Made by a program: the position numbers and the translations under genes
From: a virus
Taxonomy: Duplodnaviria; Heunggongvirae; Uroviricota; Caudoviricetes
Length of the DNA: 6,364 nt
IMG/VR virus record: IMGVR_UViG_2713896780_000023
Reading direction: 5' to 3' (one strand)
Notes under the pieces: model-generated
Databases searched by the model: none
Told to the model about the DNA's origin: nothing
Seen by the model: only the letters and a program-made list of their open reading frames with translations
In this document: in pieces, positions 1 through 6,364 of the stretch
Layout of the letters: the number at the start of each line of letters is the position of its first letter
How positions within the stretch are numbered: position 1 is the first letter of the stretch

Positions 1-743
1 ATCAGGCTGTCGTAATGCGCGTCATTGTGGATGTGCTGGCGCAGCCAGGCTTCATCGTGGCGATGTTCGATAATGGTATTGGCGATATGGTGACTGGTAC
101 GCATACCGTTAGTGGCCATCACCGACAGTACGGCATCGGCCATCAGGGAAACGCCTACGTGTGGATCGCAAAACACCTGGCTGATACCTGCCAGTTGTCC
201 CTGGACCTTTGCCACATCCAGCGTGGTTCCGCCTAAATCCACAATCAGCAGGGATTCAAACGGACTCATGTCAGCCAGTGCTTTAAAACCAGCCGGAATG
301 GATTCAGGCATAACCCGTACGTTACGGATAGTGAATGCTTTTCCGTTCTGGTACGCCACCGGGCGCATGACGTTTGCTTTTTTGCGGTTGATGTTGGCCA
401 TGTCCGGCTGTGCGTTTGTGTCGAAATATTCGCTCAGTGGCAGGGTGACAACCACATCCACTTCCTGTGGTGTGATGCCTGATTTGACCAGCGCGTGATG
501 AATGGCAATGACATTCACATCGCTGTACTGGTATTGCGTGTCGGTCGTCTGGACAAAGCGATCGCTGACCGGATCAAAACCATAGCGCACGCCATCAAGC
601 ATGTAGTTTGCGGGCTGCGTGCCACCGAACGGCGCAGACCATTCCGACTTGAAGCTGTTCGGGCTGATGGCGTTGCGGCGTTCGCCGTTCTCAGTCCATG
701 CCAGCTTGATGTTGGTGGAGCCGTCGTCGATACAAATTTTCAT
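1..743 (-). CDS. parM: ParM/StbA-like actin-family plasmid segregation ATPase; N-terminal ~247 aa, 3' end runs off the left edge of the window
   Basis: Reverse-strand ATG at 743..741 preceded by AAGGA 8 nt upstream; open to position 1. Translation begins MKICIDDGSTNIKLAWTENGERRNAISPNSFK and contains QYSDVNVIAIHHAL, VMPESIPAGF and LLIVDLGGTTLDV, which match from memory the phosphate-1, connect and phosphate-2 regions of plasmid R1 ParM (FIDDGSTNIKL, SPNSFK, VMPESIPAG, LLIIDLGGTTLD). Not in the supplied ORF track because it has no in-window stop. Confidence 0.8.
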   Translation of the reverse strand, partial: MKICIDDGSTNIKLAWTENGERRNAISPNSFKSEWSAPFGGTQPANYMLDGVRYGFDPVSDRFVQTTDTQYQYSDVNVIAIHHALVKSGITPQEVDVVVTLPLSEYFDTNAQPDMANINRKKANVMRPVAYQNGKAFTIRNVRVMPESIPAGFKALADMSPFESLLIVDLGGTTLDVAKVQGQLAGISQVFCDPHVGVSLMADAVLSVMATNGMRTSHHIANTIIEHRHDEAWLRQHIHNDAHYDSL

Positions 744-774
744 GTCGCTTTTCCTTATGTTGATTAATTAATCG

Positions 775-814
775 TTTACGGGATTCTGAAATCCCGTTTT
801 TGCCTGTTTTGTGT
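775..814. repeat. Direct repeat copy 1 (40 bp) containing the 20-bp palindrome ACGGGATT-CTGA-AATCCCGT (778-797); lies between rep stop and parM start
   Basis: Read directly: TTTACGGGATTCTGAAATCCCGTTTTTGCCTGTTTTGTGT. Matches copy 2 at about 33 of 40 positions; the 8-bp palindrome arms are identical while the 4-nt spacer differs. Confidence 0.7.
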
Positions 815-819
815 GCGCT

Positions 820-3642
820 TCATATATCGCGGCGCGTTTTTTGCTCATTTACGGGATTTGTGAATCCCGTTTCTGTCTGTTTTTTGTTTCCACTGGTCAG
901 GCCACCCCGCAGCAGGTCTGCTTTGCGGCGGGCACGTTCAGTGGTTTCACTGATTCTCTGTGCGTGCTCTGCGTCGCGGATGGCGCGCAGCATGTCAGAA
1001 AGCACGGTAACGGGTGTTTTCATGGTGTTCTGGTCCTGCTGAAGTGTGGATGCCAGACGTGCGGCGGCTTCGGGGTCTGATGCCCCCAGTTGTTCCAGAT
1101 AGCTGGCGACCGGGTTATGGCGGATCTCTGTGCTGCTTACGCCGTGATTACGGCTCAGGCGCTGCCAGAGCTGCGTGATTCGGCTGTCCGGGCGGGTATC
1201 CGGTTTGCGTACAATTTCAAATCCCTGCGGTGCAATGATGCTGCCGTCAACGTACAGGCTGCCGCCCCGTAACAGGTGCTGCATCTGCTGTTCACCGATA
1301 TGCAGGCCGAGAGATTCGGCAGATTCCCGCCATTCTTTAGCGAGTAATTCGTGGTTATCAGGCAAAGGCCGCTGCTGTTTGCGGCTCTGTGTCCAGCTCT
1401 GCATTTCATCACTGCTGTTTTTTGCCTGTTTGTCACGAAGCGAACGCATCAGCGCCCGGCGTTCGTGCCGTTTCAGTGAGTGCATCCATTCGTTCACTTC
1501 AACGCCATCAGGGAGCTGCGGCCACGGTGCTGGCCGTTCTTCCGGCTGTTCTGTCCCGTTGTTGTTCGTTTCCTGTACACGGGGACAGTTATTGCCACGA
1601 GTCCAAGGGGCGGCAGGGCCGCCCTGAAGGTCAAAACCATTTTCGCGGGCGCTGTCTTCCGCTTCCGGTTTACGTCTTACCAGCTTCCAGTTATCCGGGT
1701 GCGTGCACACGCGGGAAGACTCCCCGATGAGCGGCGACCAGATCCCGTAAATCTGTACACTCTGCTCGCCGTAATCGTTCAGCTCATCTGCGAGGTCGTA
1801 GGCGGTGCGAATCAGGTAGTCTTTGCGTGGAACAAGTACGCCACCCTGTTTCTCAATGTAGGTGGCAAAACATCCGGCATCAGCGGCAGCGAGTACCGCG
1901 TCCATTGCGTCATCCTTCAGCCGTTGCGGGCCTTCCGGGTTGCGTGCCATCTGGCTGGCAAGGCGGCGCAGTTCACGCCACACCTGACGGGAGGGGATAC
2001 CAAAGAACTGGAACTGGCGGACCCGGTGAAGGCGCGCCCAGCCGATGGCGCGTTCCACGCTCTCGGCCATTGATTTTCCGGTTTCGTGGTCAACGCGTGG
2101 CTTGCCCGTTTTCGGGTCGATGCCATCCACGGCGCGGCTGTCCAGGTTCTTTCCGATGTAGGTGGCGATGTAGCTGGTTGGTGTGCCTTTTGAGCCGTCG
2201 ACATACTCCACCTTAAAGCGCGGAGTAATATCATTGCCCAGCTCGTGGCGGTCTTCCTGAATGGCAATATCGCGGGTGATGGTCACGATGCTGTCGATTT
2301 CTTCTGGATGAGCAAAGACCATCATGTGCCAGTGCACGGTGCCGTCATGGTGAGGCTCCACCGTGCGGATGCCATACCAGCGCAGGCCGTCGCGGTTCAG
2401 TTTTTTGCGGACCGCCGCAAAAAACGTGTTAACCAGGTAATCGCTGGAGTCGCGCATGGTGGCCCCGTTCCATTTGGGGTTCGGATGACCGTTCTCCGTT
2501 GTTGCGTGGTATTTTGACGGGCAGGTGACAGTCAGAAACACCGCTCTGTCGCCACGGGCTTCGGCCAGAAGTTCCAGTCCCTTCATGGTGGCCATCATTT
2601 CTGCCTTACGGTGAACCGGGTTACTTACTCCCGCGTAATACACCGTCTCGAGATCAATCGTGAACCCGTCTTCATTTTCCAGCATGAAACTTTTCAGGAA
2701 ATCGCGTGTTTTCTCGCGCTGTGCGCGAAACTCGCTTAACGCGTCCTGGCTCAGATAGGGTGATGTTTTTCTGGAAACCAGACAGGCGGCGCGGAGTTGT
2801 TCTTCTCTCCACTCGCAACGTAACAGCCACAGTTTGCGTTTCCACCATTCCGCACAGGTCAGGCGAAGGATTGCGCCCGGCAGCAGCTCCGTGTCCGGTT
2901 CGTTCCTCCGGTCTTTGTCTGTTGTCAGTGCGTCATAATGTGGAGGCATGGCGTGCAGGTGTAACGCCATGCGGGCCAGCATCTGATACGCCTTCAGCGT
3001 TACATCCATGGTCAGTTCGCCATCAGTCGCGCCAAAGCCATCGCAGAGTTTTTCGAAGGTGCTGCTGAACATCGCCGCCGTCATGGTGGCCAGCGTCTGT
3101 ATCTGGTGTTTGTTGAGCTGCGGCAGGTAAAGCAAATCGTCCAGGCGTTCGCGTCCGGCAAGAGAGCGATAACCCGGTGTCAGCCAGCGGCTGTCGGTGC
3201 GGTCCAGACGTTCGAATATTTTGCGCAGGGTTCCGCGTGCATAGCGTTCCGCCTGCCAGCTCTTTTTGCCTTTCCGGCGATCGGCTTCCTGTTTTTTGCG
3301 CAGGAAGGAGAGGTGGCGAATAAGCGGATCGCGCAGATAGGACGGCAGCAGGCGCAGCGAGGTCATGGCTTCATCCACTGCGCCGCGTGCCTGTTTTCTG
3401 GCGTCTCCTGCCAGTGTGATGGTTTTGTCCTGTTTTTCCTGTGCGTCCAGGCTTTTATTAATCAGGTTGCCCAGCGGCGTGGCGGAGAACGCCGCATCAG
3501 CCATTTCCTGGCGGCGCTCGTTCTCTACCCGGTAGGCATCCAGCCAGGAGGAAAGCGCGGATTCAGGAGCGGGGATCCCCGTTCCTTCACGCCCCACTGC
3601 GTGGCGCGGTTGTTGCCAGTCCCTGATGTACTCTGCCGTCAT
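820..3642 (-). CDS. Rolling-circle replication initiator, HUH endonuclease of the P2 gpA / phiX174 A type (940 aa as drawn), with N- and C-terminal extensions
   Basis: Longest ORF in the window. Motif 1 FLTVT (aa 369-373, about 2524-2538); HUH motif V-H-W-H-M-M-V-F (H437-W438-H439, nt 2326-2334, checked as CAC TGG CAC on the reverse strand); motif 3 S-Y-I-A-T-Y-I-G-K-N-L-D with Y491 (2170-2172) and Y495 (2158-2160), matching the Y-x-x-x-Y-x-x-K pattern of phiX174 A and P2 gpA. ATG at 3642 lies 6 nt after the stop of the upstream ORF with only a weak SD, so coupling or a different start is possible. Confidence 0.75.
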   Translation of the reverse strand: MTAEYIRDWQQPRHAVGREGTGIPAPESALSSWLDAYRVENERRQEMADAAFSATPLGNLINKSLDAQEKQDKTITLAGDARKQARGAVDEAMTSLRLLPSYLRDPLIRHLSFLRKKQEADRRKGKKSWQAERYARGTLRKIFERLDRTDSRWLTPGYRSLAGRERLDDLLYLPQLNKHQIQTLATMTAAMFSSTFEKLCDGFGATDGELTMDVTLKAYQMLARMALHLHAMPPHYDALTTDKDRRNEPDTELLPGAILRLTCAEWWKRKLWLLRCEWREEQLRAACLVSRKTSPYLSQDALSEFRAQREKTRDFLKSFMLENEDGFTIDLETVYYAGVSNPVHRKAEMMATMKGLELLAEARGDRAVFLTVTCPSKYHATTENGHPNPKWNGATMRDSSDYLVNTFFAAVRKKLNRDGLRWYGIRTVEPHHDGTVHWHMMVFAHPEEIDSIVTITRDIAIQEDRHELGNDITPRFKVEYVDGSKGTPTSYIATYIGKNLDSRAVDGIDPKTGKPRVDHETGKSMAESVERAIGWARLHRVRQFQFFGIPSRQVWRELRRLASQMARNPEGPQRLKDDAMDAVLAAADAGCFATYIEKQGGVLVPRKDYLIRTAYDLADELNDYGEQSVQIYGIWSPLIGESSRVCTHPDNWKLVRRKPEAEDSARENGFDLQGGPAAPWTRGNNCPRVQETNNNGTEQPEERPAPWPQLPDGVEVNEWMHSLKRHERRALMRSLRDKQAKNSSDEMQSWTQSRKQQRPLPDNHELLAKEWRESAESLGLHIGEQQMQHLLRGGSLYVDGSIIAPQGFEIVRKPDTRPDSRITQLWQRLSRNHGVSSTEIRHNPVASYLEQLGASDPEAAARLASTLQQDQNTMKTPVTVLSDMLRAIRDAEHAQRISETTERARRKADLLRGGLTSGNKKQTETGFTNPVNEQKTRRDI
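848..887. repeat. Direct repeat copy 2 (40 bp) containing the palindrome ACGGGATT-TGTG-AATCCCGT (851-870); lies inside the last ~22 codons of the rep CDS
   Basis: Read directly: TTTACGGGATTTGTGAATCCCGTTTCTGTCTGTTTTTTGT; start-to-start spacing from copy 1 is 73 bp. Confidence 0.7.
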
Positions 3643-3648
3643 AGTGAT

Positions 3649-4014
3649 TTACTTCGTCATGCCATTCAGGGTGTCGCGGCAGACTGTAGCCAGCCGCTGA
3701 ATTTCCAGCACGGTGTCTTCTGTGTCGGCATGGCGATGTGTGATGCGGATGCTGTCGGCAATCACATCGACGATTGCAGAGGATGGGCGCTGGTAAATGC
3801 CAATAACGGACGGGGTGCCACCTTCAATGCGGGAAAGCCTGTAATTTCCCTCGTGGCTGTCAATCATGTAGCGACCATCAATAACAATCTTTCCGTCAGC
3901 GAGCTGCGGTACAGGCAGGGATTTCAGGTACATGTCATAACGATCACGCACGCGAGCGGCAAGATCACGCTCTGTGTTGAGCAGGTATTCAAGAAAGTCG
4001 TTGGCGAGAATCAT
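3649..4014 (-). CDS. Hypothetical protein, 121 aa, no recognised family; may extend to ATG 4203 (184 aa) through the masked block
   Basis: ATG at 4014..4012 preceded by AAGAGGA 8-9 nt upstream; TAA stop at 3651..3649, 6 nt before the rep ATG. The ORF track joins it in-frame to an ATG at 4203 across the 50-nt N run, but that continuity cannot be verified. Confidence 0.5.
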   Translation of the reverse strand: MILANDFLEYLLNTERDLAARVRDRYDMYLKSLPVPQLADGKIVIDGRYMIDSHEGNYRLSRIEGGTPSVIGIYQRPSSAIVDVIADSIRITHRHADTEDTVLEIQRLATVCRDTLNGMTK

Positions 4015-4083
4015 TGCGGCAATCCTCTTGTTACAGATGTGCGAAGGCCTCCCGCCGCAAGGTGCAGGAAAGGCCCGGAACAG

Positions 4084-4133
4084 NNNNNNNNNNNNNNNNN
4101 NNNNNNNNNNNNNNNNNNNNNNNNNNNNNNNNN
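4084..4133. other. N-masked block (50 nt), sequence unknown
   Basis: Run of n characters in the input. Confidence 1.
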
Positions 4134-4203
4134 GTCTGCGGTTGATTTCAGTCTGGATGTGACGACGCTCCGCGATAGCGCGGTGCTGTTTGCGGTCTGC
4201 CAT

Positions 4204-4358
4204 GGTGTGGCCTCTTTGCTCGGTGATAGAAATAACTCACCATCCAGAGTTGAGAATCTCGGGGTGGCGAGACGTACAGGGTTCTCAACACCGGAGAGCA
4301 AAGAATCCGGCCCGACCGAAGTCGGCCCCGTACGCCCCGCCATAATTCTGACGCGAAA
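4204..4358 (-). ncRNA. Candidate structured leader / small RNA region (minus-strand sense) between the two masked blocks
   Basis: Minus-strand hairpins read directly. (a) GGCCGAC-UUCG-GUCGG(G)CC at about 4311-4329, a GC-rich stem closed by a cUUCGg tetraloop. (b) Nested stem GUUGAGAA / UUCUCAAC (4248-4255 with 4281-4288) enclosing inner stem UCUCG-CCACCC-CGAGA (4256-4271). (c) GGUGA-N10-UCACC at about 4221-4240. (d) CCGGA-N10-UCCGG at about 4290-4309. No ORF with a complete, verifiable reading frame lies in this stretch. Boundaries are unknown because both ends are masked. Confidence 0.25.
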
Positions 4359-4409
4359 NNNNNNNNNNNNNNNNNNNNNNNNNNNNNNNNNNNNNNNNNN
4401 NNNNNNNNN
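4359..4409. other. N-masked block (51 nt), sequence unknown
   Basis: Run of n characters in the input. Confidence 1.
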
Positions 4410-4434
4410 TTTTGTGTGTGCATGTTCTGGTTTC

Positions 4435-4734
4435 TTACTGGTTCAGAAAAAAATCAAAAACGTTATCGATGCGTTGCAGCAGCTCTTGCTGCATTGCTTC
4501 CGGCGTTTCCGGTTCGCCAGGTGCCCCCAGCGTTGCGCAGAAATCAGCGATTTCATGATGGAGCGTGAGGCGAATGGCTGGAGCAGTGGTTCTGGCGTGC
4601 TCCAGCTGATCCAGCAGTGCCAGCACAGCAGACGGCGAGAGCATTGCGCGAAATGCCAGTAATTTTTGAGGCGTTGCCATTCGTTGCAGGGCAAATGCCA
4701 GTTCGCGTAGCTTCTGGTGGTTGATGGTGCTCAT
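4435..4734 (-). CDS. Hypothetical protein, 99 aa, no recognised family
   Basis: ATG at 4734..4732 overlaps the TGA stop of the upstream ORF (ATGA junction); AAGGAAG 7 nt upstream; TAA stop at 4437..4435. Protein looks acidic and helical. Confidence 0.55.
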   Translation of the reverse strand: MSTINHQKLRELAFALQRMATPQKLLAFRAMLSPSAVLALLDQLEHARTTAPAIRLTLHHEIADFCATLGAPGEPETPEAMQQELLQRIDNVFDFFLNQ

Positions 4735-4997
4735 GCTCTGGCTTCCTTCAGTAGCTGGTTAAACATGTGAGTAAGTGGATTACTACACCCGAACAGCATC
4801 GGGTTTACGTGGTAAGAAGCCTGGCCTCCTGTTTTGCGAGCGCGACCACCTGTGCTGCGGTTTGTTCTGATGACTAAGCCGCCGCGCCAAAGTCGGCGTA
4901 ACTCAGCATTAATGGCTGTGGTTGGGGTATTCAGTGCTGCGGCGATCTCTCCGCCGCTACACCCCGGATGAGTAGCGATGTAGTCCAGAATGGTCAT
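4731..4997 (-). CDS. Hypothetical protein, 88 aa, possible winged-helix DNA-binding fold
   Basis: ATG at 4997..4995 overlaps the TGA stop of the upstream ORF (ATGA junction); AGGAG 9 nt upstream. N-terminal ILDYIATHPGCSGGEIAAALNTPTTAINAELRRLWRGGLV resembles a helix-turn-helix plus wing arrangement by eye; inference only. Confidence 0.5.
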   Translation of the reverse strand: MTILDYIATHPGCSGGEIAAALNTPTTAINAELRRLWRGGLVIRTNRSTGGRARKTGGQASYHVNPMLFGCSNPLTHMFNQLLKEARA

Positions 4998-5197
4998 CTG
5001 CGTGGCTCCTGTACCTGTCGGATAAGATTCACCCGCGCCACGTTGGTGGCGCAGAAGTAAGTGCCGTCAGTGAGGTAGATGTGGTGTGCATCCTTTTCCG
5101 AACGATGTTTGTCGATAGTGGTAATCAGGCGTTCGTCGACCTCGTATTCGCGCCCTCTGGAGGTAAAGCGAACGACGGGAAAATGCTTAATTGCCAT
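4994..5197 (-). CDS. Hypothetical protein, 67 aa, no recognised family
   Basis: ATG at 5197..5195 with AGGGGG 5-6 nt upstream; TGA stop overlapping the next ATG. Confidence 0.5.
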   Translation of the reverse strand: MAIKHFPVVRFTSRGREYEVDERLITTIDKHRSEKDAHHIYLTDGTYFCATNVARVNLIRQVQEPRR

Positions 5198-5220
5198 TGC
5201 GCCCCCTTTGTCCAGTAACC

Positions 5221-5631
5221 CTATGCGTTAAATACGGCACATTGCGCGTCATCAATGAATACAACTTGAGAGCGTTCTATCAGGCGGAGATTTGTCAGAA
5301 TTTCTGATTCCCTTATGGGGTGAGGAGTGATCAGGTATTTATCCTGTAATCCGGCGATAATGGTGTATCGCTGTAGCTCCGAGCCAATTGTGTAAATAAG
5401 GCGTCCGGTGTTAGACAAATCCAGTCCGGTGACTGGTTGTGTTCTGAGAACCGCCAGTTCAGCATCCTGTTTTGCGATAATTTCGGCTGCTTCTGCCGTG
5501 ACTCTTGCGACTATCAGTGTGTGGGTTGCGACGTCCATATGTGCATTTGCCACGGCTTTTTTCGCTACTTCGTTTTCTGTCTTTGAAATTTCTTTCAGTG
5601 CTCTGATGATACCTTCTTCTTTTGCGTGCAT
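5221..5631 (-). CDS. Hypothetical protein, 136 aa, no recognised family
   Basis: ATG at 5631..5629 with GGAG 8 nt upstream; TAG stop at 5223..5221. First gene after the 93-nt AT-rich gap 5632-5724. Confidence 0.55.
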   Translation of the reverse strand: MHAKEEGIIRALKEISKTENEVAKKAVANAHMDVATHTLIVARVTAEAAEIIAKQDAELAVLRTQPVTGLDLSNTGRLIYTIGSELQRYTIIAGLQDKYLITPHPIRESEILTNLRLIERSQVVFIDDAQCAVFNA

Positions 5632-5724
5632 TTTTGTATCTCCGTTATTTGCGTGTGCGAATACCTCCGTTAATACGGATGGTTTTCACGTTTTCTTATT
5701 TAATTTGATGCTTTATTTGTATCG

Positions 5725-5838
5725 TTATTCACCAGTGAAAAAGCGTTCAATCTTTTTTACTGAATGAATAATTCGCATAATCCCAATGGCGCAGGCCACA
5801 GAAATAATCAGAACAAGCCATGAGATAAATATACTCAT
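5725..5838 (-). CDS. Small hydrophobic peptide, 37 aa (MSIFISWLVLIISVACAIGIMRIIHSVKKIERFFTGE), one predicted transmembrane helix with a basic C-terminal tail; not in the supplied ORF track
   Basis: Hand translation of the minus strand. ATG at 5838..5836 overlaps the TGA stop (5837..5835) of the 80-aa ORF (ATGA junction); GGGGA 8 nt upstream; TAA stop at 5727..5725. Confidence 0.4.
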   Translation of the reverse strand: MSIFISWLVLIISVACAIGIMRIIHSVKKIERFFTGE

Positions 5839-6077
5839 GCGATATTCCCCAGCTTATACGGTTCAATATGTTCCCCGCATTCTGCGGCACAGATTAGCTC
5901 GGAAAGTTCGTTAAGTGCATCCAGATCATCAGCGTAAAAAGCCACGTCATACAGACTCCGGATTGCCCTGGTCAATGAGTCACGGGCTGCACGTTCAGCA
6001 TGAGCGCCTGATGCACTTAAGCGAAAATAAAAACGCTCAAGTGCTTTGTTGATGAGTGTTTTATATTCTTTGTCCAT
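5835..6077 (-). CDS. Hypothetical protein, 80 aa, no recognised family
   Basis: ATG at 6077..6075 with AAGGG 8 nt upstream; TGA stop at 5837..5835 overlapping the peptide ATG. Confidence 0.5.
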   Translation of the reverse strand: MDKEYKTLINKALERFYFRLSASGAHAERAARDSLTRAIRSLYDVAFYADDLDALNELSELICAAECGEHIEPYKLGNIA

Positions 6078-6088
6078 TGCAACACCCT

Positions 6089-6364
6089 TTAATCTGCTTT
6101 CTGAATTTTAGCTTCTGAATCCATGCAAATAATTTCGATATAGGGTTCATTGCCATTAGCCTGGCGCGCTTTTTCAGCTTTGCTAATGATTTCTCGTACG
6201 GTCTGGTACGGAAGTTCCACAAGCAGTCGCGTGCCGTTCAGATAAACGTAAGTGGCTTCGTCGGCTCCGTTTTTACCCGCCGGAGCCACTCCATCAATAG
6301 CGGATGCGCGTAATAACAGTTCACCGCGAAAATCAATAAAACGGATAAATACACCTTGTGCATG
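6089..6364 (-). CDS. Hypothetical protein, C-terminal 91 aa of an ORF whose 5' end lies beyond the right edge of the window
   Basis: Minus-strand frame is open from position 6364 to the TAA stop at 6091..6089 (HAQGVFIRFIDFRGELLLRASAIDGVAPAGKNG...). The ORF track shows only the part from an internal GTG at 6289. Confidence 0.5.
   Translation of the reverse strand, partial: HAQGVFIRFIDFRGELLLRASAIDGVAPAGKNGADEATYVYLNGTRLLVELPYQTVREIISKAEKARQANGNEPYIEIICMDSEAKIQKAD

Follow-up and report, generated by a model that had tools for sequence, protein, structure and literature searches.

A complete ParM/ParR partition cassette with a putative two-dyad centromere lies beside the gpA replication initiator of P88-like prophages

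A type II partition cassette (two dyad repeats, parM and parR) that is complete, intact and under strong purifying selection is carried directly downstream of the replication gene gpA by P88-like prophages. The window, by which we mean the whole 6,364-nucleotide stretch that was analysed, from the virus IMGVR_UViG_2713896780_000023, forms the end of the early operon in one such integrated temperate prophage (Xuanwuvirus, Peduoviridae, P2-family). The pairing of gpA with a partition system is real, conserved and already in the literature: Rousset et al. 2022 (PMC9122126) noted that in about one quarter of the P2-like phages of E. coli a putative partition system lies between gpA and gpQ. Contrary to what a sequence-only reading of the window had suggested, it is not unusual in this phage group. 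The features discussed below are the following.

1..743, minus strand: 5' part of parM (247 of 319 codons), encoding the actin-like ATPase of a type II partition system (StbA_N and ParM C-domain)
760..768, minus strand: ATTAATCAA, -10-like element of a putative par promoter, proposed from sequence comparison
772..813, no strand assigned: proximal copy of a 42-nt repeat, palindrome at 778-797, putative parC site 2 / operator
845..886, no strand assigned: distal copy, 42-nt direct repeat with the 20-bp palindrome ACGGGATT-N4-AATCCCGT (851-870), putative parC site 1
820..3642, minus strand: gpA-family rolling-circle replication initiator ('replication endonuclease'), 940 aa (Pfam Phage_GPA)
2149..2172, minus strand: two-tyrosine catalytic motif YIATYIGK, gpA aa 491-498 (regular expression on the translation)
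2317..2334, minus strand: HUH metal-binding motif HWHMMV, gpA aa 437-442 (regular expression on the translation)

The window is 98.8% identical at the nucleotide level to annotated prophages of E. coli O145, and phage P88 (NC_026014) matches it with 94.5% identity across 91% of its length; Xuanwuvirus/P88-like relatives as a whole fall between 94.5 and 98.8% identity, covering 91-98% of the window. The flanks of the relatives contain the integrase, C repressor/Cox, portal, terminase and capsid genes, that is, full P2-type synteny plus the virion module, and this synteny, together with the high identity to P88, assigns the element to Xuanwuvirus. Window-type prophages and P88 have in common the gene order DUF4754, MarR-like, Ead-like, derepression protein, gpA, ParM, ParR and portal, and they share the annotations 'replication endonuclease' and 'plasmid segregation protein ParM'. 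The accessory genes at 4400-5700 are of the O145-type variant, not of the P88 type; otherwise, compared with P88/Xuanwuvirus, E. coli P88-like prophages and Citrobacter rodentium phiSM, the window shows no essential difference and represents one more allele.

Prophages of the P88 type carrying the window are very common in E. coli. At least 80% of the window is present in about 1,130 of 5,426 complete genomes, nearly always on the chromosome, and this ParM gene occurs in 14 Xuanwuvirus phage records; the check for recurrence proposed in the sequence-only reading thus shows that the pairing is massively repeated. All full elements seen have an integrase, and 1,453 of the 1,455 places where parMR was found in complete E. 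coli genomes are chromosomal. The element is thus an ordinary integrative P2-like phage and not an autonomous, non-integrated replicon. The sequence-only reading had offered a phage-plasmid as one interpretation and had proposed looking in the flanks for an integrase as opposed to a plasmid backbone; with integrase, C/Cox and a P2-type virion module there, the plasmid backbone interpretation fails. Its other suggestion, a chromosomal island replicating after excision, survives in part: the element is a P88-like prophage and no unknown island, but partition of an excised, replicating form is our best guess at the function, as discussed below.

In gpA the phage has its own rolling-circle initiator of the HUH type. 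The match to Pfam PF05840 (Phage_GPA) has E=1.8e-130 and 435 bits (cut-off 31.4 bits), amino acids 179-503 covering model positions 1-321 of 321, and the protein contains both an HUH motif, the defining feature of HUH Rep proteins, and the YxxxYxxK pattern of the phiX174 A / P2 A type. Residues 89-800 are ~30% identical to P2 gene A, and the protein is 43% identical to the gpA of Klebsiella Gegavirus; in H1 and in P88 it is annotated as 'replication endonuclease'.

The parM reading frame starts with the ATG at 743..741 and exits the window at its left edge, leaving 247 amino acids visible. Over these residues the E-values are 3.6e-82 for StbA_N and 1.1e-37 for the C-terminal domain of ParM, and regular expressions on the translation found DDGSTNIK, MPES and DLGGTTLD; the nucleotide-binding motifs expected of a ParM-family ATPase with an actin fold are thus intact. 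The 319-aa ParM of the relatives aligns end to end with R1 ParM (PDB 1mwk; E=2e-92, ~50% identity). Both gene identities proposed from the sequence alone were thereby upheld. So was the statement that gpA and parM are adjacent and co-oriented, to which we can add that both lie on the minus strand with a gap of 76 bp between them. The possibility that parM might be a truncated pseudogene is contradicted by the relatives, since it is the window edge alone that cuts the reading frame and the gene is intact in 87 of the 88 loci examined (the exception, L055, has a premature stop). With a dN/dS of 0.060 over 72 alleles, as compared to 0.141 for gpA overall and 0.30 for parR, purifying selection is stronger on parM than on gpA, which is a new observation. 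Homologues with 53-62% identity are found in P2-like prophages of Serratia, Hafnia, Plesiomonas and Enterobacter, and those carried by plasmids or ICEs have 49-52%, the closest plasmid ParM in PLSDB being at most 52% identical to the phage protein. The P88, Hafnia and Plesiomonas proteins form a clade with a bootstrap of 200/200.

The adaptor gene expected of a type II partition system lies beyond the window. In the relatives, parR is a 103-aa reading frame located 4 nt past parM encoding a ribbon-helix-helix adaptor that matches Plasmid_stab_B (E=1.6e-25), and it was found wherever the contig allows, at 88 loci. ParR proteins are 103-104 aa long, with a hypervariable linker and diverged allele groups; between alleles, neither the dyad half-sites nor TRRISFYLKP, the strand that reads the DNA, differs.

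Upstream of parM, the 20-bp palindrome occurs twice, just in front of the gene, and nowhere else in 46.5 kb, against 0.16 matches expected; the two copies are 73 bp apart, the distal repeat sitting within the final ~22 codons of gpA. The core YGGG-N10-CCCR, whose background frequency is 1 per 5.6 kb, is found at -126 from the parM ATG in 82 of the 86 loci with sufficient upstream sequence (at -125 in 3), at -129 in Hafnia and at -132 in Plesiomonas; the proximal core is at -53, -56 and -60, respectively. The spacing between dyads is 73 bp in Hafnia and 72 bp in Plesiomonas, so that half-sites, length of the N10 spacer, 72-73 bp spacing and distance to the ATG are kept across three lineages while the inner bases vary. 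In roughly one in four P88-type loci the proximal site is a degenerate variant, GCGGGATTTAAAAATCCTGT, and we found no covariation of ParR allele group with dyad variant. The putative parC comprises just these two sites, with no R1-like iteron array, and in the Serratia/Enterobacter group the layout of upstream repeats differs. This arrangement, which is new, is a likely candidate for a minimal centromere/operator, judging from its sequence.

The -10-like ATTAATCAA is exactly conserved in P88-type, Hafnia and Plesiomonas cassettes. A consensus promoter scan made no call at this element, and the par promoter would therefore be weak at best. We saw no terminator-like site on the sense strand of the gpA-parM interval, and co-transcription with the early (replication) operon is therefore possible. 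On the opposite (+) strand both palindromes look terminator-like (8-bp stem, 4-nt loop and T-rich tail), and the hairpins predicted at the palindromes have ~-10 to -11 kcal/mol on either strand.

The cassette occupies the accessory slot between gpA and the portal gene, and the layout gpA, parM, parR, further genes and portal recurs in P2-like prophages of Hafnia, Plesiomonas, Serratia and Enterobacter; this cross-genus recurrence is also new and speaks for an old association. Across genera parMR is always gpA-proximal and the genes further downstream vary. The parC-parM-parR unit is nonetheless portable, as it is also found behind an unrelated P2-type gpA (locus L070), with its left recombination boundary just upstream of the distal dyad repeat. 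The alternative that gpA and parM belong to separately inserted elements is hence half right: the cassette is an accessory unit that can be found with different gpA genes, but it resides in the same phage genome as gpA. Anti-phage systems, among them tin, old and retrons, are concentrated in the gpA-gpQ slot of P2-like phages, a known hotspot (PMC9122126). The cassette lies in exactly that slot, as does the tin/old locus, but differs from other cargo in being fixed at its gpA-proximal end and in lacking similarity to known or candidate defence proteins: ParM, ParR, gpA and five downstream proteins had no match to PADLOC defence models at E<=0.01.

Among the closest known systems are R1 ParMRC and NR1 stbAB, which share with the phage cassette a full-length ParM ~50% identical with all nucleotide-binding motifs, a ParR of the same Pfam family (Plasmid_stab_B) and the order repeats, parM, parR. 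They differ in being plasmid-borne, while the phage is integrative, and in having a longer ParR than the 103-104 aa, linker-hypervariable phage protein, which is known here from sequence. Also, on R1-type plasmids the promoter is flanked by about ten direct iterons of 11 bp (seen in pTW11681), in place of two dyads 73 bp apart. By analogy, the best functional parallel is srpMRC of the SXT/R391 elements, likewise a type II ParM/ParR/centromere locus on a mobile element that sits in the chromosome and, once excised, is multiplied as a circle by an initiator of the rolling-circle type (the TraI relaxase there, gpA here). There, srpMRC and relaxase-driven rolling-circle replication stabilise excised R391 (Carraro et al. 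2015, PMC4489591). The parallel has its limits, as SrpM is distant from R1 ParM, of which the phage ParM is a close relative, and an ICE with experimentally proven stabilisation is set against a virus-borne cassette read from its sequence. In the prophage CGP3 of Corynebacterium glutamicum, an actin-like ATPase (AlpC) also acts with a DNA adaptor (AlpA) that binds repeats (alpS) in its own promoter region; the alp genes are switched on soon after excision, and efficient replication of circular CGP3 DNA requires AlpAC (Donovan et al. 2015, PMC4446434). However, AlpC is a distant actin-like protein from an actinobacterial siphophage-like element with no sequence relationship to this R1-type ParM, and gene order and adaptor family differ as well.

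Segregation of extrachromosomal phage circles is, on balance, the function that we favour for the cassette, in parallel with srpMRC and AlpAC. ParR would bind both YGGG-N10-CCCR dyads. Being 73 bp or ~7 helical turns apart, these face the same side of the helix; together they would make up a minimal centromere/operator in which the proximal dyad overlaps the -35 region of the putative weak par promoter. The ParR-parC complexes would then capture ParM-ATP filaments and sister phage circles would be pushed apart, as in plasmid R1. The substrate would be the circular extrachromosomal phage genome as multiplied by gpA upon infection or excision; replication of the P2 type yields monomer circles. 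The benefit may be that both daughter cells retain a copy, or that replicating genomes are well positioned, before integration or lysis. Our literature search found no publication on filament formation or replicon stabilisation by a P2-like ParMRC, the speculation of Rousset et al. 2022 (PMC9122126) being the nearest. Several observations speak against segregation. The putative parC has two dyads as opposed to about ten iterons, with the proximal one degenerate at about one locus in four and no covariation with ParR allele groups; both palindromes resemble intrinsic terminators on the opposite strand, and the upstream repeats of the Serratia/Enterobacter group are arranged differently; the hotspot is filled mostly by defence or other accessory genes; and, as cells undergoing a lytic burst do not divide, the benefit of segregation is not obvious. 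The gpA of P2 is cis-acting, and early expression normally ends in lysis, so that any plasmid-like phase is limited.

A true phage-plasmid, in which gpA and ParMRC form a core permitting stable persistence as a low-copy plasmid, appears unlikely. This idea, raised as speculation in Rousset 2022 (PMC9122126), agrees with the completeness and constraint of the cassette, with one PLSDB record (NZ_CP148288.1, the single one of its kind) in which a complete circular P88-like genome of 34,461 bp is filed as a plasmid, and with the phage-plasmid D6, whose ParM (47.8% identity) is the only related one in another phage. But the chromosomal location of all but two parMR places, the integrase and C/Cox switch in every element examined and the absence of a plasmid-type replicon argue against it, and the remaining 'plasmid' matches fall on very large replicons or on a plasmid of 129 kb into which one copy has integrated. 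Phage-size P2-like circles devoid of this ParM are present in PLSDB too, so that circular records are not specific to par carriers. Expression of gpA in P2 is, moreover, part of the lytic early operon. Decidedly unlikely, in our view, is that the cassette serves as hotspot cargo that, expressed from the prophage, acts by partition-type incompatibility or exclusion on plasmids or superinfecting related phages, or plays some defence-like role, instead of moving the phage's own DNA. Its slot, documented for anti-phage systems (PMC9122126) and occupied in sister genera by DinI, SEFIR, HicAB and KAP NTPase genes, its movement between gpA lineages and the divergence of ParR alleles and linkers would suit such a role, and the -10-like element, with the dyad that overlaps it, points to a promoter of the cassette's own under autoregulation, which could work in the lysogen. 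Yet no cassette or neighbouring protein matched a PADLOC model, and parMR stays directly beside gpA across genera, unlike the variable downstream genes. Cross-reaction with resident plasmids is improbable because ParM is at most 52% identical to PLSDB plasmid ParMs and the repeats are unlike R1-type iterons, and the invariance of TRRISFYLKP and the half-sites across alleles gives no sign of a diversifying incompatibility specificity.

It is very unlikely that the palindromes act as RNA hairpins or intrinsic terminators against antisense read-through from the late P-Q genes, the real parC being elsewhere or absent. Their terminator-like appearance on the + strand, the predicted hairpin energies and the G·U pairing that the common proximal variant retains on the sense strand are compatible with this. 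In Plesiomonas and Hafnia, however, conservation is limited to the outer YGGG/CCCR, the N10, the 72-73 bp distance and the location with respect to the ATG. The bases in between lack self-complementarity, and the predicted hairpins are weak, with a stem of 3-4 bp, a 10-nt loop and, at 3 of 4 sites, ~-5 to -7 kcal/mol, a pattern which fits a protein-binding dyad and not an RNA stem. A stronger hairpin (I4) right behind the portal gene is already positioned against late-operon read-through. Finally, we give hardly any credence to a decaying, non-functional plasmid remnant that came to lie next to gpA by chance. The premature stop in L055 and the persistence of the cassette in decayed prophages such as the O157:H7 remnant could be read this way, but the selection analysis strongly disfavours it, the dN/dS of parM (0.06) being below that of the essential gpA. 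The intact frame at 87 of 88 loci, the retention of every nucleotide-binding motif and an arrangement that persists between genera even at 53% ParM identity also count against it.

The StbA/StbB system of D6, a P1-like phage-plasmid, is the only other record with a ParM of this type among the 50,697 phage records of INPHARED. D6 differs from the P88-like phages in being a 91-kb extrachromosomal plasmid prophage with several short TCTCA-type iterons upstream, and its ParM falls outside the P88/Hafnia/Plesiomonas clade. Its GenBank entry carries the note 'similar to phage P88 StbA'.

Every real gene of the window is carried on the minus strand, among them a rolling-circle initiator and an actin-like partition gene:

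3642..820, minus strand: gpA, a 940-aa ORF matching the whole Pfam Phage_GPA model (E=1.8e-130)
ATG at 743..741, minus strand: parM, starting 76 bases downstream of gpA and running off the left edge of the window

In the initiator an HUH motif, HWHMMV, spans aa 437-442 and a paired-tyrosine motif, YIATYIGK, spans aa 491-498; a PDB sequence search returned no solved relative of it. Of ParM, 247 residues are visible; they match StbA_N with E=3.6e-82 and the C-terminal domain of ParM with E=1.1e-37, and among them are the motifs for phosphate binding and catalysis, DDGSTNIK, MPES and DLGGTTLD. The full-length protein, of 319 aa, can be aligned with R1 ParM from one end to the other (PDB 1mwk, E=2e-92). 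In annotated relatives it is followed by a 103-aa protein of the Pfam family Plasmid_stab_B (ParR/StbB family, E=1.6e-25), for which the PDB search gave chance matches only. Pfam matches, motifs and coordinates thus bear out the identities and the adjacency that the sequence-only reading had assigned to the initiator and ParM genes. A 518-aa plus-strand ORF (3106-4662) is an artefact, antisense to the 5' end of gpA and spanning both runs of N.

Prophages in E. coli O145 chromosomes match the whole window at 98.8% identity, Escherichia phage P88 and further phages of Xuanwuvirus (Peduoviridae, P2-like) match it at 94.5-96.4%, and at least 80% of it is present in ~1,130 of 5,426 complete E. coli genomes. 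In these relatives the layout begins with integrase, C repressor and Cox, and the early operon ends at a 'replication endonuclease'. There follow a 'plasmid segregation protein ParM', the 103-aa 'plasmid partitioning/stability family protein' and a few variable small genes, and then the portal, terminase, capsid, lysis and tail genes of a complete P2-type phage. Because of this P2-type layout and the Plasmid_stab_B and R1 ParM matches, the element is a temperate phage of the integrative kind, whose interval between gpA and portal contains a complete parM-parR cassette. The earlier interpretation therefore stands in part: the pairing is real, but the phage-plasmid that it had suggested is not, since the layout includes an integrase and 1,453 of the 1,455 places where parMR occurs in complete E. 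coli genomes are chromosomal. The same count speaks against stable maintenance as a plasmid-prophage, which we consider unlikely.

Matches in PLSDB are for the most part very large replicons. Among its phage-size circular P2-like records we found a single clean carrier of the cassette, a complete P88-like genome, integrase included, deposited as a 'plasmid' (NZ_CP148288.1, circular, 34,461 bp), which may be an excised circle picked up by assembly. Such records say little about lifestyle, because several phage-size P2-like circles in PLSDB lack this ParM. A 129-kb plasmid (pCREC455-3), considered as a possible concatemer, holds a single integrated copy.

The pairing recurs, as the sequence-only reading had asked: parMR was found in 1,307 of the 5,426 E. 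coli genomes (~24%), as against 1,444 with a Xuanwu-type gpA. In a set of 88 loci drawn from IMG/VR, GTDB and GenBank, the distance from the gpA stop to the parM start is 76 nt (75-77 in a few) in nearly all loci with enough upstream sequence. The suspicion that ParM might be a truncated pseudogene remnant is not borne out, since it is the window edge and not a mutation that cuts the ORF, and parM is an intact 319-aa ORF in 87 of the 88 loci. The one premature stop, after codon 182, is in IMGVR_UViG_2531839180_000004. The partition cassette is under stronger constraint than the phage's own replication initiator, as judged by mean pairwise dN/dS:

parM: 0.060
gpA, whole: 0.141
gpA, catalytic domain: 0.10
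gpA, last 140 codons: 0.26
parR: 0.30

These values count against a decaying hitch-hiker, a reading to which we give hardly any credence. Across the 88 loci, ParR (19468-19779, minus strand, in L002, the relative with 98.8% identity) combines an invariant N-terminal strand (TRRISFYLKP) and a conserved C-terminal NI(R/Q)ALFPE with a hypervariable linker (aa ~65-95), and falls into two diverged allele groups, while the neighbouring ParM is nearly invariant.

The cassette is a portable accessory module that is now a fixed neighbour of gpA. In one IMG/VR locus, L070, it is preceded by a P2-type gpA (31% identical, 773 aa) and an extra ORF, and homology to the P88 type begins just upstream of the distal of two direct repeats that lie ahead of parM:

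845-886: distal copy (repeat 1) of a 42-nt direct repeat, upstream of parM
772-813: proximal copy (repeat 2), 73 bp from the first

The portable unit is thus repeat 1, repeat 2, parM and parR. The reading frame of Xuanwuvirus gpA continues into repeat 1, which encodes its last ~22 codons (820-886, minus strand), and the same sequence lies in L070 (5840-5924) downstream of the unrelated gpA and the extra ORF. Residues 801-940, the tail of gpA, are specific to the lineage and under weaker constraint. Between parR and portal the genes differ among relatives (L002 17240-19404, minus strand; also L094, L095 and L098), and include a ClpX zinc-finger protein, an XF1762/Mom-like protein, HicAB, a KAP NTPase and Ogr. 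This variable cargo, typical of a hotspot, begins only after parR. A defence function was considered and dropped, PADLOC having no match for ParM, ParR, gpA and five downstream proteins.

ParM homologues with 53-62% identity, from Serratia, Hafnia, Plesiomonas and Enterobacter, are all found in P2-like prophages in the order gpA, parM, parR and, further on, portal, and those with 49-52% identity are carried by plasmids, an ICE or an integrated plasmid. Within the INPHARED phage collection this type of ParM is confined to Xuanwuvirus and the phage-plasmid D6. The P88/Hafnia/Plesiomonas group was monophyletic in 200 of 200 neighbour-joining bootstraps, and a clade uniting every phage-borne ParM was recovered in only 78 of 200.

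Each copy of the direct repeat holds a 20-bp palindrome, ACGGGATT-N4-AATCCCGT, with just these two matches within 46.5 kb. Its core, YGGG-N10-CCCR, which has a background rate of 1 per 5.6 kb, is placed at -126/-53 relative to the ATG in P88-type cassettes, at -129/-56 in Hafnia and at -132/-60 in Plesiomonas. The palindromes might be antisense terminators and not parC, but in Hafnia and Plesiomonas the inner ten bases lack both conservation and self-complementarity, and only weak hairpins are predicted there; for this reason a protein-binding dyad would fit the pattern better than an RNA stem, and we regard the terminator explanation of this part as improbable. When covariation of dyad sequence with ParR allele group was looked for as a sign of binding, each of the two dyad variants was seen with each of the two groups. 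The sequence ATTAATCAA is exactly conserved 10-13 nt after the proximal dyad in P88-type, Hafnia and Plesiomonas cassettes and may be the -10 element of a weak, ParR-repressible promoter, its conservation being the sole basis for the proposal; a consensus promoter scan upstream of parM gave no sigma-70 site and did not call ATTAATCAA. Where the P88-type cassette has two dyads, arrays of iterons of ~11 bp are found in R1-type plasmids (pTW11681) and TCTCA iterons in D6. The Serratia/Enterobacter cassettes (L094 7880-7980, L098 7880-7955) carry a long-range inverted repeat, (C/T)GGGAAC…AGAAAAAT / ATTTTTCT…, and not two short dyads, with the matching GTTCCCA end in L098 only, an architecture that suggests a second type of centromere.

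The point of interest is what ParMRC would do for an integrating phage, one that holds an HUH initiator together with an intact, constrained R1-type ParM/ParR pair and conserved upstream dyads. We lean, by analogy with known systems, towards partition of phage circles multiplied by gpA. ParR would bind at both dyads, on the same helical face and about seven turns apart, and ParM filaments capped by ParR-parC would drive sister circles apart in the manner of R1; the substrate would be the extrachromosomal circle that gpA multiplies following infection or excision. No sense-strand terminator was found between gpA and parM, which would allow expression of the cassette along with the replication operon. 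Among tested systems the nearest analogues are srpMRC of excised R391, where stabilisation is achieved jointly with TraI-driven rolling-circle replication (PMC4489591), and AlpAC of the excised prophage CGP3, which is needed for its efficient replication (PMC4446434). An exclusion or incompatibility role as cargo seems to us quite unlikely. More tentatively, the P2-like integrative phages of P88, Hafnia and Plesiomonas type could share a phage-adapted ParMRC with a minimal two-dyad centromere that actively segregates the monomeric circles made when gpA drives rolling-circle replication.

Should the cassette segregate or position excised or incoming circles, the precedents of the ICE (srpMRC) and of CGP3 (AlpAC) would extend to the large P2 family. 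These phages would then facultatively enter a phase of plasmid-like or carrier type, or reach lysogeny with the aid of partition, blurring the boundary between integrative phages and phage-plasmids; about one fifth of E. coli strains would harbour a chromosomally parked, virus-owned actin-like machine for DNA segregation, and a natural minimal two-site ParR centromere would be at hand for mechanistic study.

The gpA–ParM pairing itself is already known, being correctly annotated in public records and remarked on in print in 2022. In P2-like prophages of E. coli the stretch between gpA and gpQ has been defined as a hotspot of diversity and defence (Rousset et al. 2022, PMC9122126), and the same paper notes a putative partition system there in about a quarter of E. 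coli P2-like phages. The GenBank record of D6 notes its StbA as similar to 'phage P88 StbA', and in the papers on P88 and phiSM the gene is listed but not analysed. Our literature search found no functional study of the cassette, and 'Bacterial genome-encoded ParMs' (JBC 2025) does not mention phages. The present work could add the linkage, constraint and portability of the cassette, its depth across genera and a candidate centromere/operator.

Two loci deserve separate mention. In E. coli O157:H7 MB9-1 (NZ_CP040107.1, 3206-8418) a decayed P2-like prophage lacks its head genes and has an IS3 element abutting parR; gpA, parM and parR are still intact ORFs. The scan of GTDB representatives gave three loci only, one of them from 'Vagococcus sp. 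WN89Y' (NZ_JBQPOM010000071.1), on a 226-kb contig with a ParM 97% identical to the E. coli P88-type protein, which is probably enterobacterial contamination of a Firmicute assembly.

The window holds further features of the early region:

4731-4997, minus strand: gene for a winged-helix protein of MarR type (MarR_2, 2e-07)
5835-6077, minus strand: gene for a DUF4754 protein (2e-54)
4435-4734, minus strand: weak Ead/Ea22-like ORF
4260-4347, minus strand: full-length C4 antisense RNA (Rfam RF01695, 78.5 bits against a gathering score of 45)

The C4 RNA sits upstream of a 76-aa gene of the 'Derepression' family (PF25738), and the two resemble the P1 immI-like c4/antirepressor module, here within a P2-like phage. 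The runs of N (4084-4133 and 4359-4409) are each shorter than the sequence they replace (L002 24085-24247 and 24473-24614); to judge from that relative, most of the gene for the derepression protein falls under the first run, and under the second falls an isrK-like sRNA (RF01394, 58.4 bits, L002 24497-24571, minus strand).

Follow-up and report, generated by a model that had tools for sequence, protein, structure and literature searches.

A candidate two-dyad, parC-like ParR-binding site upstream of parM in a P88-like prophage

The two direct repeats that separate the replication gene gpA from the actin-like gene parM in a 6,364-nucleotide stretch of phage DNA (the window) probably constitute, judging from their sequence and context, a parC-like binding site for the ParR protein of a type II ParM/ParR cassette, with an unusual layout of two dyads and no recognisable promoter. 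The DNA comes from a P88-like (Xuanwuvirus, P2-like) prophage, of which it is the early region; prophages of this type are present in 24% of complete Escherichia coli genomes. Its genes all lie on the minus strand, in the order gpA replication endonuclease, repeats, parM (Table 1). The gpA product is 30% identical to the A protein of P2. The parM gene (ATG at 743–741) is truncated by the left edge of the window; a full-length homologue of 319 residues matches R1 ParM structures with an E value of 9e-93. ParM and ParR are already annotated in P88-like prophages, and a search of the literature and of record annotations for the cis site, or for a role of the prophage proteins, returned no description of either.

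Anatomy and conservation of the repeats

A direct-repeat search of the window returned a single family, made up of two 43-nt copies (772–814 and 845–887) that are 81% identical and start 73 bp apart; these contain the repeats at 775–814 and 848–887 described in the first-pass annotation. Each copy holds a perfect 8+4+8 palindrome, ACGGGATT-N4-AATCCCGT, in which, as had been noted, the arms are intact and the loop varies (CTGA at 778–797, TGTG at 851–870). The repeats had also been placed correctly, upstream of parM and astride the end of the replication gene, whose stop codon (820–822) falls between the two copies. With up to three mismatches allowed, the palindrome pattern has exactly two matches in the window, against 0.01 expected, and none of 200 dinucleotide shuffles gave two or more. 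A hunt for further copies, which the same annotation had advised, recovered these two only from the whole P88 genome (35.8 kb). Among the 120 stretches listed for viral contigs, all but five of the exact-palindrome matches fit the P88-type context: the palindrome either precedes a parM ATG by 54 or 127 nt or sits in P88-type sequence broken off at a contig end; the five others among those listed are unrelated and due to chance. Counted from the parM ATG at 743, the dyads begin 52 and 125 nt upstream, the position of a parC, and the repeats are iteron-like, being two 43-nt units of two inverted half-sites each. AA dinucleotides in the window are phased at 10.5 bp, to a degree reached by 4 of 1,000 shuffles; R1-type parC shows AA periodicity likewise (0 of 1,000 shuffles).

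Table 1 Features of the gpA–parM junction in the window
Feature	Position	Strand	Remarks
parM (actin-like ATPase), first 247 codons	1–743	-	Pfam StbA_N 3.6e-82, ParM_N 1.1e-37
parM Shine-Dalgarno AAGGAA	751–756	-	7 nt before ATG; read from sequence
Proximal 43-nt direct repeat	772–814		Intergenic
Proximal dyad (copy 1 of the first-pass annotation)	778–797		ACGGGATT-CTGA-AATCCCGT
Proximal GGG-N10-CCC core	780–795		Starts 52 nt upstream of parM ATG
Inter-dyad spacer	798–850		Contains gpA stop codon 820–822; approximately neutral evolution; without consensus promoter
gpA replication endonuclease, 940 aa	820–3642	-	Pfam Phage_GPA 1.8e-130; 3' end overlaps distal repeat
Distal 43-nt direct repeat	845–887		Dyad plus A-rich (sense-strand) 5' flank; 81% identity
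Distal dyad (copy 2 of the first-pass annotation)	851–870		ACGGGATT-TGTG-AATCCCGT
Distal GGG-N10-CCC core	853–868		Starts 125 nt upstream of parM ATG

The dyad cores are kept in diverged homologues, as the first-pass annotation had required of a functional site, and they stay with parM. In a relative from Hafnia (L219), 24 of 24 arm-core positions are identical to the window (P about 1e-4), compared with 69% of positions elsewhere in the region and 67% at third codon positions of parM, and the GGGATT/AATCCC arms of the distal dyad are unchanged. The A-rich flanks are conserved at 15/18 positions in the distal copy and 15/17 in the proximal copy (798–814), and the inter-dyad spacer, identical at 34 of 53 positions, has evolved at close to the neutral rate given by the parM third positions. 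Relatives from Hafnia and Plesiomonas, whose ParM is 62–63% identical, carry two GGG-N10-CCC dyads 72–73 bp apart, the nearer one 51–59 nt before the parM ATG; in these deep relatives the dyads lie at −128/−55 and −131/−59. In the relatives L221 and L222 the motif stands at the matching place, where the surroundings no longer align. In relatives from Serratia and Enterobacter the arrangement is another one, which means that not every phage parMR cassette has this site. Across 118 upstream variants from the E. coli population, which are too similar to separate arms from flanks, the arms are no more conserved than the flanks; the parM Shine-Dalgarno is invariant in all of them. Window parM and the R1-type parM leader have in common the ribosome-binding context CATAAGGA.

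The palindromes could in principle act through hairpins, on either strand. On plus-strand transcripts they might be intrinsic (rho-independent) terminators that block antisense or late-operon read-through into gpA: each hairpin there has an 8-bp stem, a folding energy of about −10 kcal/mol and a T-rich tail behind it, a terminator scan flags both, the tail is also present in the Hafnia relative L219, and of ten one-sided arm changes seven retain a G-U pair on that strand. The excess of seven (antisense) over three (sense) one-sided transitions is, however, not significant. No plus-strand gene ends here, the nearest (terminase, portal) ending about 2.5 kb away; the plus-strand folding z-scores are only −1.4 and −1.5; and a common haplotype, GCGGGATTTAAAAATCCTGT, disrupts the plus-strand stem of copy 1. 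The terminator shape is confined to the plus strand, the sense strand having no U-tract, and the hairpin is lost in L221 and L222, where it shrinks to 3–4 bp while the GGG/CCC positions and the 72–73-bp spacing stay. In the deep relatives the hairpin energy is only −3 to −5 kcal/mol. A terminator would also have no need of the same arm sequence across copies or genera, and we regard this explanation as unlikely.

In the sense mRNA between gpA and parM, the palindromes could instead act as an attenuator or as an element for processing or stabilising the transcript, perhaps with copy 2 pairing over a distance with copy 1. The sense-strand hairpins reach −10.7 kcal/mol (z-scores −2.5 and −3.2), a 146-nt fold that pairs both copies has z = −5, and the inner arms of the relative L086 carry complementary changes. 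Yet neither hairpin has a U-tract after it, a frequent T-to-C change at 864 leaves a C-A mismatch on the sense strand, and L221 and L222 no longer have the hairpins. The double changes are matched by 256 of 500 shuffles for local pairing and by 121 of 500 for cross pairing, so that covariation of neither structure rises above shuffles. No Rfam family matches; hits are at chance level (E ≥ 0.34) and outside both palindromes, one of them overlapping the outer end of copy 2. Both hairpin readings are disfavoured, and the RNA element is very unlikely.

Linkage to parM and to the type of ParR

The repeats belong to the par module rather than to gpA. In one relative (L224) two other genes lie between gpA and the repeats; in another (L046) copy 2 is read through by a different open reading frame, and the boundary of copy 2 marks the start of homology with the window. 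The intervening reading frames of L046 (155 residues) and L221 (167 residues) are unrelated to each other and belong to no Pfam family. The statement that copy 2 encodes the last ~22 residues of gpA is correct for the lineage of the window. Because gpA stops before copy 2 in L086, L219 and L158, the overlap is a lineage-specific read-through and no designed superposition of regulatory and coding DNA.

The two copies show concerted changes, which suggest gene conversion. The repeats might be a duplication or recombination scar, now devoid of function, left at the junction by insertion of the par module; these changes would fit such an origin, as would the homology limits in L046, exactly at the boundary of copy 2, and in L113, just beyond copy 1. 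Against a neutral background of about 68%, however, the cores are conserved at 24 of 24 positions, and position and spacing are kept in lineages whose surroundings cannot be aligned, which leaves a scar highly improbable.

A binding site for the replication initiator had been offered as the alternative to a partition site; the repeats would then be a binding or auxiliary site for gpA and part of the origin. The 3' end of gpA does extend into the repeats, and the origin of P2 is located within gene A, but the P2 nick sequence (GCGCCTCGG/AGTCCTGTCAATAAC) aligns, via the protein alignment, to 1577–1626 (GCCGCCCCTTGGACTCGTGGCAATAACTGT) and not to 775–887. Nucleotide similarity to other P2-like phages, about 70 of them, is confined to this stretch, the repeats are some 750 bp from it, and in L224 other genes stand between the repeats and gpA. 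Given the nick homologue at 1577–1626, the initiator-site reading, disfavoured like the two hairpin readings, was rejected as having next to no probability.

The small ParR-like gene that the first-pass annotation expected beyond the left edge is found in near-identical elements. In P88, phiSM and E. coli prophages 97–100% identical to the window, parM is followed by a gene for a ParR/StbB protein (PF10784), and it is through these elements that the downstream adaptor of a ParMRC locus is seen. ParR of the near-identical elements, including E. coli 4/0, has 103/104 residues (103 in P88, where it is gp18) and matches PF10784 with an E value of 1.6e-24; the gene lies outside the window. A PDB sequence search found no relative of this ParR. 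In an AlphaFold2 model of the monomer (mean pLDDT 57, low confidence) the N-terminal strand is unformed, as expected of an obligate ribbon–helix–helix dimer, and owing to this low confidence the fold is assigned from the Pfam match only. ParR variants that are 41–94% identical conserve the N-terminal head and the extreme C-terminal tail around a hypervariable middle, as expected for an adaptor between DNA and ParM.

The repeat sequence covaries with the DNA-reading part of ParR. An N-terminus of the form TRR(I/V)SFYL accompanies GGG-N10-CCC in 4/4 lineages, against 0/7 others, the head NRK(I/C)SFY accompanies ATTTTTCT in 4/4, phages and plasmids together, and R1-type and TRRKI-type ParRs have other repeats, in a comparison of few groups that are phylogenetically non-independent. 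Set out as a table, ParR head against repeat motif would provide a first specificity code for StbB/ParR in Enterobacterales. A tblastn search with the ParR of Plesiomonas (L222), which has a TRR-type head, yielded no close relative on plasmids, identity not exceeding 41%, and a blastn search of 744–900 against plasmids returned prophage-bearing records only.

Dyad symmetry and core conservation point to sequence-specific recognition and do not by themselves name the reader. As the early region encodes further DNA-binding proteins, the repeats might be bound by a protein other than ParR (a MarR-type winged helix-turn-helix protein, Cox, C or a host factor) that controls parMR or gpA, with no role as a centromere. 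The site nonetheless stays with parMR in elements that differ in their early region or at the gpA 3' end, and its motif type tracks the ParR N-terminus. A check by eye of the motifs of IHF, CRP, LexA and DnaA gave no fit; to our knowledge, and by a weak comparison from our own inspection, the dyads resemble neither P2 operator or late-promoter motifs nor the IHF, CRP and LexA consensus sequences. A reader other than ParR has a small chance of being correct.

Proposed function of the two dyads

Each 43-nt unit provides one dyad-symmetric site with the core GGG-N10-CCC, widened here to ACGGGATT-N4-AATCCCGT; its half-sites are about one helical turn apart, and the dyad is preceded by an A-rich phased flank. 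The two dyads, 73 bp or seven helical turns apart, lie directly upstream of parM. If the repeats are the ParR-binding site, ribbon–helix–helix dimers of ParR, encoded just downstream of parM, would read the half-sites with their conserved N-terminal strand (TRRISFYL) and assemble on both dyads, with the conserved C-terminal tails (NIRALFPE) facing ParM filaments. Once the phage has infected or been induced, these filaments would push its circular DNA or position it. The sequence comparisons show the anatomy of the repeats, how they are linked to parMR, their pattern of conservation and their covariation with the type of ParR; from these we infer ParR binding, segrosome formation and the biological role.

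A scan for the sigma-70 consensus on both strands of 500–1300, which weak or non-canonical promoters might escape, returned no site, and of the promoter candidates picked by eye, GATATA/TATATG within the spacer and ATTAAT following copy 1, none is convincing, being poor or, in the spacer, unconserved. Since the site has no promoter consensus and gpA runs into it, parMR is probably transcribed together with the early operon, and the site may for this reason be more a centromere than an operator. Of the parC-like centromere/operator first proposed, the centromere half gains support, as a putative centromere for which all the predictions that could be checked were borne out, and the operator half finds none in the sigma-70 scan.

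P2 replicates and is packaged from monomeric circles. It is conceivable, and we put it forward tentatively, that P2-like prophages, which occur in roughly one in four complete E. coli genomes as well as in Hafnia, Plesiomonas, Serratia and Enterobacter, possess an actin spindle of the plasmid type with a minimal centromere of two dyads, and that this spindle moves or separates monomeric circular genomes during infection or after induction, rather than serving plasmid inheritance. Such a spindle would affect replication, packaging or the establishment of lysogeny, and its place in the early lytic operon would keep an integrated prophage from disturbing chromosome segregation. The narrowing of the site to two short dyads offers a testable handle, namely a 150-bp fragment with four GGG/CCC triplets, on the question of why partition machinery of the plasmid type is retained by an integrating phage, and a compact natural centromere could be used in ParMRC engineering.

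Comparison with known partition systems

Among the closest known systems is parC of plasmid R1, a type II ParMRC locus, reportedly described by Dam and Gerdes in 1994. As in R1, the site in the window lies directly upstream of a StbA-family parM, has a PF10784 ParR as its partner and comprises two repeat blocks some helical turns apart, with an A-rich sense strand and phasing of about 10.5 bp. The window ParM is about 47% identical to sampled R1-type plasmid ParMs (L093), the ParR reading strand is TRRISFYL here and RRTIAFKL in R1, and the host replicon is an integrating P2-like phage, unlike the R1 plasmid. R1 parC is 159 bp long and has 2 × 5 direct iterons of 11 bp that flank a promoter spacer of 39 bp (PMC2241845), whereas the window has two GGG-N10-CCC dyads whose starts are 73 bp apart and whose palindromes are separated by 53 nt, and it lacks a promoter consensus. 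More generally, a canonical parC has 4–10 or more direct iterons around a promoter, in contrast to the two dyads of the window, which has no sigma-70 consensus on either strand.

Two repeat blocks upstream of parM, as found here, are also the layout of enterobacterial plasmid parC regions (PMC2241845), in which the blocks are 62–94 bp apart. IncL/M, IncFIA/FIC and Cronobacter/ENNIH2-type plasmids (L090, L091, L227, L228) carry two to three blocks of 20–30 nt, 62–73 bp apart, upstream of parM–parR, and the IncL/M blocks have the same spacing as those of the window, 72–73 bp. These plasmid regions have other motifs (ATTTTTCT-type and GTTCTCT/ATCTC-type), which form direct rather than inverted sub-repeats and go with other ParR heads. 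We know of no experimental characterisation of these parC regions.

Paired direct and inverted half-sites are experimentally documented in srpC, the centromere of SXT/R391 elements, whose four short repeats, direct and inverted, are bound solely in pairs (PMC4489591). SrpMR is likewise a type II partition locus on a chromosome-integrated element, with its centromere upstream of the actin-like gene. It differs in that SrpR has no detectable similarity to ParR, its 13-bp repeats are of another sequence and the element is conjugative and no phage; binding and stabilisation have been demonstrated experimentally for srpC/SrpMR, whereas ParR binding to the site in the window is predicted from its sequence and context.

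The likeliest functional analogue would be AlpAC/alpS of the Corynebacterium prophage CGP3, also an integrated prophage with an actin-like protein, an adaptor and upstream repeats (PMC4446434, PMC5539076). There the adaptor gene comes first, the proteins are unrelated, alpS comprises 24 short repeats (TTAAnnG) and the host is Gram-positive. The AlpAC genes are induced early and are required for efficient replication of phage DNA (PMC4446434, PMC5539076), and a spindle of the kind tentatively proposed here would be their Gram-negative counterpart.

Gene content and identity of the element

Every gene of the window lies on its minus strand. Over its first 4 kb the window shares 97.5% identity with two phages of Xuanwuvirus (Peduoviridae), Escherichia phage P88 and Citrobacter phage phiSM, and the 261 bp spanning the repeat site are present in 1,304 of 5,426 complete E. 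coli genomes, chromosomally with rare exceptions. In P88, phiSM and E. coli 4/0, the 319-aa parM is followed directly by a 103/104-aa gene matching PF10784 (Plasmid_stab_B, the ParR/StbB family; E = 1.6e-24), so the ParR-like gene that the first-pass annotation had predicted past the left edge does exist; a variable region and then the portal gene lie beyond it. Downstream of parR the cargo differs by lineage: Serratia (locus L223, 4950–5584) has a HicAB toxin–antitoxin, Enterobacter (locus L224, 4911–6257) a KAP NTPase and P88 a ClpX zinc-finger-like protein, as is usual for moron or defence hotspots.

Features of the window
Feature	Position	Strand	Evidence or content
parM, ParM/StbA actin-like ATPase, first 247 codons	743..1	minus	StbA_N, E 3.6e-82
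Copy 1, repeat proximal to parM	772-814		43 nt
Palindrome of copy 1	778-797		ACGGGATT-N4-AATCCCGT
gpA stop codon	820-822	minus	
gpA, P2-type replication endonuclease, 940 aa	3642..820	minus	Pfam Phage_GPA, E 1.8e-130
Copy 2, repeat distal to parM	845-887		43 nt
Palindrome of copy 2	851-870		ACGGGATT-N4-AATCCCGT
P2 ori nick homologue, inside gpA	1577-1626	minus	GCCGCCCCTTGGACTCGTGGCAATAACTGT
Masked N runs	4084-4133; 4359-4409		
C4 antisense RNA	4260-4347	minus	Rfam RF01695, 78.5 bits, E 1e-14

Among relatives (L046, L086 and L221–L224), gpA ranges from 785 to 940 aa. The alignment with P2 A stops at about residue 800 of the window's gpA, and its last ~140 residues (C terminus, window 820–1300), for which no Pfam family was found, could have been appended or fused to the protein. 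The C4 antisense RNA match, at gathering level (threshold 45 bits), sits between the two masked runs. The counterpart of the first run in L006, the near-identical prophage of E. coli 4/0, measures about 190 nt, not 50, and belongs to a 76-aa gene whose annotation in P88 is 'derepression protein'; either masking changes length or the source differs there. The same prophage region occurs in NZ_JBQPOM010000071.1, labelled Vagococcus sp., with a ParM 98% identical to that of E. coli; the label is odd, this being a Gram-positive genus, and probably reflects contamination or an assembly wrongly labelled.

The repeat pair and its setting

The pair of direct repeats described in the first-pass annotation is real: repeat search recovered both copies, 81% identical and 73 bp apart from start to start, together with their palindromes. 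With up to three mismatches allowed, the palindrome has two matches in the window (0.01 expected), and a search for further copies across the whole P88 genome returned only the same two. Among the 120 stretches of viral contigs listed, the exact palindrome lies 54 and/or 127 nt before the parM ATG with five exceptions, which are unrelated chance palindromes among the matches listed.

The gene preceding the repeat site differs between relatives. In the window's lineage the gpA stop codon falls between the two copies, so that copy 2 does code for the gpA tail, as had been proposed. In L086, L158 and the Hafnia locus L219, gpA terminates at a TAA immediately preceding copy 2, leaving both copies non-coding; in L046, another ORF of 155 aa runs through copy 2, and similarity to the window starts at the copy-2 boundary; and in L224 a methyltransferase-like gene and a small ORF lie between gpA and parM with its upstream repeats. 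The coding overlap is thus only a lineage-specific read-through (AAATAAC to AAAAAAC), and the repeats are part of the par module. In one viral contig (L113, 440–800), copy 1 and the parM start are kept and unrelated DNA, opening a new ORF, lies beyond copy 1, probably because the prophage is decaying and has been rearranged or has taken up an insertion.

The other reading offered earlier, a replication-initiator binding site, is disfavoured because the homologue of the P2 origin nick lies elsewhere. The P2 nick, GCGCCTCGG/AGTCCTGTCAATAAC, falls as annotated within gene A, and when the P2 A and window gpA proteins are aligned it corresponds to residues ~672–690 of the latter. About 70 P2-like phages of Klebsiella and Salmonella, otherwise unrelated, resemble the window in nucleotide sequence at this segment alone. 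It is located about 750 bp from the repeats, and the origin reading of them is rejected.

Conservation of the dyads

The 118 distinct upstream variants from E. coli, in which the arms are about as variable as the flanks, are too alike to inform. Between the window and Hafnia L219, parM has 87% nucleotide identity (67% at third codon positions) and the 145-nt stretch running from copy 2 to the ATG 74%; within it, 24 of 24 positions match in the four GGGATT/AATCCC arm cores, against 69% elsewhere in the stretch (P about 1e-4). In the A-rich 5' flanks 15/18 and 15/17 positions are kept, and in the spacer holding the stop codon 34/53, a neutral level.

Deeper relatives, comprising a second Hafnia lineage (ParM 62% identical) and Plesiomonas (63%), are all P2-like prophages with the order gpA ... 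parM–parR ... portal. The sequence around their dyads cannot be aligned with the window; they carry GGG-N10-CCC pairs at −128/−55 (73 bp apart) and −131/−59 (72 bp) relative to the parM ATG, compared with −125/−52 in the window, on a background of 0.1–0.5 per kb with dyad sites excluded. Complementarity of the inner arm bases is lost in these relatives, and hairpin energy shifts from −10.7 kcal/mol to between −3 and −5 kcal/mol. Because the dyads persist while inner arm pairing decays, the conserved trait, judged from these comparisons, is a sequence-specific pair of half-sites about one helical turn apart, recurring seven turns away, and not a stem-loop.

Two rival readings invoke RNA structure or transcription termination. 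A structure acting as RNA on the sense strand would accord with the 146-nt fold, which favours long-range pairing between the copies, but neither this pairing nor the two local hairpins showed covariation above shuffles (pair counts, 77 distinct sequences), and the missing U-tract speaks against an RNA element or terminator on that strand; an Rfam search found nothing matching at the repeats. Read on the plus strand, the two palindromes resemble intrinsic terminators, although no plus-strand gene ends nearby, z-scores are weak, the copy-1 stem is broken in a frequent haplotype and the hairpins are gone in deep relatives.

The same or a complementary change in both copies is frequent: the left arm is ACAGGATT in both copies of L046 (3856–3965), the right arms are altered at the same position in L055 and L198, the inner arms read AACCCC and GGGGTT in L086 (3856–3965), and the right arm is AATCCCA in both copies of L219. 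Such paired changes suggest that the two sites evolve in concert.

Proposed ParR specificity and comparison with known centromeres

ParR variants within Escherichia are 41–94% identical, against at least 98% for ParM within E. coli. The variation is concentrated mid-protein (L001, 5468–5779; proteins P0001–P0083): the middle third is hypervariable, and just the first ~30 residues (MTTPTRRISFYLKPAAV...) and the final ~8 (NIRALFPE) are fixed, which suggests that the linker recombines or is under diversifying selection. In R1 ParR the C-terminal tail binds ParM, and the pattern is that expected of an adaptor whose ribbon-helix-helix head would read DNA and whose tail would bind ParM.

Across eleven loci, in groups that are few and not independent, the type of ParR head predicts the upstream motif. 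TRR(I/V)SFYL heads accompany two GGG-N10-CCC dyads in 4/4 lineages (0/7 other loci) and NRK(I/C)SFY heads accompany ATTTTTCT-containing repeats in 4/4 (Serratia and Enterobacter phages, IncL/M and IncFIA/FIC plasmids), while R1-type ParR has classic A/C-rich 11-bp iterons and the TRRKI(T/M)FYLNP group GTTCTCT/ATCTC blocks. Since the NRK group is found in phages and plasmids alike, the match argues for a real specificity relationship.

The favoured interpretation of the first-pass annotation, a parC-like site, survives all tests available here. Binding by ParR, action as a centromere and the site's biological role are what we infer, and the most likely mechanism, which we hold to be reasonably probable, is that ParR would assemble on the two dyads and couple phage DNA to ParM filaments. 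A promoter scan of the site found none recognisable, and parMR would probably be expressed from the early operon, not from an autoregulated promoter.

Enterobacterial plasmid parC sites, including that of R1, have two repeat blocks 62–94 bp apart just upstream of parM, as in the window. R1 parC consists of two sets of five iterons flanking a 39-bp promoter spacer and is intrinsically curved (PMC2241845); AA phasing of 10.5 bp is common to the window (equalled by 4/1000 shuffles) and the R1 type (0/1000). The plasmid sites differ from the window, which has merely two sites with inverted rather than direct half-sites, lacks a recognisable promoter and resides in an integrating phage. Experimental precedent for a paired half-site centromere on an integrating element is provided by srpC of SXT/R391, with its paired direct and inverted half-sites (PMC4489591), and precedent for a prophage actin-like system acting on excised phage DNA by AlpAC/alpS of CGP3 (PMC4446434).

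Follow-up and report, generated by a model that had tools for sequence, protein, structure and literature searches.

The window, a stretch of 6,364 nucleotides from the genome record of a tailed phage (Caudoviricetes; IMGVR_UViG_2713896780_000023), carries on its minus strand a replication initiator gene, here gene A, whose product reaches 940 residues. This raises the question as to what the last third of so long a protein represents. The sequence-only reading of this DNA had described an extension of about 300 residues beyond the catalytic core, attached by a low-complexity linker. The answer that emerges is probably a more familiar one: the 3′ third of an ordinary P2-type gene A, with an embedded replication origin, a post-origin architecture shared with its relatives, read-through into a neighbouring cassette, and exchange of the post-origin part as a recombination cassette.

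The initiator and the extent of its conserved core

820-3642, minus strand: gene A, a single open reading frame for a 940-aa gpA-type rolling-circle replication initiator (stop codon 820-822)
2134-3108, minus strand: Pfam Phage_GPA catalytic domain, aa 179-503, from the Pfam match and the P2 alignment
2326-2334, minus strand: HUH motif H437-W-H439, invariant in 24 relatives
2158-2172, minus strand: active-site tyrosines Y491/Y495, aligned on P2 Y450/Y454, invariant in 24 relatives
1675-2133, minus strand: aa 504-656, conserved continuation of the core outside the Pfam model, from the alignment of relatives and dN/dS

The gene A product scores 435.1 bits with the Pfam family PF05840 (Phage_GPA; cutoff 31.4), the match spanning aa 179-503 and all of the profile (1-321 of 321), and its tyrosine pair shows the three-residue spacing that membership in the gpA-type initiators requires. 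The gene is about 97% identical in nucleotides to annotated replication endonuclease genes of P88-like phages. The endonuclease of Escherichia phage P88 (Xuanwuvirus; YP_009113059) likewise has 940 aa, keeps this identity over the whole gene and, as here, is followed by parM and the gene of a partition protein; it differs by point changes only, including some in the first of the two palindromes listed further below, and its public annotation reads just “replication endonuclease”, without origin or domain features. Judged by these matches, the open reading frame 820-3642 encodes a gpA-type initiator and belongs to a P2-family prophage of the P88-like (Xuanwuvirus) kind. It is intact in database clusters of 707, 3,025 and 16,881 sequences, the last being a 90%-identity cluster of the protein.

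In P2, gpA is a cis-acting rolling-circle initiator; initiators of this type are characterised by site-specific nicking of a single strand, to which they become covalently attached, and by their dependence on the Rep helicase of the host. The gene A product shares with P2 gpA and the A protein of phage 186 the Phage_GPA domain, the HUH motif and the Tyr-x3-Tyr active site; P2 gpA aligns with it at 30% identity over aa 77-800. In terms of length, it exceeds both the 761 aa of P2 gpA (the figure of about 760 given in the sequence-only reading was accurate) and the 694 aa of 186 A. The catalytic motifs do end near aa 500, as had been noted, since H437-H439 and Y491/Y495 all precede that position and the Pfam domain stops at aa 503. 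However, the conserved core runs on to aa 656, and P2 gpA aligns as far as about aa 800-817. The segment aa 504-656 contains many residues invariant in the 24 relatives, up to W652, is as close to P2 as the Pfam domain is (35% versus 36% identity) and has a dN/dS of 0.01-0.09; as it is no less conserved than the Pfam domain, it reads as family core and not as extension. At the other end of the protein, the proposed N-terminal extension of about 45 residues before M47 disappears: a WxW(N/Q)xPRxA motif at aa 7-16 is kept family-wide, including in P2 (YAWNAPREAVGRE), and M47 is not conserved.

The protein downstream of the linker

1423-1503, minus strand: conserved basic helix EWMHSLKRHERRALMRSLRDKQ, aa 714-740, predicted helical
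1348-1422, minus strand: second variable polar linker, aa 741-765, with pLDDT below 50 for aa 737-757
1048-1347, minus strand: folded C-terminal domain, aa 766-865, pLDDT 75-87
1192-1320, minus strand: “LLRGG” mini-domain, aa 775-817, family-wide, forming the C-terminus of diverse gpA relatives
895-1047, minus strand: lineage-specific long helix, aa 866-916, modelled as a helix over 857-913

The arrangement of a linker, a basic helix and a small C-terminal domain after the origin also occurs in the A proteins of P2, Fels-2, PSP3 and ENT90, and is among the likenesses to P2 gpA and 186 A. Counterparts of the basic helix, with the pattern ..RRELxxRLR..KP, are found in the four named phages and in metagenomic relatives, and the LLRGG domain aligns by hhalign with the C-termini of Fels-2, PSP3 and ENT90 with a probability of 83% (E = 9e-6). 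Two AlphaFold2 models, built from shallow alignments and moderate in quality (mean pLDDT 60 and 72), were used; for aa 766-865 two helices, a three-stranded sheet and then three further helices are predicted. The description of the C-terminal region as basic and helical therefore needs qualifying on both counts, as its net charge is just mildly positive (+3 for aa 721-800, +5 for aa 801-940) and the model places a sheet at aa 796-814.

What remains of the extension is its far end. The P2 protein aligns to about aa 800 and its mini-domain matches aa 775-817, whereas aa 818-940, about 125 residues, are absent from P2 gpA. The greater part of the supposed 300-residue addition is thus the usual second half of a P2-type initiator, and only some 125 residues are lineage-specific, which makes the finding a largely ordinary one. 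The sequence-only reading had set its added domain against a standard, conserved part of known function in the homologues; the conservation holds for aa 504-817, the known function does not, and the literature yielded no described function for the C-terminus of the P2 A protein. Compared with P2 and 186, the C-terminal domain is longer by three helices and a helix of about 50 aa. The lineage-specific parts are the three extra helices (aa 818-865), which are common to a subset of relatives including distant ones of about 840 aa, the long helix (aa 866-916) and the last 21 residues. In tblastn searches the long helix, like the last 140 aa as a whole, was found only in 14 P88-like phage records; a Hafnia relative and recombinants have it as well, and it is kept in variants of 910 and 916 aa that have different downstream cargo. 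Both the folded domain (dN/dS 0.09-0.28) and the long helix (about 0.37) are under purifying selection.

Intact-looking A open reading frames of 639-670 codons end only 8-23 aa past the nick, so that the post-origin module is probably accessory. Our best guess, a tentative one, is that it tethers the protein to the origin or recruits a host factor and is dispensable for the nicking chemistry. Sequence searches of the PDB with the full protein and with a profile of the C-terminal domain gave no match, nor did an NCBIfam search or a Pfam search with 18 C-terminal domain sequences at E <= 10; with neither a fold nor a family match, the function of the domain remains inferred. A resemblance of the LLRGG motif to an excisionase/AlpA-like winged helix was considered, and no test supported it.

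A more specific proposal starts from RepB of pMV158, which has a nic locus and a distant bind locus: the C-terminal domain could be a winged-helix-like module for sequence-specific recognition of an accessory site in the DNA transferred along with it, in the manner of bind. The layout of two helices and a β-sheet behind an arginine-rich helix fits this proposal, and so does the constant association of the module with the DNA 3′ of the nick, even next to a catalytic core of only 51% identity; candidate sites are offered by an inverted repeat (1348-1366 and 1421-1439) and by a 13-mer common to the region upstream of parM. However, neither structure nor profile comparisons linked the domain significantly to a DNA-binding fold, winged-helix and HTH folds included, aa 766-865 are not basic (net charge about -2 by residue count), the repeats are short enough to arise by chance, and some A proteins lack the module entirely, so that sequence-specific binding is unlikely.

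Less probable still is the view closest to the original one, that everything after the catalytic part (aa ~640-940) is a lineage-added domain, for instance for DNA binding or helicase recruitment, placed on an ordinary flexible linker. Its appeal comes from the 179 aa by which the protein exceeds P2 gpA, from the restriction of tblastn matches for the last 140 aa to P88-like phages, and from the mere 27 matches that aa 714-940 found among 1.84 billion representative proteins. Against it stand the alignment of P2 gpA to about aa 800, the occurrence of linker, basic helix and LLRGG mini-domain in P2, Fels-2, PSP3 and ENT90, and the sharing of aa 818-865 with the distant relatives of about 840 aa; only aa 866-916 are restricted to the lineage, as aa 920-940 are read-through into a cassette.

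The linker and the replication origin

1504-1674, minus strand: disordered low-complexity linker with the origin, aa 657-713, from pLDDT, composition and dN/dS
1608-1624, minus strand: origin hairpin GGGCGGC-CCT-GCCGCCC, with a 7-bp stem and a 3-nt loop, from covariation
1581-1612, minus strand: invariant 32-nt origin core CGCCCCTTGGACTCGTGGCAATAACTGTCCCC, from nucleotide identity across four genera
1551-1588, minus strand: lineage-specific inverted repeat CTGTCCCCGTGT / ACAACGGGACAG, which begins at the 3′ edge of the core; its significance is uncertain

As for the linker itself, the coordinates of the sequence-only reading and the Pro/Gly/Asn-rich stretch are real, and its interpretation was partly right. 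The peptide it quoted, GGPAAPWTRGNNCPRVQETNNNGTEQPEERPAPWPQLPDG, is found at aa 674-713 (window 1623-1504); residues P, G, N, Q, S and T make up 47% of aa 657-720 versus 27-34% elsewhere upstream; and AlphaFold2 predicts disorder for aa 660-706 (pLDDT about 30), so that a low-complexity linker does part the enzymatic portion from the folded C-terminal module. What was overlooked is that this linker is the replication origin.

Relative to its flanks, the linker has a lowered dS and a raised dN/dS. The 32-nt core is the longest nucleotide-identical run in gene A across four genera, and its degenerate third codon positions are identical in 9 of 9 cases against a background of 0.377. The records of P2 and 186 each annotate a site within gene A, a nick at 29892 (codon 620) for P2 and an origin at codon 611 for 186, and these two codons share an alignment column with W680 (about window 1604), within the nick core peptide WTRGNNCP. 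The predicted nick would accordingly adjoin window 1604, in the W680 codon, its position and strand being carried over from P2, whose record annotates the nick as a position alone, with no strand. Upstream of the core, the hairpin DNA encodes part of the peptide GGPAAP. Of 80 distinct origin variants, 82.5% have a hairpin here, versus 4.5% of shuffles; its stems comprise 18 different sequences, compensatory changes are seen in 6 of 7 pairs, and the observed covariation score was reached by none of 500 shuffles. Homology and DNA-level constraint together point to an origin inside the initiator's own coding sequence, in keeping with the Peduovirinae, in which the origin lies within gpA and the nick site is conserved (PMC8537503, PMC3986222). 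A second hairpin 3′ of the core was considered as a family-wide element; its enrichment was weak (27% versus 12% of shuffles, for stems of at least 6 bp), and it was kept as the lineage-specific inverted repeat listed above.

Could AAPWTRGNNCP be conserved as a functional peptide, for instance a motif that contains Cys or contacts the substrate? Residues A678 to C686 do not vary among the 24 relatives, and the NNC tripeptide is retained even in P2, 186 and ENT90. Yet a peptide would not account for the invariance of the third positions, the peptide just upstream varies (GGPAAP, SGIAAP, GACAP, GAPAPS, DAPASP) with pairing kept by compensatory changes, the segment is predicted to be disordered, and the P2 and 186 records place the origin exactly there; conservation for the sake of the peptide is very improbable. 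The peptide GGPAAPWTRGNNCP may instead be regarded as a by-product, because the underlying DNA is fixed, and as tolerated because it is located in a disordered linker.

Based on homology to P2, the HUH/Tyr-Tyr domain of the A protein (aa 179-503 with aa 504-656) would nick next to window 1604, bind the 5′ end covalently and start leading-strand synthesis. The origin is laid out as a 7-bp G+C hairpin (1624-1608), 3 nt and the invariant nick core (to 1581), and the 3′ third of gene A works twice, as DNA and as protein. With P2 and 186 it shares the location of the nick site, at an aligned codon in the last third of the gene, and the hairpin 5′ of the nick; the nick core reads CCTTGGACTCGTGGCAATAAC in gene A and CCTCGGAGTCCTGTCAATAAC in P2, and the stem counts 7 bp in gene A and 5 bp in P2. 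Conjugative relaxase oriT and other HUH origins, such as the nic site of pMV158 RepB, also combine a conserved inverted repeat, its stem co-varying, with an enzyme site that follows a few nucleotides further 3′; this is a resemblance in layout only, without sequence relationship, and the gene A origin is embedded in coding sequence.

The end of the gene and the parM/stbB cassette

823-885, minus strand: last 21 residues KKQTETGFTNPVNEQKTRRDI, aa 920-940, from read-through into the parM/stbB cassette at its left end
772-814 and 845-887: two 43-nt direct repeats, with 0 matches expected by chance
778-797 and 851-870: two 20-bp palindromes ACGGGATT-N4-AATCCCGT, one per 43-nt repeat, 73 bp apart

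The final 21 residues, which P2 and 186 lack, do not belong to the initiator proper; the reading frame continues into conserved DNA upstream of parM/stbB. At locus L142, an unrelated 155-aa open reading frame upstream of parM ends in the same 21 aa, encoded by the same DNA; in Hafnia the stop codon of A falls in the loop of palindrome 1; at locus L141 a 1-nt deletion shifts the frame; and aa 920-940 have a pLDDT below 50. The repeats (772-887) lie just upstream of parM (ATG 743-741, minus strand), which is followed by stbB, and the palindrome region is conserved at the DNA level, regardless of reading frame, in E. coli, Salmonella and Hafnia loci. The palindromes are considered as a candidate parC-like centromere or operator of a ParMRC locus; in comparison, parC of plasmid R1 consists of arrays of direct repeats, whereas two palindromes are present here. 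A reading of the palindromes as a terminator was not adopted; the pattern matches on the plus strand only, antisense to A and parM. Plasmid DNA was rejected as the source of the tail: blastn and tblastn searches of 72,556 plasmids gave homology only within parM or in copies of the same prophage.

Recombination junctions after the origin are found at aa 689 (the 3′ edge of the core), 746, 905-908 and 920; homology with loci L018 and L142, for instance, ends at aa 746 (window about 1406), and a 186/Fels-2-like backbone carries the same post-origin module together with parM/stbB. The post-origin part is a recombination cassette exchanged between phages. These junctions agree with the position of gene A, which here as in P2 and 186 anchors on its left side the gpA-gpQ region, a known hotspot for cargo that at times carries partition systems (PMC9122126). 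A bolder version, possible if rather doubtful, is that the 32-nt core, also the site of the programmed nick, acts as a portable junction for recombination, so that all that lies 3′ of the nick (including the C-terminal module and cargo such as parM/stbB or defence genes) is shuffled among otherwise distant P2-family phages; the module could in turn have a fold not described before and tether the initiator to a co-transferred DNA site or a host factor.

That the C-terminal part is a separate product, whether of a fused or frameshifted downstream gene or of internal initiation near M720 in the manner of phiX174 A/A*, is barely credible: the record of phage 503458 does annotate the region as several coding sequences, a stand-alone 152-aa protein with the C-terminal domain exists on 35 contigs and the last 21 aa are truly shared with another open reading frame, but the portal gene of 503458 is fragmented too, which indicates sequencing errors, the 152-aa copy belongs to a decayed prophage whose A, portal and terminase genes are truncated, the C-terminal domain and the origin lie in the same open reading frame at 33 of 33 loci and the domain in a frame of its own at none, its dN/dS is 0.09-0.28, and M720 is preceded by no GGAG/AGGA-type Shine-Dalgarno sequence on direct reading of the DNA and is a Leu in several relatives, so that no internal start is conserved. 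Gene A resembles phiX174 gene A in having the origin within the initiator's own gene and in encoding a HUH/two-tyrosine enzyme; it differs in that neither a conserved internal start nor a strong Shine-Dalgarno sequence supports an A*-like product. Split gene, conserved internal start and N-terminal extension thus all fall away.

The main value of these results is the correction of an interpretation: a “linker” of odd composition in a phage initiator is cis-acting DNA, a hairpin and a nick site, that the ribosome translates through, which calls for caution in compact genomes wherever low-complexity protein segments are scored as domain boundaries or fusions. Exact origin coordinates are now given for the P88-like prophages, a very common group in E. 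coli. The boundary of the gpA-gpQ cargo hotspot extends into the initiator gene; the C-terminus of the initiator is therefore mosaic, its last 21 residues being set by whichever cassette follows.

Gene A and its alignment with the P2 initiator

Gene A is a single long open reading frame (ORF) of 940 amino acids (aa; 820-3642, minus strand), the product of which matches the Pfam Phage_GPA model over aa 179-503 (435 bits) and PHROG 91 ('nicking at origin of replication') from end to end; at the DNA level, it is 97% identical to genes annotated as 'replication endonuclease' in Escherichia phage P88 and further Xuanwuvirus members (P2 family, Peduoviridae). With P2 gpA (761 aa, from NC_001895) as the reference, aa 77-800 align, and Y491/Y495 fall opposite the P2 active-site residues Y450/Y454. 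The sequence-only reading had assigned everything beyond the catalytic core to a C-terminal extension of about 300 aa; a lineage-specific addition does exist, but it amounts to about 125 aa. The segment aa 504-656 is 35% identical to P2, versus 36% for the Pfam domain, and contains numerous invariant residues as far as W652 (24 relatives); it belongs to the core, outside the reach of the Pfam model.

An N-terminal extension of about 45 aa before M47 had also been proposed; it is contradicted by the WxW(N/Q)xPRxA motif at aa 7-16, kept in all relatives and in P2 (YAWNAPREAVGRE), and by M47 itself, which is not conserved. The stop codon of the upstream ORF lies 6 nt ahead of the gene A ATG, an arrangement reminiscent of the translational coupling that the record of phage 186 mentions. 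Elsewhere in the window, an Rfam C4 antisense RNA (RF01695; 4260-4347, minus strand) is matched with 78.5 bits (gathering score 45); the match is flanked by masked N runs (4084-4133 and 4359-4409) and lies upstream of where a derepression protein is annotated in P88.

A replication origin within the linker

The low-complexity linker is borne out: aa 657-720 are enriched in P/G/N/Q/S/T, aa 660-706 are predicted to be disordered (AlphaFold2), and the linker peptide originally described maps to aa 674-713 (1623-1504). Published work locates the P2 origin inside gpA and describes the nick sequence as conserved across Peduovirinae (PMC8537503, PMC3986222). In the P2 record, the origin nick is annotated at 29892, in codon 620 of gene A, and the 186 record places the origin at codon 611 of its own gene A; when ten A genes are aligned by codon, the two positions share the column of W680 (1605-1603). 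Around this residue, the A genes of the window, Yersinia phage MLG42, Klebsiella Dagavirus and Fels-2 show a protein identity of just 43%, and a 32-nt run (CGCCCCTTGGACTCGTGGCAATAACTGTCCCC, 1612-1581) is perfectly identical in all four. This run is the longest identical stretch in the whole gene, exceeding the one at the HUH motif in the same four-gene comparison; all nine of its degenerate third positions agree (background 0.377), and dS is lowered in the linker. Judged from these comparisons, the 'linker' is the replication origin written within gene A, the 'NN' of its peptide being AATAAC translated. Gene A is a known P2-family initiator with the origin inside its own gene, and the finding is largely an ordinary one.

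Next to the origin core lies the following element:

1624-1608, minus strand: G+C hairpin GGGCGGC-CCT-GCCGCCC, directly 5' of the origin core

A nick-core scan of viral contigs gave 120 loci, and 80 distinct variants were scored for a perfect stem of at least 5 bp with its end 3-8 nt ahead of the core's GGA. Such a hairpin is present in 82.5% of the variants, compared with 4.5% of shuffles and 3.75% of displaced windows, and is built from 18 different stem sequences. Within the 3-nt-loop class (22 sequences), six of the seven pairs show compensatory double changes, and the covariation score reaches 0.341 versus 0.065 for shuffles (none of 500 as high), with far lower covariation in all slid registers. 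The peptide differs by lineage (SGIAAP, GACAP, GAPAPS, DAPASP) and base pairing is retained; the Gly/Pro/Ala-rich GGPAAP is therefore a translated DNA hairpin. A second inverted repeat (1588-1551) is weakly enriched across the family.

The post-origin region and the parM/stbB cassette

All family members examined share a layout in which a variable linker is followed by a basic helix, a second polar linker and a small domain:

aa 714-740: basic helix, EWMHSLKRHERRALMRSLRD; pattern in relatives ..RRELxxRLR..KP
aa 775-817: small C-terminal domain, motif GxxxSxxxxxLLRGG...G in the family members examined

When the small domain is profiled from Xuanwuvirus-type and metagenomic relatives, hhalign pairs the profile with the C-termini of Fels-2, PSP3 and ENT90 over the 43 columns of aa 775-817 (probability 83%, E = 9e-6). 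P2 gpA terminates just past this LLRGG mini-domain; in the lineage of gene A, the domain goes on through three helices as far as about aa 865, which it has in common with distant relatives of some 840 aa, themselves ending about 10 residues further on. Next comes a long helix predicted at aa 857-913 (AlphaFold2); tblastn matches to it come solely from P88-like phages, and it is also present in a Hafnia relative and in recombinants. Purifying selection acts on both the C-terminal domain (dN/dS 0.09-0.28) and the long helix (about 0.37). Across 127 loci, between 8 and 275 aa follow the nick (median 130), the 261 aa of the gene A product falling in the top tenth; the post-origin module looks accessory, as certain A ORFs, 639-670 codons long, end 8-23 aa past the nick. 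In the viral contigs L021, L098, L027 and L071, the A ORF extends for 639-670 codons ahead of the nick and ends 8-45 codons beyond the nick core; these would be candidate initiators nearly without the module.

That the C-terminal region is a fused or frameshifted separate gene could draw on phage 503458 (L002, NC_049341), where gene A is broken into several CDS, and on a stand-alone 152-aa C-terminal copy beside a 254-aa A fragment, broken at the origin linker. The portal gene of 503458 is fragmented too, probably through sequencing errors, and the 152-aa copy belongs to a widespread decayed prophage (L011-L013); a domain profile hit the origin-bearing ORF in 33 of 33 loci and a separate ORF in none, which speaks against this reading. 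An internal start near M720 is disfavoured, as M720 is not conserved among relatives.

The end of gene A adjoins a partition cassette:

1-743, minus strand: parM/StbA actin-like partition gene, starting at 743 (MKICIDDGSTN...) and running off the window
772-814 and 845-887: two 43-nt direct repeats 73 bp apart, one in the last gene A codons, the other in the A-parM spacer
778-797 and 851-870: 20-bp palindrome ACGGGATT-N4-AATCCCGT in each repeat

The repeats lie on either side of the gene A stop codon, close upstream of parM, and their DNA is conserved across E. coli, Salmonella and Hafnia loci irrespective of reading frame. In L142, an unrelated 155-aa ORF ahead of parM ends with the same last 21 residues and the same DNA as gene A; a Hafnia relative has its A stop codon within the first palindrome's loop, L141 has its frame altered by a 1-nt deletion, and in variants of 910 and 916 aa, which carry different cargo downstream, homology breaks off at aa 905-908. 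Residues 920-940, predicted to be disordered, are thus a read-through of the cassette's upstream DNA, an accident of the neighbour. The palindromes may be a ParR/StbB operator or parC-like site; on the plus strand, they also fit a terminator pattern. An exact 13-mer (TTTTTGCCTGTTT) occurs in the parM upstream repeat (797-809) and in gene A coding sequence (1419-1431, aa ~737-744), and an inverted repeat (1348-1366/1421-1439) lies within gene A; either could be due to chance or be a putative accessory binding site. The 151-155-aa ORF (L142:5628-6095, L018:5637-6092) overlaps the alternative, P0061/P0046-type A stop by 4 nt, and in L142 replaces the window's gene A tail upstream of parM. In related loci, stbB follows parM. 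The same A-parM region is carried by NZ_CP148288.1 (34,461 bp, plasmid collection), an indication that prophages of this type can occur as plasmids.

Mosaicism at both ends of the initiator

The A proteins of relatives are chimeras with joins around the origin. In P0115 and P0116, identity to the gene A product is 51-54% before the origin and 94-100% after it, P0116 lying in a 186/Fels-2-like backbone with parM/stbB following; P0078 is 93-98% identical before and 26-31% after, its DNA homology stopping at aa 689, the exact 3' edge of the 32-nt core, and for P0061 and P0046 the changeover falls at aa 746. At the other end, aa 1-178 (3109-3642) share about 52% identity with relatives that match aa 179-656 at 93-99%, and form a separate exchangeable mosaic module, so that the initiator has exchangeable modules at both ends. 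The gpA-gpQ interval is a diversity hotspot that sometimes carries partition systems (PMC9122126), and the chimeric relatives fit with gene A as its left anchor.

Follow-up and report, generated by a model that had tools for sequence, protein, structure and literature searches.

Genomic setting and true size of the gap

The window, that is, the whole stretch of 6,364 nucleotides that was analysed (IMG/VR record IMGVR_UViG_2713896780_000023), carries all of its genes on the minus strand. Unmasked copies with 100% identity were retrieved from E. coli chromosomes by megablast, and a match to the window was found in 1280 of 5426 complete E. coli genomes, i.e. about one quarter. In the matching records the window corresponds to the early operon of a P2-family prophage. 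The order of the operon is integrase, HTH repressor, Cox-like protein, several small ORFs, a MarR-like protein and a 99-aa ORF, followed by the gap under study, a 121-aa ORF, a 940-aa replication endonuclease and ParM. The nearest named phages were P88 and other members of Xuanwuvirus (Peduoviridae), which displayed 91-92% identity across the whole gap.

As had been described previously, the gap lies in an otherwise tightly packed operon, where it separates two minus-strand ORFs. The 99-aa ORF (4435-4734) forms its upstream flank, and the 121-aa ORF (3649-4014; phrog_3237, function unassigned) is the next gene of the operon, preceding the replication endonuclease. The claim that all other junctions measure 0-25 nt was inexact, as gaps of 77 nt (743-819) and 93 nt (5632-5724) are also present. 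No RNA feature was annotated at the gap in the RefSeq/GenBank records inspected, and a tRNA/tmRNA scan gave no match.

Two runs of N are found at 4084-4133 (50 N) and 4359-4409 (51 N), as the preliminary description had noted. Alignment to the identical copy L001 revealed that the first stands for 164 nt and the second for 142 nt, so that the earlier figure of about 100 hidden nucleotides was wrong. Since the N blocks are placeholders for longer stretches, the true gap between the flanking ORFs is 625 nt and not 420 nt, composed of 322 non-coding nucleotides, a CDS of 231 nt and a further 72 non-coding nucleotides. On the minus strand, the block at 4359..4409 (L001 4834-4975) contains a promoter, an IsrK-like RNA, its terminator and most of the spacer that leads to a C4-type RNA. 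The last 11 nt of this spacer are visible at 4348..4358 (minus) and form the 5' leader of the C4 precursor. The block at 4084-4133 (minus) hides the 3' part of a 76-codon gene, including the stop codon. Two ORFs of 110 and 184 aa that had been listed over the region were discarded, as they exist only by read-through of the N blocks.

Two minor features were observed at the end of the early operon of this integrated P2-family prophage. The genes found there (window 1-742, minus strand; L001 1-1104) encode a plasmid segregation ATPase of the ParM type and a partition/stability protein, a hint of either a plasmid-like phase or descent from a phage-plasmid. Within or beside the 77-nt gap that separates the stop of the replication endonuclease from the start of ParM, a 43-nt direct repeat was detected (772-814 and 845-887, 81% identical). 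Each copy contains the hairpin ACGGGATT-N4-AATCCCGT, and the repeat may be a parC-like centromere or a terminator.

An epsilon-like gene in the gap

The apparent lack of a complete ORF was found to be an artefact of masking. In L001, the ATG at 4203 opens a CDS of 76 codons (4084..4203 in the window, minus strand; L001 4448-4678; WP_000775058.1). The Shine-Dalgarno sequence AAAGAGG (4211-4217) and the ATG at 4203, both recognized earlier, are thus real and correspond to the start of a RefSeq-annotated CDS. Unmasking therefore revealed a protein-coding gene, yet one that does not run across the hairpins.

In some records the product is named 'derepression protein'. The 76-aa protein matched the Pfam family PF25738 ('Derepression protein family') with 32.5 bits, the threshold being 27, and BLASTP against P4 epsilon gave an E value of 6e-9 with 32% identity over 50 residues. 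When a profile of five relatives was aligned with P4 epsilon by hhalign, a probability of 96% over 65 columns was obtained. The open frame was kept at 75-89 aa in diverged homologues. No family for the protein was found in NCBIfam, and a sequence search of the PDB yielded no relative. In P4, the epsilon (E) protein functions as an antirepressor and binds the C repressor of P2 (PMC2995052). On the basis of remote homology, at 29-32% identity, the 76-aa protein is predicted to be an antirepressor as well. The resident 134-aa HTH repressor of the prophage had no PDB relative at E 0.01 or better, and it could therefore not be matched to the solved P2 C repressor (PMC2995052).

Just past the hidden stop codon, a GC-rich two-tier hairpin with no U run is located at 4045-4076 (minus). 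The two-tier stem of the preliminary description is thus present and GC-rich, but it is separate from the C4 element and belongs after the stop codon of the epsilon-like gene. The 69-nt stretch 4015-4083 folded with -24 kcal/mol (z -0.67), a value that does not reach significance by folding energy alone. In diverged epsilon-like genes this position is taken by a hairpin whose sequence differs.

A C4-type antisense RNA upstream of the gene

A scan of the window with all Rfam families, the covariance-model search that had been suggested, resulted in a single match, the C4 antisense RNA (RF01695). The match scored 78.5 bits against a threshold of 45 (E 1e-14) and covered the full length of the model (positions 1-87). 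The family takes its name from the c4 RNA of phages P1 and P7. The element at the locus is 88 nt long (4260..4347, minus). Its outer stem of 17 bp (4326-4342 with 4265-4281, minus) encloses two hairpins and is followed by an ACC tail. The first inner hairpin (4312-4325, minus; C4 positions 23-36) bears the UUCG loop and is the cUUCGg stem-loop reported before, and hairpin 2 (4290-4311, minus) bears the b' loop.

The hairpins proved to be non-random, and their core is the Rfam C4 match. The unmasked 155 nt folded with -65.4 kcal/mol, compared with -50.4 ± 4.3 kcal/mol for dinucleotide shuffles (z -3.47), and none of the 200 shuffles was as good. In a pattern scan of viral contigs, 112 unique cassettes were collected, with 82 unique C4 sequences and 67 box combinations. 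The stems found strong covariation support in this sample. When the Rfam structure was imposed on the 82 C4 sequences, 99.4% of the cells were paired and 16 pairs had changed on both sides. Such changes affected 11 of the 17 pairs of the outer stem and all five pairs of hairpin 1; helix 3 (hairpin 2) and the GGGG/CCC pairs (three G-C pairs) were fixed by the search pattern and are uninformative for covariation. Slid controls reached 32-48% pairing, and 0 of 500 shuffles equalled the observed value, a control that is inflated by the many related sequences in the sample. Almost no variation was seen in the AU|GG junction at the 5' end or in the NCC(A/C) tail that follows the acceptor-like stem.

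The ATG at 4343, which opens a long minus-strand frame, raises the question of translation. It would imply an 'orf45'-like frame starting from the conserved AUGG at the C4 5' end, and a translated orf45 does lie downstream of IsrK in Gifsy-1 (PMC4825925). This ATG has no Shine-Dalgarno sequence, however, and its frame stays open only via read-through of the N blocks. Moreover, the stem substitutions are compensatory on both sides, as expected from selection at the RNA level, and translation of the hairpin region appears highly improbable.

An alternative partner for the 3' strand of the C4 outer stem (CUCGCCACC) is GGAUGGUGAG, located just 3' of it (window 4220-4281, minus); this pairing generates a hairpin with box a2 in its loop. 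The same alternative helix was observed in L003, L009, L011 and others, and it covaries among cassettes (GCUAUCGCC/GGCGAUAGC in P4, GCUACCACC/GGUGGUAGC in N15). This suggests a possible structural switch in the unprocessed transcript.

An additional promoter-like site at the C4 5' end (TTGCCA-N17-AATTAT), which overlaps the visible 11 nt of the spacer, was rejected because its -35 element is not conserved in P88 and L010.

The IsrK-like RNA and the linkage of the tandem to the gene

In the unmasked copy, a 75-nt match to Rfam isrK (RF01394) was detected upstream of C4, with 58.4 bits against a threshold of 50. This IsrK/seqA-like RNA lies inside the N block at 4359..4409 (minus) and contains two boxes, a1 (ATTCTCAAC), which is exposed in a hairpin loop, and b1 (AGAGCAAAG). 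It ends, within the same block (minus), in an intrinsic terminator with a 6-bp stem (AACCGCGCAAGCGGTT + U7). A sigma-70-like promoter (TTGCCA-N18-TACATT) is predicted in this block on the minus strand, ending about 7 nt before IsrK, and related modules keep the promoter-like site at the corresponding position.

The Rfam scan was extended to ten sources, namely L001, P88, a Citrobacter Xuanwuvirus, two Stx/lambdoid phages, mEp460, a Salmonella phage, a Yersinia phage, N15 and P4, and the tandem of isrK followed by C4 was obtained in all ten. The two matches in P4 are its known seqA and CI elements. In addition, the Rfam model 'a1, b1 targets of C4' (RF03163, c4-a1b1) overlaps the isrK match of P4. 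Both RNA motifs were catalogued in 2010 (PMC2864571). Among the options considered in the preliminary description, a processed immunity or antisense RNA was of the right type, the locus holding a full-length C4 that matches the same Rfam model as P4 CI.

A full-length ryfA match (134.6 bits) was also observed in the Yersinia phage vB_YpM_39 (L008, 149-447), about 1 kb upstream of its IsrK-C4 tandem.

The association of C4 with the epsilon-like gene was evaluated from the protein side. A total of 83 loci were chosen by the protein alone; a scan of genome contigs gave three loci. Each of the 83 loci, all of them with proteins at least 88% identical, had a single same-strand match to C4, located 56-59 nt before the start codon. 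At the locus, no Icd/Kil-like ORF was found between C4 and the 76-codon gene, whereas one was present in 59 of the 112 cassettes. The ORFs that come first after C4 in these 59 cassettes form one family, of which the first ORFs of N15 and P4 are also members.

This family speaks for considering the RNA as the antitoxin of a type I-like toxin-antitoxin pair with the 76-aa protein as toxin. The equivalent genes, P1 icd and P4 kil, are toxic. At the locus, however, the first ORF encodes an epsilon-like protein and not an Icd/Kil-like peptide, and the only recognisable relatives of this protein are antirepressors. The RNA antitoxin proposed earlier is therefore unsupported here, as the Icd/Kil-like ORF is absent between C4 and the gene, and we give this reading very little credence.

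Recognition boxes and their predicted pairing

The b' box (AUUCUUUGCUCU; 4295..4306, minus) forms the 12-nt loop of hairpin 2 and is complementary to b2 and b1. The a' box (GUUGAGAA; 4282..4289, minus) occupies an 8-nt single-stranded junction and is complementary to a2 and a1. The a2 target box (AUUCUCAAC; 4249..4257, minus) begins 3 nt past the C4 3' end, a position that is constant in 97% of the specificity types. The b2 target box (GAGCAAAGA; 4213-4221, or 4211..4221 with the Shine-Dalgarno part, minus) extends into the Shine-Dalgarno sequence (AAGAGG), 7 nt before the ATG. The a1 and b1 boxes in IsrK are repeats of a2 and b2, and b1 is placed 6 nt before the terminator. Predicted duplex energies were -17.8 kcal/mol for b':b2, -10.3 for a':a2, -12.5 for b':b1 and -15.3 for a':a1.

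In order to quantify the matching, an exact complement of at least 7 nt was used as criterion over 67 loop specificities. Within the own locus, matches were obtained for a2 in 97%, b2 in 81%, a1 in 99% and b1 in 76% of the types. Across loci these values dropped to 1.4%, 2.4%, 5.2% and 9.5%, respectively. Own-pair duplexes ranged from -22 to -33 kcal/mol, while cross pairs were mostly between -8 and -23 kcal/mol, and in an 8 x 8 matrix of duplex energies the own pair was the strongest in nearly every row.

The three box sets vary together across more than 100 related cassettes, on a constant scaffold. On a near-identical P88-type backbone, 18 C4 sequences with about a dozen box combinations were found, each combination being matched at three places. 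On this backbone the six boxes had a mean pairwise mismatch of 0.33, as opposed to 0.07 for the remaining non-coding columns and 0.04 for the CDS. The assortment of the a boxes is independent of that of the b boxes. Such matched and localised variation is the pattern expected of RNA-RNA specificity determinants, as in the heteroimmune phages P1 and P7 (PMC12197685). 

In the C4 sample, no full box pair was common to epsilon76-type and P4-type cassettes, and cross-immunity directed against satellites was rejected on this basis. Two viral contigs (L104 and L046) were each observed to bear two separate C4 cassettes with differing box sets.

When the unprocessed leader was folded, b' paired in cis with b2 and a' with a2 in the minimum free energy structure, which buries the Shine-Dalgarno sequence. 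The C4 boxes are thus joined to their targets already before processing, as would be the case if the segment were a cis-acting leader only, sequestering the ribosome binding site and releasing no stable trans-acting RNA. The full-length Gifsy-1 transcript is likewise translationally silent by itself (PMC4825925). However, sequestration in cis would not require the conservation and covariation seen in the tRNA-like outer stem and NCC tail, and the hypervariable yet matched boxes suggest specificity in trans. Stable processed species are moreover described for P1, P4 and Gifsy-1 (STnc1160) (PMC4825925, PMC3632133). A purely cis-acting element is consequently judged improbable. The cis-regulatory leader put forward in the preliminary description was partly correct as well, since C4 does lie within the leader of the gene opened by the ATG at 4203.

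The location of b2 also bears on the level at which C4 would act. Its overlap with the Shine-Dalgarno sequence, which holds in most specificity types (81% with a match of at least 7 nt), points to translational control, and a search for a terminator from a2/b2 to the ATG found none. Both observations argue against C4 being mainly a transcription termination factor of the P4 type, acting via a1/b1 at the IsrK terminator and via a2/b2, and stopping transcription before the epsilon-like and replication genes. On the other side, seqA and CI of P4 match the isrK and C4 models of Rfam in this order, the terminator that follows b1 is a strong one, and the cassette is placed just upstream of replication genes, as in P4, for which this mechanism is summarised in PMC4825925 and PMC3632133. 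Termination as the main mode of action is possible but on balance unlikely, and it would be compatible with a translational block.

Comparison with known systems and proposed mechanism

The evidence considered here comes from sequence comparison and comprises the RNA family, its structure, the complementarity of the boxes, the co-variation of this complementarity, the gene link and protein homology. It indicates that the gap is very probably an RNA immunity cassette of the P1 c4 / P4 cI / Gifsy-1 IsrK type, together with a gene under its control.

The immI region of P1/P7 (c4 - icd - ant) shares with the window the RF01695 element, the pairing of a'/b' with a2/b2, the b2 box on the ribosome binding site of the next gene and an upstream a1/b1 copy (PMC12197685). 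It also has an antirepressor as output, with differences in the boxes accounting for heteroimmunity (PMC12197685). In P1, c4 blocks translation of the antirepressor at the ribosome binding site (PMC12197685). In contrast to P1/P7, C4 is followed in the window directly by the antirepressor homologue, and an icd-like ORF between them is lacking. This homologue belongs to the P4 epsilon family and not to the P1 Ant family, and its host is an integrated P2-family prophage and not a plasmid prophage.

The P4 arrangement (seqA - CI RNA - seqC) contains the two Rfam elements in the order found in the window, and an epsilon homologue follows, with replication genes further downstream. IsrK-C4 constitutes the immunity system of P4 (PMC3632133). 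Unlike in the window, CI and epsilon of P4 are about 245 nt apart, with a Kil/Icd-like ORF in this interval. Its CI is described as a termination factor, and P4 is a satellite whose epsilon acts on the C repressor of the helper. The two epsilon proteins share only 29-32% identity, and the ORFs that follow them are unrelated. P4 ORF151 was considered as a relative of the 121-aa ORF, and no similarity was found.

The Gifsy-1 locus (isrK - orf45 (STnc1160) - anrP) resembles the window in having its own promoter and a terminated IsrK with read-through (PMC4825925). It is of the same type in its stable processed downstream RNA, its antirepressor output and the pairing of IsrK with a downstream segment (PMC4825925). 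It differs in the activating role of IsrK and in the coupling of translation through orf45, whereas in the window b2 lies directly on the Shine-Dalgarno sequence of the antirepressor homologue. Furthermore, the host of the Gifsy-1 system is a lambdoid prophage, while that of the window is P2-like.

The anti-immunity locus of N15 (upstream of genes 32-30; L009) also bears an IsrK and C4 tandem with matched boxes. Its a' box (GUUGAGAA) is identical to that of the window, while the b boxes differ. The downstream genes are not those of the window, the Icd-like gp32 being the first.

By analogy with these systems, the following mechanism is proposed. The conserved promoter would give rise to a short terminated IsrK/seqA-like RNA, and transcripts reading past the IsrK terminator would carry C4. 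This RNA would pair with a2/b2, either in cis or, once its tRNA-like end has been processed by RNase P, in trans. Pairing would block ribosome entry and keep the antirepressor off in the lysogen, and by polarity the block may also lower expression of the 121-aa gene and the replication endonuclease. IsrK, as a copy of the target, may titrate C4 (activation, as in Gifsy-1) or offer a second site for termination (as P4 seqA). The sequences of the boxes would fix a private specificity, i.e. the heteroimmunity type.

Of all steps in this scheme, that of IsrK is the least certain, as the Gifsy-1 and P4 versions both fit the layout. In Gifsy-1, IsrK pairs with the downstream segment, activates translation and controls the antirepressor (PMC4825925). 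In P4, immunity requires its equivalent seqA, and CI has been described as a termination factor (PMC3632133, PMC4825925). The precedents thus disagree, IsrK being an activator in one and required for immunity in the other.

Significance of the cassette

The element belongs to well-described RNA families, and the cassette of the window therefore represents one more case of a system already known. It is modestly new in two respects. The first is that the cassette is coupled directly to a P4-epsilon-like gene within a P2-family phage; no paper was found in the literature on Xuanwuvirus/P88 in combination with 'derepression protein' or antisense RNA. The second is the very sharp localisation of the box variation on a constant backbone.

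The cassette accounts for a seemingly empty stretch in a prophage carried by about one quarter of the complete E. coli genomes. It places an RNA switch of the P1/P4 type and a putative epsilon-like antirepressor in a P2-family phage, just upstream of the replication genes, and the gene that would be locked in P88-like prophages is a homologue of the protein with which P4 derepresses its helper. The box variants, matched three ways, constitute a natural specificity set for studying recognition by RNA locks. Their variation may also help to explain avoidance and exploitation among co-resident P2-like prophages and satellites.

A more speculative view, which we regard as rather doubtful, is that the cassette serves as a weapon or shield between rival elements under diversifying selection. 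In that case, the epsilon-like protein would derepress its own phage or a rival P2-family prophage, while the RNA key of each lineage would keep its own epsilon-like protein silent. The front end of P4, made up of immunity plus epsilon, would then share its origin with the cassette of the helper family.

Distribution of the cassette

The cassette is an accessory element, and the Xuanwuvirus phage 520873 was found to be devoid of IsrK, C4 and the epsilon-like gene. In this phage (L132, 1775-1915), approximately the last 40 nt of the epsilon-like gene are kept together with the following hairpin. This remnant points to a putative deletion or recombination joint inside the gene. This enterobacterial prophage cassette, with a protein 88% identical, was also observed in a contig labelled as the Gram-positive Vagococcus sp. 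WN89Y (L135), which is probably a case of assembly contamination.

Follow-up and report, generated by a model that had tools for sequence, protein, structure and literature searches.

A conserved 37-codon gene overlapping DUF4754 in P88-like prophages and its predicted single-pass membrane protein product

We have analyzed a stretch of 6,364 nucleotides of viral DNA (IMG/VR record IMGVR_UViG_2713896780_000023, in what follows the window) and find that a 37-codon reading frame within it is almost certainly a real coding gene, that its product, MSIFISWLVLIISVACAIGIMRIIHSVKKIERFFTGE, is very probably a single-pass membrane protein and that its expression is likely to be coupled to that of the DUF4754 gene next to it as part of an early operon. 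The first of these statements follows from frame-specific selection and from conservation across alleles and subfamilies, which together argue that the amino acid sequence itself is preserved by selection. The gene is not new, databases already holding exactly the same reading of it, and the main result is a clean validation of a short gene that was missed by the length cutoff of the ORF track.

DNA searches place the window in a P88-like prophage of the genus Xuanwuvirus (Peduoviridae, P2-like), with 97.8% identity to Citrobacter phage Shae_phiSM and 98.4% to E. coli O145 prophages. All of the genes in the window lie on the - strand and are listed, along with the smaller features of the peptide gene and its surroundings, in Table 1. 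In complete relatives the same genes are flanked by a cox-like gene (with the divergent repressor and integrase) and by gpA, and the order DUF4761 - DUF4754 - peptide - variable genes - gpA is kept in every locus examined. Judged from the sequence, the region extending from the cox-like gene to gpA is the early lytic operon of the phage.

Table 1. Positions of the genes and smaller features of the window, from high to low coordinates
Feature	Position	Strand	Remarks
phrog_3800 gene	high-coordinate end	-	cut by window end
DUF4754 gene, 80 aa	5835..6077	-	Pfam PF15946, E 2e-54
SD-like GGGGAA	5845..5850	-	within last DUF4754 codons, ATG 7 nt downstream
ATGA start/stop overlap	5835..5838	-	signature of translational coupling, read from sequence
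Small membrane protein gene (predicted), 37 codons + TAA	5725..5838	-
Predicted transmembrane helix IFISWLVLIISVACAIGIMRII	5767..5832	-	codons 3-24; from hydropathy, AlphaFold and conservation
Predicted cytoplasmic tail HSVKKIERFFTGE	5728..5766	-	codons 25-37; from subfamily alignment
Conserved 5-bp stem-loop	5666..5679 (flanks ~5655-5695)	-	46 nt past peptide stop codon
136-aa gene, then 67-aa gene		-	next in - strand order after the 37-codon ORF
MarR-like winged-helix gene, then Ead/Ea22-like gene		-	beyond 67-aa gene
Stretch with two masked N runs and C4 antisense RNA			beyond Ead/Ea22-like gene
121-aa gene		-	between C4/N-run stretch and gpA-type gene
gpA-type replication endonuclease gene, 940 aa	820..3642	-
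ParM-like gene	1-743	-	start only

The start of the 37-codon ORF is unambiguous, there being no in-frame start further upstream, and its ATG (5838-5836) overlaps the TGA (5837-5835) that closes the DUF4754 gene. The overlap reads ATGA in 103 of 104 distinct alleles and GTGA in the other one, and it is kept in all distant subfamilies. The SD of the gene is modest, with a GGGG(AA)/anti-SD duplex energy of only -5.5 kcal/mol, and other subfamilies have a stronger GGAGG, GAGGAG or GAGGTGG at the same place, despite different C-terminal residues of DUF4754. A preliminary description of this DNA had ascribed to the gene both an SD of its own and an ATGA coupling to the upstream gene; both are present here and in every subfamily, and they persist even where DUF4754 itself retains far less than half identity.

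At the base composition of this DNA the chance of an open frame of 37 codons is approximately 0.24, so that a lone sequence proves nothing and comparative evidence must decide. Approximately 190 IMG/VR loci were collected, anchored on the DUF4754 gene; a scan of genome contigs gave only 2 loci, and the diversity was taken from IMG/VR and from exact-sequence look-ups. Among the 104 distinct alleles that adjoin an intact DUF4754 gene the 37-codon ORF is intact in 97 (96 with ATG and 1 with GTG), and the remaining seven carry frameshifts in the C-terminal part only, five leading to 45 aa and two to 30 aa, each caused by a change of 1 nt within an A6 or T5 run close to the 3' end. A stop within the hydrophobic part is found in 0 of the 104 alleles. 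In a collection of 15 billion proteins the frameshifted forms occur on 1-15 contigs, as against more than 1000 for the intact forms. Pooled over the 58 distinct intact alleles, pN/pS is 0.26 in the peptide frame, compared with 1.37 and 1.11 in the other two frames of the same DNA, and is 0.17 for the DUF4754 gene next door. The judgment of the preliminary description that the gene is probably real is thus strengthened, and conservation of the small ORF in homologous loci, which it had proposed as a check, is what we observe.

Selection on the amino acid sequence is seen at larger distances as well. A HMMER search of 1.84 billion cluster representatives matched 9 proteins, all from the peptide's own family, including three 41-aa subfamilies that are 54-68% identical to it and whose loci run DUF4761, a DUF4754-like 80-aa gene, peptide (with a 4-nt overlap), variable genes, gpA. 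Between subfamilies pS is 0.47-0.81, at or near saturation, with pN values of 0.19-0.30 and, where computable, dN/dS of 0.23-0.35; the differences are concentrated at third codon positions and synonymous changes exceed non-synonymous ones (Fisher p 4e-6 to 1.5e-2). These data bear directly on a reading in which the sequence of the peptide is unimportant, the frame being open by chance or serving only to hold ribosomes on the message from DUF4754 to the next gene. In its favor one can cite the appreciable chance expectation given above, the weakness of the SD and a further same-strand frame (5747..5890) that is also open in the window. Amino-acid-level selection is, however, confined to the peptide frame, the level of protein identity quoted above and the same motifs are retained where the DNA is only 60-72% identical to that of the window, and the other two frames hold stops in other subfamilies. 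Moreover, an untranslated spacer of 93 nt follows the ORF, which therefore forms no bridge to the next gene. We regard a chance frame or pure relay as extremely improbable, and the sequence comparisons bring it close to refuted.

The additional frame (5747..5890, -, 47 aa) was considered as a gene in its own right and rejected, its pN/pS exceeding 1 and stops interrupting it in other subfamilies. It covers most of the peptide gene as well as the end of DUF4754, and in frameshifted assemblies gene callers fuse it to DUF4754, giving 'DUF4754' proteins of 103-116 aa; only as the tail of such fusions does it appear in databases. Also rejected was programmed -1 frameshifting at an in-phase A_AAA_AAG (5752-5758, -, codons 27-29), a dnaX-type slippery sequence at which a -1 shift would end the protein after 30 residues, since the heptamer is absent from many alleles and from other subfamilies. 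Many alleles with GTG at codon 27 break it; in rare A7 alleles the 30-aa form is encoded without any shift, and the 45-aa forms come from deletions in the A6 or T5 run. The site is probably only a hotspot for mutation or sequencing error.

The claim that the gene is unannotated does not hold, as PGAP, the P88 and vB_EcoM-569R5 records and UniProt already carry it. The 37-aa product is identical to P88 gp07 (YP_009113050.1, 'membrane protein') and to RefSeq WP_000021656.1 ('hypothetical protein', PGAP), it is entered as 'putative membrane protein' in the vB_EcoM-569R5 record (URC09552.1) and as 'Prophage membrane protein' in UniProt, and in tblastn its matches in P88 and Citrobacter phage Shae_phiSM are 100% identical. 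P88 gp07 does not differ in any respect, having the same 37-aa sequence, the same place after DUF4754 and the same 4-nt overlap; the database names, that in UniProt included, are automatic predictions. Searches of the literature by accession, DUF name, peptide sequence and phage name returned no functional data and no paper mentioning the peptide. Comparison with Pfam, PHROGs, NCBIfam, PADLOC and the PDB gave nothing usable, the only Pfam hit at E up to 1 being a spurious one to PET117 (E 0.19).

The gene is, at the same time, very common. A look-up of the exact peptide sequence finds it on more than 1000 contigs, and the 114-nt gene turns up in 1342 of 5426 complete E. coli genomes, with O157:H7, O104:H4, O145 and ST131 strains among the carriers. 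In 39 of 40 rows sampled across the ranking a 'hypothetical protein' and the DUF4754 gene are both annotated under the match. Members of the family occur in Salmonella, Shigella and Citrobacter records as well. One further contig, of 226 kb and labeled 'Vagococcus sp. WN89Y' (NZ_JBQPOM010000071.1), has a DUF4754 gene that matches its E. coli counterpart at 99% identity; the label, that of a Gram-positive genus, probably reflects contamination or a mislabelled assembly.

A hydrophobic core followed by a basic tail, the architecture first proposed for the peptide, is indeed what the sequence encodes. Residues 3-21 are strongly hydrophobic, with a position-independent Hessa sum of -2.9 kcal/mol and a mean Kyte-Doolittle value of 2.68, and this check of the membrane segment, likewise suggested at the outset, supports a transmembrane helix. 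Residues 22-37, the last 16, contain 4 K/R and 2 D/E. AlphaFold predicts one continuous helix over residues 2-35 with a pLDDT of 86. The peptide thus belongs to the size class of at most 50 aa with a single helix and a positively charged end, cytoplasmic by the positive-inside rule, and from this rule and the charge count an N-out/C-in topology would result, in which the two N-terminal residues are periplasmic. S6, W7, G19, I23 and I24 are invariant across subfamilies, as are K28 and I30 in the tail, where E31 and F34 are almost so; the sequence ends T/S-G-E/D, and the conservation of the tail equals that of the helix. The pattern of conservation in the tail is weakly periodic (reached by 611 of 20000 shuffles). 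A conserved face on the transmembrane helix, by comparison, is not significant, 3159 of 20000 shuffles reaching the observed value.

A scan of positions 5200-6364 for sigma-70-like sequences detected no promoter-like site on the - strand, and this result, along with the overlap with the upstream neighbor, argues for expression of the peptide from the early operon; co-production with DUF4754 is argued for by the conservation of overlap and SD across all subfamilies. Because of its position in the early lytic operon the 37-aa gene would be expected to stay off in the lysogen and to be expressed only upon derepression or infection, a timing that is read only from gene order and a simple promoter scan. 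The DUF4754 gene was in all cases found directly upstream of the peptide gene. Its protein is predicted with confidence to be all-helical (AlphaFold pLDDT 90), and comparison of the fold with the PDB and BFVD retrieved generic helical bundles, none at E <= 0.001. In one mosaic locus (L193, 2001-2353) the middle of DUF4754 has been replaced, with the result that the protein is 44% identical overall to that of the window, which it resembles over its first ~14 and last ~10 residues; the peptide downstream is still 84% identical and the ATGA overlap is kept.

Several other features of the locus deserve mention. All 51 distinct spacer variants and every subfamily have the stem-loop downstream of the peptide gene, irrespective of the gene that comes next; compensatory changes affect two of its stem pairs, and it lies at the junction where the downstream gene content turns variable. 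The operon strand has no U-run behind it. A conserved T-rich run does stand behind the hairpin on the + strand, where a scan flags the structure as terminator-like, and transcripts antisense to the operon may be terminated there, where the conserved cassette gives way to the variable genes. Within positions 5200-6364 a single sigma-70-like match was detected, antisense to the operon (5583-5610, +, TTGAAA-16-GATGAT), a count within chance (1 found, 2.1 expected). This site lies outside the conserved block and upstream of the hairpin, which on the + strand path precedes the peptide ORF.

Further along the operon, a full-length match to the Rfam C4 antisense RNA (RF01695) is located at 4260-4347 (-, 78.5 bits, E 1e-14). 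N runs of 50 and 51 bases, at 4084-4133 and 4359-4409, mask both sides of it, and the ORFs that span them are masking artefacts. In relatives the C4 RNA adjoins a small 'derepression protein' gene, and this context suggests a P1/P7-style C4-antirepressor immunity module inside a P2-like prophage. Directly after gpA the prophage has a ParM-type plasmid segregation gene and a 'plasmid partitioning/stability' gene (window 1-743, -; locus L001, 64-1339), an unusual cargo for an integrating P2-like phage.

The topology, timing of expression, partner binding and role that we infer for the peptide can be combined into a single scheme, which we put forward tentatively as the best explanation of the whole: the peptide would be a coupled early-operon, single-pass, partner-binding accessory protein. 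Ribosomes that finish DUF4754 would most likely reinitiate at the overlapping ATGA, helped by the modest SD, with DUF4754 and the 37-aa peptide made together as a result. The helix, residues ~3-24, would cross the inner membrane, leaving just two residues outside and placing the basic conserved tail (K28, I30, E31, F34, T35, G36) on the cytoplasmic side. Embedded in the membrane, the peptide would act as a small accessory factor with a binding partner, which could be an inner-membrane protein of the host or else DUF4754, in the latter case tethering DUF4754 to the membrane, and would adjust host physiology in early lytic growth without punching holes in the membrane. The tail is as conserved as the helix, which points to a specific contact rather than to bulk perturbation of the membrane. 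By contrast, the null result for a conserved helix face weakens the partner-binding reading, and the middle of DUF4754 is weakened as the partner because the mosaic locus described above swaps this part and yet keeps the peptide. Judging from the frameshift alleles (7 of 104), the tail may not be strictly required, unless these alleles are sequencing errors. All in all, that the peptide is a partner-binding modulator or anchor, rather than a toxin or an exclusion factor, seems to us plausible without quite being probable.

There are cellular proteins with which such a peptide can be compared. AcrZ, MgrB, MgtS, PmrR and Blr are small single-pass inner-membrane regulators of E. coli that bind a larger membrane protein, and in most of them the C-terminus is cytoplasmic. 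The peptide is of the same size class and one-helix architecture, and by analogy theirs is the mode of action that we favor for it; it differs from them in that a phage encodes it and its gene is coupled to that of a soluble helical protein, and homology to any of them was not detected. Small single-pass inner-membrane regulators would then be its nearest cellular kind by functional analogy, not by homology. A possible resemblance of the peptide to the helix of E. coli Blr was considered and dropped, since the full HMMER scan gave no relative outside the peptide's own family.

A peptide of this build could also damage the membrane in the manner of a type I toxin, a kil protein or a holin, oligomerizing and dissipating the proton motive force or arresting growth early, and its size, single hydrophobic helix and charged tail match such a function. 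Small residues conserved in the helix at positions 13 (S/A), 17 (A) and 19 (G) could support self-association, and other temperate phages have host-inhibiting genes (186 fil, dhr) in an equivalent slot of the early operon. Type I toxins (Hok/Gef, Ldr, TisB, Ibs, ShoB, DinQ, ZorO) have fewer than 50 aa, one hydrophobic helix and a charged end and target the inner membrane, and the peptide has in common with them that it is small and hydrophobic with one predicted transmembrane helix. These toxins, however, are stand-alone and controlled by antisense RNA, whereas the peptide gene is translationally coupled inside a phage operon and has no transcription unit of its own; no antisense RNA signal was detected at the locus, although a novel sRNA is conceivable there, the C4 RNA, the only Rfam match of the window, lies far from it, and neither the Pfam comparison nor the HMMER search of cluster representatives produced a match to type I toxin families (Hok_Gef, Ldr, TisB, Ibs and others). 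Holins and pinholins are likewise small membrane proteins with a charged C-terminal tail, but their genes belong to late lysis cassettes, next to those for endolysin and spanins, and dual starts or two or more helices are usual. The peptide gene belongs to the early operon, with the cox-like gene on one side and gpA on the other; lysis cassettes are distant, no lysis gene is nearby, and no holin family in Pfam or PHROGs is matched. In these respects the peptide lacks defining features, as far as sequence analysis reaches, of both the type I toxin and the holin class named in the preliminary description; a kil-like or membrane-regulator role, which it also mentioned, fits the position and the architecture. 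Lambda Kil is a small, non-essential, host-directed protein. Fil (75 aa) and Dhr (66 aa) of the P2-family phage 186, which block cell division and depress host replication, respectively, are also small, non-essential and host-directed, and their adjacent, overlapping genes are situated in the early lytic operon between the switch and the replication genes, a slot that resembles that of the peptide; like them, the peptide gene is encoded in the early lytic operon of a temperate phage. Unlike the peptide, Fil and Dhr lack a full transmembrane segment, and neither resembles it in sequence. Homology to 186 Fil, whose LIIRIVH tail resembles GIMRIIH in the peptide, was considered and rejected (no BLASTP alignment, hhalign probability 0.4%). 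The small ORF that follows cox in P2, orf78, is basic and not hydrophobic, again unlike the peptide. It also speaks against a membrane-damaging function that depolarization ahead of replication and assembly would deprive the phage of energy, and that a conserved cytoplasmic tail suggests a specific contact. Taken together, we consider damage to the membrane rather unlikely.

An inner-membrane peptide might, alternatively, block the entry of DNA, stopping injection of the genomes of other phages during replication. Small inner-membrane proteins are known to block phage injection, e.g., T4 Imm and HK97 gp15, and the predicted location of the peptide in the inner membrane and its wide spread among E. 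coli prophages fit such a role. Exclusion genes of temperate phages are, however, normally expressed from the prophage, whereas the peptide gene is part of a repressed early lytic operon with no promoter-like site nearby. Its position is outside the known variable defence hotspots of P2-like phages, PADLOC finds nothing, and only two residues of the peptide would face the periplasm. Superinfection exclusion is therefore quite improbable.

Returning to the peptide as a partner-binding accessory protein, a more ambitious version can be formulated, in which DUF4754 and the peptide constitute a two-part, membrane-targeted module for host takeover or counter-defence. The part of the peptide would be to hold DUF4754 at the inner membrane or to activate it there, and in this way to disable a membrane complex of the host, examples of targets being the divisome, FtsH or a membrane-bound abortive-infection effector. 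Such a module is distinctly unlikely as matters stand; if real, roughly one E. coli genome in four would have it in a prophage.

Small membrane proteins of phages have received little study, and the present one is tractable, as it is found in an inducible, isolated phage (P88), is very common and is clearly under selection. Prophages with the peptide reside in a quarter of sequenced E. coli, major pathogen lineages included. If its partner were identified, two orphan families, the peptide's own and DUF4754, would gain a function at once, and a missing part of the early programme would be supplied for P2-like phages other than P2 and 186.
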